DNA of 64,000 bases from Betaproteobacteria bacterium (lineage in GTDB: Bacteria > Pseudomonadota > Gammaproteobacteria > Burkholderiales > Burkholderiaceae), in contig JBAXKF010000002.1 of the NCBI GenBank assembly GCA_037137465.1, positions 12,075 through 76,074 of the forward strand, written 5' to 3'. The notes beneath the pieces are model-generated. The model searched no databases, was not told the origin of the DNA, and saw only the letters and a program-made list of their open reading frames with translations. The translations under genes were made by a program, and so were the position numbers. Positions 1-64,000 of the stretch are shown here, piece by piece; positions within the stretch are counted from its first letter, which is position 1; each line of letters begins with the position of its first letter.

Positions 1-468
1 GAAGTTCACCCAAGTTTCTTCCACTTCCTTTGTAAAAGGGTAGGCAAAATATAAATTTAATACCCCCAAGACTACAAAATACATAACCCACGATAAATTA
101 ACTTTTATCCAAATATTTTCATCAGCGCCGTCTTTTAATTTAATTTCTTTACCAAGAACCATTTGAATTAGATTTTTCTTGAAGAGATAAAAACTAACGG
201 CTAAAGCAAGAGCAAAACTCCAATAGAGGATGGTTGGCTTTACCATAATAAAAAATTGATCTTTGAGAAAAATAGTTAATCCTCCGAATGTCAAGATAAT
301 GAAGAAGTTAAACAATTGCATTTTACTGATTGGTTTATTTTGTGATTTCAACCAAATCATTTGTAAAACTGTGATTGCAATTGCGACCCCGGTAGCAACA
401 TAGATGTCGTAGACTTTAAAAGCAATAAAGAAAGCCAGAATAGGTAAAAATTCGGTGAGCAGTTTCAT
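1..468 (-). CDS. yciB: Intracellular septation protein A / inner-membrane protein YciB (3' part runs off the window)
   Basis: Not in the ORF track; translated by hand from ATG at 468: MKLLTEFLPILAFFIAFKVYDIYVATGVAIAITVLQMIW...IMVKPTILYW...W..F. Hydrophobic, has the KPT motif, and lies directly downstream of msrB. Confidence 0.9.
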   Translation of the reverse strand, partial: MKLLTEFLPILAFFIAFKVYDIYVATGVAIAITVLQMIWLKSQNKPISKMQLFNFFIILTFGGLTIFLKDQFFIMVKPTILYWSFALALAVSFYLFKKNLIQMVLGKEIKLKDGADENIWIKVNLSWVMYFVVLGVLNLYFAYPFTKEVEETWVNF

Positions 469-474
469 AGATAG

Positions 475-861
475 TTATTCTTCAGTCTTAAGTTTTAAAG
501 ATGCGGAATTAATGCAATAACGCAGTCCTGTAGGCTGCGGACCGTCATTAAACACATGGCCTAAATGCGCATCACACTCTTGACATCTCACTTCGGTGCG
601 AATCATGCCGTGTGTCATGTCTTTAACTTCTGCAATAGGAGCTCCCTCTGCTGGAATAAAAAAGCTTGGCCAACCACAGCCAGCATCAAATTTACTAGAT
701 GAATCGAAAAGTTGGGCATCACAGCATATGCACCGATAGACGCCATTTGTCCAGACATCCCAATATTTACCGGTAAAAGGTCTTTCAGTAGCTGATTTTC
801 TAGTTACTTCATACTCGATTGGCGCTAGTTGCGTTTTGTACTCATGATCAGTTTTCTTCAT
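475..861 (-). CDS. msrB: Peptide-methionine (R)-S-oxide reductase
   Basis: TERPFTG, two CxxC Zn motifs, [26 protein letters not shown]. Confidence 0.97.
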
Positions 862-948
862 AAAATTGCCTAGTAAGTAGTTATTTAAGTAATATAGGTC
901 TTAATTATAAATTTTAAATAAATTAAAAAGTTATTGTGGAGATAGGTA

Positions 949-2604
949 ATGGTTTACTCAACTGATTCAAAAGGAAACTTTGGGCAAATGATGGATTGTC
1001 CAATGCTTATCTCTTCTATTATAAGTTCTGCTGCAAGACATCATTCGCAATGTCAAATTGTTTCTAAGTCGGCGGAAGGGGATATCCATCGATATTCCAC
1101 CCCAGACCTTCAATTACGCGCTAAAAAATTAGCGCAATCTTTACAAAAACTAAATCTTAAACAAGGTTCTAGAGTAGCTACCTTAGCGTGGAATGGATAC
1201 CGACATTTAGAAATTTATTATGGTGTTTCAGGAAGTGGTCTGGTTTGTCATACGATTAATCCGAGACTATTTTCTGATCAAATAGCCTATATCATTCAAC
1301 ATGCGCAAGACGAGGTTGTATTTTTTGATATCAGTTTTTTGTCGTTAATTGAAGGGCTAGCGCCTTTATGTCCATCTGTTAAGTACTGGGTTTGTTTAAT
1401 CAATCCAAATCAGCAACCGCAGAGTTCACAAAAGCTTTTTAATTATGAAGAATTGATTGCTGCTGAAAATGGGCACTATGAATGGCCATTGCTTGATGAA
1501 AGAAGTGCCTCAAGTCTATGTTATACCTCAGGCACAACAGGCAATCCGAAGGGGGCTCTTTATAGCCACCGCTCTACAGTAATGCACTCGTATGCGACTG
1601 CATTGCCAGATTCATTATGTTTATCGGCAATGGATATTATTATGCCCGTAGTCCCCATGTTTCATGTGAATGCGTGGGGACTCCCATATTCTGCTTTAGT
1701 CGTTGGCGCTCAATTAGTTTTTCCTGGATCTAAATTAGATGGGCAATCCTTGTATGAGCTTATCGAGTCTGAGAAAGTCACCTTGTCTGCTGGGGTTCCT
1801 ACAGTATGGGCTGGTGTTTTACAACATATGAAAACACATGACTTACGATTCTCCAACTTTAAGCGGGTCCTCATTGGTGGCTCAGCATGTCCACCAGCAA
1901 TGATGCAGACATTCGCACAATATGGTGTTGAAGTAATTCATGCATGGGGTATGACCGAATTATCTCCTATCGGAACAGTTGCTCGATTACGCGCAACTGA
2001 TGTCCATAAAACGCCTGTTGAACAAGAAAAAATCTTACAAAAACAAGGCCGAGTAATTTTTGGGGTTGATATGAAGATTGTCGATGATCAACATCAGGAG
2101 TTACCTCATGATGGGGTAGCATTTGGTGATCTCTATGTCAGGGGACCATGGGTAATTAACCAATACTTCAAGACCTTGGATAGTGCTTTAGTGGACGATT
2201 GGTTTCCTACTGGTGATGTCGCCAATATAGATGCTCAGGGTAATATGCAAATTACCGACCGTAGTAAAGATGTCATTAAATCAGGTGGTGAGTGGATTTC
2301 TTCAATCGATATTGAAAATATTGCCTCAGGCCATCCAGAAGTCATGATGGCAGCCTGTATTGCTATTACCCACCCAAAATGGGATGAACGTCCTTTATTA
2401 GTGATAGAAAAAAAGCCTAATCATCAATTATCAGATCAGGAATTAAAAGACCAACTGTTAAAGTACTTTGAGGGCAAGATTGCCAAATGGTGGACACCAG
2501 ATGATGTTGTTTTCGTAGAAAAAATTCCACTTACGGCAACTGGTAAAATGCAAAAGCTCAAACTGAGAGAACAATTTAAAGAGTATCAACTCCCGACTAT
2601 ATGA
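949..2604 (+). CDS. Medium/long-chain fatty-acid--CoA ligase (AlkK/DmdB-like ANL family)
   Basis: AMP-binding [51 protein letters not shown]. Confidence 0.92.
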
Positions 2605-3017
2605 CACAAAATTTAACGGCAATACCCTTAGACGTACCATTTCTGCAGCTCCTAGGCGTGCAATTTGTCAAAATGTCTGACGGCATTGGAGAAATAGAAT
2701 TAGTCATTGAGAAAAAACATACGAATTCATGGTCAGTCGCTCATGGTGGAGTTTTGTTGACGCTTGTAGATGCTGCAATGGCTATTGCTGCAAGATCTGC
2801 TGATGCTAATGACCGAAGTGTGGTGACAATTGAGTTGAAGAATAGCTTTATGCAAGCCGCTCAGGGGCAGGTTAAAGTAATCGGGAAAGTGGTCCATCAA
2901 TCAACAACAATGGCCTTTTGTGAAGCCAGGGTATTTGATGAGCATGAGAAGTTATGCTGTTTAGCAACGGGTACTTTTAAATACTTTAAAAATCTCCCTG
3001 CACGTCCTCAAAAATAA
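2601..3017 (+). CDS. PaaI-family hot-dog thioesterase
   Basis: N...AHGGVLLTLVDAAM motif; ATGA overlap with the ligase. Confidence 0.88.
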   Translation: MTQNLTAIPLDVPFLQLLGVQFVKMSDGIGEIELVIEKKHTNSWSVAHGGVLLTLVDAAMAIAARSADANDRSVVTIELKNSFMQAAQGQVKVIGKVVHQSTTMAFCEARVFDEHEKLCCLATGTFKYFKNLPARPQK

Positions 3018-3025
3018 GTGAATTA

Positions 3026-3877
3026 CTAACGATCGATCTGCTCAGAGCGCTGTAATTGACCTTCAACGGAAGTGCTTTCATATTTATCTGATTGATCAAA
3101 ACGTCTTTCAATCATCTGAAAACTACCGTCTTTGCGGATGCGTAGTAATGTACTAGAGCGAGTGCCGTAATGCTCAGTTTTAATAAAAATAGGGGAGAGT
3201 GCCCTTTCCCAATCTTGATTCACACCGGTGGTGGGTAATTCAGAGTCAGGAAATGCCGAAGGATTATTGAGGAATTTAAAGTAATGCTCTGGATGGTTAA
3301 ATTTTCCTTGATCCATCGCAATTGCTTGAGCAAACTGCGCAACACCTTGGCGAACTTTTGGCCATGGAGTATCTAACATTGCATTGGATAAACCATAAAT
3401 ACCCGGATCAATTGTGACAGGGTGAACAACTTTCCGTTGTCGTATCTTATCCCCCATTAACATACGATTACTAGTCCAAGATAATTGTGGATTTTCAGGC
3501 TTGCTTAAATCAGCTGTTAATAAATTAAAACCGTTGTATTGCATAAAAGATTTTTGTTGTGCTTGAATAAACTCATCGATGGACAGTTTTTGAGATAGAA
3601 ACTTAGCAGTTAATTCACCCCGAGTTCTCAGATCAGGATTTTTTTCACTAGGCGCGCGGATATTTGTAATAGCTGAAAATTTACCATCCAAGGAGAGGCC
3701 TAAGGCAGTTCCGCGCATGCCAAGAACATCGGCATTATCTCTTGAGCCTAAAATGGTTTGATGATCTGTCCACCAATCGAGGGCTTGTGTGGGTCTTTCA
3801 TAGAACTCATCTCGATTAGCCGCCACAACGAGAGAGTAATCAGGATGAGAGTTCCAGGAGAAAAGTATCAAACACAT
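3026..3877 (-). CDS. NRDE/TANGO2 family protein
   Basis: MCLILF...ANRDEFYERPT N-terminus; YGLSNA.LDTPWPKV; YGTRSST. Confidence 0.92.
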   Translation of the reverse strand: MCLILFSWNSHPDYSLVVAANRDEFYERPTQALDWWTDHQTILGSRDNADVLGMRGTALGLSLDGKFSAITNIRAPSEKNPDLRTRGELTAKFLSQKLSIDEFIQAQQKSFMQYNGFNLLTADLSKPENPQLSWTSNRMLMGDKIRQRKVVHPVTIDPGIYGLSNAMLDTPWPKVRQGVAQFAQAIAMDQGKFNHPEHYFKFLNNPSAFPDSELPTTGVNQDWERALSPIFIKTEHYGTRSSTLLRIRKDGSFQMIERRFDQSDKYESTSVEGQLQRSEQIDR

Positions 3878-3881
3878 AAGA

Positions 3882-4793
3882 CTAAATAGTAATTAATGGA
3901 TAGGGTGGTTCAAAAATATGGATATAACTTGATTGCTTTGATGGATTAATTAAAAAATAAAGATGTGATGAAGTTTCTGATATTTTTAATTCTATTTGGC
4001 AATAATACCTATGATTTGAGATATTAAAACTAGATAAAACCACTACTCCACAGGGTTGTTCCGGATCATTTTCAGAGAAAACTTCCATCCCGGGTCGGAC
4101 TGAAAAGGGTGTATTCGTTTCCACGTCGAGGTATGCAAGTTTTAAACGTCGTTTAATGCTGCCAAGGTACTGACTTCTAGCAACGATTTCTTGACCAGGG
4201 TAGCAACCTTTTTGAAAGTCTACGCCACCTATAGATTCAAAATTAATCATTTGAGGGACAAATAGGTCTTTCGTTATTTCTGAAATTCTTGGTATACCAC
4301 TGTGCACCTCTAAAAGAGACCAAAGGTTTTGATCTTGAATATCCTCATCAACCTGACCAGAAGAATGGGCTACAAGGCGCCGGTAATACTGAACTTCTTC
4401 ATACAAAACTGGTGGCAAATCACAGAAAACATCTTTCGAGGTTTCAAAGGATGATGTACTGATGTGACCAAAGATAGAGAATTGTTCTTCAAGCTGGGTA
4501 ATTTCAAGCTTCGAACGAAGACGATACATGGTTAACTTCTTGGTAAATTCATGGGAAATATCCCTACTTATCCATAAAAAATAAGCGTGTTCTTCAGGAT
4601 GACTTACCCAAAAAGTGGCTAATAATCTCCCTTTTGGTGAACAAAAGCCTGATAGATGTTGATGACCGATTGATAAATTGAGAATGTTATTCGTCAATAA
4701 ATTTTGTAAAAAAGCACCTGCATCTTGACCTGTGACTTTGATCAAGCTCCACTCAGGAAGAACAGTTATTAAACTTGTATTAGTATTAGTCAT
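3882..4793 (-). CDS. ygfZ: Folate-binding Fe-S repair / tRNA-modification protein YgfZ
   Basis: KGCYPGQEIVAR signature; G.DA..FLQNLLTN N-terminus. Confidence 0.93.
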   Translation of the reverse strand: MTNTNTSLITVLPEWSLIKVTGQDAGAFLQNLLTNNILNLSIGHQHLSGFCSPKGRLLATFWVSHPEEHAYFLWISRDISHEFTKKLTMYRLRSKLEITQLEEQFSIFGHISTSSFETSKDVFCDLPPVLYEEVQYYRRLVAHSSGQVDEDIQDQNLWSLLEVHSGIPRISEITKDLFVPQMINFESIGGVDFQKGCYPGQEIVARSQYLGSIKRRLKLAYLDVETNTPFSVRPGMEVFSENDPEQPCGVVVLSSFNISNHRYYCQIELKISETSSHLYFLINPSKQSSYIHIFEPPYPLITI

Positions 4794-4841
4794 TCGTCCT
4801 ATTATCTATTGTTTTCAAGTTTTTGGCTAAAGTTATCGCAC

Positions 4842-4850
4842 TGTTAAAAT
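4842..4850 (+). promoter_or_regulatory. Extended -10 promoter element (TGtTAAAAT) upstream of tmk
   Basis: tgttaaaat ends 17 nt before the tmk ATG, in the divergent ygfZ/tmk spacer. Confidence 0.5.
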
Positions 4851-4867
4851 GAATATCTAAATCTTGT

Positions 4868-5524
4868 ATGAAGACTCTAACTCCTTATTATTCTGGATCA
4901 TTTTTCTCTTTTGAAGGGATAGATGGCGCCGGCAAAAGTACCCATATTCAGTATTTTTCTGAGGAACTTGCACGTCGTTTTCCTGATAAAAAAATAATCT
5001 TAACAAGAGAGCCTGGTGGCACTCCATTAGGTGAAAAATTAAGACAAAGTCTTTTAAATGAATCGATGGATATCCGTACTGAAGCTTTGCTCATGTTTGC
5101 TAGTCGTCAAGAGCATCTATCAACAGTAATTGAGCCGGCGCTTATCCGTGGTGACATTGTTATTTCTGACCGTTTTACAGACTCATCGTTTGCTTATCAA
5201 TGCGGCGGTAGGGGACTTTCTATTGGTGATTTAGATGTACTGGAAAAATGGGTTCAAACAAGAGAGCATGGTCAACAGTCATTTTTACTTGAACCCCAAT
5301 TAACATTCTTATTTGACTTATCGGCAGAGGTCGCACAACAAAGGCGAAGTGCTACAAGAAATCCAGATAAATTCGAAGAGCTTGATGTTGATTTTTTTAA
5401 TCGTGTGCGAAATGAATATTTAAGACGCGCATCACAAAGTCGGGAAAGATTTGTGATGATTGATTCAAGCCAATCTATACAAGATATCCAACAACAATTG
5501 AAAACATCTATTGCCCAGCTATGA
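4868..5524 (+). CDS. tmk: Thymidylate kinase
   Basis: FEGIDGAGKST P-loop; TREPGGT; DRFTDSSFAYQ. Confidence 0.97.
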   Translation: MKTLTPYYSGSFFSFEGIDGAGKSTHIQYFSEELARRFPDKKIILTREPGGTPLGEKLRQSLLNESMDIRTEALLMFASRQEHLSTVIEPALIRGDIVISDRFTDSSFAYQCGGRGLSIGDLDVLEKWVQTREHGQQSFLLEPQLTFLFDLSAEVAQQRRSATRNPDKFEELDVDFFNRVRNEYLRRASQSRERFVMIDSSQSIQDIQQQLKTSIAQL

Positions 5525-6570
5525 CAACTCATAGCGCTATTTCTGAGGAGTCCTATTTATACCCATGGCAAAAGGGACTCTTTCATGAACTCATTCAACA
5601 CCAAATACCTCATTCGCTGTTGTTATTTGGTCAAAAAGATATTGGTAAGTTAAAGTTTGGCTTAGAGCTCGCAAACTATCTATTATGCGAATCTTCTGAT
5701 CAAAAGCCTTGTGGCGTCTGCGATGCTTGCCATTGGGTAAAGCAGGGTAGTCACCCTGATTTATTTATCGTTCTTCCGCAAAATCTCAGGCATCTGCTGC
5801 CTTTTGAGATTGAAAACGATGCTGACCTAGAAGATGCTGACGAAAAAAAGCAAAGTAAAGTTATTCGTATTGAGCAAATACGCCACGTTATTTCTAGTAA
5901 TGAACTAGGGTCTTATCGGGGAGGTAAAAGGGTAGTTCTTATATATCCGATCGAAAGTATGCAAATCGAAGCAGCAAATTGTCTTTTGAAAACACTAGAA
6001 GAGCCTTCAAGTAATCTTCATTTTGTTTTAATCACCCATCAATTAGAGAGAATTTTGCCTACCATTCGTTCGCGCTGTCTTTTATTCTCAATACCTAAAC
6101 CCCCCATCAATGAAGCGATCAGTTGGTTAAGTACTCAATTACCGGACAAGTGGACAGCGCCTCTCTTGGCACAACGTCTATCGCTGCACTCTGGTGCGCC
6201 ACTTAAAGTCATGGCATCTATTAACGATAAAGCACTTGATGAGTCAATTATTACCAATCAATTAGCAAAATTCAAATCTTTACATACGGGTGAGATAATT
6301 GATTTGTTAAGTCAAAACTCTATTTTGGAAATTTTGAATTGTATTTTGAAATGGTCTTTTGATCTGAATCTTGTTTTATTTGGACAACAGGTACGGTACT
6401 TTCCTCAGTTTGAGGAGAAGATGAAATCGTCTTGTTTAGCGATGAATAAGATTCACTTTCAACAATTTTTATCCGGTCTTAAGGATGATCTGCGATTGGC
6501 TAATCACCCACTGTTTCCGAAAGTACAACTTGAAGCTGTTTTAATGAAATACACTCAGCTGTTTAAATAA
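5521..6570 (+). CDS. holB: DNA polymerase III delta' subunit
   Basis: Zn motif C...PCGVCDAC, HPD, AANCLLKTLEEP, PTIRSRC; follows tmk. Confidence 0.95.
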   Translation: MTTHSAISEESYLYPWQKGLFHELIQHQIPHSLLLFGQKDIGKLKFGLELANYLLCESSDQKPCGVCDACHWVKQGSHPDLFIVLPQNLRHLLPFEIENDADLEDADEKKQSKVIRIEQIRHVISSNELGSYRGGKRVVLIYPIESMQIEAANCLLKTLEEPSSNLHFVLITHQLERILPTIRSRCLLFSIPKPPINEAISWLSTQLPDKWTAPLLAQRLSLHSGAPLKVMASINDKALDESIITNQLAKFKSLHTGEIIDLLSQNSILEILNCILKWSFDLNLVLFGQQVRYFPQFEEKMKSSCLAMNKIHFQQFLSGLKDDLRLANHPLFPKVQLEAVLMKYTQLFK

Positions 6571-6572
6571 TT

Positions 6573-7346
6573 ATGTTTATTGATTCCCATTGCCATTTAG
6601 ATTTTGATGAATACGCCAATCAGTTGGATGATATTTTGCTCAATATGAAGAATGCTTCAGTTGAAAAAGCTCTATGCATCAGTGTTGACATACCCGACTA
6701 TCCCAAAGTTTTGTCATTAGCAACCCAATATCCACACTTGTACGCATCGGTTGGTGTTCATCCAGATTATGAAGATACTCCTGAGCCCACTAAAGAGTGG
6801 TTAGTTAGCCAAGCGCAAAACCCTAAAGTTATCGCTATTGGAGAGACTGGGCTTGACTATTACAGAATGAGTGATCGTTCTTATGAGTCATTAGAATGGC
6901 AAAGAAATCGTTTCCGAACCCATATTCAGGCAGCCTTAGAATCTAAACGACCTCTTATTATTCATACCCGTGCTGCCTCAGACGATACGATTAGAATTTT
7001 AAAAGAAGAGGGGGCTGACCAAGTGGGTGGGGTAATGCATTGTTTTACTGAGTCTAAAGCAGTTGCACAAGCCGCTATTGACCTTGGTTTTTACATATCC
7101 TTTTCTGGGATTGTTACATTCAAAAATGCGCTTGAAATCAAAGAAACATGTAAGTTTGTCCCCCTTGATCGCTTATTGATAGAAACGGATTCTCCCTATT
7201 TAGCTCCAGTACCTCATCGGGGTAAAGTGAATCAACCGGCGTGGGTTAGTCATGTCGCCCAATATGTTGCTGAATTAAAAGGGATTCCTGTGGAAGATCT
7301 CGGTGAGATCACCTCTCGTAATTTTCACCAATTATTTAACATTTAG
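6573..7346 (+). CDS. tatD: TatD-family hydrolase (YcfH-like)
   Basis: IDSHCHLD, IGETGLDY, HTR, HCF, ETDSPYLAP. Confidence 0.93.
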   Translation: MFIDSHCHLDFDEYANQLDDILLNMKNASVEKALCISVDIPDYPKVLSLATQYPHLYASVGVHPDYEDTPEPTKEWLVSQAQNPKVIAIGETGLDYYRMSDRSYESLEWQRNRFRTHIQAALESKRPLIIHTRAASDDTIRILKEEGADQVGGVMHCFTESKAVAQAAIDLGFYISFSGIVTFKNALEIKETCKFVPLDRLLIETDSPYLAPVPHRGKVNQPAWVSHVAQYVAELKGIPVEDLGEITSRNFHQLFNI

Positions 7347-7353
7347 GTTTTTT

Positions 7354-8052
7354 ATGCGTTTACTACCCATATTTTTTACTTGTATTGGCATTTTCTTTAC
7401 AACATCTCTTTATGCTCAGAATTCGAAAGATGAAGTTATCCCTGAAATAGACACCTTTTTTCGATATATTAGCTTTGATGATGTAGAGGGAGTAAAAAAA
7501 TCATTAAAAAACAAGGATTTAAGTCCTAATATCTTAAGTAAGTATGGTGATGCAGCATTACCTTATGCGGTAAAAGAAGATTCCTACAAAGTATTTAAGT
7601 ATCTATTGCAAGTCCCTGATATTGATATTGATATGGAAAATAAAAGTACTGAAAATGCCGTGATGATGCTGGCTTTTAAAGGTAAGTTAGATCTTATCAA
7701 AATGATGGTTGATGATTTAGGTGCAGAACCCGATAAGGACGGATGGGCTCCATTGCATTATGCAGCGACTAATGGTCATTTAGATGTCGTTCAATACCTA
7801 ATCAGTAAGGAAGTTGACGTTGATGCTCAAAGTCCTAGTGATACAACGCCTTTAATGATGGCGGCGAGATATGGCCATATTAAAGTGGTTAAATATCTCT
7901 TGGACCATGATGCTGATCTTTCTATGCACAATACACAAGATCTAACTGCCATTGATTTTGCTTTAATGAATAACCAGAAGGAAATTGCTGATGGTCTAAG
8001 ATCGCGTTGGAAGAAGTTATATGGCACTGATTATGTAATGAAGCCTAAATGA
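7354..8052 (+). CDS. Exported ankyrin-repeat protein
   Basis: Probable start at ATG 7354 gives an N-terminal signal peptide (MRLLPIFFTCIGIFFTTSLYA). Ankyrin repeats: GWAPLHYAATNGHLDVVQYLI, TTPLMMAARYGHIKVVKYLL. Confidence 0.88.
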   Translation: MRLLPIFFTCIGIFFTTSLYAQNSKDEVIPEIDTFFRYISFDDVEGVKKSLKNKDLSPNILSKYGDAALPYAVKEDSYKVFKYLLQVPDIDIDMENKSTENAVMMLAFKGKLDLIKMMVDDLGAEPDKDGWAPLHYAATNGHLDVVQYLISKEVDVDAQSPSDTTPLMMAARYGHIKVVKYLLDHDADLSMHNTQDLTAIDFALMNNQKEIADGLRSRWKKLYGTDYVMKPK

Positions 8053-8129
8053 CTGTCCTAGAAGTAAGATAGTTATTGCGTATAATAATTATTATGTTAA
8101 ATAAGATATATCTCAGAGAAAGTACCTAA

Positions 8130-8528
8130 ATGAAGTTTCTACACACCATGCTCAGGGTTACTGACCTACCAGCTTCTATAGCCTTTTACACTGAGGTTTT
8201 GGGGATGAATTTAATCAGAACAACTGACCGTCCAGATCAGCAATATACTTTGGCATTTTTGGGTTATGGTCTAGGAAATAAAGAGAACCAAGGTGAAATT
8301 GAACTAACCTATAACTATGGGGTTGATCAATATGAGCATGGGGGTTTTTTCGGACACCTTGCCCTTGGGGTTGAAAACGTCGCTCTTACCTGCGAAAAGA
8401 TCAGAGAAAAAGGCGGCAAAGTGACTCGTGAAGCTGGTCCAGTCAAGGGTGGTAATACGATTATTGCCTTTGTTGAAGACCCTAATGGCTATAAAATCGA
8501 ATTAATTCAACTGGGGTCTCACGGATGA
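8130..8528 (+). CDS. gloA: Lactoylglutathione lyase (glyoxalase I)
   Basis: [32 protein letters not shown]. Confidence 0.95.
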
Positions 8529-8737
8529 GCGACGATTTTGGTTCAAATGCCTTTGAAAATGTAGATTCACCGTGTATTGGTATCTGCTCAACCTTATTTG
8601 ATGATGTGTGCAAGGGTTGTGGTCGCACTATTCTTGAAGTTTCAAACTGGGTAGCTATGACTCCGGAAGAAAAAAAGTCTGTTTGGGTGCGTATTACCCA
8701 AGAAGCAAGCGCAATGAGATTTAAGAATCCAGATTAA
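8525..8737 (+). CDS. DUF1289 small Cys-rich protein
   Basis: SPCIGICS....[11 protein letters not shown] pattern. Confidence 0.85.
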
Positions 8738-8739
8738 TA

Positions 8740-10347
8740 TTAGTTCTCAAGACCTTGATTGGTAAGGTATTCTTCATAAGATCCAGAGAAGTCGTTAATC
8801 GTTCCATCCATTTGAACTTCTAGAATGCGATTTGCTAGACCTGAGACAAACTCGCGATCATGGGATACAAATATCAATGTTCCCTTAAATTTTTCAAGCG
8901 CAATTTGCATACTTTCAATCGACTCCATATCCATATGATTTGTCGGTTCATCAAGGGCCAAGACATTGTGTCTTCCAAGCATCAATTTACCCCAAATCAT
9001 CCTGCCTTTTTCACCACCCGAAATAACTTTGACGGATTTAGTGATTTCTGGCCCGGAGAATAATAGTCGACCTAAAATGCTGCGAATAGCCTGATCATCG
9101 TCACCAGGCTTTGCCCAAAGACCCATCCAGTCGGATAAATTCATGTCTTTAGGAAAGCTTTCATTAGTGTCTTGGGGCATTATCCCGACATCTGCATTTT
9201 CCGCCCACCGTACTTTTCCGTGATCTGTAGCATGACCATTAAAGCGTTCACTCAGTATCGTATTTAAAAGGGTCGTCTTCCCTGCTCCATTTTGTCCAAT
9301 AATGGCAATTTTTTCGCCAGGTTGAATAGCAAGGTTGAAGTTTTTAAAAATAGTGCGATCGTACTCTTTAGTAATGCCTTCACACTCGACCACAATATTG
9401 TGCAAAACCTTTTCTAGTTCAAAACGGATAAATGGGTTTTGACGTGAAGATGGCTTAATATCCGCAACTTCAATTTTTTCGAGTTGACGTTGTCTTGATG
9501 TCGCTTGACGCGCCTTTGATTTGTTAGCTGAAAATCGCCTCACAAAGTCTTGTAACTCTGAAATTTTATCTTTGGCTTTTGCGTTATCCGACATTTGCTG
9601 TGCTCGTGCTTGAGCTGATGCAAGCATATAGTCGTCATAATTGCCTGGATAAACTCTTAATGTCCCAAAGTCCATATCAGCCATGTGGGTGCACACAGAG
9701 TTGAGGAAATGTCGGTCATGAGAAATAATCACCATGGTGCTGTTACGCTCGTTAAGAACATCTTCTAACCAATGAATCGTATGAATATCTAAGTTATTCG
9801 TTGGTTCATCTAACAGTAATACATCTGGGTCTGCAAATAAAGCTTGTGCTAATAAAACCCTGAGTTTCCAGCCTGGGGAAACAGCACTCATGAGGCCATG
9901 ATGTTGATCGATCGGCACTCCTACACCAAGTAAGAGCTCCCCTGCTTTTGCTTCTGCCGTATACCCACCATATTCTGCATATTTGGCTTCGAGTTCTGCC
10001 GCATGCATATAATCATCTTCAGATGCATCAGCATTTGCATAGATTGCATCACGCTCTTGTGCAGAGGCCCACATTTCTACATGGCCCATCATGACTACAT
10101 CTAATACCCGTAATTCTTCAAAGGCGAATTGATCTTGACGTAATTTACCTAAACGAATATTGGGCTCTAGCATCACATGCCCAGAAGAAGGCTCTAATTC
10201 GCCACCTAAAATTTTCATAAATGTAGATTTGCCACAACCGTTAGCGCCAATTAAGCCGTAGCGATTGCCACCACCAAATTTAACGGTGATATTTTCAAAC
10301 AAGGGCTTTTGCCCAAATTGCATGGTGATATTAGAAGTTGCTAGCAC
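8740..10347 (-). CDS. ybiT: ABC-F family ATPase (YbiT-like)
   Basis: Two ABC domains (GANGCGKST...LDEPTNNLD; GQNGAGKTT...LDEPTNHMD), no TM segments, GTG start. Confidence 0.88.
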
Positions 10348-10430
10348 GTGAGAACTCAGAAAAAATTAGATTGAACGCCAATGAAGTTTTCTATTTTAGC
10401 ATTTGCTGATTAATCTTATACAAGCGGCAA

Positions 10431-11384
10431 TTAAATACTTGTTAAGATGAACCCATTCTGATTGGCACTAATTTGTCCAGTTACCCCAATTGGAAGCGTG
10501 ATTTTGTTCCGACAATGCCCAAAAGGCAGTTGATTAAGTATTTGAGTTTTGGCACCTATTCGTAACAATTCAGATTTTAAAAGCTCAATACATGAATGAA
10601 GGTCATAGCCAGCATCATGCGTACTGAGTTGATAACTTGAAAAATCACCGAAAATAATGGCTTGTTGAGTCTCTAATATACCTGCCTGAAGTAGTTGAAG
10701 AAGCATACGTTCAATACGATATGGGTGCTCATTAACATCTTCAATCACTAGTATTCCATTTTTAATGATTGATTTATCCGGAAAAAAAGCTGTTCCTAAT
10801 AAGCTGGCAATAATACTTAAGTTGCCTCCCCATAACAGGCCTTCGCATTCAAAGTGCTGGTTATCTAGATAAACTTGTTTGGCGTCTACGGCGGTGTTTA
10901 GGGGCTGATTTTGAACTACCTGTTGAAAGCTTTGCATGGTAAAACTTGAGATCTCATCCCTTTCACAACCAAAGTCGTAACTGAGCATGGGGCCAGAGTA
11001 GCTTTTACGCCCTTTTTTTGCCAACAAACCTATTTGTAGGGCAGTCAGATCACTATGACCAATAATCATGAGCCCTTTATCTACAGCAACGGCTAAGCTA
11101 TCCCAATCAATACCAGGTAATAAACGACTGATTCCATACCCTCCTCTAATTGCTAATGCAATACACGGCCCAATTGTCGCAATTAATTCCGGTAAGTGAT
11201 TGATTTCATTTAGTCTTTCTGTATCAGTCCCAGCAAATCTCTGAAATCCTCGTTGAGTACACTCTGTATTGTGGAGTTTGAACCCTTGCTCAAGTAGATA
11301 CTTATAGCCCCTATTAACAGCGTCCAGATCAATTGCTTTCCCAGAGGGGGCAAAACAAGCAATTGGTAATAAAGGGGTATTCAT
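10431..11384 (-). CDS. ldcA: LD-carboxypeptidase (S66 family)
   Basis: RGGYG, GHSD (Ser), EDVNEHPYRIERML (Glu), PFGH (His); adjacent to tadA. Confidence 0.92.
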   Translation of the reverse strand: MNTPLLPIACFAPSGKAIDLDAVNRGYKYLLEQGFKLHNTECTQRGFQRFAGTDTERLNEINHLPELIATIGPCIALAIRGGYGISRLLPGIDWDSLAVAVDKGLMIIGHSDLTALQIGLLAKKGRKSYSGPMLSYDFGCERDEISSFTMQSFQQVVQNQPLNTAVDAKQVYLDNQHFECEGLLWGGNLSIIASLLGTAFFPDKSIIKNGILVIEDVNEHPYRIERMLLQLLQAGILETQQAIIFGDFSSYQLSTHDAGYDLHSCIELLKSELLRIGAKTQILNQLPFGHCRNKITLPIGVTGQISANQNGFILTSI

Positions 11385-11393
11385 ACGAATATT

Positions 11394-11861
11394 TTACTCT
11401 TGGGTCAGTCGTTTATTTTTAAAGAAGTCTTTTAAAATTTCACCACACTCGTGGTCTAGAATTCCGCCTTCAATCTGACAATGATGATTAATCTGTTTGT
11501 TATCAAAGACATTTAAAACACTGGTTGCAACACCAGTTTTAGGGTCATTTGCACCATAAAATACTTTAGCAATTCGAGAGTTCATAATCGCACCCGCACA
11601 CATCAAGCAAGGCTCCAAAGTAACATAAAGACTTAAGTTTGGTAATCGGTAATTATTGAGTTGTATACCCGCTTTACGTAATACAACGATTTCAGCATGA
11701 GCGCTTGGGTCATTACTTTGAATCGGCATATTATGGCCACGAGCAATTTCCTGATTATCTTTTACTAAAACAGCTCCCACTGGAACCTCATCTTGTAAGG
11801 CTGCAATTTTCGCCTCATCTAAGGCGATGTTCATCCAATAGTGATGATCAGTCTGATTCAT
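11394..11861 (-). CDS. tadA: tRNA adenosine(34) deaminase
   Basis: EVPVGAV, HAE, EPCLMCAGA; probable start MNQTD at 11861. Confidence 0.95.
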   Translation of the reverse strand: MNQTDHHYWMNIALDEAKIAALQDEVPVGAVLVKDNQEIARGHNMPIQSNDPSAHAEIVVLRKAGIQLNNYRLPNLSLYVTLEPCLMCAGAIMNSRIAKVFYGANDPKTGVATSVLNVFDNKQINHHCQIEGGILDHECGEILKDFFKNKRLTQE

Positions 11862-12306
11862 CAAACACATCCGCCCAACAGTTGGGAGTTTCGAATAGTC
11901 GCAGTTGTTTTAGACGAATGCGTCCTTGGTATTGTTTTAAAAGGACTGGGGCTAAGATATCAAATGCAATTTTGGCTAAATTTTCCGCCGTTGGAATACC
12001 TTCGATGACTGTGGTTTTATGCCCAGGGATGGTATTTAAAAATTCAATCAGCGGAAGGTCACGATTCGATACAAAAAACGAGTGGTCCCATGGATCAATA
12101 ATGAATTCTTGGATGATTGCTTTGATATGAGCAAAGTCCATCATCATGCCTTCATCAGTAGCGCCAGTAGTATGTATCAGCTGACCTTGAAGAGTCACTT
12201 CGATTTGATAACGATGGCCATGTAAGTGGCGGCATTGCCCGAGGTGATTGGGTATGCGATGTCCTGCATCAAATTCCATTCGTCTAGTGATTTGAAAGAG
12301 TTGCAT
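11848..12306 (-). CDS. queD: 6-carboxy-5,6,7,8-tetrahydropterin synthase
   Basis: FDAGHRI...C..LHGHRY, WDH, PTAENLA, ETP. Confidence 0.92.
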   Translation of the reverse strand: MQLFQITRRMEFDAGHRIPNHLGQCRHLHGHRYQIEVTLQGQLIHTTGATDEGMMMDFAHIKAIIQEFIIDPWDHSFFVSNRDLPLIEFLNTIPGHKTTVIEGIPTAENLAKIAFDILAPVLLKQYQGRIRLKQLRLFETPNCWADVFDESD

Positions 12307-12314
12307 GTGTTTCT

Positions 12315-12980
12315 TTACGGTAAGTTTAAAAATTTATGCTGTTGAGTACTTAAACGCCATAGGGGGCGCTCTTTACATAACTCAATAGCGAGTTGGAGGT
12401 GCTTTGCTTGAGAAGGACTATCCATTGCTTGTAAAAAGAAATGTCGAAAATTCATTTGTTCAAAACGCTTTAATCGTTGCAAAATCAATTCTTTTTGAGG
12501 GATAAGCTCCTTTTGGGGAACTATGTACTTAATTTCATCAGCCTGAAGAACAAGCAAATCACTACCATCTTTCGGACTTACGCAAACCCAGTCAATCCCA
12601 TTTGGGGGAATAATCGTGCCATTAGTTTCTATAGCGATTTGAAATTGTTCTTCTTTCAGTATTTTTATCAGCTCTGGATCTAGTTGCAGTAGAGGCTCTC
12701 CCCCCGTAAAAACAACATAACGGTAGTTGTGAGAACGATTCATGGTGGTCCATTCTTTGACAATCGACGCCGCTAGCTCTTGTGCAGTACTAAATTTTCC
12801 ACCACCAGGGCCGTTGGTTCCGACAAAATCAGTATCGCAAAATTGACAAATAGCGTTAGCACGATCTTCCTCTCGTCCAGACCATAGATTGCATCCTGCA
12901 AATCGGCAAAAAACCGCGACTCGGCCAGCGTGTGCACCCTCACCCTGCAAGGTGCTAAAAATTTCTTTTACTGTATACAT
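12315..12980 (-). CDS. queE: 7-carboxy-7-deazaguanine synthase (radical SAM)
   Basis: EIFSTLQGEG, CX14CX2C cluster motif (CNLWSGREEDRANAICQFC), TGGEP, ETNG. Confidence 0.95.
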   Translation of the reverse strand: MYTVKEIFSTLQGEGAHAGRVAVFCRFAGCNLWSGREEDRANAICQFCDTDFVGTNGPGGGKFSTAQELAASIVKEWTTMNRSHNYRYVVFTGGEPLLQLDPELIKILKEEQFQIAIETNGTIIPPNGIDWVCVSPKDGSDLLVLQADEIKYIVPQKELIPQKELILQRLKRFEQMNFRHFFLQAMDSPSQAKHLQLAIELCKERPLWRLSTQQHKFLNLP

Positions 12981-13067
12981 AGGTATCTATTTTAAACTTG
13001 AACAAGGGTAATTATTTTTAATTGATAATAGGTAAAGACTTAGTCTAAAAAATACATTTGATAAGCG

Positions 13068-13856
13068 ATGACAAAAATAGAATCCACAGATCACATAAGA
13101 GCTAATTGCAAAGACGGAATTCTGGAATTAGAAATCTATCGACGTGACAAGAAAAATGCTTTAACAGAGGCTATGTATCAATCCTTAACTCAAAATATTC
13201 AATTTGCGTATATCAATCAAGACATTAGGGTTATTTATCTGCATGGTCAAGAGGACCTTTTTACCTCTGGAAATGATCTGAATGAGTTCGTTAAATTCAA
13301 TCCAAGCGAAGAATCTTGCGCCTTACAGTTTTTAAAAACAATCGCCAACTGTCCATTACCGATTGTGGTCGCTGTTGGGGGTGATGCTATTGGAATTGGT
13401 ACTACCCTACTTTTACACTGCGATCTAGTCATCGCCTCAACTCAGTCTAGGTTTCAATTACCATTTGTCAATTTAGGCTTATGTCCTGAAGGGGCTTCTA
13501 GCTACTTATTACCTATTCAGGCTGGCCATAAATTAAGTAATGAACTGTTATTGCTGGGGAATTCTTTTGATGCCTCAGTTGCGCATCAAGCAGGTTTGAT
13601 CAATTCGTCTTATCCAAAAGAGCAAATTTTGCAAAGAGGGCTCGAGATGTGTAAGCAATTGGTAAGTAAGCCCTATGATTCAATAATGTCCACAAAACGA
13701 TTACTCAAGCAACATCACCAAAAGAGCACCAATGATGCTCTGGAAACCGAGTTTTCAGAGTTTCTTCATTTGTTGCAACAACCAGCCGCAAAAGAAATCC
13801 TCCGTGCTTTTTTAGAAAAAAAAGCTCCCAATATACCCATTTCTAAACTCCATTAA
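13068..13856 (+). CDS. Crotonase-family protein, likely enoyl-CoA delta-isomerase type
   Basis: FTSGNDL oxyanion loop; GIGTTLLLHCD and LPFVNLGLCPEG (lacks the two hydratase Glu, has the isomerase-type Glu). Confidence 0.8.
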   Translation: MTKIESTDHIRANCKDGILELEIYRRDKKNALTEAMYQSLTQNIQFAYINQDIRVIYLHGQEDLFTSGNDLNEFVKFNPSEESCALQFLKTIANCPLPIVVAVGGDAIGIGTTLLLHCDLVIASTQSRFQLPFVNLGLCPEGASSYLLPIQAGHKLSNELLLLGNSFDASVAHQAGLINSSYPKEQILQRGLEMCKQLVSKPYDSIMSTKRLLKQHHQKSTNDALETEFSEFLHLLQQPAAKEILRAFLEKKAPNIPISKLH

Positions 13857-13861
13857 TTGCT

Positions 13862-14317
13862 ATGTCCGAATTAACTATTCCAGAAGGCTTTTATCAACAC
13901 CCTATGTCTGAAAAAGCTGAGAAATTTCTCAGTCTACTAGGACCTTGGTACTTTAAAAACGCAGTCCATGAGAATGGGCGTGCAGAAAGAGTCTTTGGTA
14001 TTCATATTGAAGACAAACATACCAATATTTGGGGATCTGCGCATGGAGGAATGTTAATTTCGATGGCAGACTCTGCGCTTGGATATAACCTGTCTAGGGC
14101 AACGGACCCTCCTCAGAAATTAGTTACTGTTCATTTAAATGCTGACTTTATAGCCAGCCCAAAACCTGGTGATTGGGTTCATACAGAAATGAATATTCAT
14201 AAAATTGGTGCCAAAATGAGTTTTGCCGATTGTTATTTAAAAGTTGGTGAAAAGTTAATCCTCAGAACGAGTGGTGTTTTTGCTGTATTACAACGTCTTC
14301 AAAAAGTGAGTGCATAG
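13862..14317 (+). CDS. PaaI-family hot-dog thioesterase
   Basis: N.WGSAHGGMLISMADSALG. Confidence 0.85.
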   Translation: MSELTIPEGFYQHPMSEKAEKFLSLLGPWYFKNAVHENGRAERVFGIHIEDKHTNIWGSAHGGMLISMADSALGYNLSRATDPPQKLVTVHLNADFIASPKPGDWVHTEMNIHKIGAKMSFADCYLKVGEKLILRTSGVFAVLQRLQKVSA

Positions 14318-14795
14318 ATTAATGTCTACAGAAAAAGATATAAAGAAATTTTATTATTGGGAAGACTTTGTCAAAGGTCAAACGATTGAATGTGGCTCAC
14401 TGACGATTTCCGAATCCCAAATTATTGACTTTGCCAGTCAATATGATCCCCAACGTTTTCATGTGAATAAAGAAGCTGCCGAAGTAACGCAATTTAAAGG
14501 CCTTATTGCAAGCGGTTGGCAAACCGCTGCATTCATGATGCGTATGGTATGTGATAGCTTTATGGTTAGTTCTTCATCAGTTGGTTCCCCTGGAATTGAA
14601 AGCCTAAAATGGATAAAACCAATACGCCCTGGAGATACTTTAAAAACGATGGTTGAAATCTTAGAAACCAGACCTCTCAACAGTAAGCCTCATCTAGGAA
14701 TGATCTTATCTCGGTGGAGCTGCTATAACCAACATAATGAATTAACAACAACGATCGAAGCATGGAACATGTTTGAAAAACGGCCAAGTAATTAA
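14310..14795 (+). CDS. MaoC-family (R)-specific enoyl-CoA hydratase/dehydratase
   Basis: FASQYDPQRFH, IASGWQT, P.RPGD. Confidence 0.85.
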   Translation: MHRLMSTEKDIKKFYYWEDFVKGQTIECGSLTISESQIIDFASQYDPQRFHVNKEAAEVTQFKGLIASGWQTAAFMMRMVCDSFMVSSSSVGSPGIESLKWIKPIRPGDTLKTMVEILETRPLNSKPHLGMILSRWSCYNQHNELTTTIEAWNMFEKRPSN

Positions 14796-14801
14796 ATAAT
14801 C

Positions 14802-15533
14802 ATGCCAAAACTACATGTTCTAACCAATAAATCTGAGTTAAAAAAGGAGCAAATCAGCGATAAAGTCGTCATTGTTCTTGATATCCTCATCGCAACGAGT
14901 TCTATTGTGACTGCTTTAGCGAATGGTTGTAAAGAGGTCGTACCCGTCAGAAATTATGATGAGGCCTTGCTTTTACAACAACAAGAGCAATATCAAGGAT
15001 ATAAATTCTCTGGGGAACTCAATGCTGATACTTTGTCGGGTTTTATTCAACCTACACCTATTGCGCTTCTTGAAGCTGGCATGCAAGATTCGCGTTTAGT
15101 GTATTGCACAACTAATGGCACAGTTGCACTAACTGAGTGTAAAAATACCCAAAACACTTATGTGGGATCATTGTTGAATGCTCAGGCTGTAACCAATCAC
15201 CTTTTTAAAAATTATGCCAAGAGTAATATTTTGATTGTCTGCTCAGGCTCAAGTGATCAATTTAACATTGAGGATTTTTATGGCGCCGGATATTTTGTGG
15301 AGTGTTTATTAAATACTTTTCCTCATAACGCTTTACAACTATCTGATAGTGCAATGGCAGCGAAAATTTTTCATGACAGCGGTTCTTCAATTGATTTATT
15401 AAACCTTTCAAGAGTAGGCCAGCTTTTAAATAATAGAGACTGGCAACGTGAAGTAGTTTTTGCAGCACAAAAGGATATCTACCCTATAGTTCCTTATTTA
15501 ACATCCCAGGGAAACGTTGAGCTAATTACATGA
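14802..15533 (+). CDS. ComB-like (2-phosphosulfolactate phosphatase family) protein
   Basis: IVLDILIATSSIVTALANG, SGE, TTNGTVAL, GSLLNA, IVCSG...ED..GAG. Confidence 0.8.
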   Translation: MPKLHVLTNKSELKKEQISDKVVIVLDILIATSSIVTALANGCKEVVPVRNYDEALLLQQQEQYQGYKFSGELNADTLSGFIQPTPIALLEAGMQDSRLVYCTTNGTVALTECKNTQNTYVGSLLNAQAVTNHLFKNYAKSNILIVCSGSSDQFNIEDFYGAGYFVECLLNTFPHNALQLSDSAMAAKIFHDSGSSIDLLNLSRVGQLLNNRDWQREVVFAAQKDIYPIVPYLTSQGNVELIT

Positions 15534-16381
15534 GTAATCAAAATCTTCTATTAGATAATCGCACCGTTGTTATTACTGGTGCTGCTAGTGGCATTGGTTT
15601 AGAACTGGTTAAACAAGCAAACCTTCGGCAGATGAATATTGTATTGTCAGATATTAATTTCGATATGTTGCAAGAAGTGAAAGCGCAATTGAAACTTGTC
15701 GATAGTAAAACATTACTTGTTAAAACAGATGTGAGTCAAGAAGCTGATATTGCAAATCTTTGTAAATTAAGTTATGAGCGCTTTGATTCCGTTCAGTTGC
15801 TTTGTAATAATGCGGGCGTATGTTTAAACCGCTTAAGTTGGGAACATACTGCGGCAGACTGGGAGTGGTTAATTGGCGTCAATCTACATAGTGTTGCCCA
15901 CGCAATGCGGCATTTTGTACCTCACATGCTCAAACAATCCGAGAGATCTCATATTGTAAATACGGCATCTGTTGCTGGACTTATAAGCACTCCAGGTATG
16001 GCCGCCTATAGTGCATCAAAACATGGTGTTGTTACATTATCTGAAACACTGTATTACGAATTACAAGAATTAAAATCGAACATAGGGGTTTCTGTCTTAT
16101 GCCCTGCCTGGGTACCAACTCAAATACATCAGTCGCAGATAAATAGGCCTGAACGTTTTGGTCAACACCAAGATGCAAAGGATGAGCTCTCTATTGAATA
16201 TGAAAAGAATATGGCTCAAGCAGTTCAATCAGGCCGATTAACTGCTACCCAAATTGCTGAAGAAGTTTTTAAGGCTGTAGTTAAGAACCAGTTTTACATT
16301 ATTCCTCATCAACGAATTAATCCTTTGATTGAACGACGTATGCAATCTATTCTTTCGCTAACAAATCCCGAGGCTCTTTAA
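15530..16381 (+). CDS. Short-chain dehydrogenase/reductase
   Basis: TGAASGIG, NNAG, NTAS, YSASK. Confidence 0.92.
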   Translation: MSNQNLLLDNRTVVITGAASGIGLELVKQANLRQMNIVLSDINFDMLQEVKAQLKLVDSKTLLVKTDVSQEADIANLCKLSYERFDSVQLLCNNAGVCLNRLSWEHTAADWEWLIGVNLHSVAHAMRHFVPHMLKQSERSHIVNTASVAGLISTPGMAAYSASKHGVVTLSETLYYELQELKSNIGVSVLCPAWVPTQIHQSQINRPERFGQHQDAKDELSIEYEKNMAQAVQSGRLTATQIAEEVFKAVVKNQFYIIPHQRINPLIERRMQSILSLTNPEAL

Positions 16382-17377
16382 ATGACGATGAAAGCTCTAT
16401 TATGTGAATCCTTTGGACCCATAGCACAACTAAAAATTAAAGAACTTCAAGATCCAGCTCCCTTGGCTAATCAAGTTCTTGTTGAAGTAGCTTATGCTGC
16501 AGTTAATTTTCCAGATGCGCTCATGGTACAAGGTTTGTATCAAACTAAGCCTCCTTTTCCTTTTTCGCCCGGGCATGAAATATCCGGGATTATTAGTGCT
16601 CTTGGCAGTGATGTGAAAAATTTTAAAATTGGTGATCGCATATTCTGCGCACCAAGTTATGGTGGCTTTGCAGAGAAAATTGCAGTTGATGTCGACCGTG
16701 TAATACCTCTTCCAGACTCAATCCCTCTAGCTATGGGAGCAGCAATAACTTTAACGTATGGTACTTCTTTGCATGCTTTAAATAATGTGGCCAAACTGCA
16801 AGCAGATGAAACAATCCTTGTTTTGGGTGCATCAGGCGGCGTTGGTGCAGCCGCTATTGAATTAGCTAATGTCATCGGCGCGAAGGTAATTGCTTGCGCA
16901 TCATCGGATACGAAATTAGACTTTTGCAAAAGTCTTGGGGCTCATGAGTGCATTAATTATGAAAAAGAAGATTTAAAAACACGTATCAAAGAAATAACGC
17001 AGCAACGGGGTTGTGACGTTGTTTATGATCCCGTTGGTGGTCATTATTCGGAGATTGCACTACGCAGTTTAGCTTGGCGAGGTCGTCATTTAGTGGTTGG
17101 TTTTGCCTCTGGTGCGATACCGAAAATACCCCTGAATCTAGCATTGCTATCAGAAAGAAATATCATGGGAGTCTTCTGGGGTGACTGGATACGAAGGAAC
17201 CCAGATTTACATTTGCAAAATATGGACTTTATTATGGAGCTGATTCTACAAAACAAAATTAAGCCAATAATTACGAAAACGTTTGCTTTTCAAGATGCTG
17301 TAGAGGCAATAGAACACTTGGCATCACGACAAGCCATGGGTAAGGTAGTCGTTGCAATTAACCCCGACATATTGTGA
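16382..17377 (+). CDS. NADPH:quinone oxidoreductase-family (Zn-free MDR) reductase
   Basis: AVNFPD, PFSPGHE, GASGGVG, GFASG, GKVVV. Confidence 0.9.
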   Translation: MTMKALLCESFGPIAQLKIKELQDPAPLANQVLVEVAYAAVNFPDALMVQGLYQTKPPFPFSPGHEISGIISALGSDVKNFKIGDRIFCAPSYGGFAEKIAVDVDRVIPLPDSIPLAMGAAITLTYGTSLHALNNVAKLQADETILVLGASGGVGAAAIELANVIGAKVIACASSDTKLDFCKSLGAHECINYEKEDLKTRIKEITQQRGCDVVYDPVGGHYSEIALRSLAWRGRHLVVGFASGAIPKIPLNLALLSERNIMGVFWGDWIRRNPDLHLQNMDFIMELILQNKIKPIITKTFAFQDAVEAIEHLASRQAMGKVVVAINPDIL

Positions 17378-17405
17378 AGTAATGAATGATTAAAAGGAAA
17401 AACAT

Positions 17406-19496
17406 ATGGGACTCACTCAGATTGAGTTAAGTAATAGAGTTGCATTAATTACGATGAATCATCCTCCAGTGAACGGTTTGGGATATGCATTGCGAGTTTC
17501 TATTATTGAACGAATTCAAGAGGCATTACAAAACGATAGTGTTGGTGCAATTATCATTACAGGATCAGAAAAGGCTTTTTCAGGTGGCGCTGATATTAAA
17601 GAATTTGGCACTGTAAAGGCAATCACAGAGCCTCATTTGCAATCTGTCATTCGAGTTATTGAAAACTCTCCAAAACCTATTATTGCTGCTATACAAGGTG
17701 TTTGTATGGGCGGCGGATTTGAGTTGGCCTTAGGTTGTCATTACCGAGTAGCGCTCATGAGTGCATCTGTTGCGCTTCCTGAGATTAAATTAGGACTCAT
17801 TCCAGGAGCTGGCGGAACTCAGCGTTTACCTCGCGTCATTGGTGTTGAAAAAGCACTTAATTTTATTTTGTCAGGTGACCCTCTTCCTGCAATTACTTTC
17901 AAAGACTCGCCTTTGTTTGACGCTTTATACGAATCTAATTTGATTCATTGTGCAATTGAATTTGCTGAGCAATTGATTGATGAGAAAAAGCCACTCAAAA
18001 AAATACGTGACATACCTATAGACTATCCAAATTTTGAAAGTTTTTTGCAGTTCTCGCGTAACACAGTGAAAACAGTTGCTGCGCCTTATCCTGCAGCTCT
18101 TAAGGTGATTGATGCCATATCAGCAGCAATCACACTACCCTTTGAAAAAGGGATTATAAAAGAACGAGAATTTTTTCTTGATCTGATGAATACCTCGGTT
18201 TCTAGGGCAATGCGATATGCCTTTTTCGCCCAGAGAGGCACCGCTAAAATTGCTGATATTCCGTCTGATACCCCCCTTCGTGAGATAAAAAAAGTAGGTA
18301 TTGTTGGAGCTGGAACAATGGGTGGTGGTATCGCAATGAATTTTGTGAATATTGGTATCCCCGTCATTCTTCTTGAGACTTCCCAAGATAAACTTGATAA
18401 AGGTTTATTGACAATTCAATCCAATTATCAAAATACGGTTAAAAAAGGAAAACTAACCGTAGAAAAAATGCAAACCAGATTAAATCTTATTCAATCAAGC
18501 TTGAATTACAGTGATTTACAAGACGTGGATTTAGTCATTGAAGCGGTTTTTGAGGAGATTGGAGTTAAAGAAATTGTTTTCAAACAACTGGACATTGTCA
18601 TTAAACCTGGTGCAATATTAGCTACTAATACATCGACACTCGATGTCAACACAATTGCAAACTTTACCAAACGCCCGCAAGATGTCATTGGTATGCATTT
18701 TTTTAGTCCCGCCAATGTCATGCAACTTCTCGAAGTGGTTCGTGGTGAAAAAACTTCAAATGATGTCATTGCTACGGTCATGAAACTGGCTCAAAAAATC
18801 AAGAAAACACCTGTAGTATGTCGTGTTTGTGATGGTTTTATTGGCAACCGAATGGTTGAGCAATACTTACGAATGGCAGGATTTTTACTTGAACAAGGGG
18901 CAACACCTTGGCAAATTGATAAAGCCTTAGAGGATTTTGGCATGATTATGGGACCTTTTCGGATGAGTGATTTGGCCGGAAATGATATTGGTTGGGCTAT
19001 CCGTAAACGTCGATCTATTGAGCAACCTCTTTTGAAGTACTCTAAATTTGCTGATGTGATTTGTGAAGCTGGAAGATTCGGTCAAAAAACAGGTAAAGGT
19101 TGGTATGCCTATGAAAAAGGCAATCGTAAACCTCTACCAGATCCCGAGCTTGAGTCTATGCTGATTCAATTTAGAGCAGATCATGGATTTAAACCAAGAA
19201 AAATTTCTAATGATGAAATTGTGCAATTTTGTATCTTCGCTTTGATTAATGAAGGGGTACGAATACTTGAAGAAGGAATCGCTCAACGTGCTTCAGACAT
19301 AGATATTGTCTACCTTACAGGCTACGGATTCCCCGTTTACCGTGGTGGTCCCCTTAAATATGCGGATGAAATCGGACTATTTCAAGTAATACAAGTTTGC
19401 AATAAATTTTATCAATCCACTAATGACGTTTTTTGGAAACCAGCTCAGTTATTACAAGACTGCTTAGCCCAAACCAAATCACTCACAGGCTCATAA
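17406..19496 (+). CDS. Bifunctional enoyl-CoA hydratase / 3-hydroxyacyl-CoA dehydrogenase (FadB/PimF-like)
   Basis: Crotonase domain (FSGGADI, GGGFE, LPEIKLG); [10 protein letters not shown] Rossmann motif; [13 protein letters not shown]; GFIGNRM. Confidence 0.93.
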
Positions 19497-19516
19497 AATA
19501 TTCTGAGGAAGATATC

Positions 19517-20695
19517 ATGACAGATGCAGTAATAGTATCGACAGCGCGTACCGCATTAGCTAAGTCATGGCGAGGTAGCTTTAACATGACTCATGGCGCC
19601 GTTTTGGGTGGTCATGTAGTCAATGAGGCAGTTCGCCGCGCCAAAGTTGACCCAAATGAAGTTGAAGATGTCATTATGGGCTGCGCCAATCCTGAAGGTG
19701 CTACAGGACTTAATATCGCAAGACAAATTGCTCTTAAGGCGGGGCTTCCGGTATCTGTTGGCGGTGTCACGGTCAACCGCTTTTGTTCCTCGGGATTACA
19801 AGCTATCGCAATGGCTGCGCAACGTGTCATTGTCGATCAGGTCCCAGTGATGGTTGCTGGCGGCGTCGAGTCAATATCGTGTGTTCAATTAGAAATGAAC
19901 CAACACATGTTACTTGAACCTTCTTTGCAAAAATCTAAGCCTGAACTGTATTGGTCGATGCTCCAAACGGCTGAACAAGTTGCCAAGCGATATAGCATTA
20001 GCAAGGATCTTCAAGATGAATACGGCGTAAGAAGTCAAATTCGCGCAGCAAAAGCGCAAGAGCAAGGTCTTTTTCGGGATGAGATCGCGCCGATTAAAGT
20101 GACGATGGGTGTTGCTAATACAGATACAAAGATGTTATCGACACAAGAAGTCACAGTGAGTGAAGATGAAGGCATACGTCCAGACACTAATTTTGAAGGT
20201 GTTCAAAAAATCCGTTCTGCCCTGCCTGGTGGTGTGATCACCGCTGGTAACGCGAGTCAATTTTCTGATGGGGCTAGCGCTGCAGTAGTGATGAATGCCA
20301 AACTCGCAGAGAAAAAAGGTTTAGAACCTTTAGGGATCTTTAGAGGGTTTGCTGTTGCGGGATGTGAGCCTGATGAAATGGGGATTGGTCCAGTCTTTGC
20401 TATTCCTCGACTACTTGAAAGATCAGGCTTAAAAATGTCAGATATTGGTCTTTGGGAACTTAATGAAGCATTTGCTGTTCAAGTTCTTTATTGTCGAGAT
20501 AAATTAGGCATCCCCGATGAAATTTTAAATGTGAATGGTGGTGCAATTGCTGTTGGCCATCCCTATGGAGTTTCGGGTGCTAGGATGGTTGGCCATGCAT
20601 TAATAGAAGGTAAGCGCAGAAATGTTAAGTATGTTGTTGTTACGATGTGTGTTGGTGGTGGGCAAGGTGCCGCTGGTTTATTTGAGGTTTGTTAG
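19517..20695 (+). CDS. Acetyl-CoA C-acyltransferase (thiolase)
   Basis: Start at ATG 19517 after a gagga SD; NRFCSSG, NEAFA, GHPYG, CVGGGQG. Confidence 0.95.
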
Positions 20696-20704
20696 GGTTT
20701 AATT

Positions 20705-21100
20705 ATGAAAAAAGAATACTTTGGTGTACATGTACCATTCATCGCTCATTTAGGGGTTGAGGCTAAAATCATTGCTGAAGGAGAAGTTGAGTCGGTGTTA
20801 GAGCTACAACCTCACCACTGTAATCCGCTTGGATACTCTCATGGTGGTGTCATGATGACTCTTCTTGATTTCACAATGGCGATGTCAGCAAAAACAAAGG
20901 CTAAACATACTGGAGTGGGTTTAACAATTGATATGTCGATTGTGTTTATGAAAGGCGGTCAAGATAAGTTGATCGTCAGGGGTAAAGTATTAAAAAGTGG
21001 AAGATCTATTCATTTTTGTGAAGCGTCTGCGTTTGATGTGACTGGTGAGATGGTTGCTAAGGCAATGGGTACTTTTAAGTTAGTGGATATAAAGTCATGA
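20705..21100 (+). CDS. PaaI-family hot-dog thioesterase
   Basis: N.LGYSHGGVMMTLLDFTM. Confidence 0.87.
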   Translation: MKKEYFGVHVPFIAHLGVEAKIIAEGEVESVLELQPHHCNPLGYSHGGVMMTLLDFTMAMSAKTKAKHTGVGLTIDMSIVFMKGGQDKLIVRGKVLKSGRSIHFCEASAFDVTGEMVAKAMGTFKLVDIKS

Positions 21101-22155
21101 CGCAATTTTCAGGAACAAAAGAAGTTCCTCTAGATCATGTATTTTCAACAGAAAAATTTTTAGATTGGGCAAAAGATAAAGTTCCCAACATTAATCCCCA
21201 GTTGCCTCTCGAGCTTCATCAATTTAAAGGTGGGCAATCAAACCCAACTTTTTTAGTCAAACATAATGAACAGTCTTATGTTTTAAGAAGAAAACCTGCC
21301 GGTATATTACTTCCTAGTGCCCACGCAATTGACCGCGAATATAAAGTAATCAGCGCATTGTCCAAGCATCATTTCCCGGTTGCAAAACCGCTGGGCTATT
21401 GTTCTGATATCGATGTTATTGGTTCAGAATTTTATTTAATGAGTTTTCTCCAGGGTAGAGTCTTTTGGGATCCCCGTTTACCAGAGTTATCGGATACTGA
21501 CCGCACGCAAGTATTTGATGCCATGAATGCCGTAATTGCCCAAATGCACGCTCTTGACCCTGTAGCTATAGGTTTAGAGGATTATGGTCGTTTTGGAGGT
21601 TATGTTCAAAGGCAATTAGATCGTTGGACGAAGCAGTACAGAGCCTCTGAAACTGAAAAAATACCTGCGATGGATAATTTAATTGATTGGCTACCTCAAC
21701 ACATTCCTCCCTATGATGCAACAAGCTTAGTGCATGGTGATTTTAGGCTTGATAATCTCATTTTCGATCCTGTAGAACCTAAAATTTTAGGTGTGCTTGA
21801 TTGGGAGTTATCCACTCTCGGTAATCCTTTATCTGATTTTGCTTATCATGCAATGGTATGGCGATTATCTCCTGGTCTTTTTAGGGGGCTTGGTGCTGTC
21901 GATATTCAAAGCTTGAAAATCCCCGATGAAAAAACCTACTTAGAGTCCTACCTAAAGAGAACTGGACAAGTACTAGAAAGCCAAAGGGATTGGGATTTTT
22001 ACATTATTTTTAATATGTTTCGGTTATCGGCCATCCTTCAAGGGATTATGGCAAGAGCATTACAAGGTAATGCCTCTAGTGATTCTGCCCTTGAGGCAGG
22101 GAAAAAAGCGAAACCTCTAGCGGAGTTAGCTTGGGAACAAGTTTTAAAAATATAG
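21097..22155 (+). CDS. APH/choline-kinase-family phosphotransferase (LvaA / ACAD10-11 kinase-like)
   Basis: GGQSNPT, VLRRKP.G.LLPSAHAIDREY, HGDFRLDN, LDWELSTLG. Confidence 0.9.
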   Translation: MTQFSGTKEVPLDHVFSTEKFLDWAKDKVPNINPQLPLELHQFKGGQSNPTFLVKHNEQSYVLRRKPAGILLPSAHAIDREYKVISALSKHHFPVAKPLGYCSDIDVIGSEFYLMSFLQGRVFWDPRLPELSDTDRTQVFDAMNAVIAQMHALDPVAIGLEDYGRFGGYVQRQLDRWTKQYRASETEKIPAMDNLIDWLPQHIPPYDATSLVHGDFRLDNLIFDPVEPKILGVLDWELSTLGNPLSDFAYHAMVWRLSPGLFRGLGAVDIQSLKIPDEKTYLESYLKRTGQVLESQRDWDFYIIFNMFRLSAILQGIMARALQGNASSDSALEAGKKAKPLAELAWEQVLKI

Positions 22156-22605
22156 GCGGATTAACATTTCAGCCACACACGCCGGCTTTTCGACCCCCTC
22201 TACTTCAAGGCTTATTTTCCACTCCACTTGAATGCCACCTTCAATTTCGGCGATCTCTTGGATAAAAAAACGACCTCGAATACGACTGCCTGAATTTACT
22301 GCATGAGGAAATCGTACCTTATTTAAGCCGTAATTAATTGCGCTTTTTGCTAATGGAAACTCCATACAAGACTCTAAAAAGTATGGTATCAAAGACAGCG
22401 TTAAAAAACCATGAGCAATTGTCGTTCCGTAGGGAGACTCTTTTTTTGCGCGTATTGAATCAATATGAATCCATTGATGATCATTCGTGGAATCTGCAAA
22501 GGCTTGAATCATGGATTGCGATATGTCAAGCCAAGGACTGATTGCAAGCTCAGAACCCACTTTTGAATTTAGATCTTCTAGGGATTGAAATATGACTTTT
22601 GACAT
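22144..22605 (-). CDS. MaoC-family dehydratase
   Basis: FADSTNDHQWIH, TIAHGFLTLSL, NYGLNKVRFP. Confidence 0.9.
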   Translation of the reverse strand: MSKVIFQSLEDLNSKVGSELAISPWLDISQSMIQAFADSTNDHQWIHIDSIRAKKESPYGTTIAHGFLTLSLIPYFLESCMEFPLAKSAINYGLNKVRFPHAVNSGSRIRGRFFIQEIAEIEGGIQVEWKISLEVEGVEKPACVAEMLIRLYF

Positions 22606-23436
22606 TTACTGACCACCTTGTAATAACTCAATCTCTTCATCCGTAAAGCCGGCTTGTTTTCGTGCGGCAACGTTAAAGGGGCCCCTAAGAGTTGGGGCAT
22701 TGTATTGCAGTGATAATTCATGAAAGGCTTTCAGAGGATCAAGTTCACGTGTCTTACACATGAAATTGAACCAACGGTTACCAATTTCAACATGACCAAT
22801 TTCATCATGTAAGATCCTATCTAAAATATCGACCATTTGCTGATCTTTAACCTGTAAAAATCGAGCCCGCATTGCAGGGACAGCATCTAAGCCTCTTGCC
22901 TCCATTGTTCTTGGAACTAATGCCATGCGAGCAAGAATATCTCCTTTTGTTTTTTCAACCATTTCCCATAAACTATCGTGGGCTGGGAAATCACCGTAGT
23001 CATATTGAAGGGTGTTTAAGTAATTTTTGAGTAATAAAAAATGCGTAGCCTCTTCATCTGCAACTTTTATCCAATCAAGATAATAGTCTTTAGGCATATC
23101 AGCAAATCTCCATACAGCATCAAGAGCTAAGTTAATAGCATTAAATTCAATGTGCGCCAAAGCATGGATAGCAACCGCCCTTCCCTCTATGTTGTGCATG
23201 GATCGTTTTTTGACCGCTAATGGGTTAACCAATACAGGTTGATTAGGACGACCGGGGATTAAATATTCATCCGATACAATAATCTCTGAGGGGTTAATTA
23301 GAGACTCTTCTTGAAGATTGCAGGCCGCTATACGCTTGACAGCGTCATATTTAGAGATAGGATCGGTTACAGTAAGTGCTTCATAAGCCTTTAAACGAAG
23401 ACTTTGTGCATGGTTATTGGGCGTATTTATCATCAA
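22606..23436 (-). CDS. Ferritin-like di-iron protein (DUF455)
   Basis: HALAHIEFNAINLALD, EEATHF, EARGLD, DEIGHV. Confidence 0.88.
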   Translation of the reverse strand: MMINTPNNHAQSLRLKAYEALTVTDPISKYDAVKRIAACNLQEESLINPSEIIVSDEYLIPGRPNQPVLVNPLAVKKRSMHNIEGRAVAIHALAHIEFNAINLALDAVWRFADMPKDYYLDWIKVADEEATHFLLLKNYLNTLQYDYGDFPAHDSLWEMVEKTKGDILARMALVPRTMEARGLDAVPAMRARFLQVKDQQMVDILDRILHDEIGHVEIGNRWFNFMCKTRELDPLKAFHELSLQYNAPTLRGPFNVAARKQAGFTDEEIELLQGGQ

Positions 23437-23509
23437 GTCTTCTAGATTACTGTATATTCTAAAAATGGTAAATTATATGAGTTCTCAAATACAAATTTAA
23501 AGGTGACAA

Positions 23510-24469
23510 ATGAAATTCTTCACACGTCTAATTATCTCTCTGTTGCTGCTGCCTACTTTGTTATATGCACAACAGTATCCTAATAAAACAGTAAAAATTA
23601 TTGTTCCCTTTGCCGCCGGCGGGCCTGCTGATAATTATGCGCGATTTATGGCTCAACGCCTTCAAGATGAACTAAAACAGTCTTTTATCGTTGAGGATAA
23701 ACCTGGTGCTGGATCAATTATTGGGACTGATTTTGCGGCAAAGTCACCTGCCGATGGTTATACCCTCCTTATGATGTCTAATACCCAAACCGTTAATGAG
23801 TCATTGGTTCAAAATAAACCATTTCAATTAATGAGAGACTTCGTGCCGGTTGCACCGATTAATTACTCTGATCTAGTACTGGTTACTAATCCTAAGGTTC
23901 CAGCTAAAACTTTAGCTGAATTAATTGCGCTCGTAAAAGCATCCCCAGGCAAATATAATTACGCGTCTTCTGGCAATGGCACTCCGTATCACATGGCTGG
24001 TGAACTTTTTAAATCAATGGCAGGCTTGGATATTACGCATATTCCATATAAGGGTAGTTCTGGGGCCAGGACTGATGTTATCGGCGGACAAGTCGATATG
24101 ATGTTTGACGCGGTTACTACAATGAATGAGTTTGTAAAAGAAAATAAAGTACAAGCATTAGCTACTACCGGTAAAAATAGATCAGCAATCATGCCTCAAA
24201 TACCAACAGTGAATGAAGCCGGTGTCCCTCGGTATGAAACCACAATTTGGTTAGGTATTATGGCTCCTAAAGGAACCCCTGCCGAGGCGGTAACTATTTT
24301 GAATAATGCTATTCGAAAAATTATCTCCCAAGGTGAGGTAAAAGATACTTGGGCAAAACAAGGTGCGCTCCCGTTAATCATGTCCCCTAGCGAATTTAAT
24401 AAATATTTAGATGCCGATATTGCCAAATGGAGTGCAATTGTGAAGTCGGCTGGAATTAAGCCAGATTAA
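23510..24469 (+). CDS. Bug/TctC tripartite tricarboxylate-transporter substrate-binding protein
   Basis: Signal peptide; YP.K.V..IVPFAAGGPAD; KPGAGSIIG; Y.SSGNG...H; HIPYKG. Confidence 0.93.
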   Translation: MKFFTRLIISLLLLPTLLYAQQYPNKTVKIIVPFAAGGPADNYARFMAQRLQDELKQSFIVEDKPGAGSIIGTDFAAKSPADGYTLLMMSNTQTVNESLVQNKPFQLMRDFVPVAPINYSDLVLVTNPKVPAKTLAELIALVKASPGKYNYASSGNGTPYHMAGELFKSMAGLDITHIPYKGSSGARTDVIGGQVDMMFDAVTTMNEFVKENKVQALATTGKNRSAIMPQIPTVNEAGVPRYETTIWLGIMAPKGTPAEAVTILNNAIRKIISQGEVKDTWAKQGALPLIMSPSEFNKYLDADIAKWSAIVKSAGIKPD

Positions 24470-24484
24470 TGTATAGGAACTGAT

Positions 24485-25195
24485 ATGTCGGAAATTGTTG
24501 TATTGAGTGGTGGTGCTGCGGCTGGAGTTGTTAAAGGAATTCAAACTGATTTTGAAAGTAAACACCATTGCAAAATCAATGGCACCTTTAGTGCTGTAGG
24601 GGCAATGCGTGATCTGGTTGTTCAGGGTGCTCAGTGTGATCTCGTGATTCTTTCGAAATCTTTAATTGATGAACTTGTGAAATCAGGGCATGTCCACGCA
24701 GATTCAGTAAGATCATTAGGTATTGTTCCAACTGGTATCGCAATTCCTAGCAAAAGAACGACTCCTCCCCCGTCAATATTGACAACTGATGAGTTAAAGG
24801 AAGTTTTTAGGTCTGCTCCAGCACTGTATTTCCCAGATATGGAAAAATCAACTGCAGGTATCCACTTTATGAAGGTGATGCGACAGTTAGGTTTAGACCA
24901 AGAATTAGCAAGTCGTTTTAAAACGTTTCCGAATGGCGCAACAGCAATGGCACAAATGGCCTTAGACCCTAATTCGAATGTGATCGGTGGTACACAGACT
25001 ACTGAGATCAACATTTGTCCTGGGGTTCAACTGATTGGGTTACTTCCTCAATCAGTAGAGTTAAATACAGATTACACATTGGCCATCTGTAAAGCCTCTC
25101 AAAACCCTGAATTAACATTAAAGCTAGCCAATGTTTTAGTTGGGCAAGAATCATTAGCAATCAGACAACACATTGGTTATCTAATAAACGCTTAA
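24485..25195 (+). CDS. ModA-fold (SBP_bac_11-like) protein without a signal peptide
   Basis: VLSGGA, F..VG.M, STAGIHF, FPNGATAM, QTTEI...PGVQLIG.LP motifs; the mature-type sequence starts at residue 4. Confidence 0.72.
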   Translation: MSEIVVLSGGAAAGVVKGIQTDFESKHHCKINGTFSAVGAMRDLVVQGAQCDLVILSKSLIDELVKSGHVHADSVRSLGIVPTGIAIPSKRTTPPPSILTTDELKEVFRSAPALYFPDMEKSTAGIHFMKVMRQLGLDQELASRFKTFPNGATAMAQMALDPNSNVIGGTQTTEINICPGVQLIGLLPQSVELNTDYTLAICKASQNPELTLKLANVLVGQESLAIRQHIGYLINA

Positions 25196-25196
25196 C

Positions 25197-25451
25197 ATGA
25201 AAAAGATCAATAAAAATGTTATCGTCGTTGGCGCTGGACCAGTAGGTTTGCTTTGTGCCCTTCAATTAGCTAAAAATGGTATCCCTGTAACTGTGATTGA
25301 GGCTGAACCTGAATTAACTATTGACTTACGTGCAGGAACATTTCATCCGCCAACATTAGAAATGTTAGCTCCTATTGGAGTTACTGATGCCATGATGGAA
25401 ATTGGTATTCTGGATCCATTGCCTGGGATGGGAATACTAGCGCAAAAATAA
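25197..25451 (+). pseudogene. 5' fragment of an FAD-dependent monooxygenase (MhpA/PheA-like)
   Basis: VIVVGAGPVGL..A..L...GIPVTVIE.......RAGTFHPPTLEML; stops after 84 aa versus roughly 400-550 aa for the family. Confidence 0.85.
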
Positions 25452-25454
25452 GCT

Positions 25455-25853
25455 TTAAATTGCACAAATTTTAATTTGTACAGTCGCTCCCCAAAATACA
25501 CATGGATAAAATCCAAATTCATAATATCCTGAATGGGGAGTTGTAAAGTCAATCTGACCACGATCATTTTGGTCACTGACATAAAAATTTCGGCGATCTG
25601 ACGCACCAGGATAAATGAATTCCCAGGAACTTCCATTCCATCCACGCATCGTGACTGAGACTTTTTGCCCAGCAGCAAAATTTCCATAAAAGGTAGTTCC
25701 CTTACCTAGGAACGACCAGCAATAAGACCCTTTGGGAAATGCAATTGGTACTCGGATATCTTGATTGCAAGCCGAGGCAAATGCTTTAGTTTGTAGTGAC
25801 AATGTAATTAGCAGAATCAATATAGCTTGAAATTTTCGAAAGGTATTTTTCAT
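25455..25853 (-). CDS. Small secreted beta-rich protein, PliG/PPC-like
   Basis: Signal peptide ending AFA; F.KG...TFY...AAGQKV.V...TP.SGYYEF; four Cys. Confidence 0.6.
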   Translation of the reverse strand: MKNTFRKFQAILILLITLSLQTKAFASACNQDIRVPIAFPKGSYCWSFLGKGTTFYGNFAAGQKVSVTMRGWNGSSWEFIYPGASDRRNFYVSDQNDRGQIDFTTPHSGYYEFGFYPCVFWGATVQIKICAI

Positions 25854-25955
25854 TCTTATTAATGTAAATTTAACAATTGGAATTAAATTATAGCCCTACT
25901 AAAGTTGAGGCTTTAATACGCTACTAATTGATTGCGATATTTTTAAACTCAAAGT

Positions 25956-26948
25956 CTATGGGGTATCTTTTATATTATTCTCAATCACAAATTTACCCCA
26001 AATAGCCACTTGTTTACCTATAAAATCTCTTAGAGTATTAGGATTTCCTGCTACAACTTCAATTCCTTGAGCCTTAAATTTTTCAACTACAAGCGGATTT
26101 TTAAGAGCTTTTGTAATCGATTGATGCATTGATTCAATGATTGCAGGCGGTGTTTTAGCGGGTGCTAAAACACCCCACCAAGTTGGAGCGTTAAACCCAA
26201 GAAAGCCACTTTCAGAAATAGTGGGAATGGTTGGTAAGCCAATTGATCTTTTAGAGGTGGTTACAACAAGAGGTACTACACTGCCATTCTCAATATGGGG
26301 TCTCATGATGGTTTCTGAGCCCATCGCTAGTTGTATTTGCCCACCCAAGACATCTTGTAGTAATGGCGGTCCGCCACGATATGGAATGTGACTCCAATCA
26401 AAACCTTCAGTTTTAGCTAAACGGGCCATTGCTAAATGGGCTAAGCTACCAATCCCAATAGATCCATAGCTAAATTGATTGCCTGACTTAGACAGTTCTA
26501 TTAATTGCTTAAAATTGACAATGCCAGATTTCTTACTGGCTACTAAAATCATAGGTGAAGTGCCAATGAGAGTAACAGGGGCAAAATCCTTTAATGTGTC
26601 ATAAGGTAATTTATCCTTAAAGCTAGGGTTAACCGCATGAGTATCAACTACAACTCCAAAAGTATACCCATCAGGATCAGAGCGAGCCAAAGCTGCAGTG
26701 CCAATAACTCCAGAAGCTCCGCCAATGTTTTCAACAATAATATGTTGTTTTAAATCAGGTTGAAGGGAGTTAGCTAGAATTCGGGCAATCTGATCGACTG
26801 AGCCACCAGCAGGAAAAACTGCGATGAAGCGCATTGTTTTTTCGGTTGGCCAAGTTCCAGTACCTGAGGTTTGAGAGTAGGAAATATTACTCATACCTAC
26901 TAAAAAAAGACTTATAAACAACGCTATTGATGATATCAAATGTCGCAT
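25956..26948 (-). CDS. Second Bug/TctC substrate-binding protein
   Basis: Signal peptide; WP....FIAVFPAGGSVD; GGASGVIG; YGSIGIGS..HL; HIPYRGG. Confidence 0.9.
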   Translation of the reverse strand: MRHLISSIALFISLFLVGMSNISYSQTSGTGTWPTEKTMRFIAVFPAGGSVDQIARILANSLQPDLKQHIIVENIGGASGVIGTAALARSDPDGYTFGVVVDTHAVNPSFKDKLPYDTLKDFAPVTLIGTSPMILVASKKSGIVNFKQLIELSKSGNQFSYGSIGIGSLAHLAMARLAKTEGFDWSHIPYRGGPPLLQDVLGGQIQLAMGSETIMRPHIENGSVVPLVVTTSKRSIGLPTIPTISESGFLGFNAPTWWGVLAPAKTPPAIIESMHQSITKALKNPLVVEKFKAQGIEVVAGNPNTLRDFIGKQVAIWGKFVIENNIKDTP

Positions 26949-27130
26949 TTTTCTCCCTCTGTTAACGCGTATTTTTTTAATAGTAATTGCGAGTAAAGAT
27001 ATAGAACAAAAGCTTCTTGTGAAACGAGTATTTGTTTAGCTTACTCTAAAGGTTCATAAAATGCTAGAAAATATAATTAGTACGTTTCTTTATTAACATC
27101 AATTCAACTAAAAAATTAACGATTAAGCTT

Positions 27131-27182
27131 TTAAATACTACTCCCTCTCAATATTAGCTGGTGGTTTACCTGAAATATCATA
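27131..27182 (-). repeat. Diverged direct repeat of the guaA 3' end (att-like copy)
   Basis: 27138-27182 matches 29257-29301 at 38/45 nt (44/52 with flank); it translates as [14 protein letters not shown] versus gua[15 protein letters not shown]. Confidence 0.85.
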
Positions 27183-27215
27183 GGCTAGAGCATATGAATG
27201 AGTGGTTTTGATTCA

Positions 27216-27315
27216 ATGAAAGAGTGTTGGCATCATTGGTGCAGTCTTAGCGGGCCTTAGTTGCGTGATTTTATTACAAGAGTATTGCTTAAATATCTCC
27301 AAAAAGTTCACTTGA
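27216..27315 (+). pseudogene. Decayed N-terminus of an NAD(P)/FAD-dependent oxidoreductase (renalase-like)
   Basis: Removing one A from atgaaagagt gives MKSVGIIGAVLAGLSCVILLQEYCLNISKKFT*, a degraded GAGLAGLSCA Rossmann motif. Confidence 0.6.
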
Positions 27316-27327
27316 GCATCACCGAAG

Positions 27328-29229
27328 TCAGTTTTGGTTTAAAGCATTACCAATATAAAATTTAGAAACAGTTGTTTTAGGAATCTTTTTGTCATAACTT
27401 TCAAACCACGTTCTAACATCCTCTTCGAGCCCAACACCATGCATAAAGTTATAAATCGCTTTTTTTAGACCCTGCCCTAAACTATCGTGGTCAACACCAA
27501 CGGGGTCAATAAAGCTGATGTCATTTTTAGCAAATGTGATTTCAGGAAGAGGAACGAGCTGAACACCATACTCTTCCGGGTTTTTACCCACCGGAGAATG
27601 AACAGTACAAATAAAGCGATGAAAAAATCCACTCTGAATACAACCATGCTCAAATAATTGTCTAACATATTCCAATGAATTGACGGTTTCTTGGACTGTT
27701 TGAGTTGGAAATCCATACATTAAATAGGCATGTACTAATATACCCGCATCAGAAAAGCTTTTTGTTACTTTGGCAACTTGTGAAACTGAAACACCTTTTT
27801 TCATCAAATCAAGTAATCTATTTGAAGCAACCTCAAGTCCTCCTGACATTGCAATACAGCCACTTCTAGCCAATAGACTAGCTAATTCAGGGGTAAATGT
27901 TTTTTCAAAACGAATATTCCCCCACCAAGAAATTACAACCCTGCGACGAATTAATTCTTCCGCAAGGGCCTTTAAGATTTTTGGAGGCGCGGCTTCATCA
28001 ACAAAATGAAAACCAGTCTGACCAGTTTCTACAATGATTTGTTCAATACGATCAACAAGTAAACTAGCAGAAGCGGTTTCATATCGAGAAATGTAATCTA
28101 AAGAGACATCACAAAAGCTACATTTTTTCCAGTAACATCCATGTGCAACTGTTAACTTATTCCAACGTCCATCACTCCATAAGCGATGCATCGGATTAAG
28201 CATATCTAATAGGGATAAATAGGAGTCGAGTGGTAATCCATCCCATGTAGCGGTGCCAACCTCTTCGAATGGTATATCAGGCTCCTGCCAATTCATAAAC
28301 TCAACTTGATTACTTTCACCTTTAATAAAGGTTCGTACTAATCGACTCTTAGATCGTTTACCGTTTAAGTGATCTAACAAAGCTAGTAAAGGTCTTTCAC
28401 CAGAGTCTAAAGTGATGTAGTCAACATAATCAAAAATTCGAGAATCCGTTATTTCACGCAACTCTGTATTGACATATCCTCCACCTAGAGCAACTTTTAT
28501 TGTAGGATCAGTATTTTTAATCGTTTGAGCGATCCTAAGCGCCGCGTACATGGCGCCTGGAAATGGAACTGACAAGAGGACCAAACTTGGCTGATGACGA
28601 CGAATCGTAGCGATTGATAGATCTCTGAGGTGAAGATCCATTAAGTTCGGTTCCGCATTTAAAGCTTCGTATAAGGGCGTAAATGTTGGTTGACTGCCAG
28701 CAAGAGACTCTGCATATCTCACAAACTCAAAACGACTATCAATTGCATCGCGTAATACGTCTGAAAGATCATTCAGATATAACGTAGCTAAATGGCGAGC
28801 TCTATCGTTGGTGCCTAAAGAACCAAAAGCCCATGCTAAAGTATCTCCGGATTCTTCATCATCAAAAGCCTCTAGCGAGTTAAATCTCGGTCCCTCGGGT
28901 AGAAAGTCACGAGTATTAATACGGTGACTTAATGTGCTATCTTTACCCTGTAAAAAAGCAATCACAGATGATATTGTTGAATAATAATCATCAAAATACT
29001 CGAGGAAAAAACTTACACTAGCACTCCGACTTCTTTCTGGTTGAGCTAATGCACGAGTATGTACCTCAATTAAGCCTTTAGGATTGAAAAAACTAAGAAC
29101 TAAAGCTAAGGCTAAGTCTTCTTGAACTGCTTCAATTCCACGAGATCTTAAAAATCCTGTTAAGTAAGCCGTAGAGGGATACGGAGTATTTAACTGCGTC
29201 ATGGGTGGAATGAGACTTAAGATTTTCAT
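27328..29229 (-). CDS. B12-binding-domain radical SAM protein
   Basis: GCYWKKCSFC (CX3CX2C); N-terminal SLIPP..QLNTPYPSTAYL; GGGY cobalamin-domain-like segment; FHFVDE; GGLE. Confidence 0.88.
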   Translation of the reverse strand: MKILSLIPPMTQLNTPYPSTAYLTGFLRSRGIEAVQEDLALALVLSFFNPKGLIEVHTRALAQPERSRSASVSFFLEYFDDYYSTISSVIAFLQGKDSTLSHRINTRDFLPEGPRFNSLEAFDDEESGDTLAWAFGSLGTNDRARHLATLYLNDLSDVLRDAIDSRFEFVRYAESLAGSQPTFTPLYEALNAEPNLMDLHLRDLSIATIRRHQPSLVLLSVPFPGAMYAALRIAQTIKNTDPTIKVALGGGYVNTELREITDSRIFDYVDYITLDSGERPLLALLDHLNGKRSKSRLVRTFIKGESNQVEFMNWQEPDIPFEEVGTATWDGLPLDSYLSLLDMLNPMHRLWSDGRWNKLTVAHGCYWKKCSFCDVSLDYISRYETASASLLVDRIEQIIVETGQTGFHFVDEAAPPKILKALAEELIRRRVVISWWGNIRFEKTFTPELASLLARSGCIAMSGGLEVASNRLLDLMKKGVSVSQVAKVTKSFSDAGILVHAYLMYGFPTQTVQETVNSLEYVRQLFEHGCIQSGFFHRFICTVHSPVGKNPEEYGVQLVPLPEITFAKNDISFIDPVGVDHDSLGQGLKKAIYNFMHGVGLEEDVRTWFESYDKKIPKTTVSKFYIGNALNQN

Positions 29230-29256
29230 ACGCCATGGATAAAGTTTAATTAAAAA

Positions 29257-30864
29257 CTATTCCCACTCAATCGTTGCTGGAGGTTTTCCTGAAATATCAT
29301 AAACAACACGATTGATGCCACGTACTTCATTGATAATTCGATTTGATACTCTTCCGAGAAGTTCGTGAGGAAGATGAGCCCAATGGGCAGTCATAAAGTC
29401 TTGTGTTTGAACAGCACGCAATGCAACGACGTATTCATACGTTCGGCCATCACCCATCACGCCAACAGATTTAACTGGTAAGAAAACCGCAAAGGCTTGG
29501 CTAGTTAAGTCATACCACGACAGATTCGTTTGAGGGTCAATTGTTTTTCTGAGTTCATCAATAAAAATATCGTCAGCACGAGCAAGAAGTGCTGCAAATT
29601 CTTTCTTTACTTCACCTAGAATTCTGACAGCAAGACCTGGGCCTGGAAATGGATGGCGATATACCATTTCTTTAGGAAGACCTAACTCAATACCTAACCG
29701 TCTTACTTCGTCTTTAAACAACTCTCTTAAGGGCTCTAATAGTTTTAGGTGCATATCATCTGGCAAGCCACCAACATTATGGTGACTTTTGATGGTGTGA
29801 GCCCCCTTCTTTCCTTTACCTGCAGACTCTATAACGTCAGGGTATATGGTTCCTTGCGCAAGCCATTTCGCATTTTTAATTTTTGCGGACTCACTTTGAA
29901 ACACTTCAATAAATTCACGACCAATAATTTTTCTTTTCTGTTCAGGATCAGATACTCCTGAAAGTTGTGACATAAATTGTTCGATTGCGTCTACATGTAT
30001 TACTTTTACGCCTAAGTTACGACCAAACATATCCATGACCATCTTGGCTTCGTTTAGCCTTAGTAAACCATGATCCACAAATACACAAGTAAGTTGATTA
30101 CCTATTGCACGGTGGATTAATGCGGCAGCCACAGATGAATCAACCCCGCCTGATAAACCTAGTATGACTTCATCGGTGCCAACTTGCTGACGAATTTTTT
30201 GAATTGCTTCGTCAATGTAATTACCCATTTCCCAATCGGGGACACAAGCACAGATAGACTTAACAAATCTGTCCAAGATGGTGGTGCCTTGAAGAGTATG
30301 AGTTACTTCAGGGTGAAATTGCACGGCATAAAACTTCCTAAACTCATCTGCCATTCCAGCAATAGGACAAGAATCTGTAGACGCCATTAATTTAAAGCCA
30401 ACCGGCATTACCGTAACAGAATCACCATGACTCATCCAAACTTTGAGTATGCCGTGACCTTCGCTCGTTGTGAAATCAGCAATACCATCCAATAATTTCG
30501 TATGACCTCTTGCACGGACTTCTGCGTAACCAAATTCTCGAGATTTTCCTAAAGACTCAGCAGTCTTAACTTCACCTCCCAGTTGTTGCGCCATGGTTTG
30601 CATACCGTAACAAATACCAAGGACCGGAACACCTAGAGTAAAAACGTTATCAGGTGCTCTGGGCGTATCACCTTCAGTAACCGAACTCGGTCCACCGGAT
30701 AAGATGATGCCCTTAAAGCCCTCTTGCTTAATTTTTTTTTCTAGTTTGTGGGCATCGATATCATACGGAAAAATCTCTGCCAACACTTTGAGGTCACGCA
30801 CGCGACGGGCAATCAGTTGGGTTACTTGTGATCCAAAATCAAGAATTAATATTTTATCGTGCAC
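29257..30864 (-). CDS. guaA: GMP synthase (glutamine-hydrolysing)
   Basis: [34 protein letters not shown]. Confidence 0.98.
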
Positions 30865-30885
30865 GAATCAAACTTTGTATGTAAA

Positions 30886-32385
<1,500 letters not shown>

Positions 32386-32398
32386 TCAAGATACAACA

Positions 32399-32767
32399 TC
32401 ATAATTCCCTGAAATCTTTACGTTCTTTACGTATTTTGGCCTTTATTTTTAATTCCGTATCTTTATTCTGATTCGCTTTTTTACGTCTTATTTTTTTAGG
32501 ATCAATCAAAATAGGACGGTATAACTCAATCCGATCACCGTCATAAATTGTGTCATCCGGACCCAAAACAATGCTAAATACCCCAATACTGCCCTTTTTT
32601 AGGAAAATTGGGTCATCTTTACTAGTTACTATTTGCAAGTGCAATAAGGCCTCAAATACTGTCGGAGCGCTTATGGATGGGAGTGAAAGGGTAAAAAAGG
32701 TCTGTACGGGTGGATCAATTCGACCATCAAACAATTCAAGTTGAATATGTTTTATGTCATTCCCCAT
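32399..32767 (-). CDS. ratB: RnfH/RatB ubiquitin-like protein
   Basis: GVF......D..I.DGDRIELYRP..IDPK..RR; follows ratA. Confidence 0.82.
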   Translation of the reverse strand: MGNDIKHIQLELFDGRIDPPVQTFFTLSLPSISAPTVFEALLHLQIVTSKDDPIFLKKGSIGVFSIVLGPDDTIYDGDRIELYRPILIDPKKIRRKKANQNKDTELKIKAKIRKERKDFREL

Positions 32768-33191
32768 AAAGATCGTTCGCTCTTTTCACAAAACTGTTGA
32801 CGAACGTATTAGCAATTACGCTAAAGACAGGTCCGATGAGTTTATCAAGTATGAAATTTGAAAACTCATAATGTAGGGAAAACTCAATTTTGCAGGCTTC
32901 ATCCGACAACGGTGTGAAAATCCAATGACCTTCAAACTTTTTAAAAGGTCCTGATACAAAGGTCATATCAATGTTGGTAGGCGACTTTTGAATATTTTTA
33001 GTATGAAAATATTGCTTAACACCCTTAAAATTGATGTTTATCTTGGCTTCCATTAAGTCTGGTGTTGATTGAAAAACCTCAACTCCCCCACACCAGGGTA
33101 AAAATTCAGGGTATTTTTCTACGTCAGTAACTAAGTCAAACATTCGCTGCGCAGGATGTGTTATCAGTAGGGATTTGTGTACGTCTGCCAT
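32757..33191 (-). CDS. ratA: RatA/PasT (Coq10-like START-fold) protein
   Basis: MFDLVTDVEKYPEFLPWC, GPFK...G.W.F; divergent from smpB. Confidence 0.93.
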   Translation of the reverse strand: MADVHKSLLITHPAQRMFDLVTDVEKYPEFLPWCGGVEVFQSTPDLMEAKININFKGVKQYFHTKNIQKSPTNIDMTFVSGPFKKFEGHWIFTPLSDEACKIEFSLHYEFSNFILDKLIGPVFSVIANTFVNSFVKRANDLYGE

Positions 33192-33261
33192 AATTCTTCC
33201 AATTTCACTATATTATCAATGATTTAGGTAAATTACTCCAACTTTCTGTGTCAGAAGAAAA

Positions 33262-33267
33262 TATAAT
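33262..33267 (+). promoter_or_regulatory. -10 hexamer TATAAT, 6 nt before the smpB ATG (candidate leaderless transcript)
   Basis: aTATAATcaccatATG; no SD. Confidence 0.55.
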
Positions 33268-33273
33268 CACCAT

Positions 33274-33723
33274 ATGAGCATTGTTGAAAATAAAAAAGCA
33301 TTTTTTGATTACTTTATCGAAGACCGTATCGAGGCGGGGCTCGTTCTTGAGGGGTGGGAAGTCAAAGCGATTCGGGCTGGTAGAGGCAATATTAAGGAAG
33401 CTTATGTTGTGATTCGGCAAGCAGAGCTTTATCTCATTGGTTGTCATATCAGCCCTTTGCCGGCAGCATCTACACATATCAACCCAGATCCTACAAGAAC
33501 ACGCAAGTTACTAATGCATTCTGAGCAAATCAATAAATGGATTGGAAAAGCTGAACAAAAAGGCTATACCCTCGTGCCCTTGAACCTGCATTATGCAAAA
33601 GGTCGCATTAAGTGCGAGATTGGTTTAGCTAAAGGGAAAAAGCAATTTGATAAACGAGAAACCGAGAAGGAAAGAGATTGGGTTCGGGAAAAAGCACAAA
33701 TTAGCCGAGGAAAATACGGTTAA
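33274..33723 (+). CDS. smpB: SsrA-binding protein
   Basis: [35 protein letters not shown]. Confidence 0.97.
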
Positions 33724-33729
33724 TTAAAC

Positions 33730-33746
33730 TGCACCATAGCAGTGCA
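33730..33746. promoter_or_regulatory. NtrC-like binding site upstream of the Anbu operon
   Basis: TGCACCATAGCAGTGCA versus consensus TGCACCA-N3-TGGTGCA (12/14 specified positions). Confidence 0.65.
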
Positions 33747-33805
33747 TATTTGTCTAAAAAGGTTCTTACAAGCATTGATTCGTAACAAGAAAGGGTTATC
33801 TTGTA

Positions 33806-35221
33806 ATGATGACAAAACCTTACGATGAAATGTTCGATGAGCAAGGGCAAGCTCGAGCACATTACCGAGAATTTAATGATTGGCTCTCTCGCCAAAGCGA
33901 TAGTCATATCGCTTATAAGCGGGCCGAAGCTGAATTAATCTTCCGTCGTATTGGAATTACTTTTGCTGTATATGGTGATGAAAAAGGGACTGAACGTACA
34001 ATTCCTTTTGATCAAGTTCCACGAATTATTCCGGCAAAAGAATGGATGGTTCTGGAAGATGGTTTAAAACAACGCGTTAAAGCGCTGAATATGTTTTTGC
34101 ATGATATTTATCATGATGAAAAAATTCTCAAAGCAGGACTGATTCCTAAAGAGCAAATATTTAATAATTTGCAATATCGCCCTGAAATGCGATTTGTAGA
34201 TGTTCCTAGAAATATTTATGCTCATATCGCTGGCATTGATATTATCCGTGCAGGAGCTGGTGAGTATTATGTTTTAGAAGATAATTTACGTGTACCCTCC
34301 GGCGTATCTTATATGGTAGAAAATCGCAAAATGATGATGCGGTTATTCCCAGACTTATTTGAGAAACATCGAATCGCCCCCGTTGAGCACTATCCAGATT
34401 TGTTGTTACAGTGTTTAAAAACAGCAGTTCATTCTTCTGCTAAAAAACTTAATGTCGTCGTTTTAACTCCCGGGATGTTTAATTCCGCATACTTCGAACA
34501 CTCTTATCTGGCTCAGCAAATGGGTGTAGAACTTGTAGAGGGCAAGGATTTATTTGTCAAAAATGAACAAGTATTTATGCGAACTACCCAGGGCCCTCAA
34601 GTAGTGGATGTTATTTATCGGCGTATTGATGATGATTTTCTTGATCCTTTAGCTCTTCGTCCAGATTCAACGCTAGGTATTCCTGGCATATTGAATGCTT
34701 ATCGAGCAGGTAATGTTGGAATTTCTAATGCTATTGGAACTGGTATTGCGGATGACAAGTCTATTTATCCCTATGTACCCGATATGATTAAGTTTTATTT
34801 GAACGAAAAACCAATCTTACAAAATGTTCCCACTTTTCAGTGTCGCAAAAAAGAGGATTTGCAATATACTCTGGCGCACTTAAACGAGTTGGTCGTCAAA
34901 GAAACTCATGGTGCTGGAGGGTACGGGATGTTAATAGGTCCCTTAGCTACAGTTGCTGAGTTAGATAATTTTAGAAAGTATTTAATTGATCATCCAGATA
35001 AGTACATTGCTCAACCAACCCTTGCCTTATCAACTTGCCCTACTTTTGTTGAAGCAGGCATTGCACCAAGACATATTGATTTACGCCCTCTTGTTCTTTC
35101 AGGCAAGCAAATTACGATGGTTCAAGGAGGTCTAACTCGAGTCGCTTTAAAAGAAGGCTCTTTAGTCGTGAACTCTTCACAAGGTGGTGGCACTAAAGAT
35201 ACTTGGGTATTGGAGTCTTAA
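33806..35221 (+). CDS. Circularly permuted ATP-grasp type 2 protein
   Basis: GITFAVYG...ERTIPFD, VLEDNLRVPSGVSY, VIYRRIDD, N..GTGIADDK, VNSSQGGGTKDTWV. Confidence 0.93.
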   Translation: MMTKPYDEMFDEQGQARAHYREFNDWLSRQSDSHIAYKRAEAELIFRRIGITFAVYGDEKGTERTIPFDQVPRIIPAKEWMVLEDGLKQRVKALNMFLHDIYHDEKILKAGLIPKEQIFNNLQYRPEMRFVDVPRNIYAHIAGIDIIRAGAGEYYVLEDNLRVPSGVSYMVENRKMMMRLFPDLFEKHRIAPVEHYPDLLLQCLKTAVHSSAKKLNVVVLTPGMFNSAYFEHSYLAQQMGVELVEGKDLFVKNEQVFMRTTQGPQVVDVIYRRIDDDFLDPLALRPDSTLGIPGILNAYRAGNVGISNAIGTGIADDKSIYPYVPDMIKFYLNEKPILQNVPTFQCRKKEDLQYTLAHLNELVVKETHGAGGYGMLIGPLATVAELDNFRKYLIDHPDKYIAQPTLALSTCPTFVEAGIAPRHIDLRPLVLSGKQITMVQGGLTRVALKEGSLVVNSSQGGGTKDTWVLES

Positions 35222-36201
35222 TGCTGAGTAGAACCGCTGACTGCCTCTATTGGATGGCTCGTTATACAGAGCGTGCTGAGAATACTGCTCGCATGTTAGA
35301 TGTTGCTTACCAAACTTCTTTAATGCCTCAACCTAACGATTTTATGCAAGAAAGTTGGCGTAAGCTTTTGAATGTTTCTCTTTTAGAAAAACTATTTGAA
35401 AGTAAATATGTGGAGTACAACAGAGAAAACATACTTCAATTTATGATTTTTGATGATGATAATCCTTCTAGTATTGTTTGTTGTTTCAATGCGGCTCGTG
35501 TCAATGCAAGGATTATTAGGGGAAAAATCCCCTCTGAAGTTTGGGAAACACAAAATTTAAATTGGCTTAATATAAATAAGTTTCTTCCAGAAAGCCCATC
35601 CCATGATCCCTCGGCTTTTTTTGAGTGGGTAAAGTATCGTTGTCATTTATTCAGAGGTGTTGTTTTTGGAACCATGCTATCTAATGAAGCCCTACACTTT
35701 ATGGAGTTCGGAACCTATCTTGAGCGGGCTGATAATACGGCAAGAATCCTAAAAGCGAAATATCGCTCTTCGAATGATCAACATCAACAACAAATTAACC
35801 AAGCCAGTCTTTTTAAAATCGAAAATACGTCTGAAACTTTTGATTTTTATCATTGGGTATCCTTGTTAAGATCCGTATCTGCTTTTGAGATCTTCCGTCA
35901 AACCTATTCTGACCAAATTACCCCTGAGCGAATAGTTGACTTATTGGTTTTTAATAATCAACTTCCAAGGTCACTTACCAAATGTGTTGATCAACTCCTT
36001 TTGTTAATTACGTTATTAAAAAATAATAAGTCTAAAGAGATCGAAAGATTAATTGGTAAATTAAAGTCTGAGCTTGATTACTCAACAATTGATGACATTC
36101 ACAAGGATGGCTTGGATCAATTTATCCAACGGTTTTTAGAAAAAATTAATCATATTGCTGATGAGTTTAGTAGTATTTATTTAATCCCTTTGTCGGCTTA
36201 A
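35221..36201 (+). CDS. Alpha-E domain protein
   Basis: MLSRTAD.LYWMARYTERAEN and a second LERADNTAR repeat; TAATG coupling to the upstream gene. Confidence 0.93.
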   Translation: MLSRTADCLYWMARYTERAENTARMLDVAYQTSLMPQPNDFMQESWRKLLNVSLLEKLFESKYVEYNRENILQFMIFDDDNPSSIVCCFNAARVNARIIRGKIPSEVWETQNLNWLNINKFLPESPSHDPSAFFEWVKYRCHLFRGVVFGTMLSNEALHFMEFGTYLERADNTARILKAKYRSSNDQHQQQINQASLFKIENTSETFDFYHWVSLLRSVSAFEIFRQTYSDQITPERIVDLLVFNNQLPRSLTKCVDQLLLLITLLKNNKSKEIERLIGKLKSELDYSTIDDIHKDGLDQFIQRFLEKINHIADEFSSIYLIPLSA

Positions 36202-36205
36202 TCAT

Positions 36206-37000
36206 ATGAGATTAAAAATTACGCACCGTACTGAATACCTTTATGAACGCTTTGTTCATCATTCCATCCAAGAACTTCGCTTAACGCCACAAGATACTAA
36301 CAATCAACTCTTGGATCATTGGAAAATAACTGCCCCTAGTAAGATGACGGAATCAATCGATGCTTTTGGGAATGTGTGCCATGTTTTTGTTTTAGATAAT
36401 AACTATTCTGGAATGCTCATTGAAGCTCGCGGTGAAGTCTTTACAAAAGACCAGTATGTTTTTTCTGATCCTAAAGACGCGGTTTCACCGCTTTGCTTAT
36501 TACAACAAACCACGCTTACTGAACCGTCAGCTGAGATGATCCATAATTTTTCTACCTATATAGATAAGGATTTGACACCAGAGGATATGTTGAAAATAGG
36601 TATTCAAATTCAAAATGTAATTTCCTACGAGCAAGGTGCAACGAATACAAAAACCACAGCCGCAGATGCCTGGGAATTAAAAAAAGGTGTTTGCCAAGAT
36701 CAAGCCCACGTAATGTTAGGTCTATGTCGTTACTTGAAAATTCCTGCGAGATATGTAAGTGGCTTTTTTTATGCGGAAAATATGCCAAACCTCGCAAGTC
36801 ATGCCTGGGTAGATGTTTGTTTAGACTCTGATAATGCTATTTGGCATAGTATTGATATCACCAACGGCTGTTTCAGTAATGAGCATCATATTCGTTTAGC
36901 TATCGGCCGTGACTATGCTCACGTAGCTCCAGTCAAGGGAATTCGTTCTGGTGGTGGTGCTGAGGAGTTAATTACAAAAATCACTATAGAAAAGTGTTAA
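36206..37000 (+). CDS. Transglutaminase-like protein
   Basis: Triad GVCQD.AH (Cys), SHAW (His), DITN (Asp); GRDY...PV.G. Confidence 0.92.
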   Translation: MRLKITHRTEYLYERFVHHSIQELRLTPQDTNNQLLDHWKITAPSKMTESIDAFGNVCHVFVLDNNYSGMLIEARGEVFTKDQYVFSDPKDAVSPLCLLQQTTLTEPSAEMIHNFSTYIDKDLTPEDMLKIGIQIQNVISYEQGATNTKTTAADAWELKKGVCQDQAHVMLGLCRYLKIPARYVSGFFYAENMPNLASHAWVDVCLDSDNAIWHSIDITNGCFSNEHHIRLAIGRDYAHVAPVKGIRSGGGAEELITKITIEKC

Positions 37001-37032
37001 ATTGATACTGTTCAAACTTAATTAATTGATAA

Positions 37033-37833
37033 ATGACTTACTGTGTTGCTATTTGTTTAAAAGAAGGCCTTGTTTTTCTTTCCGATACCCGAACCAATGC
37101 TGGTGTGGATGATATTGGTACCTTTCGTAAAATGACCATTTATCAAGAAGGTCATGATCGTATTTTCACCTTATTAAGCGCCGGAAATCTAGCAATTACT
37201 CAATCTGTTAAAGAAATGCTGAGTCATGACATGACTTTTGAGGGTGTCAACCTTTGGAACGCAATGAGTACCTATGATGCTGCTGTAGTTGTAGGAATGG
37301 CTATTCGAAAAGTTAAAGAACGGGATGAAAAAGCCCTTGCTAATGCGGGTATTGAATTTAATTGTAGTTTTATTTTTGGTGGCCAAGTGGCTGGTGAGAA
37401 GCCTCGTTTATTCAATATTTACTCTGCAGGGAATTTTGTAGAGTCAACCCTTGAGACGTGCTACTTTCAGATAGGTGAGGCTAAATACGGCAAACCTATT
37501 CTAGATCGGGTCATTAATTACAATACTTCTCTTGATTTGGCAACGAAATCTGCTTTGATCTCGATGGACTCGACTTTGAAAAGTAATATCTCAGTTGGTC
37601 TGCCGCTTGATCTATTTGTGTACACAATCAATTCTTTTACTAAAGATAAAGCAATAACAATCGATGAGGCTAATCCTTATTTTGCAATGATTCGTAACCT
37701 TTGGGGTCAAAAATTAACTGAAATCGTGATGTCGATTCAAGAACCAAATTGGGACAACAACCCTGAGTTATTGCCTATTGTGACCGCCCCTCAACGACTA
37801 GGCCCAATTCCTTTGGTAAAGAATGAGGCCTAA
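37033..37833 (+). CDS. anbu: Anbu proteasome-type Ntn protease
   Basis: MTYCV (Thr1 nucleophile), SDTRTNAGVD, AGNLA.TQ, QIGE.KYGKPILDR, DSTLKSNISVG.P. Confidence 0.9.
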   Translation: MTYCVAICLKEGLVFLSDTRTNAGVDDIGTFRKMTIYQEGHDRIFTLLSAGNLAITQSVKEMLSHDMTFEGVNLWNAMSTYDAAVVVGMAIRKVKERDEKALANAGIEFNCSFIFGGQVAGEKPRLFNIYSAGNFVESTLETCYFQIGEAKYGKPILDRVINYNTSLDLATKSALISMDSTLKSNISVGLPLDLFVYTINSFTKDKAITIDEANPYFAMIRNLWGQKLTEIVMSIQEPNWDNNPELLPIVTAPQRLGPIPLVKNEA

Positions 37834-37845
37834 TCATCGAGCAGT

Positions 37846-40227
37846 TTAGACTTTGGCTAAATCTTCCCAAGTTTTGATGACTGTGTCTGGATTTAAGGAT
37901 ATCGATGTGATTCCTTTTGCCATTAGCCACCTTGCAAAATCGGGGTGATCTGAAGGGCCTTGACCGCAAATGCCGATGTATTTCCCTTTACTCAGGCATG
38001 CGTTAATTGCTTTTTCGATGAGATACAAAATTGCTGGATCTCGTTCATCAAAATCAATAGCTAATAACTCCATCCCTGAATCACGATCTAACCCTAAGGT
38101 AAGCTGCGTCAAATCATTTGACCCGATTGAAAAACCGTCAAAATGCTCTAAAAACTCTTCTGCCAAAATTGCATTGGAAGGAATTTCACACATCATCACA
38201 ATTTTTAAATCATCCTGTCCACGTTTAAGTCCATTTGCTGCTAATAATTGAATCACCTTTTCTGCTTGTTTGACTGTTCTAACAAATGGAATCATGATTT
38301 CAACATTCGATAGGCCCATATCATTTCGTACTCGTTTGATCGCGGTACATTCCATTTCAAAGGCTTTTGCAAAATCGGCTGATAGATAGCGGGAAGCTCC
38401 TCTAAAACCAAGCATCGGATTTTCTTCATCAGGTTCATACCGCGAACCTCCAATCAGTTTTTTATACTCATTGGATTTAAAGTCTGATAATCTGACAATC
38501 ACAGGTTTTGGAAAGAATGCAGCTGCAATGGTTGCTATTCCTTCAGCTAATTTATCAACATAAAATGCCTGTGGGCTAGCATGCCCTCTAGCAACACTCT
38601 CTACTGCTGTTTTTAAATCAGAATCAACATTAGGGTATTGCAAAATTGCGCTTGGGTGAACGCCAATATTGTTGTTAATGATAAATTCAAGGCGCGCTAA
38701 GCCAACTCCTTGATTTGGTATTTGACAAAAATTGAATGCCAACTGTGGATTGCCCACATTCATCATAATTTTGACGGGGATTTGCGGTAAGACGCCACGA
38801 TGCACTTCACTCACTTCTGTTTCTATGAGGCCGTCATAAATTTTTCCTTCATCACCTTCCGCGCAAGATACCGTAACCATGGCTCCTTCTTTGAGGACTT
38901 CAGTAGCATCTCCACAACCAACTACCGCAGGAACGCCAAGTTCTCTTGCAATAATAGCTGCATGGCAAGTTCTTCCACCTCGATTAGTAACAATTGCAGA
39001 AGCTCTCTTCATCACCGGTTCCCAATTTGGGTCTGTCATGTCTGCAACTAATACATCTCCAGGTTGAACACGGTCCATTTCTGATGGGTCGTGAATGATT
39101 CTGACAGGGCCAGCACCAATCTTCTGACCAATAGCCCTTCCGTGGGTTAAGACGGTTGAATTACCTTTAAGCTGGTATTTGAGTTCAACTTTATTACCAG
39201 ATTGACTTCTAACGGTCTCCGGTCTTGCTTGCAAGATATAAATTTTCCCGTCTACACCATCTTTACCCCATTCAATATCCATAGGTCTTTGATAATGCTC
39301 TTCAATGATGAGCGCGTATTTCGCTAATTCAATAACATCATCATCATTTAATGAGTAACGATTTCTAGATTCAAGTGGCACATCAACTGTTTTTACTCGC
39401 CCTTCTTCACCGGATTGCGTAAACCTCATTTGAACCAACTTAGAACCTAAGTTGCGACGAATGATTGGAAATTTACCATTACGTAACGATGGCTTGAATA
39501 CGTAATATTCATCAGGGTTCACCGCACCTTGTACAACTGTTTCACCTAAACCATAACTAGAAGTAATAAAAATAGCATCGTTAAAACCAGATTCGGTATC
39601 TAGAGTGAACATGACGCCAGATGATGCTTTATCTGATCGAACCATTTTTTGAATACCTGCAGATAATGCGACTTCCGCGTGTAAAAAGCCCTTATGGACA
39701 CGATAAGATATTGCTCTGTCGTTATAGAGTGAGGCAAATACCTCTTTAATGCGGATTAATACATCCTCTATGCCAACGACATTCAAATAACTTTCTTGCT
39801 GTCCAGCAAACGATGCATCAGGAAGATCTTCAGCAGTTGCAGAAGACCTTACGGCAAATGAGCCATTTCCATCTGCATCTAACTTGGAAAATGCGGCTCT
39901 TATCTCAGTTTCAAGGCGCTCTTGCAGGGGTACCTGAACTATCCAGCTTCTGATATCTTGCCCTGCTGCTGCTAAAGCCTTCACATCATCGGTGTTTAGG
40001 CCGACTAAGCGATCAATGATTTTTTGCGTTAATTGATGATGATCTAAAAAGTCACGAAAAGCCAATGCCGTAGTGGCAAATCCAGTTGGTACTCGAACTC
40101 CTTTAGAATGAAGCTGTGAAATCATTTCTCCTAAGGATGAATTTTTGCCGCCGACGATTTCAACGTCAGCCATGCGAAGCTCCTCAAAAGGAATGACATA
40201 TGTATTTTGATGTGACACTGTAGACAT
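37846..40227 (-). CDS. ppsA: Phosphoenolpyruvate synthase
   Basis: [46 protein letters not shown]. Confidence 0.98.
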
Positions 40228-40292
40228 AAATACTCTCTAGTAATTGGAAATCTTGACTTGTTAATTATTTAATTTTATCAGCCTAAATCTAT

Positions 40293-41117
40293 ATGTCGAA
40301 TAAACCGCGCACTGTTTTTATCGTTTCAGATGGTACTGGAATCACCGCTGAAACCTTTAGCCACTCAATTTTGGCTCAATTTGAAACAAACTTTAAACAA
40401 ATCCGCTTACCTTTTGTCAATACAATTGATAAAGCACATCAAGCATTATCAGAAATTAATCAAAATGCGACTAAATTTGGAGAAAAACCAATTGTTTTTA
40501 CCACTTTAGTCAATCCTGAAATTAATGAACTTATTAACTCTTCGCAAGCTATGGTACTTGATATGTTCCATACCTTTGTTGCACCTCTGGAAATTGAACT
40601 TAAGCTAAAGTCGACTCATGCTATGGGTAGGTTTCATCAAAATATTGAAACGGAAAGTTATAAAAATAGAATCGAAGCTATCAACTTCTCCCTCGCTCAT
40701 GACGATGGTCAATCCCATAAAAACCTCGAGGAAGCAGATGTTATTTTGGTTGGTGTTTCTAGGAGTGGTAAAACTCCAACTTGTTTATATTTAGCTATGC
40801 AATATGGCATCAAATCTGCAAACTATCCCTTGATTCCTGATGATTTTGAACGTGGTGAACTACCTTCAGAACTGCATAAATACTTCCCTAAACTTTTTGG
40901 CTTGACCATCGAAGCGCAAAGGCTTTCTCAAATTCGGAATGAGCGTAGACCTGGAAGTAAATATGCCGCATTGGAAAATTGTCGCTATGAAATCAATGAG
41001 GCACAAGCAATGATGGAGAGGCATAGTATTCCTTGGCTTTCATCAACACATAAATCTATTGAAGAAATAGCAACCACCATATTGCAAATAATCAAGTCGG
41101 ATAAATCTATTTATTAA
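40293..41117 (+). CDS. ppsR: PEP synthase regulatory protein (kinase/pyrophosphorylase)
   Basis: SDGTGITAE, HDDG, GVSRSGKTPT; divergent from ppsA. Confidence 0.95.
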   Translation: MSNKPRTVFIVSDGTGITAETFSHSILAQFETNFKQIRLPFVNTIDKAHQALSEINQNATKFGEKPIVFTTLVNPEINELINSSQAMVLDMFHTFVAPLEIELKLKSTHAMGRFHQNIETESYKNRIEAINFSLAHDDGQSHKNLEEADVILVGVSRSGKTPTCLYLAMQYGIKSANYPLIPDDFERGELPSELHKYFPKLFGLTIEAQRLSQIRNERRPGSKYAALENCRYEINEAQAMMERHSIPWLSSTHKSIEEIATTILQIIKSDKSIY

Positions 41118-41983
41118 CTTAGTTTTTTTCTGATCCGTCGTGCTTCAAATAAACTGACAGCTGTAGCTGCAGAAACATTAAGTGATTCAACTCCTGATTC
41201 TTGTGGAATGATGATGCTTGTACCATGTTCTAAAAAAATTGGACTAGCGCCCTGCCCTTCATTTCCAAACACAAAGGTATGCGCTTGTAATAAAGCATCT
41301 CCTAAGTCGTATAAGCTTTTTGCATTGGTATCTAGTGCTGTTACATATACGGATTGTGTGACTTGCTTTAAGTATTCTTGCGCTGACACTGATTCCATAA
41401 TGGTGAGATTAAGGTGTGCACCCATTCCTGCACGCAAGACTTTTATAGACCAAATACTCGCAGTTCCAACGGTACAGACGATATTTTTATACCCAGCCGC
41501 AGCGGCCGTTCTTAATATAGTTCCTACGTTACCGCTGTCTTGGATGGCATCTAATACAATCGTGTCTAATTTTTCTGCGAAAGAAAAACTGTCTTTTGGC
41601 ATACTCACCGTTGCAATTAAACAAGGACCAGTGGCAAAACTACTAATGGAGTTTTTAATACTATCCTCAACCATAATTAACTCCGGAAAATCAGTATCGC
41701 TATCCTGACAATATTGGATGAGTTCTTCGATAAGAAGGGTAATTTCAGGGTGATTAATATCAGTTGTTGATGTGACTATTGCTCTGATTTGGGATATTTT
41801 TTTTGCTTGTATCCATGACTTCACTAAATGTATGCCTTCAATTAAAGCTTCACCACTTTCTTTTCTTAATTTGGATGCTTTAAATCCACCTTCAAGATGA
41901 ATCTTTATCTGTTTGATGAAATCATTCTGTGAGGATTGTATGAACCGAAAATAAGCATTGATATCAAACATGTTTATCCCCAT
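41114..41983 (-). CDS. TrmH/SpoU RNA methyltransferase
   Basis: LIEG, IQDSGNVGTILRTA, GNEGQG, ESLNVSAA. Confidence 0.9.
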   Translation of the reverse strand: MGINMFDINAYFRFIQSSQNDFIKQIKIHLEGGFKASKLRKESGEALIEGIHLVKSWIQAKKISQIRAIVTSTTDINHPEITLLIEELIQYCQDSDTDFPELIMVEDSIKNSISSFATGPCLIATVSMPKDSFSFAEKLDTIVLDAIQDSGNVGTILRTAAAAGYKNIVCTVGTASIWSIKVLRAGMGAHLNLTIMESVSAQEYLKQVTQSVYVTALDTNAKSLYDLGDALLQAHTFVFGNEGQGASPIFLEHGTSIIIPQESGVESLNVSAATAVSLFEARRIRKKLS

Positions 41984-42557
41984 TAAAAATCTTTCTTACG
42001 GGACCAAAAGATAGGCGATAACCAGGGATGAGTCCAATAGTAGATATCTTCTCTAAATGTTGCGGGGTTGGATAGCCCATGTGTTGATCAAATCCGTATT
42101 GAGGATATTGTTGGTGTAATGCCATCATTTCATGGTCACGTGTAACTTTTGCTAAGATAGAGGCCGCTGAAATACAGGGCTGACTGGCATCTCCCTGAAT
42201 AATCGCTTGAGCGGGTATATCGATTACGGGGGTGCGATTGCCATCTACTAACACTAAAGTTGGCTTAATCTGAAATCGCTCCATTAGGTTATGTAAGGCC
42301 CTTTGCATTGCCAGCATCGTCGCTTGTAATATGTTGATGCGATCAATTTCCTCAGGAGTCGCGTGACCAATCCCCCAAGCCATGGAGTTTGCTTTGATCA
42401 TTTGATAAAGAAGCTCTCTTTTTACAGAAGAAAGTTTCTTTGAGTCCTTGAGTCCTAAAATTGGCTGACTGGGATCTAATATTACAGCGCCCGCTACAAC
42501 GTTACCTACTAAAGGACCTCTTCCCGCTTCATCAATTCCGCAGATGATGTCAGTCAT
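41964..42557 (-). CDS. rnhB: Ribonuclease HII
   Basis: GIDEAGRGPL, DSKKL, VDGN, AASILAKV.RD; probable start at 42557. Confidence 0.96.
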   Translation of the reverse strand: MTDIICGIDEAGRGPLVGNVVAGAVILDPSQPILGLKDSKKLSSVKRELLYQMIKANSMAWGIGHATPEEIDRINILQATMLAMQRALHNLMERFQIKPTLVLVDGNRTPVIDIPAQAIIQGDASQPCISAASILAKVTRDHEMMALHQQYPQYGFDQHMGYPTPQHLEKISTIGLIPGYRLSFGPVRKIFNGDKHV

Positions 42558-42565
42558 GAGCTTTC

Positions 42566-43759
42566 TCAAGTTCCTGATTGTTCAATCGTTTGCATAATGG
42601 CGCTGGCCGCTAACTCTTGGGTTGGTTGTTTTAAGATGAGGTGTAATTCCTCAAAGATGTCTACAAGTTCGGCAACTTGCGCTGGATGGTCTAGCCACTC
42701 CAAAGTTCCTCGCGCCAAAACTTCTGGTTGAGCCTCTTCTTGCAATAGTTCAGGCACTACAAAATTTTGACATAAGATATTGGGTAATCCTACATAAGGT
42801 AAATATCCTTGTCGTTTCATAATTTGTGCGGTTAACCATGGGACTGTATAAGAAATAACCATCGGTTTTTTCCATAAGGCAGCCTCTAGTGTTGCTGTGC
42901 CACTCGCTATTAATACAGAATCTGCAGCTTCTAAAATCAAACTTGAGTTCTCAGTGATAAGCTCAATCCGGATATCTGGGTCCTCTTCTAAAGCCTCTTT
43001 TTTTAATAACTCGAGTGCTGGACGAAGCTTATCTGTCGCAACAGGTGTTAAAAAGCGAATTTTTTTCCCATGACTTTTTTTCATGATGAGCATCGCTTTA
43101 AAAAACCCTTTAGCAATATATTGGATTTCAGATTCGCGACTCCCTGGGAGCACAGCAATAATCGTTTCATCGCTATCAATATTGCCATATTGAAGTAAGT
43201 CTTTTGTAGACAACTGTTCCTTAGCTGATGCCGGATTGGGGTGCATAGGAATTTTATTGGCTAATGGGTGTCCTACATAAGTAGCTTTCATTCCAACTTC
43301 ATGATAAATCTTGGGCTCAAATGGAAATATACAGAGCATATGATCAACTGCTTTTTTAATGCCAAAGATTCGATATCCACGCCAAGCCCATATAGATGGA
43401 CTAATGTAATGTACGGTAGGTATTTTCAATCGACGACATTTTTTTTCAATCGTCAAATTAAAATCTGGTGCGTCAATACCGATATAAACATCAGGGCGTT
43501 CATTTTCGATTCGCTGCATAAGCTCGCGTCGAATTTTTAATATATTGCCTAAATTGTTAAGCACTTCAACATAACCTCTAACGCTAAGAACGTCCATAGG
43601 CCATGATGATTCAAAACCACATTCCTGCATACGGGGGCCACCAATTCCGATTAATCGGCTGTCTGATAATTGGGGATGTTGTTGAACACCTTGTATTAAT
43701 TGCGCAGCCAGTAAATCGCCCGATGGCTCTCCGGCTACGCAAGTCAATAAATAGGTCAT
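42566..43759 (-). CDS. lpxB: Lipid-A-disaccharide synthase
   Basis: AGEPSGD, IDAPDFN, SPSIWAWR, LPGSRESE, SGTATLE; probable start at 43759. Confidence 0.96.
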   Translation of the reverse strand: MTYLLTCVAGEPSGDLLAAQLIQGVQQHPQLSDSRLIGIGGPRMQECGFESSWPMDVLSVRGYVEVLNNLGNILKIRRELMQRIENERPDVYIGIDAPDFNLTIEKKCRRLKIPTVHYISPSIWAWRGYRIFGIKKAVDHMLCIFPFEPKIYHEVGMKATYVGHPLANKIPMHPNPASAKEQLSTKDLLQYGNIDSDETIIAVLPGSRESEIQYIAKGFFKAMLIMKKSHGKKIRFLTPVATDKLRPALELLKKEALEEDPDIRIELITENSSLILEAADSVLIASGTATLEAALWKKPMVISYTVPWLTAQIMKRQGYLPYVGLPNILCQNFVVPELLQEEAQPEVLARGTLEWLDHPAQVAELVDIFEELHLILKQPTQELAASAIMQTIEQSGT

Positions 43760-43763
43760 GGAT

Positions 43764-44573
43764 TTAGCGGACAATGCCGCGAGTAGAGGCGCTGATAAAC
43801 TGTAAAAATTCACTAACCTTTTCTACACCTTCAGCCTGAAGTGAAATACCTTCATAGCCATTGTTGATGGTTGCAGTAATTGCTACTTTTGCATCTTCAA
43901 ATGTCAAACCATCTTTATATAAAACACGATACACGTGTCGAAGTGCTGCGATTGTTTCTGGAGCAAAGCCGCGTCTTTTGAGACCTTCTGCATTTAATCC
44001 GTGTGGCTGCGCTTTATCTCCAGCGGCAATGACAAAAGGCGGAATATCTTGAACTAATGCAGATGCCCCGCCAAGCATGGAGTGTTGTCCAATACGAACG
44101 AATTGGTGAACTCCTGACATACCACCTAATATAGCCCAATCTTCAACTATGACATGGCCGGCTATTTGCGCGTTACTCGAAAAGATGGTGTGGTTACCAA
44201 CTACACAGTCATGAGCTATGTGAACATAAGCCATGATCCAATTGTCGTCACCGATTGTAGTGACACCCTGATCTTGCACTGTACCTGTGTGGATGGTCGT
44301 GAATTCGCGTATTGTGTTGCGATCTCCAATGACTAATTGTGTTGGTTCACCACGATATTTCATATCTTGAGGAACACCGCCTAAAGAAGAGAAATGACTG
44401 ATGACGTTGTCCTTGCCAATACTTGTGTGACCTTCAATGACGGTATGTGATCCAATTGAGGTACCTGCTCCAATAGTTACATGAGGACCAATGATGGCAT
44501 AGGGCCCAATTTTTGCCGTTGGATCGATGACCGCATGAGAATCAACGATTGCTGAAGGATGAATCAAAGACAT
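43764..44573 (-). CDS. lpxA: UDP-N-acetylglucosamine O-acyltransferase
   Basis: Hexapeptide repeats, PQD.KY, HIAHDC, VHQF. Confidence 0.97.
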
Positions 44574-44574
44574 G

Positions 44575-45024
44575 TCAATCTTCCTTTTTTCTCAAAGCAC
44601 ATAATAAATCGGCCTGACAAACAATGTCTTCACCAACCATTGCAAAAGCTTTAAATTTCCAAATACCACTTTTATATCTTTCAACTTCAGCATTCAAAAT
44701 AAGTTGATCACCAGGTATAACAGGCTTTTTAAAGCGTGCATTATCAATTCCAGCAAAGAAATATAAAGAATCTTCATCCTTTTCTTCAGAAAATGCCAAT
44801 AATGCAGATGCTTGGGCTAGAGCTTCTAGAATCAAGACGCCTGGCATTACTGGATACTCAGGAAAGTGCCCCTGAAAAAAAGGCTCGTTAACTGAAACAT
44901 TTTTTAATGCTTTGATACGTACCCTAGGATCCAGTTCAAGGACACGATCTACTAAAAGTATCGGGTAACGATGTGGCAATAATTTTAAAATGCGGTTGAT
45001 ATCCAAAATATTTTCATTGGCCAT
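44575..45024 (-). CDS. fabZ: 3-hydroxyacyl-ACP dehydratase
   Basis: [33 protein letters not shown]. Confidence 0.97.
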
Positions 45025-45033
45025 AATTTTTTC

Positions 45034-46092
45034 CTACTTTATTTTCCGTGTTAAATCTTTTATTTGTTGTCGTAGTTTATCTAAACCACGAATAATTGCT
45101 GCATTTTTTTCCCATTGAGCATGTTCCGTAAAGGGGAAAACACTTGTATAGTGCCTACCCGGTTCTTTAATCGATTTCGTAATTGAGGTCCCCCCCGAAA
45201 CAGTAGTTCGATCAGCAATTTTTAAATGTCCTGAAAAATTGGTGTAGCCACCAATGATGCACAAACTTCCAACTTCCGTTGATCCGGCTATGCCTGAACA
45301 ACCAGCCATAACTGTGTGTGCTCCAACTTTAACGTTATGACCAATTTGAACTTGATTATCAAACTTACAGCCATCACCAATCATCGTATCAGCCATAGCT
45401 CCACGATCAATTGTCATGGATGCCCCGCATTCCACATCGTTACCAATAATAACTCGACCGGTTTGTGGAATCTTTACCCATTCATTACTCGTTTTAGAAA
45501 AGTCTGGTGCAAAACCAAAGCCGTCAGACCCAACAACAACACCCCCATGGAGGATACAACGTTGACCTATGACGCAGTCATCATAAACAACTGTCATAGG
45601 ATGAATTGTTGTGTCAGATCCAACATGAACATGTTTACCTAAACGAACATGAGATACCAAGTGAACACCTTCACCTAGAACAACCCCTTCTGCAATCGAA
45701 GTAAATGGTCCTATAGTGCAGGAATTTGGCACGATAGCGCTTGGGTGAACATCGGCTAGGGGATCAATACCAGCCGTTAACGAAACATCTCTTTGGGACT
45801 GAAAATATTGCGCAATACGCGCAAATAATGCATAAGGATTAGGAGAAATTAAAAAAGATTTGGTTGACCTAGACTCCTGTTTAATAAAAGCATGATCAGC
45901 AGCGTTTAAGATGAGTACTCCCGCATGGCTATCAACAGCTTGTTGCCGATAGATAGGATTAACTAAGAACGATATCTGATTCTTTTGAGCAAGATCTAGG
46001 GGAGCTAAACCAGTAAGGTTAAGCTCCTGATCACCTTCAAAATGAACTTCGAAGCGATTTGCAAGATCCTTGAGAGTTGGTGTCTTAAGCAT
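45034..46092 (-). CDS. lpxD: UDP-3-O-acylglucosamine N-acyltransferase
   Basis: Hexapeptide repeats, GSDGFGF, IDRGA, DNQVQIGHN. Confidence 0.96.
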   Translation of the reverse strand: MLKTPTLKDLANRFEVHFEGDQELNLTGLAPLDLAQKNQISFLVNPIYRQQAVDSHAGVLILNAADHAFIKQESRSTKSFLISPNPYALFARIAQYFQSQRDVSLTAGIDPLADVHPSAIVPNSCTIGPFTSIAEGVVLGEGVHLVSHVRLGKHVHVGSDTTIHPMTVVYDDCVIGQRCILHGGVVVGSDGFGFAPDFSKTSNEWVKIPQTGRVIIGNDVECGASMTIDRGAMADTMIGDGCKFDNQVQIGHNVKVGAHTVMAGCSGIAGSTEVGSLCIIGGYTNFSGHLKIADRTTVSGGTSITKSIKEPGRHYTSVFPFTEHAQWEKNAAIIRGLDKLRQQIKDLTRKIK

Positions 46093-46125
46093 CCTTTTGA
46101 ATATTCACAGTAAAAATGTGAATAT

Positions 46126-46647
46126 TTATTTAGAATTTAATGCGGCAATCACTTCATTAGTGATGTCAACGCGGGGGCTTACAAAAGCGGCTTCTTGAAC
46201 AACTAAATCAAGTTTTTTCTGTTCGACGATAGTTTTTAAGACTTGATTAGCTTTTTCAAAAATTTTGGCGCGCTCTTCAGCTCCACGGCGTTGGGTATCT
46301 TCTATAAGCTCACGTTGCTTGCGTTGAATCTCACGATCGCTGTCTGCTAATTCACGTTGTTTACGAATGCGTTCAGCTTCTGGTAGGACGGCAGCATCTT
46401 TATCTAACTGAGCGGCCTGAGCTTTAATTTTGGAAATGCCATCACGAACATCCTTTTCGCGAGCACCAAATTCTGTCTGCATTTTAGCCTGAGCATCTTT
46501 AGCCATCTTCGACTCACTCAAAATGCGCTCTAAACTCACATAAGCAATTTTAGGTGCTGACTCTTGAGCAAAACTAGGGCAAATGATTGAAAGTAAACTA
46601 ATCAAACTCAACATTGACACATATTGACGAATCTTTAACTGCTTCAT
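46126..46647 (-). CDS. skp: Periplasmic chaperone Skp/OmpH
   Basis: Signal peptide, coiled coil, DITNEVI; between bamA and lpxD. Confidence 0.92.
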   Translation of the reverse strand: MKQLKIRQYVSMLSLISLLSIICPSFAQESAPKIAYVSLERILSESKMAKDAQAKMQTEFGAREKDVRDGISKIKAQAAQLDKDAAVLPEAERIRKQRELADSDREIQRKQRELIEDTQRRGAEERAKIFEKANQVLKTIVEQKKLDLVVQEAAFVSPRVDITNEVIAALNSK

Positions 46648-46665
46648 GCAATTTTCCTTAAAATA

Positions 46666-49038
46666 TTAAAAAGTTGTTCCAATTTGAAATTGGAAGTTCT
46701 GAATACGATCCAAACTGGTTGTATTAAGTGGAATACCATAGCTAAATTTTAATGGCCCTAATGGAGAAATCCAAGTAATACCTGCACCATACGCGTATCT
46801 TAAATCACCTACGTTAGGAGCACCATCGTAAACGTTTCCTGCATCAAAAAATACAAAAAAGCGAAGGGTTTTATCAGTTCCTGATCCTGGGACTGGGAAA
46901 GCGTATTCCGCATTAAATACGGCTTTTGAGGAGCCACCAGTCGGCTGATAAATACCTAAAGTAGGATTATAAACCTGAGGACCTAAAGAGCCAGGTGTAT
47001 ATCCCCTGACAGACCCGATACCACCAAGATAATAGTTTTTAGTAATCGGGAAAGGTTTATCACCATACGCCATACCATAGCCTACCTGACCACTAAGGGC
47101 TAATACGTTCGTTTTAGAAAGCGGATAGAAGTATTGATGTTGGTAAAACAGACGGTAGTACTGCATTTGGTCAATCGGCATTGCTACTTCAGCATTTGCT
47201 ACTTGATAACTACCACTACTTGGCAATAAGGCACTATCTCTACTGTCCTTTGCCCAACCGATGGTTAAAGGAATATTGTAAGACGCCGCTGAATAACGTC
47301 CCAGATTAGGATCATTACTTGTACCGACTATGCTCGGATCAAAGCCAGATAGACTTGCGGCATATTGCTGATAAGGAATAGGTGAATTTTGGGTGGTATT
47401 AAGCTCTAGTCTTTCTAATGCGCCACCAACAAAATAACGCCCTTTTTCCGAATAAGGAATACCAAATCTTAAAGAAGTACCCGTATTAATAATGCTGTAA
47501 TCTGAGTCACCCAAATAATATAAGGGGCGTGAGGTTCTATAGTAAAGATCAGAATACCGACTAATACCATCTTCGGTAAAGTACGGATCAAATTGTGATA
47601 ACACGAGGGTACGGTTTACTTGGCTAGTGTTAATGTTAAAGCCAATACTTGTACCTGTTCCAAAAGCATTTTCTTGATTAATACCTGCGGAAAGGACAAC
47701 GCCCTCTGAAGAAGAAAATCCAGCGCCTAAACTGAGTGATCCTGATGGTTTTTCAGTTACCCTAACACCTAGATCTACCTGATCAGTGGATCCAGGCACT
47801 TCTTGAGTCGCGATATCAACTTCTGTAAAGTAACCTAAACGGTTAATACGATCTTTTGATAGTTTAATTTTCTCGCCATCGTACCAAGAACTTTCTAGTT
47901 GACGGATTTCACGACGAATAACACTGTCTCTTGTCTTGGCATTGCCGGCGATACTAATGTTTTTTACGTAAGCTCTTTTTCCAGGATCGACAACTAACAA
48001 CATATCTACTAACTTCTCATCTCTTCGAATATCAGGCTGAGGAGTAATCGAAGCAAAAGCGTAGCCGTAAGTACTTAATGCATCAGCAATTGCTTTAGAG
48101 CCAGCATTTAATTTAGCAGAGGAAAAAATATCACCTGGCTTGAGTGGAATGAGTGCCTTAAGCTCCTCTTCCTTACCAAACATTTCGCCACCTAATTTAA
48201 TATCTTTAATTTTAAATTGTTCACCTTCAAAGATATTGACCGTGATATACATGCCCTTTTTATCAGGTGATATCGAAATTTGGGTAGAGTCAATACGGAA
48301 CTCTAAATAGCCTTGATTTAAATAAAAGGATCTTATGTTTTCAAGATCGGCCGATAATTTTTGTTTAGAGTAGCGATCGTTTTTAGAATACCAAGAAAAC
48401 CATCCACCGACAGAAAGCTGCATCTCTTTTTTGAGTTCTTTTTCAGTAAAAGCTTTGCTTCCAATAATGTTGATTTCGGATATTTTTGAAATAATACCCT
48501 CTTCAATATTGAAATACACAGACACTTGATTGCGCTCACCCGGGGTAACAGTGGTGACGATTTCAGCATCATAAAAACCTTTACTTACATACTGTCTCTT
48601 AATTTCTTGTTCAGCTTTGTCTACTAATGCTCTATCAAAGTAACGAGCATCTGCTAAGCCAATAGCCCGAAGCGCTTTTAAAATGGCTTCTTTTTCAAAC
48701 TCTTTCATCCCAGTAAAGTCTACTTTGGAAATCGTAGGTCGCTCTTCCACAAGAACGACCAAAACATTATTGTCGACTTTTACTTGAACGTCTTTAAAAA
48801 ACCCTGTGTTAAAAAGGGCACGAATAGCGTCAGCCCCTTTAGTGTCGTCAAAAGTTTCACCCACTTTCACAGGTAAATAACTAAACACAGTACCTGGCTC
48901 TACCCGCTGTAAACCTTCAACTCGGATATCTTTAACGACAAAAGGTTCCGCAGCAAAGGCGATTTTTGCGTGAATCAGAGTTCCAATGCTAAATGCTAGA
49001 GCAATTGCGAGATGTATTTTCTTTTTCTTAATATTCAA
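46666..49038 (-). CDS. bamA: Outer-membrane protein assembly factor BamA
   Basis: POTRA domains (IRVEGLQRV), SVRGY, PLGPL, C-terminal QFQIGTTF; TTG start. Confidence 0.97.
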   Translation of the reverse strand: MNIKKKKIHLAIALAFSIGTLIHAKIAFAAEPFVVKDIRVEGLQRVEPGTVFSYLPVKVGETFDDTKGADAIRALFNTGFFKDVQVKVDNNVLVVLVEERPTISKVDFTGMKEFEKEAILKALRAIGLADARYFDRALVDKAEQEIKRQYVSKGFYDAEIVTTVTPGERNQVSVYFNIEEGIISKISEINIIGSKAFTEKELKKEMQLSVGGWFSWYSKNDRYSKQKLSADLENIRSFYLNQGYLEFRIDSTQISISPDKKGMYITVNIFEGEQFKIKDIKLGGEMFGKEEELKALIPLKPGDIFSSAKLNAGSKAIADALSTYGYAFASITPQPDIRRDEKLVDMLLVVDPGKRAYVKNISIAGNAKTRDSVIRREIRQLESSWYDGEKIKLSKDRINRLGYFTEVDIATQEVPGSTDQVDLGVRVTEKPSGSLSLGAGFSSSEGVVLSAGINQENAFGTGTSIGFNINTSQVNRTLVLSQFDPYFTEDGISRYSDLYYRTSRPLYYLGDSDYSIINTGTSLRFGIPYSEKGRYFVGGALERLELNTTQNSPIPYQQYAASLSGFDPSIVGTSNDPNLGRYSAASYNIPLTIGWAKDSRDSALLPSSGSYQVANAEVAMPIDQMQYYRLFYQHQYFYPLSKTNVLALSGQVGYGMAYGDKPFPITKNYYLGGIGSVRGYTPGSLGPQVYNPTLGIYQPTGGSSKAVFNAEYAFPVPGSGTDKTLRFFVFFDAGNVYDGAPNVGDLRYAYGAGITWISPLGPLKFSYGIPLNTTSLDRIQNFQFQIGTTF

Positions 49039-49116
49039 CTAAATAGCTCTTCAATCTGATGTAATTATTGTTAGATATGACCATAAAAAATGTATATTGC
49101 TAGATTCTACTCTCCA

Positions 49117-50241
49117 TTATCCATGAAAAAGCCTAGATAAATCGTTAAAAACTGCAATTCCTGTAAGGATAAGTATCCCTAGAACGCCAAGTTTGGATGT
49201 AAATTCCCTAAGCTCAGTAGAAACAGCCTTTCCACGGAGCAATTCAACTAAATCAAAAAGCAATTGGCCACCATCCAACATGGGTAACGGTAGTAAATTC
49301 ATAATCCCCAAACTAATGCTGATGAGTACTAAAAAACCAATATAAGCAGTAAAACCCGATTGGGCGGATTGGCCTGCCATTCCAGCAATTCCAATTGGAC
49401 CACTAATTTGATTAAACGATGCTTTACCAGTCATTAAAGACCAAATGCTTAGTGCTGACACTGCGGTAAGGTCATGAACCCTTTCCATCGATCGCGTCAT
49501 TGAGTCAACCCATCCAAGCTCTAATTGAAATGTCGGTAACGGACTTTCTTTATTTAAACTTAAACCTAATTGAGCAAAGAGGTCATTTTGCATATGTAGG
49601 GTTTTAATTTCATCTTTATCAAACACTACTCTTGAATCACCACTATCCGTATGTGCAACCTGTAAAACAAAACCCTCTTCACTCATAATGGCGCGAAGTA
49701 ATTTCCAGCGTAGGCGATTCCAGCTATCAATCGGAGTAAATTCGATATTTAAATCCACGCCATCAGAATCACTCGGCAGAAAAGCAAAACCTCTCACTTC
49801 ATCACCTAAGACTAATCCTGATTGCGCAGCGATAGAGTCCTTTGGTGGCTGATCTAAAACTGCCTTAACTTGCATAGGGCCACTGAGGTATAAAAAGAAC
49901 AAAAGTAACCACGCCAAGAAAAAATTAGCTAATGGACCTGCGGCAACTACACTCGATCTTTTCCATAAAGGCTGTTGATCAAAGGAACACTTTATTTCTA
50001 GGGGAGTTAAATTGGTATGTGTTCTGGTATCAATCATCTTGACGTAGCCCCCTAGGGGAATCGCCGATATAACAAATTCAGTAGCCAATGGGTGCTTAGC
50101 TTTTTTTCGCAATAAAACCGGTCCAAATCCAATCGAAAAGCGTTCAACAGCAATGCCACACCATTTGGCAACAATATAGTGCCCAAATTCATGAAAACCA
50201 ACCAATATTAATATCGCTAGTAAAAAAGAAAGTAGTGTCAT
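49117..50241 (-). CDS. rseP: RIP metalloprotease RseP (short form)
   Basis: HEFGH, FSIGFG, GGYV, AGP.AN, NLLPLPMLDGG; ATG 50241 overlaps the dxr TGA. Confidence 0.93.
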   Translation of the reverse strand: MTLLSFLLAILILVGFHEFGHYIVAKWCGIAVERFSIGFGPVLLRKKAKHPLATEFVISAIPLGGYVKMIDTRTHTNLTPLEIKCSFDQQPLWKRSSVVAAGPLANFFLAWLLLFFLYLSGPMQVKAVLDQPPKDSIAAQSGLVLGDEVRGFAFLPSDSDGVDLNIEFTPIDSWNRLRWKLLRAIMSEEGFVLQVAHTDSGDSRVVFDKDEIKTLHMQNDLFAQLGLSLNKESPLPTFQLELGWVDSMTRSMERVHDLTAVSALSIWSLMTGKASFNQISGPIGIAGMAGQSAQSGFTAYIGFLVLISISLGIMNLLPLPMLDGGQLLFDLVELLRGKAVSTELREFTSKLGVLGILILTGIAVFNDLSRLFHG

Positions 50242-51407
50242 CTTGAGCACTCCTTAATGAATTGCTGAGCTGTTTGTCTGGCTAAACGATCAATCGCAAG
50301 AACATGTTCTAGGGATGTTGCTACTTCTGAGTTGATTTTTTCTAACACTTTTTCAACAATTTGTATGATTTGTGGGTAACTAATCGCCCCGGTCAAAAAG
50401 CTTTCGACAGCCTCTTCGTTAGCGGCATTTAAGATGGCTGGAGCCGTTCCTTTTAGGATGGCTGCATCTCTAGCTAGTCTGATAGCAGGAAATCGTTGCT
50501 GATCAGCTTTCATGAAATTTAATTGCCCAAGTTCCATCATATTAAGTTGCTTTGCTCCTGAAGTGATTCGATTGGGCCAACCCAATCCATAAGCGATAGG
50601 AATCCTCATATCAGGTTCCCCTAACTGGGCTAGTAATGAGCCGTCCACATATCTTACTAGAGAATGAATAACACTTTGAGGATGTATGACAATTTGAATC
50701 TTTTGGGCCGGCATTTGGAATAACCACATTGCTTCAATGAGTTCGAGACCTTTATTCATCATGGTGGATGAATCTACTGATATCTTTTTCCCCATCACCC
50801 AGTTGGGATGGGCGCAAGCCTCTTCAGGGGTTACTCGGTCTAAGGTCTCTATACTTCGGTTTAAAAAAGGCCCACCTGAAGCTGTCAATAATAATTCTGC
50901 AACTTCGTTTTGAGATGCATTCTTTGTCTGTGGCAAGCATTGATAAATTGCATTGTGTTCACTATCAATCGGTAGTAATTCGGCGCCACTTTGAGCTACC
51001 GTATCCATCAATATTTGCCCCGACATTACCAAGGCTTCTTTGTTCGCAAGTAAGATGCGCTTACCAGCTCTAGCAGCCTCCAAGGTTGGTAATAGTCCTG
51101 CCGCACCTACAATGGCTGCCATCACCGTATCAACTTCTACGTGCATGACGGCTTCGATTAAACCTTCATTACCATATAAGACTTTGGTTGATGAATTGGT
51201 TAAAAGATTTTTGAGTTTTGCTGCATACGAAGCGTCTGAAACAACAGCAATATCAGGCTTATATTGCTGACATTGTTTTGCTAATTTCTCAATTTGAGTA
51301 TGGGCTGTTAGTGCCCTAACCCTGAATAAATCTGGATGACGTGATACAACGTCTAAGGTGTTTTCACCTATCGAGCCTGTCGATCCTAAGATACAGATAT
51401 TTCTCAA
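50238..51407 (-). CDS. dxr: 1-deoxy-D-xylulose-5-phosphate reductoisomerase
   Basis: LGSTGSIG, LANKE, PIDSEH, HPNWVMG.KIS.DS, NAANE. Confidence 0.98.
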   Translation of the reverse strand: MRNICILGSTGSIGENTLDVVSRHPDLFRVRALTAHTQIEKLAKQCQQYKPDIAVVSDASYAAKLKNLLTNSSTKVLYGNEGLIEAVMHVEVDTVMAAIVGAAGLLPTLEAARAGKRILLANKEALVMSGQILMDTVAQSGAELLPIDSEHNAIYQCLPQTKNASQNEVAELLLTASGGPFLNRSIETLDRVTPEEACAHPNWVMGKKISVDSSTMMNKGLELIEAMWLFQMPAQKIQIVIHPQSVIHSLVRYVDGSLLAQLGEPDMRIPIAYGLGWPNRITSGAKQLNMMELGQLNFMKADQQRFPAIRLARDAAILKGTAPAILNAANEEAVESFLTGAISYPQIIQIVEKVLEKINSEVATSLEHVLAIDRLARQTAQQFIKECSR

Positions 51408-52264
51408 GATATACCCATCATCAATAATGCAGCAATTGGAAGAACTGGCAATAAGGCATCTAATCGATCAAGAACTCCCCCATGCCCAGGGAGTAATTTA
51501 CTACTATCTTTTACGCCAATTAGTCTCTTAAGTTGAGATTCAAATAAATCACCAATGACACTCATACTCGCTAAAAAAACACTTATCAAGAGTAAACCAA
51601 ATACAGAATAATTCTTACCAATCAAGCTAAAAAAGTCATTCGTGAGGATATTGTAATGACTAAAAGCGAAGGCAATCATGCAAACCAAAAAAACTCCACC
51701 GATGGCACCTTCTCTCGATTTGCCTGGACTTATTTGCGGCGCTAATTTATGTTTACCCCATTTTTTTCCAGTAAAGTACGCGCCTATATCTGCAACCCAA
51801 ACAATCACCAAAACAGTGAGTAATACCAAAATACCCTTTTCTCGTAAAAGAATGAGAGCATAAAAATCACTGATGAATATAACAAGGCCAGCAATGGTTA
51901 GTAACCAGATATTTTTTGCTATTGAGAATTGAAGACTTTTTCGTAATATAAAAGGTACATAGAAAATCCAAAAAATTGCGCTTGCCCACAAAATGACTTG
52001 TAAGCATAGTTGAACATCCTTGAGAATCTCACCATCAAACTGTTGAAGTAATATCAAGATCAAAATTAAAAGTTGTAGCGTAAAAAGACTGAAGTAAATA
52101 GCTTTGTATTTTTGCTCAGGCCACAAAAATCTCCCCCACTCCCATGCTGCGAGGGAAATAACTAAAGAAATAATCAAAGCAAATGTGATTGCTGAAGAAA
52201 ATAAGAAAATTGGTATGAAGCAAGCCAATAAAACACTGGCTGTTATGAAACGCGTTTTAAGCAT
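51404..52264 (-). CDS. cdsA: Phosphatidate cytidylyltransferase
   Basis: [40 protein letters not shown]. Confidence 0.96.
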
Positions 52265-53033
52265 TTTTAATGATGACGTTCTCTAAGACTTGTAATCCGG
52301 TTTGCCCAAAGCGACGTTCACGCTTTCTGTACCATTCTAAGCTCGCCGAAAATGCTTTAGTATCAAAGTCCGGCCAAAATGTTTCCGTAAAATACATCTC
52401 TGTATAAGCAAGTTGCCAAAGCAAAAAATTACTAACACGTTGTTCCCCGCCTGTCCTGATAAATAGATCGGGCTCTGGGGCGTATGACATCGCTAAATAA
52501 GGGTGGAGCCATGCTTCATTGATATCTGCAGGATTGGTATTTGGGTTCTCTATAAGAGCTTGGCGAGTGGCATTTAGAATATCCCATCGACCACCATAAT
52601 TGGCAGCAATGGTTAAAACTAGGCCTGTATTTTTTTCGGTCAATCGTTCTGCTTCTGTGACTCTTTTTTGAATGTTTTTTGGAAACTCGGTCATGTCACC
52701 AATGAGTCGTAAACGAATATTATTGACATGTAATCGAGCTACTTCTTTATCTAAAGCTTTAAAGAATAAGTTCATTAAAAAGGAAACTTCCTCTTTTGGT
52801 CGACGCCAATTCTCTGAACTAAATGCAAATAAGGTTAAATACTCAATCCCATGTACGGAACATTGTTCAACGATTTCACGAACAGTATCTAAGCCTTTAG
52901 AGTGACCAGCTACACGAGGCAAAAAGCGTTGATTGGCCCACCGGCCATTGCCGTCCATGATAATAGCAACATGGCGCGGGATAATGGTCGTTGCTGGTAT
53001 GGTTAAGGTTGAGCTTTTAATTCTGGACCTCAT
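52257..53033 (-). CDS. uppS: Undecaprenyl diphosphate synthase
   Basis: [32 protein letters not shown]. Confidence 0.97.
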
Positions 53034-53052
53034 ATAAAAATATGTTCACAAA

Positions 53053-53613
53053 CTACACAGTCATTATTTCTTTTTCTTTTTCTTGCACGAGCTTATCAAC
53101 TTCAGCAACAAAACGATCTGTTCTTTTTTGTACTTCATCTTGAGAGCGGCGCTCATCATCTTCTGAAATCAACTTATCTTTTGTCAATTTCTTCAGAGAT
53201 TCGTTCGCATCTCTTCTTAAATTACGAATCGCTATTTTTGAATCTTCACCCTCAGATTTAACAACTTTCGCTAAATCACGACGACGCTCTTCTGTGAGAG
53301 CTGGCATAGGGACTCGAATAACATTTCCCTGCGTTGCTGGATTAAGACCTAAATCAGAGTCTCTAATGGCTTTTTCTACTGCAGCAACCATATTCTTTTC
53401 CCATGGTGTTGCAGTAATTGTTCTTGCATCTGCTAAACCTAATGCAGCTACTTGTGAAATCGGTGTGGGATTTCCGTAGTAATCTACCTGGATGTGCTCG
53501 AGTATTCCAGTACTGGCTCTGCCGGTTCTAATTTTAGCCAAGGAGCTTTTTAAGGCTTCAATGGATTTATTCATTTTTTGATCAACTTGTGAGATCACTT
53601 CATTCGATGACAT
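53053..53613 (-). CDS. frr: Ribosome recycling factor
   Basis: [21 protein letters not shown]. Confidence 0.97.
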
Positions 53614-53626
53614 AATATTTCCTTAA

Positions 53627-54337
53627 TTAAACATGTACCAAAGTGCCTTCTTGTTCGCCGTTGACTACACGGAGTAAAGAGCCTTGTTTAAATATTGAAA
53701 AAACTTTAATAGGTAATTGACGATCACGACAAAGTGCAAATGCTGTTGCATCCATGACTTGGAGATTTTTAATAATGGCTTCGTCAAAACTAATCGATTG
53801 ATATAAAGTTGCATCTGGATCCTTGTTTGGATCGCTTGTGTAGATGCCATCAACCTTCGTTGCTTTTAATACTATATCTACACCCATTTCAGCACCGCGC
53901 AACGCTGCCGCTGTGTCGGTCGTAAAAAATGGGTTGCCAGTACCAGCAGCAAAAATGACTACTTTACCTTCGTTCATGAGACGTATTGCCCGAGGTCTAA
54001 TATAAGGCTCAACTACTTGATCCATACGTAATGCAGACTGAACTCTTGCTTCAACACCTTTTTGACGCAGAGCGTCTTGTAGTGCCAGTGAGTTCATCAT
54101 CGTGGCGAGCATACCCATGTAGTCAGCAGTTGCACGGTCCATCCCAGCAGCACCACCAGCGACACCTCTAAATATGTTGCCCCCACCAATGACAATCGCC
54201 AACTTAATACCAAGCTTTACGACTTTTGCTATTTCGGTGACCATCTGATCAATCGTTGTTGGATTAATCCCGTAAGAGTCATTACCCATTAATGCTTCAC
54301 CAGATAATTTAAGAAGGACACTCTTATAGGCAGGCAT
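53627..54337 (-). CDS. pyrH: UMP kinase
   Basis: [27 protein letters not shown]; probable start at 54337. Confidence 0.97.
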
Positions 54338-54381
54338 ATGGCTTCTTTCTGTTAACAATCATGTTTCTATTATAAATGGCT

Positions 54382-54410
54382 AAAAAAGAGGCGCCGATAG
54401 AGCGCCTCTC
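54382..54410 (-). terminator. Intrinsic terminator after tsf
   Basis: Minus strand: GAGAGGCGC-tctatcg-GCGCCTCT followed by TTTTT. Confidence 0.85.
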
Positions 54411-54427
54411 ATGGATGTGAGTAATGC

Positions 54428-55315
54428 TTAAGCCGCACCCTTCGCTGCCGCAACTTGCGCTGCTACTTCTGCTGCAAAATCATCTTGACGCTTTTCAATA
54501 CCTTCACCAACAATATACATGGTAAAAGAATGTATTGTGGTGTTATTTTCTTTCAGCATTTGTTCAACTGTTTGCTTATCATTTTTCACAAACGATTGAT
54601 TTAAAAGAGAAACTTCCTTTAGGAATTTCTGAATAGCACCTTCAACCATTTTCGTAACGATCTCCGGTGGCTTTCCAGATTCTGCAGCTTTTTGTTCTGC
54701 AACACTCTTTTCTGCAGCTATCTTATCAGCCGGAACATCTGCTGTAGATAATGAAACAGGCTTCATCGCAGCAATGTGCATTGCCACATCTTTCGCGGCC
54801 GATTCACTACCTGTATATTCAACCATGACACCAATACGGGTTCCATGGAGATAAGATACCAAGGAGTGTCCTTGATTGAATACTTTGAAACGACGAATCG
54901 ATATGTTTTCGCCAATACGTCCAATCAGTTCTGAACGCACTTGCTCTACTGTTTTTCCATCTATTACTGAAGTTGACAAAGTAGCCACATCATCATTTGC
55001 AATCTGATGTTGAACTGCTAATTTGGCACAATCTTGAGTAAACTTTAAGAAATCATCGTTTTTGGATACGAAATCAGTCTCACAATTGATTTCAATCAAA
55101 GCACCATTTTTACCATCGATAAAGGAAGTAATAACGCCTTCTGCAGTCACCCTAGAGGCTGCTTTACTGGCTTTACTACCTAATTTCACACGCAAAATTT
55201 CTTCTGCACGTGCCATATCACCTTGCGCTTCAGTTAATGCTTTTTTACATTCCATCATGGGAGCATCCGTTTTTGCTCGGAGCTCCCCTACCATTGCTGC
55301 TGTAATTGCTACCAT
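54428..55315 (-). CDS. tsf: Elongation factor Ts
   Basis: [31 protein letters not shown]. Confidence 0.98.
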
Positions 55316-56067
55316 TAATCTTCCCGCCCTTCTTCTACAGATTCTGCTTCGGTTGTATCTTTGATTGCCTCTAATACTTGGTTAACAGCACTTGCCTTGC
55401 CTTCTAAAATAGCATCCGCCATACCGCGTACGTATAGAGTAACCGCTTTACTCGAATCATCATTTCCAGGAATAATGTAATCGACACCTTCTGGTGAGTG
55501 ATTAGTATCCACTACTGCTATGACAGGAATACCAAGTTTCTTGGCTTCAGTAAGGGCAATTTTGTGATATCCAATGTCAATAACAAAAATAGCCTCAGGG
55601 ATACCGTTCATATCCTGTATACCACCCAGAGATTTTTGTAATTTATCGATTTCGCGCTCATTCATCAGCGCTTCTTTTTTGGACAATCGATCCCACTCGC
55701 CATTTTCTTTGGCGGCAGTCATTTCTTTTAAACGCTTGATAGAACCTTTAACTGTTTTAAAGTTAGTTAATGTACCGCCTAACCATCTTGCATCTACAAA
55801 AGGCATACCTGCACGAGCGGCTTCTTCAGCAACAATCTCTTTGGATTGGCGCTTCGTACCAACAAACATAATCGTGCCGCGATTGGCCGCAATGTTTTTA
55901 GCAAACTTAATTGCCTCTTCATACATAGGAAGAGTCTTCTCAAGATTGATAATGTGGATTTTATTACGATGGCCATAAATAAATGGGGCCATTTTTGGGG
56001 ACCAGAAACGGGTTTGATGGCCAAAATGGCAACCGGCTTCCAGCATTTGACGCATAGTCACTGACAT
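55315..56067 (-). CDS. rpsB: 30S ribosomal protein S2
   Basis: [32 protein letters not shown]. Confidence 0.98.
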
Positions 56068-56150
56068 AATTCTCTCCTTAGGGTTTAAACTAAAGTCAAA
56101 TCCTGATTACGCTTAAAAGCGGCACCCCGGATGGTTTGACTCGTGATTCT
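56068..56150 (-). ncRNA. rpsB 5' leader (t44-like S2 autoregulatory RNA)
   Basis: Outer stem GAGUCAAA/UUUGACUU (56135-42 with 56093-100), internal GGGGU motif and CGC-UUUUAA-GCG hairpin, AACCC before the SD; TATAAT at 56192-97 upstream. Confidence 0.7.
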
Positions 56151-56222
56151 TCGTTGTTAAACAAAAATGTTTATCGGAACAAAGTCTTAGCATTATAGAC
56201 TACTTTAAGTGATAATTCTAGT

Positions 56223-57064
56223 ATGAAATCTATTTTTAAAGATGTATCTGACTTAAATGGCATGCGAAACGCGGGCAAACTTGCGAGCGAAGTACTTGAC
56301 TTTATTACACCTTTTATTCAAGAAGGTGTTAGCACTGGAAAAATTGACTCCCTGTGCCATGAATATATGCGTGATGTGCAACATACAGTCCCAGCTCCCC
56401 TCAATTACCAACCCCCTGGATATCCGCCATTTCCAAAATCCATATGTACCTCAGTTAATGATGTAATTTGTCATGGTATTCCCGGTGAGCGTGTATTAAA
56501 GTCCGGTGATATCGTTAATCTGGATATCACCGTGATCACGCCAGACGGCTACTATGGTGATACAAGTCGCATGTTTTTAATCGGCGATGCCTCTATTATG
56601 GCAAACCGCCTGTGTCAAATAACGTATGAGTGCATGTGGCTCGGGATTGCGCAAGTCAGACCCGGCACCCAATTGGGTGATATTGGGTATGCTATTCAAA
56701 CCCATGCCGAAAAAGCTGGTTATTCGGTTGTTCGTGAATACTGTGGTCATGGTATTGGTAAAGTCTTTCATCAAGACCCTCAGATTTTGCATTACGGTAA
56801 GCCTGGAACTGGCTCTTGTCTAGAAGAAGGTATGACCTTTACTATTGAGCCGATGATCAATGCAGGCCGTAAGGAAATAAAAACAATGCCGGATCTGTGG
56901 ACTGTAAAAACTAAAGATCGAAGCCTTTCAGCACAATGGGAACATACCGTTCTTGTGACGGCCAATGGTGTCGAGGTTTTAACTGTTTCAGAGCATTCGC
57001 CACATCCCCCTGAAATCGTAAGACCTGTGTTTGGACAATCATTCCCGCCAAGTACTATTTTGAT

Positions 57065-57068
<4 letters not shown>
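56223..57068 (+). CDS. map: Methionine aminopeptidase type I
   Basis: CTSVNDVICHGIP, DIT, GDTSR, GHGIG..FH, EPM, QWEHT. Confidence 0.97.
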
Positions 57069-62827
<5,759 letters not shown>

Positions 62828-62828
62828 T

Positions 62829-64000
62829 TTATCTACTCTGGGTCAATGCAGTGGCGGCTTGTAAATCAACAGCGACAACTCTAGATACACCCTGCTCTTG
62901 CATCGTAACACCAATCAATTGATTAGCAATTTCCATCGTTATTTTATTGTGTGAAATAAACAAAAATTGTGTTTTTTGCGACATTTTGGCAACAATGTCT
63001 GCATATCTTCCAGTATTGGCGTCATCTAGCGGCGCATCAACTTCATCTAGTAAACAAAATGGTGCTGGATTGAGTTGAAATAATGCAAATACTAAGGAAA
63101 TGGCGGTTAAAGCTTTTTCTCCACCAGATAATAAATGGATGGTGGTGTTCTTTTTACCAGGTGGTTGAGCCATGACTTGAACGCCTGAATCTAGAATCTC
63201 TTCTCCAGTCATCATTAATTTGGCCGTTCCACCACCGAATAAGGCTGGGAATATCTGTGAGAAATGATGATTTACTTGATCAAAGGTGTCTTGTAATAAG
63301 GATCTTGTTTCAATATCAATGCGCGCAATGGCATCAGTTAAGGTCATCATCGCTTCGTTTAAATCTGCAGACTGAGCATCTAAAAAGCCTTTGCGTTCTC
63401 GGGATGTTTTTAACTCATCTAAAGCCGCCATGTTTACTGGACCCAAAGCCTGTATTTGACTTTGTAATTGATTAACCTGGGTCTGTAATTGTGAAGCCCG
63501 GTGTTCGTCTGTTATTTTAGATTTTAAAAGCTCAATGTCAGCATTTTTCTCGCTAAGCAAGGTAGAGAATTGTTCTACTGTTAAGCGTGAGGCTTGTTCT
63601 TTGAGTTGTGCTGCTGTAATTTTTTCACGAATCGGTTCTACAAATTTCTCAATACCCATCCGACTTTCATCTGTATTTTTAATTTCAAACATCAACTCAT
63701 CAAAAATGGTTCTTGCTTGTGCTAAGGCACTTTCTTTTTCAGATCGTAAGACTAATTGCTCTTGTAATTGTTCAGCAACTGTCGTACTTGCATATTGTTG
63801 TAAATCTTGGTGAATAGTTTGCTCTGATGCTTTTATTTGTTCAATTTGCTCAGTCGACATCTTCATTTCATTTTGTAAATCGGCTTGTCTTTGCAACAAG
63901 GTTCTCAATTCATAAGCAGATTCTTGTGCTTTAGAAGCCAACTCCTGATGATGGCGCAGTGCTTCTTCTCGTGATTTTTGTAATTCTTGATGTGCTGATT
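62829..64000 (-). CDS. smc: Chromosome segregation protein SMC (3' part; 5' part beyond the window)
   Basis: Coiled coil, LGPVNM.A, LLSGGEKALTA signature, LLDEVDAPLDD; the frame stays open to the window edge. Confidence 0.96.
   Translation of the reverse strand, partial: SAHQELQKSREEALRHHQELASKAQESAYELRTLLQRQADLQNEMKMSTEQIEQIKASEQTIHQDLQQYASTTVAEQLQEQLVLRSEKESALAQARTIFDELMFEIKNTDESRMGIEKFVEPIREKITAAQLKEQASRLTVEQFSTLLSEKNADIELLKSKITDEHRASQLQTQVNQLQSQIQALGPVNMAALDELKTSRERKGFLDAQSADLNEAMMTLTDAIARIDIETRSLLQDTFDQVNHHFSQIFPALFGGGTAKLMMTGEEILDSGVQVMAQPPGKKNTTIHLLSGGEKALTAISLVFALFQLNPAPFCLLDEVDAPLDDANTGRYADIVAKMSQKTQFLFISHNKITMEIANQLIGVTMQEQGVSRVVAVDLQAATALTQSR

Follow-up and report, generated by a model that had tools for sequence, protein, structure and literature searches.

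The window studied here, i.e., the whole analysed stretch of 64,000 nucleotides, carries ten co-oriented and tightly packed genes on the + strand at positions 13068-22155, as the first-pass annotation had described. The row opens with a crotonase-family gene (ECH; 13068-13856; PF00378 ECH_1, E 1.2e-43), followed by the genes of a 4HBT-type hot-dog protein (HBT1; 13862-14317, 151 aa; PF03061, E 1e-10), a MaoC-type protein (MaoC1; 14310-14795, 161 aa; PF01575, E 4e-17) and a ComB-like phosphatase (14802-15533, 243 aa; PF04029 2-ph_phosp, E 6.6e-56). Then come a classical SDR (15530-16381, 283 aa; PF00106 adh_short, E 2.7e-43) and an MDR (16382-17377, 331 aa; ADH_N and ADH_zinc_N), a FadB-like protein (17406-19496, 696 aa; ECH_1, 3HCDH_N and 3HCDH), a thiolase (19517-20695, 392 aa; NF005494), a second hot-dog protein (HBT2; 20705-21100, 131 aa; PF03061 and PF14539) and a kinase of the APH fold (21097-22155, 352 aa; PF01636, E 2.5e-55). 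Intergenic spacings are, in order, 5, -8, 6, -4, 0, 28, 20, 9 and -4 bp, where the last value is the overlap of the 3' end of HBT2 with the kinase start and the 20 bp between FadB and thiolase assume the homolog-supported thiolase start at ATG 19517. The listed TTG start (19433) would mean an overlap of 64 bp with FadB, and the NF005494 match (738.8 bits, cut-off 615) starts at residue 29 of the TTG ORF, that is, at this ATG. Since the identical gene row is found again in related genomes (loci L001, L003, L013-L018), it is no chance arrangement.

The roles of SDR, MDR, ECH and MaoC are predicted from family membership as their sole basis, with all of them under equivalog cut-offs. The crotonase (262 aa; under all NCBIfam equivalog cut-offs; best PDB relatives 6lvo, 5ve2 and 7bor) is probably an auxiliary enoyl-CoA isomerase or hydratase, and MaoC1 looks like an (R)-specific enoyl-CoA hydratase of the MaoC type. 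The SDR (PRK06194, 302 bits vs. cut-off 308) is a candidate 4-oxoacyl/4-hydroxyacyl-CoA oxidoreductase, and the MDR (TIGR02824, 235.6 bits vs. cut-off 296.8) appears to be a PIG3/quinone-oxidoreductase-type medium-chain reductase, i.e., a candidate enoyl or enone reductase. Both stand together beside ComB in L003, L011, L014, L017, L022, L052 and L068. The two hot-dog proteins had been taken for PaaI, but reach 29 and 25 bits vs. the PaaI cut-off of 118.9; they are instead generic proteins of the THEM2/4HBT type. HBT1 (PDB 2hbo, E 3e-13; also THEM2) is predicted to be a 4HBT/THEM2-like protein of thioesterase type and HBT2 (PDB 3dkz, E 4e-21; also THEM2) a thioesterase-like 4HBT/DUF4442 protein. 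Wherever a kinase cluster was examined, HBT2 was part of it, in Rhodocyclaceae (L008) and Myxococcales (L012, L060) as well.

The FadB and FadJ models match the FadB-like protein at E 1e-145 and 1e-138, under their equivalog cut-offs. No second full-length FadB was found anywhere in the genome, and its next-best thiolase is only 36% identical to that of the cluster. FadB and thiolase are thus the only FadBA pair of the genome, and we therefore read the ten genes as one operon, apparently the main one for FadBA-type beta-oxidation in a lake bacterium of the Polynucleobacter type, together with auxiliary enzymes, which would extend it to fatty acids beyond ordinary beta-oxidation.

The kinase matches PDB 3dxp (E 5e-125) as well as the ACAD11 kinase domain (8v3v, E 2e-79), has intact catalytic motifs (HGDFRLDN 213-220, DWE 235-237) and is 57-58% identical to kinases that adjoin an ACAD11-type ACAD in other Betaproteobacteria (L007, L008). 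By these matches it is a stand-alone ortholog of the ACAD10/11 and Burkholderia-type 4-hydroxyacyl-CoA kinases, in agreement with its earlier assignment to the ACAD10/11/LvaA type. The 3dxp protein itself bears the name 'putative acyl-CoA dehydrogenase'.

An ACAD is indeed absent from the 64-kb window, which the first-pass annotation had taken as a sign of a different route. The genome search it had called for found an ACAD11-type ACAD as a single gene at about C2:112142-113356, i.e., on the same contig, 78 kb downstream of the cluster and, as the contig's sole ACAD match, 36 kb past the window end. It matches PDB 2wbi (ACAD11) at E 9e-150 (next ACAD type 1.6e-37), is 65-66% identical to the kinase-adjoining ACADs of L007 and L008 and has an ADG motif, in which Asp replaces the catalytic Glu. 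This gene is predicted to encode the matching phosphate-eliminating flavoenzyme. Ignoring kinship, an ACAD11-type ACAD is present in 8/9 kinase holders vs. 0/112 others among 121 Polynucleobacter genomes and in 79/81 kinase holders among 301 Burkholderiales genomes; in the Polynucleobacter set, the two genes are unlinked throughout. That is, the ACAD is encoded elsewhere and inherited with the kinase across the genus, such that its absence from the genome's only FadBA operon implies no new chemistry. Operons of the fadBA type often lack an ACAD of their own.

The phosphatase had been annotated as ComB. Its membership in PF04029 stands, and the motifs D27, GE72, TTNGT103-107 and ED157-158 are common to PDB 1vr0, 2yyv and 2z0j, but the protein falls under every NCBIfam ComB equivalog cut-off (TIGR00298, 103.9 vs. 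175). We rejected its reading as a coenzyme M enzyme because ComA was not found in the genome. With the 2-phosphosulfolactate phosphatase of coenzyme M/sulfolactate biosynthesis (1vr0, 2yyv) it shares fold family and conserved motifs, while differing in that ComB-like genes always lie in acyl-CoA clusters and are tied to the kinase/ACAD11-type pair. By analogy, it is presumably a Mg-dependent phosphomonoesterase acting on the secondary-alcohol phosphate of a small anionic acid.

The proposed co-occurrence of ComB and kinase is seen both physically and across genomes. Among the 301 Burkholderiales genomes, 40 of the 41 ComB holders encode an ACAD11-type ACAD and 39 the kinase, vs. a background of 32% and 27%, respectively (kinship ignored). 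Counted by genus, the kinase is present in all 15 with ComB, and counted by family in all 10. Within Polynucleobacter, all six ComB genomes hold the kinase, compared to 9/121 overall (again ignoring kinship); neither count is corrected for phylogeny or a common lipid-degrader lifestyle. On the chromosome, ComB adjoins kinases of the 3dxp clade in Polynucleobacter, Pelistega and other Betaproteobacteria (L013-L021, L070, L091) as well as, in Myxococcales, divergent kinases of the 9o56 clade together with an ACAD11-type ACAD (L012, L060, L062, L067, L071, L086, L092). The distance from ComB to an ACAD11-type ACAD is 4-9 kb in other families. Being almost confined to genomes with the kinase/ACAD11-type pair, the ComB-like phosphatase is probably an undescribed accessory of the 4-hydroxy-acid pathway. 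This link is the new point, while the kinase/ACAD pathway itself is already known.

Taken as a whole, we lean towards a FadBA operon equipped with a 4-hydroxyacyl-CoA kinase, served by the distant ACAD11-type ACAD and with the ComB-like protein as accessory phosphatase, an explanation to which we give somewhat better than even chances. Judged from homology, the kinase would turn 4-hydroxyacyl-CoA into 4-phosphoacyl-CoA, from which the flavoenzyme, using Asp as catalytic base, would eliminate phosphate to yield 2-enoyl-CoA, and FadB and thiolase would finish the beta-oxidation cycle. SDR and MDR may form 4-hydroxyacyl-CoA out of 4-oxo or unsaturated compounds or convert its enantiomers into each other, while the crotonase and MaoC proteins may deal with double bonds at the wrong position and with (R)-3-hydroxy intermediates. 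The ComB-like protein would be an active Mg-dependent phosphatase recruited to the pathway. Together with HBT1 it could act at times when phosphate elimination falls behind, hydrolysing either 4-phosphoacyl-CoA or the free 4-phospho acid, such that trapped CoA and phosphate would be freed and the 4-hydroxy acid regained. Free 4-phospho-hydroxy acid is contained in cells that make 4-phosphoacyl-CoA (PMC11342911). If the ComB-like protein does have this role, it is the third non-homologous phosphatase family attached to such kinases, after the ACAD10 HAD domain and, in the lva cluster of Pseudomonas citronellolis, a histidine phosphatase whose gene adjoins lvaA (PMC6692424). The analogy to the HAD domain is weaker than first assumed, since the phosphatase activity of that domain towards 4-phosphoacyl-CoA is negligible (PMC11342911) and later work assigns it a substrate among the ether lipids (bioRxiv 10.1101/2025.09.10.675409).

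The genes around ComB also fit another explanation, which we consider unlikely: ECH-HBT1-MaoC1-ComB-SDR-MDR might be a separate hydratase/thioesterase module for some other phosphorylated or unusual acyl substrate that is merely fused to the FadBA-kinase operon, with the kinase correlation reflecting a common lipid- or organic-acid-degrading lifestyle. Within 80 species-level ComB loci, 62 have no kinase within 10 kb, and the usual neighbours are HBT1 (60, the most frequent), MaoC1 (50, in 49 loci directly beside ComB, as also in L094-L097), ECH (43), AMP-ligase (41) and ordinary ACADs (35). As the nearest neighbours are MaoC and HBT1 rather than the kinase, the ComB substrate could differ. 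The gene order in Sulfuritalea (ACAD x3-ECH-4HBT-4HBT-ComB-MaoC-ligase) points in the same direction, as does the free variation of module content at the cluster site within Polynucleobacter. In L094-L097, ComB occurs with 3HCDH, two unknown genes and an HpcH/CitE-type lyase, but these loci terminate in an ACAD11-type ACAD. A separate module is further opposed by the genome-wide association reported above (39-40/41 vs. 27-32%), by the position of ComB directly beside kinases of two divergent clades, in phyla far apart, and by the smallest Polynucleobacter cluster, which consists of HBT1-ComB-HBT2-kinase (L019-L021). Moreover, no phosphoester source or kinase other than the APH-type one is visible in the ComB clusters.

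The ACAD-independent phospho-acyl-CoA route of the first-pass annotation we regard as quite improbable. Here, hot-dog, crotonase or MaoC proteins would remove or relocate the phosphate, e.g., by elimination from 4-phospho-2-enoyl-CoA to a dienoyl-CoA that MDR or SDR reduces, and ComB would clear side products. The reductases and the isomerase-like crotonase would suit a dienoyl intermediate, and the kinase has no adjacent ACAD in any Polynucleobacter genome. Furthermore, an intact kinase stands with ComB, two hot-dog proteins (HBT1-ComB-HBT2-kinase) and MaoC2 in P. rarus and P. kasalickyi, two species that have no ACAD11-type ACAD, their best ACAD being generic and 34% identical. This also counts against our preferred explanation, since kinase, thioesterase and phosphatase alone would make a futile cycle. 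However, FadB, thiolase, SDR and MDR are missing from both clusters as well, i.e., these species may be losing the pathway, while the genome studied here retains an intact ACAD11-type gene like nearly all kinase holders of genus and order. In addition, we know of no enzyme of the hot-dog, crotonase or MaoC families that eliminates a gamma-phosphate.

That kinase and phosphatase act on lipid alcohols instead of CoA esters is very improbable, given that all neighbours in all lineages are acyl-CoA enzymes, that the kinase co-occurs near-perfectly with a phosphate-eliminating ACAD that plays no part in ether-lipid salvage and that, to our knowledge, ether lipids have not been found in Polynucleobacter. 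Myxococcales do produce ether lipids, and their ComB-adjoining kinases are nearest to PDB 9o56, which we presume to be the Caldalkalibacillus thermarum kinase whose crystal structure is given in the work cited next (no organism is named in the PDB table). Prokaryotic homologs of the ACAD10-type kinase phosphorylate 1-O-alkylglycerols in vitro too, and several purified ones phosphorylated chimyl alcohol, some stimulated by acetyl-CoA (bioRxiv 10.1101/2025.09.10.675409).

We also compared the preferred explanation with known systems. A 4-hydroxyacyl-CoA kinase is combined with a phosphate-eliminating ACAD in mammalian ACAD10/ACAD11 and, as stand-alone proteins, in their orthologs of Burkholderia pseudomallei (PMC12440821, PMC11342911; PDB 8v3u, 8v3v, 2wbi, 3dxp). 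Both enzymes have clear orthologs here, with kinase motifs and the ACAD's Asp base conserved, and the 2-enoyl-CoA product would feed FadB and thiolase of the same operon. In contrast, the two proteins are encoded 78 kb apart, while they are fused in mammals and adjacent in most Betaproteobacteria (L007, L008, L091), and the phosphatase is of the PF04029 ComB fold rather than an ACAD10-like HAD domain. With the levulinate operon lvaABCDE of Pseudomonas putida (PMC6692424), the proposed pathway shares the order of reduction to 4-hydroxyacyl-CoA, phosphorylation and dephosphorylation by an ACAD-family enzyme, as well as a small protein that always stands beside the kinase (HBT2 here, LvaB there). 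As in the P. citronellolis variant, a phosphatase gene lies within the cluster, albeit of another fold family. Unlike lva, the operon has no CoA ligase or regulator, its SDR belongs to another subfamily, the small protein (HBT2) is of the hot-dog type and the cluster is merged with general FadBA genes. The canonical betaproteobacterial cluster FadB-thiolase-SDR-DUF4442-MDR(ADH_N_2)-kinase-ACAD (e.g., L008) has FadB, thiolase, HBT2 and kinase in the same order and orthologous to those found here (43-80% identity). The window lacks its ADH_N_2-type MDR, the adjacent ACAD and the canonical SDR, which differs in type from the window's SDR and has no ortholog in the genome, and instead has the ECH-HBT1-MaoC1-ComB-SDR-MDR block upstream.

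Two genes on the - strand follow the cluster. A second gene for a hydratase-like protein of the MaoC type (MaoC2; 22144-22605; PF01575, E 1.7e-19) is convergent with the kinase; in other lineages it is tied to the module, being located behind ComB or the kinase, in the same orientation, in L011, L029, L052, L064, L065, L083, L084 and L094-L097. The adjacent gene encodes a DUF455 protein (22606-23436; PF04305, E 2.9e-92), whose matches beside MaoC2 are confined to L001-L006 and L013-L021, i.e., to Polynucleobacter, and which probably reflects synteny rather than a part of the system.

The cluster at 13068-22155 consists of ten ORFs, all on the + strand in the ORF listing of the window, with distances in cluster order of 5, -8, 6, -4, 0, 28, 20, 9 and -4 bp. 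The distance of 20 bp assumes that the thiolase gene starts at ATG 19517, where its model match begins; the TTG at 19433 would overlap FadB. Based on Pfam and NCBIfam profile matches, the genes encode a crotonase, a 4HBT hot-dog protein (HBT1, 13862-14317), a MaoC hydratase-like protein (MaoC1, 14310-14795), a PF04029 'ComB' phosphatase (14802-15533), a classical PRK06194-like SDR, an MDR of the PIG3/quinone-oxidoreductase type, a FadB-like ECH+3HCDH protein, a thiolase, a second hot-dog protein (HBT2, 4HBT/DUF4442, 20705-21100) and an APH-fold kinase (21097-22155; PF01636, E 2.5e-55). Upstream are the divergent queE, queD, a tadA-like deaminase gene and an LD-carboxypeptidase gene; downstream are the convergent MaoC2 (22144-22605, -) and a DUF455 gene. 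A profile search of the 64-kb window found no ACAD. The first-pass annotation, which had reported a ten-gene cluster with no ACAD, is thus confirmed. The two genes that it had called PaaI do encode hot-dog proteins, but HBT1 and HBT2 score 29.1 and 24.9 bits against the PaaI model (TIGR02286, cut-off 118.9) and, by their profile matches, are generic THEM2/4HBT-like proteins. For the SDR, a role as DECR-type dienoyl-CoA reductase is unsupported, with no DECR-type family among its top NCBIfam matches. A promoter and terminator scan of 12300-23600 gave counts no higher than shuffles and no conspicuous internal terminator.

The MaoC2-DUF455 pair (22144-23436, -) is convergent with the kinase gene, such that the stop regions share 12 bp. 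In distant lineages, MaoC2 accompanies ComB or the kinase, while DUF455 does so in Polynucleobacter only; its matches are confined to Polynucleobacter loci, and it was rejected as a system member and read as genus-specific synteny.

The motifs HGDFRLDN (213-220) and DWE (235-237) of the kinase are intact. In the PDB comparison it reaches E 5e-125 with 3dxp (Cupriavidus) and E 2e-79 with the ACAD11 kinase domain (8v3v), while unrelated APHs stay at E 5e-8 or weaker. It is thus nearer in sequence to the kinase domains of ACAD10/11, and to orthologs of these in bacteria, than to other members of the APH family, which agrees with the ACAD10/11/LvaA type assigned earlier. The family is large and strongly conserved (about 58% identity across Beta- and Gammaproteobacteria), and ATP-dependent phosphorylation of 4-hydroxyacyl-CoA has been demonstrated for the B. 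pseudomallei ortholog (PMC11342911). The window's genome holds two more APH-family genes (C20:24367-25047 and C3:20583-21236; PF01636, E 1e-33 and 1e-30). In 22/121 Polynucleobacter genomes (e.g., G183:C1:10736-11668), which carry neither an ACAD11-type ACAD nor ComB, there is a paralogous APH kinase with about 50% identity to that of the window.

At the related loci L007 (Steroidobacteraceae) and L008 (Rhodocyclaceae), an ACAD gene lies directly 3' of the kinase ortholog, with the order FadB-thiolase-SDR-DUF4442-MDR(ADH_N_2)-kinase-ACAD in L008. We searched the window's own genome (2.44 Mb in 113 contigs, completeness 98.7%) by tblastn with both ACADs as queries. They identify an ortholog at C2:112142-113356 with 65-66% identity, the next ACAD reaching 27-29%. 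This gene is on the same contig, 78 kb downstream of the kinase and 36 kb past the window end, where it stands alone between yaaA (-) and rarA (+); nine ACADs are dispersed across the genome outside the cluster. Its product reaches E 9e-150 with the human ACAD11 ACAD domain (2wbi), compared to 1.6e-37 for the next ACAD type. The C-terminal motif LADGPDE shows ADG, i.e., Asp replacing the catalytic Glu, at the position corresponding to the catalytic YEG of other ACADs. The earlier inference from the missing ACAD therefore fails, and the practical lesson is to check the whole genome for a cluster's missing ACAD before concluding on new chemistry.

The two genes are also co-inherited. Among 121 Polynucleobacter genomes, nine carry a kinase ortholog at >=59% identity, and an ACAD11-type ACAD is found in 8/9 of these kinase holders vs. 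0/112 others (Fisher p 1e-11), always on another contig or more than 80 kb from the kinase. For 301 Burkholderiales genomes, 79/81 kinase holders have it. Paquay et al. reported that the kinase and ACAD orthologs of B. pseudomallei can substitute for the ACAD10 domains, converting 4-hydroxyhexanoyl-CoA via 4-phosphohexanoyl-CoA to 2-enoyl-CoA (PMC11342911). Since the ACAD ortholog is present and co-inherited and the B. pseudomallei orthologs perform this conversion, the simplest reading of these homologies is the known kinase/ACAD pathway with its two genes unlinked.

The cluster is the genome's main FadBA operon as well. An ECH + 3HCDH alpha subunit is followed by a 3-ketoacyl-CoA thiolase, as expected for FadBA. 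The thiolase scores 738.8 against NF005494, above the cut-off of 615. FadB reaches 485.7, below the cut-off of 870 for the E. coli-type equivalog, and is therefore called FadB-like rather than an E. coli equivalog. It is the sole full-length FadB of the genome (other matches are 3HCDH-only at 34%), and the next thiolase is 36% identical to that of the cluster. For the SDR and the MDR (ADH_N_2 type) of the canonical kinase cluster in Betaproteobacteria, no ortholog was found in the genome; the window's SDR and MDR, which belong to other subfamilies, may take over their roles. In summary of gene content, the cluster is the already known Lva/ACAD10/11-type pathway merged with FadBA, and this variant itself is new.

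In Polynucleobacter relatives, the interval from queE to MaoC2/DUF455 is a fixed site with variable gene sets. All ten genes are present in L003 and L013; SDR and MDR are missing from L001, L015 and L016, and FadB and thiolase from L014 and L017. L011 carries an ABC transporter together with MDRs of both types, L005 reads FadB-thiolase-SDR-HBT2-MDR-kinase-ligase without ComB, and L019 (P. rarus), L021 (P. kasalickyi) and L020 are reduced to a minimal HBT1-ComB-HBT2-kinase set. The constant core of the site is HBT2 and the kinase.

Judged by homology, the kinase would form a 4-phosphoacyl-CoA, from which the ACAD11-type enzyme would produce a 2-enoyl-CoA for FadB and thiolase. This route of 4-hydroxy fatty acids into beta-oxidation was established only in 2024-2025; among its substrates are products of lipid peroxidation, gamma-lactones after ring opening and levulinate after reduction. 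We infer that ComB may remove the 4-phosphate of the intermediate, either from the CoA ester or from the free acid released by HBT1. This role is suggested because ComB-family enzymes hydrolyse secondary-alcohol phosphate esters on small anionic acids, and because 4-phosphoacyl-CoA ties up CoA. Furthermore, free 4-phospho-hydroxyhexanoate is present in cells producing its CoA ester (PMC11342911), so the thioester of the intermediate does get hydrolysed. Finally, non-homologous phosphatases accompany the kinase elsewhere: in P. citronellolis, a histidine phosphatase adjoins lvaA (PMC6692424), and ACAD10 carries a HAD domain. This domain, however, showed hardly any activity toward the CoA ester (PMC11342911), and an ether lipid has since been named as its substrate (bioRxiv 10.1101/2025.09.10.675409). 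The question bears on how the phosphorylated CoA intermediate is controlled and on why phosphatase domains accompany the kinase.

Two species do not fit this mechanism. P. rarus and P. kasalickyi keep an intact kinase along with ComB, HBT1, HBT2 and MaoC2, but no ACAD11-type ACAD was found in their genomes (G266 and G267/G209), where the best ACAD is generic and 34% identical. A hidden LvaC-like ACAD was sought in P. rarus and rejected, as the candidate that came closest is of a generic short-chain type and lies beside a haloacid dehalogenase. Under the proposed mechanism, the five retained proteins alone would run a futile cycle. The pathway may be decaying in these species, or a different enzyme may take off the phosphate. 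Because they keep the kinase set without the ACAD, the idea stays alive that kinase, ComB and the hot-dog/MaoC proteins process phosphorylated hydroxyacyl-CoAs self-sufficiently and independently of an ACAD, with the barest form in these two species. We consider this improbable; if true, it would mean new, flavin-free chemistry that removes or relocates the 4-hydroxyl group. In both species (P. rarus, L019 9537-13515; P. kasalickyi, L021), the minimal cluster and the convergent MaoC2-DUF455 occupy the same chromosomal site.

Returning to the kinase/ACAD pathway, one may ask about other kinase substrates. Alkylglycerols are phosphorylated in vitro by prokaryotic kinase homologs too (bioRxiv 10.1101/2025.09.10.675409), while neighbours that are uniformly acyl-CoA genes, and an ACAD that co-occurs almost perfectly, speak against this being the main role here.

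ComB matches PF04029 with E 6.6e-56 over profile positions 5-224 of 226 and shares the conserved family motifs of the crystallised 1vr0, 2yyv and 2z0j, by which it is classed as a true member of the family. No equivalog cut-off is reached (TIGR00298, 103.9 vs. 175.05; best model NF002055, 140.1 vs. 345), and ComA (phosphosulfolactate synthase, PF02679) has no match in the genome while control genomes match; given both, a coenzyme M/sulfolactate enzyme is ruled out. Our literature search turned up no paper that connects PF04029 with acyl-CoA metabolism; what it gave for phosphosulfolactate phosphatase in an acyl-CoA or beta-oxidation setting was unrelated work on metagenomes or metabolomes.

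ComB is rare: within the sampled family it occurs in 1/151 genomes, namely the window's own, and within Polynucleobacter in 6/121; each of these six also holds the kinase and has ComB inside the kinase cluster. Among 41 ComB genomes of the 301 Burkholderiales, 39 have the kinase (background 27%; Fisher p 7e-24) and 40 the ACAD11-type ACAD (background 32%; p 5e-22), both p-values being uncorrected for phylogeny and lifestyle; the single genome without the ACAD is 79% complete. Equally uncorrected, the kinase is found in 15/15 ComB genera vs. 38/142 (p 2e-10) and in 10/10 ComB families vs. 18 of at least 61 (p about 5e-7 or less).

For 80 species-level loci from GTDB, we counted the neighbours of ComB. 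These are HBT1 (60/80), MaoC1 (50/80, adjacent in 49), ECH (43/80), AMP-ligase (41/80), ordinary ACADs (35/80) and the ACAD10/11-type kinase (18/80). MaoC, not the kinase, is the closest neighbour overall, which does not fit the proposed mechanism. Ten of the 18 neighbouring kinases fall into the 3dxp clade and come from Polynucleobacter, Pelistega and other Betaproteobacteria. The other eight form a divergent clade from Myxococcales and Anaeromyxobacteraceae (closest PDB entry 9o56, E 1e-97), with the order ACAD11-type ACAD-kinase-HBT1-(MaoC1)-ComB-SDR-HBT2. Where ComB lacks a local kinase, one is encoded elsewhere in 16/16 genomes tested (12-15 kb off in three), and in several other families the distance from ComB to an ACAD11-type ACAD is 4-9 kb.

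The ComB-kinase linkage noted earlier is borne out by these data, and the first-pass interpretation is supported in part. ComB holders are nearly a subset of kinase/ACAD holders and, in two phyla, ComB adjoins two kinase clades; taken together, this speaks for a functional dependence. The ComB-like phosphatase is probably a recurrent, so far undescribed accessory of the pathway and the part worth pursuing. PF04029 is a third, unrelated phosphatase fold, and its near confinement to genomes with the pair as well as its adjacency to both clades point to a real need to police or hydrolyse 4-phospho intermediates. As a simple stand-alone bacterial enzyme, ComB lends itself to testing this idea, and many 'ComB' genes of bacteria that do not make coenzyme M receive a first functional context.

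Kinases of the divergent clade (L071 7250-11539; L012, L060, L062, L067, L086, L092) are about 31% identical to that of the window, and their paired ACAD11-type ACADs 38%. In other Burkholderiales families, where ComB lies near an ACAD11-type ACAD, L094 (3657-13102; also L095-L097) shows the co-oriented row ACAD-ACAD-3HCDH-MaoC1-ComB-two ORFs-HpcH/CitE-type lyase-MaoC2-4HBT-ACAD11-type ACAD, where the two ORFs (156 aa) have no Pfam match, the ACAD11-type ACAD is 70% identical and the kinase is elsewhere in the genome.

Compared to the P. putida lva operon (LvaA kinase, LvaC ACAD, LvaD SDR, LvaB small partner, LvaE ligase), the cluster contains the kinase and an SDR as a candidate counterpart of LvaD, and the ACAD is unlinked. 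HBT2 takes the position of LvaB. The cluster has no ligase; an AMP-binding acyl-CoA synthetase of 551 aa is encoded at 949-2604 (+) and may be the activating ligase of the pathway. The next gene overlaps it by 4 bp and encodes a paralog of HBT2 (138 aa, 35% identical), the pair spanning 949-3017 (+), and a bacterial TANGO2-family gene adjoins the pair at 3026-3877 (-).

Follow-up and report, generated by a model that had tools for sequence, protein, structure and literature searches.

A displaced copy of the guaA 3′ end behind a radical SAM gene in Polynucleobacter: probable scar of an insertion with target duplication

The window analyzed here is a stretch of 64,000 nt (GCA_037137465.1, contig JBAXKF010000002.1, 12,075–76,074) from a 2.44-Mb genome of the genus Polynucleobacter, designated G000. 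On its minus strand, guaB (30886–32367) lies upstream of guaA (29257–30864), an intact gene for a GMP synthase of 535 aa with the Pfam domains GATase, NAD_synthase, and GMP_synt_C. Behind guaA come a 27-nt remnant of a leader (29230–29256, minus strand) and an intact gene for a 633-aa radical SAM protein of putative B12-binding type, hereafter rSAM (27328–29229, minus strand), whose ORF starts at 29229 with ATGAAAATC. Other genomes have ~100–130 nt in the leader position; in G000, ~59 nt are missing from it at a place that is bordered in L036 by the short repeats AATAGTTTTTAAT and AATAATTTCTAAT, and in G227 the leader is full. The rSAM gene is followed on the same strand by a non-coding tail of 145 nt (27183–27327), common to L035, L036, L165, L166, and G227 and without the motif GTTACAC, and then by a displaced, non-functional copy of the guaA end (27131–27182; 14 codons, stop, and 7 nt), which lies in no open reading frame. 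Since rSAM begins 27 nt behind guaA and no terminator-like sites were found in 26900–29450, it is probably read through from, and co-transcribed with, guaBA.

Beyond the copy, the minus strand carries genes for a TctC-family receptor (25956–26948) and a secreted protein of 132 aa (25455–25853). The DNA of 25455–26948 is present also in G227 and is different in every other lineage bearing the rSAM segment, and hence reads as older variable cargo or resident flank. L041 (122–547) has a 141-aa homologue of the 132-aa ORF (~70% DNA identity), which there makes up an islet by itself on the opposite side of rSAM, with guaA on one flank and a decayed guaA scar on the other; apparently, this ORF is another small cargo gene in circulation at the guaA site. 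Further along, an N-terminal stump (84 aa) of an FAD_binding_3 monooxygenase remains on the plus strand (25197–25451), with ~2.7 kb lost in G000—Amdase, TctC, and most of the monooxygenase, junction near 25399–25417—that is kept in G227 and L041. The DUF455 gene (22606–23436, minus strand) lies 4 kb past the copy and 6 kb beyond the site of rSAM behind guaA. A 28-nt inverted repeat, 89% complementary, pairs the start of an SBP_bac_11 gene (24503–24530) with guaB (31677–31704); both sides are G-rich coding sequence, and the repeat may be due to chance.

The copy was first noticed in a sequence-only reading, which gave its match to the guaA end as 38/45 nt, or 44/52 with the flank past the stop. 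Renewed reading of the sequence and a repeat search of the window confirmed both counts: 27131–27182 and 29250–29301 agree in direct orientation at 44 of 52 positions (85%), with 38 of 45 in the coding part, and both borders of the match are sharp, similarity ending abruptly on either side. The working end (29250–29301, minus strand), consisting of the last 14 codons, the stop, and 7 nt beyond, is the proximal copy of the repeat and occupies the attL position. It includes the core GAGTGGGA (29261–29268, minus strand), the center of the att scars ATTGAGTGGGAATA of the genus, and its flank TAGTTTTTAAT is of the type shared by L036, L164, and L165. The corresponding core of the displaced copy, GAGAGGGA (27142–27149, minus strand), has one mismatch to GAGTGGGA, which is a W to R change.

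Seven mismatches separate the two coding parts and are spread over six codons, four of them synonymous (GGA/GGT, CCT/CCA, GCA/GCT, and GAA/GAG) and two nonsynonymous (ACG/AAT and TGG/AGG). A codon-by-codon check thus agreed with the four of seven synonymous mismatches listed earlier, and the decay of the copy by W to R and T to N stands as well. Given that ~21% of random changes would be synonymous here, the probability of at least four synonymous codons among six is 0.02. Searched with a degenerate 26-mer from the shared part, at up to three mismatches, the window gives two matches and 100 shuffles give none, and with the same pattern the whole 2.44-Mb genome yields only two, the guaA end and the copy. 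Chance similarity is ruled out by these counts, and in the genome-wide scan that had been proposed the pair stands alone. An assembly artefact is likewise ruled out, by the independent metagenome contig L159 (99.8% identical to window 27242–24407), in which the copy and its left junction recur. This contig was the sole relevant locus among the matches listed in an otherwise unspecific metagenome scan with a 17-mer (at least 120 stretches). Its position 1 corresponds to window position 27242, within the 145-nt tail, where the contig breaks off with 20 nt that are unlike G000; strain variation at this border in that lake population may account for the break.

The gene enclosed by the two guaA ends encodes a protein with an rSAM cluster motif of the form CX4CX2C (C365, C370, and C373), unlike the canonical CX3CX2C. 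It matches PF04055 with 46.6 bits, above the cut-off, and PF02310 with 27.7 bits, below the cut-off of 32.1; every match to NCBIfam profiles was far below cut-off, and no relative was found by sequence among PDB sequences. The gene is under purifying selection (dN/dS ~0.07), intact in all lineages compared, and paired with the DUF455 gene in most of the genus. From its sequence, the protein looks like a member of an uncharacterized B12-type radical SAM family.

Between the working guaA end and the copy lies a module of 2.1 kb, with rSAM as its sole gene and without a recombinase. The usual gene order of the genus is guaA, DUF455, rSAM, and a conserved block. In G000 the order is guaA–rSAM–copy–…–DUF455, and because DUF455 lies beyond the copy, rSAM is out of its genus-wide ancestral slot. 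An empty site, with the guaA end joined directly to the DNA left of the copy, had been expected in relatives; no true one was found, the closest rSAM-less relative, G004, having different DNA after guaA (guaA–SBP–TctC–DUF455), and no conspecific without the module was found either.

A protein search returned ~22 metagenome homologues of rSAM at 94–97% identity. At the DNA level, the module is 92–95% identical among G000, L035/G172, L036, L165, L166, and G227, compared with 72–78% for flanking genes, or 91% in the case of the sister species G227. The dS of rSAM is 0.16–0.21, versus at least 1.7 for guaB, guaA, DUF455, and an APH-like gene; between G000 and G227 it is 0.14, versus 0.41–0.46 for flanking genes. 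In sliding windows, identity steps up at the guaA stop and falls to noise at the copy. With an rSAM dS of 0.14–0.21 in at least five lineages and flanks ranging from 0.4 to saturated, the module has moved between species, and recently so; its borders fall on the two guaA ends. For the pair G000 and G227, a breakpoint of recombination within guaA itself was considered and rejected, the difference at the last 207 nt of the gene (3.9% versus 8.9% divergence) not being significant (permutation p = 0.2). In the metagenome contig L164 (1723–1842), guaA is ~120 nt shorter than that of G000 and is called only as a C-terminal fragment of 66 aa, through either a deletion or an assembly fault.

The guaA 3′ end is a site of repeated insertion in this genus, with inserts of 0.8–62 kb behind guaA in Polynucleobacter relatives; many species have 6–62 kb inserted between guaA and DUF455/rSAM. 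In G007, G021, and G150, the first gene after guaA encodes a tyrosine recombinase of 420–450 aa (PF00589), and the far ends of such integrase inserts keep a guaA-end copy of 17–21 nt, (GTAACT)ATTGAGTGGGAATA(A/G). The motif GTTACAC occurs 55–75 nt upstream of seven of the eight short scars and also in the guaA-proximal flank of integrase-bearing islands, and is often doubled, in an A-rich context, on the element side of attL and attR (L019/G007, L027/G021, L030/G024, L183/G150, L035, L043, and L180). Its presence at both flanks makes GTTACAC a candidate for the arm-type site bound by a family of guaA-specific tyrosine integrases in Polynucleobacter. The integrases after guaA, the short scars, and this motif together support the earlier proposal that the guaA end is a site used by integrases in the genus. 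GIsul2, too, integrates at the octamer GAGTGGGA in the guaA 3′ end (PMC9376610). A search of PLSDB plasmids with the G007 integrase (tblastn, E ≤ 1e-3) gave nothing except one unrelated recombinase, so no close kinship to the GIsul2 integrase is seen.

Peptide and blastn-short searches of the 20 kb downstream of guaA in 19 genomes of the genus brought up no second guaA end; the relevant relatives came from metagenome contigs and from a genus-wide DNA search (G227, G172, and G150). A guaA-end copy after the same 145-nt tail is present in G000, L159, G227, L035/G172, L165, and L166, progressively decayed, and the DNA past it differs by lineage (a TctC gene, a beta-lactamase-family gene, or a 575-aa gene). 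The copy of G227 has the three mutations of that in G000, namely AAT, AGG, and GAG. The copy is thus no fossil private to this genome, since the same mutated copy recurs in G227 and more decayed versions stand behind rSAM in at least three other lineages. In L036 and L164, rSAM adjoins guaA and no copy is present; this arrangement, which had been held out as an argument against the sequence-only reading, does occur but does not refute it, since other lineages keep the copy.

In G227, the copy has itself received an insertion. An islet of 759 nt (L180 = G227:C1:83000-101000, 6652–7409), encoding a VapB antitoxin (PF09957) and a protein with a weak match to PIN-domain toxins, sits exactly in the core of the copy, with 15 nt (equal to window 27139–27153) duplicated on both sides and GTTACAC on the distal side. 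The left product reads …GCTAAT ATTGAGAGGGAGTA and then actcg; the right product reads …GTTACAC…agct ATCGAGTGGGAATAG and then TATTTAAAAGCTT, the sequence immediately past the copy in G000. The core of the copy has therefore served as an attachment site, apparently for the integrase system of the genus.

A longer analogue is found in G204 (L181 = G204:C12:1-8000, reverse strand, ~6120–7300 in guaA orientation), where guaA is followed by a Gp49/HTH_37 (HigBA-like) gene pair, a 45-nt internal fragment of a module-type rSAM, and a copy of the guaA 3′ end of 207 nt that is 92% identical to the working end. Fifteen of the 17 changed codons in this copy are silent, and a Tyr codon has become a stop. 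The truncated rSAM is fused to the copy at the microhomology TGGAGT; as this joint falls within a cargo gene that is itself truncated, an att site is ruled out there.

The bias toward silent sites, 4/6 in G000 and 15/17 in G204, argues that two working guaA alleles were juxtaposed, rather than that one end was duplicated locally and decayed. Together with a module dS far below that of the backbone, it bears out the earlier supposition that two different working guaA ends were joined; the ends evolved in different lineages and met through recombination with foreign DNA. A local tandem duplication, running from guaA −45 to 145 nt past rSAM, with the second rSAM then lost and the second guaA end decaying neutrally, would need no foreign DNA and would give the junction topology seen here, with downstream DNA joined to a guaA 3′ fragment. 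We nevertheless regard it as very improbable: neutral decay of one copy does not give the silent bias, every comparison shows much lower divergence for rSAM than for its flanks, and the DNA past the copy is lineage-specific, with nothing left there of another leader or rSAM.

The silent codons of relatives had been expected to show which end is resident. The comparison went only part of the way, the copy agreeing with G004 at three sites and the informative sites being too few to name the resident end. The agreement at GGT, CCA, and GCT had pointed to the displaced copy as the native end of G000, an idea since withdrawn: GGT AAA CCA is common to all long copies, from four lineages, and the working ends vary, so that an element-borne copy fits equally well.

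That the repeat was left by site-specific integration, as the sequence-only reading had it, was not borne out for this copy of 45 nt. The corresponding explanation would be a classical island carrying its own integrase, with a guaA-like attP of 45 nt and rSAM as cargo, from which the integrase and the rest were later deleted to leave a fossil islet. Such an origin would accord with the guaA-targeting tyrosine integrases directly after guaA in G007, G021, and G150, the core of which stands at the end of the copy, and with the island in L035 whose MmeI-type gene adjoins the module, an internal scar lying between them in the manner of tandem accretion. Furthermore, replacement gene tails are common in elements that target 3′ ends. 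GIsul2 is an element at guaA (PMC9376610). The earlier remark that no integrase is left holds for the module and for G000, whose only two PF00589 genes are both Xer-like, and the guaA integrase of the genus has no homologue in G000 or G227. Nevertheless, all eight known scars measure 17–21 nt and seven have GTTACAC, an arm that the 45-nt copy lacks, and an integrase remnant is kept in none of the five module lineages. In L039, L043, and G150, attR scars of integrase islands stand upstream of leader-rSAM, which there behaves as chromosomal flank, and the analogue in G204 has an obviously illegitimate joint. A classical island is therefore an unlikely source, if one still to be taken seriously.

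The stretch of 52 nt is probably a scar, left on the distal side when DNA entered the guaA 3′ end by insertion-with-duplication. The missing arm motif of the 45-nt copy, together with the G204 analogue, makes the inner edge look like an illegitimate joint and not like a classical att arm. Under this explanation, a segment comprising guaA tail, leader, rSAM, and tail from the chromosome of another Polynucleobacter lineage would have recombined with the resident guaA end, and the inner edge (tail|TATGAT) would be the illegitimate joint by which the segment was either circularized or linked to recipient DNA. For the crossover at the resident guaA end, RecA using the 45 nt of homology and an island integrase recruited in trans to the core appear about equally probable. 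The gene-tail copy at the far end would let the module re-enter the guaA end of any relative; with the core mutated and no integrase in G000, the module would be fixed there. Microhomology at the G000 joint amounts to only 3–4 nt (TAT/TATA, shared with the L036 tail). A homology of 45 nt is short for RecA, and duplication is an unusual outcome of homology-facilitated illegitimate recombination.

The rSAM leader stands directly after the guaA end, or after its scar, in all members of the clade, so that the arrangement may be partly ancestral and the similarity could reflect later homologous replacement of alleles instead of repeated insertions. Taken to its end, this would make module and copy ancestral to the clade, with the rSAM allele alone swept by homologous replacement and the copy uninformative on the acquisition by G000. 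The same junction in several lineages and the clade-wide homology of the leader speak for such a history, as does the frequent homologous recombination of Polynucleobacter, with hotspots beside islands (PMC5644125). It is nonetheless very improbable, because in every pair the guaA stop and the copy delimit the high-identity tracts and the flanks past the copy are unrelated between lineages. Random end points of recombination would not match these borders unless the guaA ends were the recombining arms, which leads back to the insertion-with-duplication favored here.

Among known systems, insertion with long target duplication, or homology-facilitated illegitimate recombination, fits best. The former was reportedly described by Nobusato et al. 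in 2000 for restriction-modification gene complexes, and the latter is said to go back to de Vries and Wackernagel in 2002. The resemblance lies in an insert without a recombinase, in target repeats of 45 nt plus stop and flank (G000) or 207 nt (G204), in two repeats that come from different alleles, and, for G204, in a microhomology border (TGGAGT). The differences are that the cargo here is a metabolic gene, the normal neighbor of guaA in related species, and not a defence complex, and that the site doubles as an att site for integrases and was reused in G227. Cis-mobilizable elements (CIMEs), such as those related to ICESt1 and ICESt3 of Streptococcus thermophilus, move by accretion-mobilization and keep att arms derived from an element. 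The module shares with them two direct att copies, the lack of recombination and transfer genes, and, in the L035 composite, a place in tandem with integrase islands at a housekeeping gene's 3′ end. The distal copy here is without an element-derived arm, and the likeness is one of layout.

GIsul2, a genomic island of Proteobacteria specific for guaA, provides a comparison at the same gene. Three att copies occur there in one array, and an integrase-less sub-unit, CR2-sul2, located between two of them, is excised and integrated by the integrase of the GIsul2 island (PMC9376610). The two systems have in common the guaA 3′ end and the core octamer, found in G000 at 29261–29268 and with one mismatch at 27142–27149. 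Unlike GIsul2, the rSAM module is without a tyrosine integrase of its own, and none of its kind is present in G000; the duplicated stretch is 45 nt plus flank, versus an attB of 19 bp. A further difference, from the guaA islands, is that the GTTACAC arm is missing in the 130 nt upstream of the long copies of G000, G227, and L035. Additive genomic islands of Polynucleobacter, defined with a 10-kb threshold, have been described (Hoetzinger et al., 2017, via bioRxiv 10.1101/2022.03.25.485477). They are gene cassettes in the same genus, from a partly interspecific pool, with integrases and with housekeeping-gene or tRNA targets, and differ from the module, which is a single gene of 2.1 kb and falls below that threshold. 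Neither guaA nor GMP synthase is mentioned in bioRxiv 10.1101/2022.03.25.485477 or in PMC5644125.

The kind of structure found here is already known: it is an ordinary scar and leaves current concepts unchanged. What is specific to this locus is clean evidence that a metabolic module of one gene has recently spread between species, and the occurrence of integrase scars together with long-duplication scars at one site. For the guaA 3′ end as a landing site, it adds a defined family of Polynucleobacter integrases along with their likely arm motif, and it indicates that long duplications of gene tails at integrase sites can arise without an integrase. A second guaA tail, which gene callers miss, can serve in annotation as a marker of a transferred segment.

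A bolder proposal, which we put forward tentatively and hold to be doubtful, is that the rSAM module is an integrase-free one-gene cassette with a gene tail as its portable landing site, entering the guaA end of any related species via RecA or a borrowed integrase and now sweeping at least five Polynucleobacter species because its CX4CX2C radical SAM enzyme is advantageous. If this were true, the cassette, the 207-nt case of G204, and the toxin-antitoxin islets would mark conserved gene tails as a general, recombinase-independent cassette site in streamlined freshwater bacteria. For the ecology of lake bacteria, the locus singles out one uncharacterized radical SAM enzyme that has recently spread between species and is a reasonable target for functional work.

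Follow-up and report, generated by a model that had tools for sequence, protein, structure and literature searches.

A predicted NtrC operator upstream of the Anbu operon in a Polynucleobacter-related genome with no detectable rpoN

Introduction

Since 2008, the sole physiological clue to the function of Anbu, a proteasome beta-like peptidase, has been its induction by nitrogen limitation in Pseudomonas. The 64,000-nucleotide stretch of DNA analysed here (the window) carries an Anbu operon preceded by a 17-bp palindrome that resembles the binding sites of the nitrogen regulator NtrC. This arrangement raises two questions: whether the palindrome is a genuine NtrC site, and how such a site could act on the operon in an organism for which we detected no gene for sigma-54.

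Results

An NtrC-type dyad in the spacer before the Anbu operon

The genes for a circularly permuted ATP-grasp protein, an Alpha-E protein, a transglutaminase-like protein and the Anbu peptidase lie consecutively in the window, as judged by Pfam and structure matches, and therefore constitute an Anbu operon (Table 1). The Anbu protein matches the solved Anbu structures with E values of 1e-62 to 1e-77, including 1e-77 for 5loy and 1e-75 for 5nyw. The first methionine of the proteins of relatives aligns with residue 2 of the ATP-grasp open reading frame, and the second ATG, at 33809, is the probable start shared with the orthologues. Genes for a RatA-like protein (Polyketide_cyc) and RnfH (32399-33191, minus strand) are arranged divergently upstream of smpB; they look ordinary and have no apparent link to the operon.

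Table 1. Features of the Anbu locus, in window coordinates.
Feature	Coordinates	Strand	Basis or remark
smpB, upstream neighbour	33274-33723	+	Pfam SmpB, E 2e-56; context, outside the regulated unit
Predicted NtrC-type dyad operator, TGCAC-CATAGCA-GTGCA	33730-33746	.	Sequence, rarity, matrix rank, conservation in the genus
Weak candidate -35 hexamer, TTGATT	33775-33780	+	16 nt upstream of TATCTT
Candidate sigma-70 -10 hexamer, TATCTT	33797-33802	+	Chosen by eye; 6 nt before the second ATG (33809)
Circularly permuted ATP-grasp gene, first in the Anbu operon	33806-35221	+	Pfam CP_ATPgrasp_2, E 2e-160
Alpha-E domain gene	35203-36201	+	Pfam PF04168, E 1e-91
Transglutaminase-like gene	36206-37000	+	Pfam Bact_transglu_N and Transglut_core
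Anbu (proteasome beta-like peptidase) gene	37033-37833	+	Solved Anbu structures 5loy, 5nyw, 5nyj, 5lox

The palindrome, read directly from the sequence, is TGCACCATAGCAGTGCA. It agrees with TGCACCA-N3-TGGTGCA at 12 of 14 specified positions and with the core arms TGCAC/GTGCA at all 10, and on this basis we count it as a match to the NtrC operator pattern TGCACC-N5-GGTGCA. Within the 82-nt spacer between smpB and the ATP-grasp ATG (33806), the dyad begins 6 nt after the smpB stop codon and ends 59 nt before the ATG, which places its center approximately 70 bp upstream of the start codon of the operon. The original prediction had described a 17-bp dyad with these same counts of matching positions, distance and spacer length, and all of them were correct when the sequence was re-read.

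The spacer also contains short repeats, namely CTTACAAG at 33766-33773, GTAACAAG at 33782-33789 and an inverted CTTGTAA at 33800-33806 that overlaps the start codon. None of these is conserved in G004, one of the closest relatives.

Rarity of the dyad and its companions in the genome

A match of this quality had been called unlikely by chance, and this claim fails when judged within the window but holds across the genome. At least one match to the NtrC consensus with two or fewer mismatches arises in 23 of 100 dinucleotide shuffles of the window, and the window-level match is thus insignificant. The genome that contains the window (G000) is a 2.44-Mb draft of 113 contigs that is 98.7% complete, and its closest relatives carry the name Polynucleobacter. 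Only two perfect TGCAC-N7-GTGCA sites exist in these 2.44 Mb, and both are intergenic. One is the Anbu site, and the other (C9:45470) precedes glnA by 82 nt, with ntrB and ntrC coming after glnA.

A weight matrix trained exclusively on sites of the relatives was then used to score every 17-mer in the genome. The top three matches, all intergenic, are the glnA site (21.3 bits), the Anbu site (20.7 bits) and a site at C32:475 (17.9 bits) located upstream of genes for a TorF-type porin, glnK and amtB. The motif is accordingly present at canonical Ntr targets of the same genome (glnA-ntrBC and porin-glnK-amtB). Both members of the NtrB/NtrC pair, whose presence had been proposed as a check, are encoded in G000: NtrC scores 591 bits against the TIGR01818 equivalog model (cut-off 558.6) and NtrB scores 299.5 bits against NF008293 (cut-off 240). 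The ntrC gene resides outside the window (G000:C9:48140-49636; L001:1492-2988).

These data also bear on the identity of the protein that would read the dyad. Palindromes of this type are in principle readable by other helix-turn-helix proteins, and the site might be the operator of a different dimeric regulator that shares targets with the nitrogen regulon. We regard this as highly improbable, given that the motif is the enteric NtrC consensus, that the NtrC of this genome fits the full-length equivalog model including its C-terminal DNA-binding part, and that the set of sites (glnA-ntrBC, glnK-amtB and amt) is that of a textbook NtrC regulon.

The NtrC box at glnA has a peculiarity of its own. 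In both G000 (C9:45465-45500) and G004 (L139:1990-2030) it is embedded in a longer perfect palindrome of 12-14 bp followed by a run of T residues, with the sequences AAAGATGCAC...GTGCATCTTT in G000 and CCAGAATGCACC...GGTGCATTCTGG in G004. Because the flanks of this palindrome covary between the two genomes, the glnA box may double as a terminator of the upstream gene.

Conservation of the dyad among Polynucleobacter Anbu loci

Phylogenetic footprinting, another check proposed with the original prediction, was carried out on 22 Polynucleobacter Anbu loci. By tblastn, smpB is located just upstream in 19 of them, and the short contig of G011 ends within the 3′ end of smpB. All 22 orthologous spacers contain the TGCAC-N7-GTGCA dyad, allowing at most a few changes in the arms, and in 20 of the 22 loci its end is separated from the ATG by 59-65 nt. 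The dyad of G021 has one mismatch and lies 63 nt from the ATG, and that of G020 is a weaker match at 41 nt. With the spacers aligned by the dyad, the mean information per column is 1.89 bits in the arms, 0.71 in the N7 segment and 0.58 in the flanks, although the value for the arms is partly forced by the anchoring pattern. The real evidence for conservation is that no spacer is without a match and that its distance to the ATG hardly varies, rather than the information content of the arms.

Two of these loci, in G004 and G015, have no smpB gene within 1.5 kb, yet carry the dyad 61 and 65 nt from the ATG, respectively. The element therefore goes with the Anbu operon rather than with smpB. In G015 (L029), AAAGAGCATGAATGGAAAGTTTGAAATAGGCGG, found approximately 80-140 nt upstream of the ATP-grasp ATG, resembles a decayed 3′ end of smpB, with no intact smpB nearby, which suggests a rearrangement that preserved the Anbu promoter.

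The proximity of the dyad to smpB in the window raises the alternative that it is mainly the hairpin of an intrinsic terminator for that gene, or a chance palindrome, and that it resembles an NtrC box by coincidence. An interrupted T-run (TATTTGT) follows the dyad, the site was listed by a terminator scan, the shuffles give a 23% chance of such a match in a window of this kind, and the glnA palindromes of G000 and G004 illustrate that NtrC boxes can double as terminators. However, the 5-bp stem is weak (-6.5 kcal/mol, with a z-score of -0.05 in a 50-nt context), and the stem preferred in folding differs from the dyad arms. The dyad lies approximately 40-70 nt past the smpB stop codon in the main-clade species examined, and its distance to the Anbu ATG is kept even where the distance to smpB varies or smpB is absent. 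Moreover, the arms are fixed as TGCAC/GTGCA with no covariation, and the same sequence marks glnA and amtB. No Rfam family matches the spacer at E values up to 1. With a weak hairpin and a dyad that tracks the Anbu gene rather than smpB, we set aside a terminator as the main role of the dyad, and this alternative as a whole, chance included, has very little probability left; formation of a small hairpin after smpB is possible as a minor dual role.

A broader search likewise associates the motif with nitrogen genes. Each of 14 related genomes contains 2-4 perfect sites, versus 0-3 for a reversed-pattern control, and the total across the 15 genomes searched is 46 versus 8 for the control. In nine of the 11 relatives with Anbu, a perfect site precedes the operon by approximately 64 nt; the remaining two (G021 and G029) have a site with one mismatch instead. 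The other perfect sites that were checked in relatives are mostly upstream of glnA or an ammonium transporter gene, often as a tandem of a full site and a half-site, and a few precede a 72-amino-acid orphan open reading frame or unrelated genes. Taken together, these comparisons indicate that the palindrome at 33730-33746 is very probably a real NtrC binding site.

The 72-amino-acid open reading frame is conserved in two main-clade species, G033 and G002 (L122:2001-2387, L124:2001-2387), and has no family match. In both it is preceded, approximately 150 nt upstream, by a perfect NtrC box with extra half-sites. A tblastn search of G000 revealed no homologue.

Anbu spacers of relatives (for example L013, L017 and L022) also carry a conserved GCACCAAGCYGC block 5 nt downstream of the dyad, or 22 nt from it when measured start to start, which corresponds to about two helical turns. 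This block, absent from the spacer in the window and from that of G004, is probably a second NtrC half-site. We considered and rejected it as a sigma-54 promoter of the main-clade relatives: it often reads AGCAC, and the spacing from GG to GC is one base short.

An NtrC protein in a genome without detectable sigma-54

The presence of rpoN was a further check suggested by the original prediction, and here the outcome was negative. No rpoN gene was detected in the G000 draft with TIGR02395, with PF04552 (Sigma54_DBD, at E values up to 1) or by tblastn with the RpoN protein of G004, and its absence from this 113-contig, 98.7%-complete assembly is very likely real. We considered whether the gene might be concealed by an assembly gap and rejected this explanation: in G004, rpoN sits among genes that have no close homologue anywhere in G000, which is consistent with an accessory island that is absent from G000.

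The sole real Sigma54_activat domain in the genome is that of NtrC (216.8 bits), with all other matches being weak (31 bits or less). Walker A, Walker B and the receiver aspartate of this protein are intact. Its sigma-54-contacting loop reads GAFANA and aligns residue for residue with the GAFTGA loop of Aquifex NtrC1 (4l4u, 1ny5), so that the length of the loop is kept, two residues are substituted and the intact GAFTGA motif is missing. The closest relatives, G004 and G034, have the same GAFANA loop and are rpoN-positive.

The DNA near the operon likewise lacks the corresponding promoter. The best candidate for a -24/-12 element (TGGCAC-N5-TTGC) in 33701-33815 has 6 matches at the 10 specified positions and does not have correctly spaced GG and GC dinucleotides, which bears out the earlier statement that no canonical sigma-54 promoter follows the dyad. 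Three hallmarks of a classical sigma-54 enhancer, namely rpoN, a -24/-12 promoter and an intact GAFTGA loop, were thus sought for the Anbu site and not found, and for these reasons we exclude the classical sigma-54 enhancer mechanism. The accompanying caveat, that control might run through sigma-70 or by repression, is reinforced by the missing rpoN and the degenerate loop.

Candidates for sigma-70 promoter elements are weak. The -35 hexamer in Table 1 falls under the promoter-scan threshold (9 of 12). In the divergent lineages that we inspected by eye (G000, G004, the main clade, G011, G015 and G020), a TAnnnT sequence precedes the orthologous ATG by 5-8 nt, with the variants TATCTT (G000 and G004), TAGTTT (main clade), TACCGT (G011) and TATGTT (G015). 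If these weak hexamers chosen by eye are the true -10 elements, then the mRNA of the Anbu operon would be leaderless and the dyad would be centered near position -71, an arrangement that we consider possible but rather doubtful.

Loop state, rpoN and the glnA promoter across the genus

The rpoN gene is missing from 25 of 41 genomes, nine of which are single-contig assemblies. A canonical GAFTGA loop is limited to five species, all of them rpoN-positive (G006, G007, G011, G036 and G062). All 16 of the rpoN-negative species examined have a GAFPGA, GAFSGA, GAFLGA or GAFANA loop, and nine rpoN-positive species likewise have a non-canonical loop. Outside the closest, Polynucleobacter-like group, GAFTGA is present in 54 of 55 NtrC loci.

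Promoters of glnA follow the same division. Four of the five GAFTGA species (G006, G007, G036 and G062) have a conserved sigma-54 promoter, TTGGCATGCTTTGTGCAT, located 72-82 nt before the glnA ATG, and none was found at glnA in the fifth (G011). No sigma-54 promoter was found at glnA in the GAFxGA species examined. Main-clade species have two NtrC boxes at glnA, the proximal one overlapping GTGCAATAAT, and G000 and G004 have a single box. This correspondence between loop state and promoter type provides the best in silico indication that sigma-54 no longer mediates the action of these NtrC proteins.

On balance, we lean toward the interpretation that NtrC of Polynucleobacter became sigma-54-independent by point substitutions in GAFTGA, not by deletion, that the genus preserves the whole transition, and that the resulting regulon comprises three to four operons including Anbu. 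The stages of this putative transition would be represented by species with GAFTGA, rpoN and a sigma-54 promoter at glnA, by species with GAFxGA and rpoN that lack this promoter, and by species with GAFxGA in which rpoN is lost. The GAFANA clade that includes G000 occupies a very long branch in the NtrC tree, and the topology of this tree suggests that the shift by loop substitution may have happened more than once.

Activation or repression at a probable sigma-54-independent promoter

A genuine NtrC site could also be used by NtrC solely as a repressor or roadblock that occludes the Anbu promoter or stops read-through from smpB. In classical systems, proteins with a degenerate GAFTGA loop bind DNA and have lost activation, hence pure repression is possible for an NtrC whose loop is GAFANA in a genome with no detected rpoN. 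The short distance of the dyad from the start codon would suit this mode of action, and the proximal glnA box of GAFxGA species overlaps an extended -10-like sequence in a manner that resembles E. coli glnAp1, which is repressed by NtrC. Furthermore, Caulobacter NtrC represses several sigma-70 promoters (PMC10274813).

Several observations nevertheless favor activation and make a purely repressive role unlikely. Upstream of glnA and glnK-amtB, whose expression has to increase when nitrogen is limiting and NtrC is phosphorylated, there is the same box. The amt promoters of the main-clade relatives combine a box with a half-site and a good -10 hexamer (CATAAT) and have no -35 element, which is the usual appearance of an activator-dependent promoter. 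The intact Walker motifs and receiver aspartate of NtrC also speak against a protein reduced to repression. In addition, expression of the P. putida Anbu operon increases, and does not decrease, under nitrogen limitation (PMC7801951, PMC8050072). Finally, R. capsulatus and Caulobacter have NtrC proteins that lack GAFTGA and activate transcription from sigma-70 promoters (PMC10274813).

The mechanism that we propose would begin with the phosphorylation of NtrC by NtrB upon nitrogen limitation. A dimer or oligomer of NtrC would then bind the dyad and stimulate sigma-70 RNA polymerase at the weak promoter formed by TATCTT and a poor -35 element, and the transcript might be leaderless, with its start at the second ATG.

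Direct membership of the Anbu operon in the NtrC regulon, the central claim of the original prediction, is supported by the dyads of all 22 promoters, by the presence of ntrBC and by the motif at glnA and glnK-amtB. We therefore consider it likely that 33730-33746 is the operator of the single NtrC protein of this organism, that it serves a sigma-54-independent promoter, probably by activation, and that the operon belongs to a very small nitrogen regulon. The regulon predicted jointly with this operator, at the same level of confidence, consists of glnA-ntrBC, porin-glnK-amtB and the operon for the ATP-grasp, Alpha-E, transglutaminase and Anbu proteins.

Anbu promoters outside the genus

All 11 of the other Burkholderiales genomes with Anbu that we tested contain rpoN. 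Among five outgroup Anbu loci, a good -24/-12 element precedes the ATG by 53 nt at two (TGGCACAACCGTTGCA and TGGTACGCGGATTGCT), and TTGA variants occur at another two. Roughly 60-70 nt further upstream, two of the five have an NtrC-like dyad. On the strength of these elements and dyads, control of Anbu by NtrC and sigma-54 is probably older than Polynucleobacter.

We also entertained the notion that such control is universal. In a class-wide sample of 29 Anbu loci, a comparable dyad is found at two and a -24/-12-like element at six, with none in coding controls, and these low frequencies rule out universality. Control of Anbu by NtrC, as predicted from these sequences, is lineage-specific, or other motifs are used elsewhere.

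Discussion

That Anbu is connected with nitrogen control is not itself new, as this has been published for P. putida. In this organism, the operon PP_2685-PP_2688 of strain KT2440, which has the same ATP-grasp, Alpha-E, transglutaminase and Anbu genes, is strongly induced by nitrogen limitation, is grouped with urtABCD as NtrBC-controlled and is assigned to NtrBC (PMC5666114, PMC6376114, PMC7801951, PMC8050072). The evidence in those papers consists of expression data from an organism that bears sigma-54, whereas the evidence presented here comes from comparative genomics, which defines an operator in an organism with no detectable rpoN. In the papers that we searched, we found no description of an operator for the P. 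putida Anbu operon.

The dyad consensus, the regulator family and the core targets (glnA-ntrBC and glnK-amtB) are shared with the NtrC enhancers of enteric glnAp2 (TGCACCA-N3-TGGTGCA). Those enhancers stimulate a -24/-12 promoter from a distance by means of the GAFTGA loop. In contrast, the system described here has a single site approximately 70 bp from the likely start, no -24/-12 element, a GAFANA loop and no rpoN that we could find.

A closer mechanistic parallel is provided by the sigma-54-independent NtrC proteins of Rhodobacter capsulatus and Caulobacter crescentus, where an NtrB/NtrC pair regulates the sigma-70 promoters of glnA and amt-type genes in the absence of a functional GAFTGA motif (PMC10274813). 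The L1 loop is deleted in those proteins, whereas the loop of the Polynucleobacter proteins is kept and substituted (GAFPGA, GAFQGA, GAFSGA, GAFLGA or GAFANA). Unlike the alphaproteobacterial case, Polynucleobacter also includes GAFTGA species with sigma-54 promoters at glnA, and rpoN is missing in many of its members. By analogy, NtrC of Polynucleobacter may work in the same way as the R. capsulatus and Caulobacter type as the result of a different lesion.

A case from the same order is the I35_5080-83 cluster of B. cenocepacia H111, which encodes transglutaminase-like domains and is 6-9-fold down in an ntrC mutant under nitrogen limitation (PMC5491218). This Burkholderiales cluster differs in being sigma-54-dependent, and it may represent a paralogous large-protein form and not the Anbu operon.

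Within the literature searched, the explicit conserved operator, the very small regulon and the sigma-54-free context appear to be new. We found no paper in this literature that relevantly pairs Polynucleobacter with NtrC or rpoN, and the sigma-54-free setting of NtrC across much of this genus appears not to have been described.

In this streamlined bacterium with a genome of about 2 Mb, the predicted regulon is reduced to glutamine synthetase, the ammonium transporter and the Anbu operon. That a regulon shrunken to three targets would still include Anbu argues that this operon is central to coping with nitrogen shortage and is not a peripheral passenger. A nitrogen storage or tagging role, as raised in the original prediction, is speculative. 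If our interpretation is correct, Anbu would be a core nitrogen-starvation function in genome-streamlined freshwater bacteria. Polynucleobacter offers a small and culturable model genus for the role of Anbu, as well as a natural series in which to follow the shift of an enhancer-binding protein from sigma-54 to sigma-70 promoters and the loss of rpoN that can ensue.

Follow-up and report, generated by a model that had tools for sequence, protein, structure and literature searches.

The canonical Anbu operon of Proteobacteria is widespread, and the names of Valas and Bourne (2008) and Iyer et al. (2009) are reportedly attached to it. A comparable logic is found in the Pup-proteasome system of Actinobacteria, which is linked to survival of nitrogen starvation and likewise joins an ATP-dependent carboxylate-amine ligase to a Thr1 hydrolase of the proteasome family and to a partner that cleaves amides, but the Anbu operon lacks a Pup-like tag gene, an AAA+ unfoldase and an alpha/beta barrel, and its ligase has an ATP-grasp fold whereas the Pup ligase is glutamine-synthetase-like. 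Examples of the canonical operon are the P. aeruginosa PA1733 region and the operon of Yersinia bercovieri (Fuchs et al. 2017, PMC5666114; Piasecka et al. 2018, PMC6376114). As the sequence-only reading of the locus had stated, the operon was predicted to serve in peptide synthesis or tagging, nitrogen limitation induces it in P. putida, and no substrate is known for Anbu (PMC5666114, PMC6376114). The subunits of Pa-Anbu assemble into a split ring that offers many active sites, and its Thr1 binds peptide-like proteasome inhibitors, features taken by the authors as pointing to protein degradation (PMC5666114); in Yersinia, the ATP-grasp protein liberates phosphate from ATP, and in the same study Anbu lacked peptidase activity on standard proteasome substrates and the four operon proteins formed no stable complex (PMC6376114). 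In marine metagenomes, the domains of the operon co-vary with those of urea metabolism (PMC3597751). Within the Burkholderiaceae, the homologous B. cenocepacia H111 cluster I35_5080-5083, coding for DUF404/407, DUF403, transglutaminase-like and large transglutaminase-like proteins, is strongly dependent on NtrC and sigma-54 (PMC5491218). The NtrC orthologues of Rhodobacter capsulatus and Caulobacter, by comparison, are without a functional GAFTGA motif, act at sigma-70 promoters and control glnA and other nitrogen genes (PMC10274813).

Gene content, junctions and catalytic residues

The window (the whole stretch of DNA that was analysed, 64,000 nucleotides) belongs to a small-genome freshwater (lake) bacterium of the genus Polynucleobacter, with a draft genome of 2.44 Mb in 113 contigs. 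Domain and structure matches confirmed that positions 33806-37833 (+) hold an intact canonical Anbu operon (Table 1), as had been claimed earlier; it is of the Anbu-1 type. The four co-oriented genes follow the order ATP-grasp, Alpha-E, transglutaminase-like, Anbu; number, order and strand are identical to those of the canonical operon, and the same order was found in 66 of 72 related loci, so the arrangement is not due to chance. The Polynucleobacter copy brings no new component to a kind of gene cluster that is already known. The junctions read from the sequence are those described before, namely a -1 bp overlap of the ATP-grasp stop and the Alpha-E start in TAATG (35219-35223), a 4-bp gap before the transglutaminase-like gene (36202-36205) and a 32-bp gap before the Anbu gene (37001-37032). 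Upstream, an 82-bp spacer separates the smpB stop from the ATP-grasp start, and downstream 12 bp lie between the stop codons of the Anbu gene and of ppsA, which is collinear across the Polynucleobacter loci. The Alpha-E open reading frame could be extended to a TTG at 35203, but its start was set at the ATG at 35221 because 32/32 aligned orthologues begin with MLSRTADC.

Table 1. Features of the Anbu operon and its surroundings in the window.
Feature	Position	Strand	Description
ATP-grasp, circularly permuted	33806-35221	+	471 aa, predicted carboxylate-amine ligase
Alpha-E	35221-36201	+	326 aa, all-helical, two ER motifs, presumed ligase partner
Transglutaminase-like cysteine hydrolase	36206-37000	+	264 aa, Cys163-His199-Asp217
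Anbu, subtype Anbu-1	37033-37833	+	266 aa, proteasome-beta-like Ntn hydrolase, no propeptide
smpB (upstream neighbour, outside the system)	33274-33723	+	PF01668, E 2e-56
ppsA (PEP synthase), convergent	37846-40227	-	PF01326, PF00391, PF02896; bounds the cassette downstream
NtrC (NR-I)-type dyad	33730-33746	.	TGCACCATAGCAGTGCA, 17 bp, 59 nt before the ATP-grasp ATG

The ATP-grasp protein carries a full-length CP_ATPgrasp_2 domain (PF14403, E 2e-160, profile positions 1-374/374), also matches PF04174 (E 4e-152) and shows 76-98% identity within the genus. The Alpha-E protein (PF04168, E 1e-91) has its ER motifs at E17-R18 and E168-R169, both invariant in the Polynucleobacter orthologues; its AF2 model (pLDDT 77) had no neighbour in the PDB. 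In one relative (locus L029), the ATP-grasp and Alpha-E proteins occur as a natural fusion of 863 aa, and Anbu-type and Burkholderia-type modules stand side by side. The B. cenocepacia cluster itself comes from the same host family, likewise combines a core of ligase and Alpha-E with a transglutaminase-like protein and belongs to the NtrC regulon, as the present operon is predicted to do, but its last gene codes for a large transglutaminase/DUF2126-type protein where the present operon has Anbu, and it is sigma-54-dependent.

The catalytic residues of the transglutaminase-like protein and of Anbu are, like the ER motifs of Alpha-E, invariant in 67-72 Polynucleobacter orthologues, and the intact triad and Anbu Thr1 noted earlier are indeed present. 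In the transglutaminase-like protein (Bact_transglu_N, PF08379, and Transglut_core, PF01841), Cys163 lies in GVCQD, His199 in SHAWV and Asp217 in SIDIT; all three are invariant in 72 orthologues, and PDB entry 3ISR aligns with it (E 2e-12) at GVC(Q/R)D and at the H and D positions. Anbu matched the solved Anbu structures 5LOY, 5NYW, 5NYJ, 5NYF and 5LOX with E-values from 2e-77 (Cons-Anbu 5LOY) to 2e-63, and its C-terminal helix region aligned with them. Its N-terminus, MTYCV, places Thr1 directly after the start Met; Thr1, Asp17 and Lys32, shared with the Anbu-1 protein of the canonical operon, are invariant in 72 orthologues. The S1 pocket (T20, F30, S48, L52, T55) is near-identical to that of Pa-Anbu (T20, F30, T48, L52, S55; PMC5666114), with two exchanges, both conservative, and is thus of the amphiphilic Anbu-1 type and not of the basic Anbu-2 type. 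Anbu is the sole PF00227-type match in the genome, and HslV is absent from it.

An NtrC-type dyad in a genome without rpoN

The spacer upstream of the ATP-grasp gene contains a dyad that agrees with TGCACCA-N3-TGGTGCA at 12 of 14 specified positions. Across 67 orthologous spacers, conservation of its outer pentamers exceeds 94% and its centre is variable; at ≤3 mismatches, it was matched in 63 of 69 spacers against 1 of 1380 shuffles. The dyad is thus conserved in the orthologous promoters, as would be seen in members of an NtrC regulon. Besides this dyad, the 2.44-Mb genome contains a single exact TGCAC-N7-GTGCA site, located about 98 bp before glnA (glnA-ntrBC); the count of two exact sites was replicated in genome G005. 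With ≤2 mismatches, the intergenic matches of the genome were at glnA, porin-glnK-amtB, the divergent nitrate-assimilation region, the Anbu operon and one other site. As RNA, the dyad forms no stable hairpin (z 0.26). The operon thus has a conserved NtrC-type dyad of its own, common to nitrogen-assimilation genes, to which NtrC would bind.

NtrC and NtrB are encoded in the genome (TIGR01818, 599 bits), and the sigma-54 contact loop of NtrC reads GAFANA instead of GAFTGA, most congeners having GAFPGA. The 113-contig draft yielded no rpoN, which is also lacking in 12 other congeners, some of them with complete genomes, and gone in about half of the genus. Since, in addition, no canonical -24/-12 element (GG-N10-GC) was found in the spacer between smpB and the ATP-grasp gene, the classical sigma-54 mode is inapplicable here. 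In relatives outside the genus, canonical sigma-54 promoters precede the same gene of the same operon by 39-64 nt. The NtrC proteins of R. capsulatus and Caulobacter offer a parallel, with the difference that their loop is deleted whereas that of Polynucleobacter is substituted (GAFANA/GAFPGA), and that about half of Polynucleobacter has no rpoN itself. Because rpoN is missing and the NtrC loop is GAFANA and not GAFTGA, the operon promoter would be of the sigma-70 type, with phosphorylated NtrC probably activating transcription under nitrogen limitation; inspection of the 59 nt 3' of the dyad revealed no convincing -35/-10 promoter. With sigma-54 promoters in the relatives and an NtrC dyad without rpoN here, nitrogen control appears therefore to have been kept despite a changed transcription machinery. 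In line with its published induction under nitrogen limitation, the operon appears to be induced by nitrogen shortage. While it resembles the canonical operon in its link to nitrogen limitation and its want of an AAA+ partner, it differs in its small-genome freshwater Polynucleobacter host, in its fixed smpB/ppsA slot and in its control, apparently exerted via a gene-proximal NtrC dyad with neither a sigma-54 promoter nor rpoN.

Possible roles and the smpB/ppsA slot

The reading that we favour, with a probability of about 0.6, is that of a functional Anbu operon controlled by NtrC under nitrogen limitation, whose ligase and hydrolases recycle amino-acid nitrogen. The ATP-grasp protein, complexed with Alpha-E, would spend ATP to form an acyl-phosphate and from it an amide or isopeptide linkage on a substrate that is a peptide or a protein. 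The transglutaminase-like Cys-His-Asp enzyme and the Anbu Thr1 hydrolase would cleave amide bonds in this product or in the substrate that carries the tag, and the overall effect would be that amino-acid nitrogen is turned over and recycled in times of nitrogen scarcity.

Another proposal is that a small-molecule amide, such as a peptide-type or polyamine-type conjugate, is made and hydrolysed, following the logic of glutathionylspermidine synthetase/amidase, in which the product of an ATP-grasp synthetase is reversed by a papain-like Cys amidase; Anbu would act as a second amidase. PDB 3N6X (E 1e-209, residues 3-470), the solved structure closest to the ligase, was deposited as a 'putative glutathionylspermidine synthase'; the spacers of 82, 4 and 32 bp are too short for a gene, which rules out a small tag-protein gene within the operon; the profile search detected no AAA+ unfoldase in or near it, the neighbours being smpB and ppsA; Anbu shows no activity towards peptide substrates of the proteasome (PMC6376114); and the bacterial Ntr regulon is mostly a scavenging regulon. 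The split ring of Pa-Anbu with its many active sites and its binding of peptide-like inhibitors, for which the authors favour protein degradation (PMC5666114), speaks against this proposal, as does the fact that the profile search revealed neither a transporter nor an additional catabolic enzyme in the operon, and we regard it as possible yet doubtful. A more specific form of the nitrogen-recycling reading would make the operon one of about four units under sigma-54-independent NtrC and a dedicated protein-recycling machine of nitrogen starvation, in which ATP-grasp/Alpha-E places a Pup-like isopeptide mark and Anbu and the transglutaminase-like enzyme degrade or unmark the protein, releasing amino-acid nitrogen; taken as a whole, this is unlikely. 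Membership in the Pup-proteasome type was rejected, there being no tag gene and no AAA+ unfoldase, and the resemblance is one of logic only.

A role like that of cyanophycin synthetase, in which the ligase would build a polymer for nitrogen storage and the two hydrolases would mobilise it, would agree with an ATP-grasp ligase and hydrolases in one unit linked to nitrogen status. Induction by nitrogen starvation (PMC5666114; PMC5491218) has the wrong sign for building a store, however, and the ligase is a single ATP-grasp module that showed no similarity to cyanophycin synthetase, 3N6X being the only match of the PDB search, making such a role improbable.

The sequence-only reading had also raised a tentative link of the operon to smpB, and an operon serving trans-translation (e.g. 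in the processing or removal of ssrA-type tags) could be co-transcribed with smpB. Same-strand adjacency was indeed found in 62/62 Polynucleobacter loci extending far enough upstream, and no stable terminator was found between smpB and the operon, so read-through from smpB is possible. Synteny in relatives, the check named beforehand, told against the link, as the adjacency does not extend beyond one lineage: the operon lies away from smpB in 5/5 other genera of the order (G026, G027, G033, G037, G039). Moreover, smpB is universal whereas the operon is absent from about a third of the congeners and from 9/17 genera, and it has a dyad of its own in common with nitrogen-assimilation genes. Within the genus, a cassette of 4 kb that holds the operon is either present or absent between smpB and the convergent ppsA; in five congeners (G013, G023, G001, G015, G006) the slot is empty and smpB directly faces ppsA, and in one of these, G015, the operon has been relocated about 290 kb away and has retained the dyad. 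The association with smpB is positional only, an accident of position kept within the genus; a role in trans-translation is thus very improbable, and the results remove an unsupported link.

This culturable small-genome genus offers natural variants in presence, absence, truncation and pseudogene formation at one fixed slot, and the predicted NtrC regulon is very small, placing the Anbu operon beside glnA, amtB and nitrate assimilation; together with the promoter rewiring, this strengthens the case for a role in nitrogen economy. The emphasis placed earlier on retention in a streamlined genome holds as far as selection is concerned (dN/dS 0.03-0.09), but not as a rule for the genus. Three complete or near-complete congeners are without the operon, only two of its genes are left in the truncated slot of G020, and all four are frameshifted in the 1.55-Mb genome of G022; as several free-living congeners do without it, the operon is not indispensable. 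Such losses, truncations and frameshifts might suggest a decaying remnant without present function, an idea refuted for this genome by four open frames with invariant catalytic residues and under strong purifying selection (dN/dS about 0.025-0.09 against a relative with dS ~0.3-0.4), ranging from 0.025 for the ATP-grasp gene to 0.09 for the transglutaminase-like gene and as low as that of smpB.

Gene content and conservation of the operon

The operon at 33806-37833 is a canonical representative of a known system of unsolved function, and three points are worth keeping: its conserved predicted NtrC dyad, the polymorphic occurrence of the cassette between smpB and ppsA, and the loss of the sigma-54 route, apparently genus-wide in Polynucleobacter. 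Gene identities were assigned from the ORF listing and Pfam scans (see table), which, together with the matches to Anbu structures, confirmed the CP-ATP-grasp/Alpha-E/transglutaminase/Anbu operon of the sequence-only reading; the tight linkage, the Cys-His-Asp triad and the Anbu Thr1 that it described were likewise recovered at the junctions and residues given here. The genes are joined by a TAATG stop/start overlap (35219-35223), a 4-bp gap and a 32-bp gap, in that order, and there is no room in the operon for a hidden small peptide gene. The start of Alpha-E was placed at the listed ATG and not at the upstream TTG of the ORF caller, since MLSRTADC is the N-terminus of every one of the 32 aligned orthologues. 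The transglutaminase-like protein contains the catalytic Cys163-His199-Asp217 and ends in ...ITIEKC, without a glutamine run, both ER motifs are present in Alpha-E, and Anbu carries Thr1 immediately after the start Met, along with Asp17 and Lys32. Judged by its residues (T20, F30, S48, L52, T55; T20, F30, T48, L52, S55 in P. aeruginosa Anbu-1, PMC5666114), the S1 pocket of Anbu is of the Anbu-1 pattern, not the basic Anbu-2 type. None of the four proteins falls in a named NCBIfam family, and an Rfam scan of the whole window returned zero RNA families, hence no glutamine riboswitch. An AF2 model of Alpha-E built from 32 orthologues (pLDDT 77, pTM 0.76) had no neighbour in the PDB by Foldseek (best E 0.44, TM 0.22), and a sequence search of the PDB with Alpha-E gave no match.

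The host genome (G000; 2.44 Mb, 113 contigs, 98.7% complete) has Anbu as its sole match to the proteasome family PF00227; HslV was not found in this search, in which an E. coli control genome did hit the family. Related loci of named genomes place the host in Polynucleobacter (Burkholderiaceae), and the closest record, a freshwater metagenome-assembled genome, has a 98% identical Anbu. All four genes occur in the same order in 66 of 72 Polynucleobacter-type loci, the catalytic residues are invariant across 67-72 orthologues, and comparison with the closest relative (dS about 0.3-0.4; smpB as comparison gene) gives low dN/dS values; the operon is therefore functional in this genome.

Features of the operon, predicted NtrC-type sites and loci compared (window coordinates unless a genome and contig are named)
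Feature	Position	Strand	Match or context	dN/dS
smpB	33274-33723	+	upstream neighbour; ratA and rnfH divergent from it	0.040
NtrC-type dyad	33730-33746		smpB/ATP-grasp spacer; relaxed match
Circularly permuted ATP-grasp protein, 471 aa		+	first operon gene; PF14403, E 2e-160, full profile	0.025
Alpha-E, 326 aa	ATG at 35221	+	PF04168, E 1e-91	0.033
Transglutaminase-like protein, 264 aa		+	third operon gene; Bact_transglu_N and Transglut_core	0.091
Anbu, 266 aa		+	fourth operon gene; every solved Anbu structure, E 2e-77 to 2e-63	0.037
ppsA	37846-40227		convergent downstream neighbour, followed by ppsR
glnA-ntrB-ntrC operon	G000 C9:45569-49636		outside the window (loci L113, L123)
Relaxed dyad match			before glnA
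Relaxed dyad match	G000 C32:475 or C4:25463 (pair given jointly for this and the next row)		before TorF-family porin-glnK-amtB operon
Relaxed dyad match	see previous row		divergent promoter region of nitrate/nitrite assimilation genes
Relaxed dyad match	G000 C21:32655		adjoins Bug-type binding protein
L029, double-module locus	G039:C2:37001-57000
L120, two-gene locus	G020:C80:1-16000
L030, frameshifted locus	G022:C1:971501-991500

A predicted NtrC site and the loss of sigma-54

Alignment of 69 distinct smpB/ATP-grasp spacers revealed a common dyad, TGCAC-N7-GTGCA, with outer pentamers more than 94% conserved and a centre free to vary, a combination that indicates a protein-binding site and not an RNA stem. 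The dyad of the window, TGCACCATAGCAGTGCA, lies 59 nt ahead of the ATP-grasp ATG and agrees with the NtrC (NR-I) consensus TGCACCA-N3-TGGTGCA, which is enterobacterial, at 12 of the 14 specified positions; 63 of the 69 spacers fitted this consensus with at most three mismatches, compared with one of 1380 shuffles. As a non-circular test, exact extended dyads were sought in the whole 2.44-Mb genome, and only two were found, the window site and one some 98 bp ahead of glnA, the gene that opens glnA-ntrB-ntrC. In the complete genome G005, too, there were only two, one preceding the ATP-grasp gene and the other preceding glnA. Allowing up to two mismatches to the enterobacterial consensus gave five intergenic matches genome-wide (see table), and the relocated operon copy of the congener G015 retains the dyad. 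The core motif GCAC-N7-GTGC alone showed no genome-wide enrichment (11 matches against 11-28 for control patterns); the evidence comes solely from the extended dyad and where it sits.

The dyad was rejected as a terminator hairpin of smpB, folding no better than shuffles (-6.7 kcal/mol, z 0.26), and a terminator consensus scan returned 7 terminator-like sites where 4.6 +/- 2.4 were expected. The spacer thus holds no stable hairpin, and read-through from smpB into the operon may occur. Most Polynucleobacter spacers (e.g. loci L014, L046 and L077) carry a second conserved element, GGCACCAAGC(T/C)GCTTCA, 21 bp past the first dyad, which may be a second NtrC site, as well as an almost invariant AAAGGCATTAGTTTGTAACTATG leading into the start codon; both elements are absent in the window's own lineage.

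The host genome encodes NtrB and an NtrC equivalog (TIGR01818, 599 bits). No sigma-54 DNA-binding domain was found anywhere in it, rpoN is absent, and the sigma-54 contact loop of its NtrC reads GAFANA in place of GAFTGA. Across the genus, rpoN is missing from 13 of 25 genomes, and most NtrC loops read GAFPGA, GAFQGA, GAFLGA or GAFANA, some rpoN-bearing genomes included; rpoN and a GAFTGA or GSFTGA loop are kept in all 16 other genera of the order that were compared. Throughout Polynucleobacter, NtrC appears to have become uncoupled from sigma-54. A sigma-54 promoter in the window's spacer, for which only GG-N9-GC near-matches were present, was rejected given the absence of rpoN. Textbook sigma-54 promoters lie 39-64 nt before the start codon of the same operon in three relatives outside the genus (e.g. 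TGGCACAACCGTTGCA), which suggests that nitrogen control of the operon is conserved across the order. A sigma-70 promoter scan gave 11 sites against 19 expected, none of them convincing (-35/-10) between dyad and ATG. In Polynucleobacter, the operon promoter has apparently been rewired and come under an NtrC that works independently of sigma-54; precedent is found in Rhodobacter capsulatus and Caulobacter, where an NtrC without GAFTGA acts at sigma-70 promoters (PMC10274813).

Proposed function and module variants

The background on which the sequence-only reading drew is upheld by the literature. PMC5666114 and PMC6376114 trace the definition of the operon to comparative genomics (Valas and Bourne 2008; Iyer et al. 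2009) and cite the upregulation of Anbu in P. putida under nitrogen limitation (Hervas 2008); Anbu cleaved none of the standard proteasome substrates (PMC6376114). The homologous ligase/Alpha-E/transglutaminase cluster of B. cenocepacia ranks with the genes that depend most strongly on NtrC and sigma-54 (PMC5491218), and in marine metagenomes the operon's domains co-vary with urea-metabolism domains (PMC3597751). The Yersinia ATP-grasp protein releases phosphate from ATP, and the four proteins were not found to assemble into a stable complex (PMC6376114). Thr1 of Pa-Anbu reacts with proteasome inhibitors (PMC5666114). No newer functional literature on the operon was found after the structural and bioinformatic papers of 2017-2021.

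One tightly packed unit encodes a ligase-type enzyme, a partner protein and two amide hydrolases, and carries a predicted nitrogen-regulon operator. We propose that, under nitrogen limitation, the ligase pair (ATP-grasp and Alpha-E) would form an amide or isopeptide bond, consuming ATP, and that the Cys and Thr hydrolases would then cut that bond or the marked substrate, with amino-acid nitrogen being recycled as the outcome. We tentatively prefer a protein or peptide as the ligase target (probability about 0.4); a small amide, in the style of glutathionylspermidine, is the less likely alternative.

That ATP-grasp and Alpha-E work together is supported indirectly, since they are fused in an 863-aa protein of a relative (L029) and one congener (G020) keeps exactly these two genes. 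L029 contains two neighbouring modules: in the first, ATP-grasp and Alpha-E are accompanied by a 1121-aa transglutaminase+DUF2126 protein; in the second, the fusion is accompanied by a transglutaminase and Anbu. Exchangeability of the hydrolase modules is likewise indirectly supported by operon versions without the transglutaminase (G006, G026, G027) or without Anbu (G020; B. cenocepacia). Anbu proteins 55-57% identical to that of the window were also found in Rhizobacter, Piscinibacter and related MAGs (L105-L112); these look like stand-alone genes, as up to 10 kb of flanking sequence on each side holds no homologue of ATP-grasp, Alpha-E or the transglutaminase (E <1e-5).

The smpB|ppsA slot

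In all 62 Polynucleobacter loci reaching far enough upstream, smpB lies 87-167 bp ahead of the ATP-grasp gene. The slot is empty, with smpB directly facing ppsA, in five congeners (G013, G023, G001, G015, G006); the operon sits about 290 kb from smpB in G015, and G006 has its transglutaminase-less version elsewhere. In G020, the slot has kept ATP-grasp and Alpha-E and lost the transglutaminase and Anbu, a natural two-gene 'ligase only' version (L120). In the congener G022 (1.55 Mb; L030), all four operon genes and ppsA are frameshifted and Alpha-E is also missing residues 182-258, with smpB intact and the NtrC dyad retained. Within the genus, the operon behaves as a cassette in a fixed slot. 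Operon and smpB lie on different contigs in five other operon-bearing genera of the order, and smpB is present in 40 of 41 genomes compared with 23 of 41 for Anbu. The empty slots, the moved copies, the non-adjacency in other genera and the unequal distribution of the two genes therefore mark the adjacency to smpB as a positional feature inherited inside one genus, not as evidence of a functional link to trans-translation, and the connection raised earlier is not supported: the proposed synteny check found the adjacency kept within the genus and absent from those five genera. In a P. necessarius isolate (PPGSP2, LT606947.1; L067), the Anbu operon is intact and the adjoining ppsA is split into two frames.
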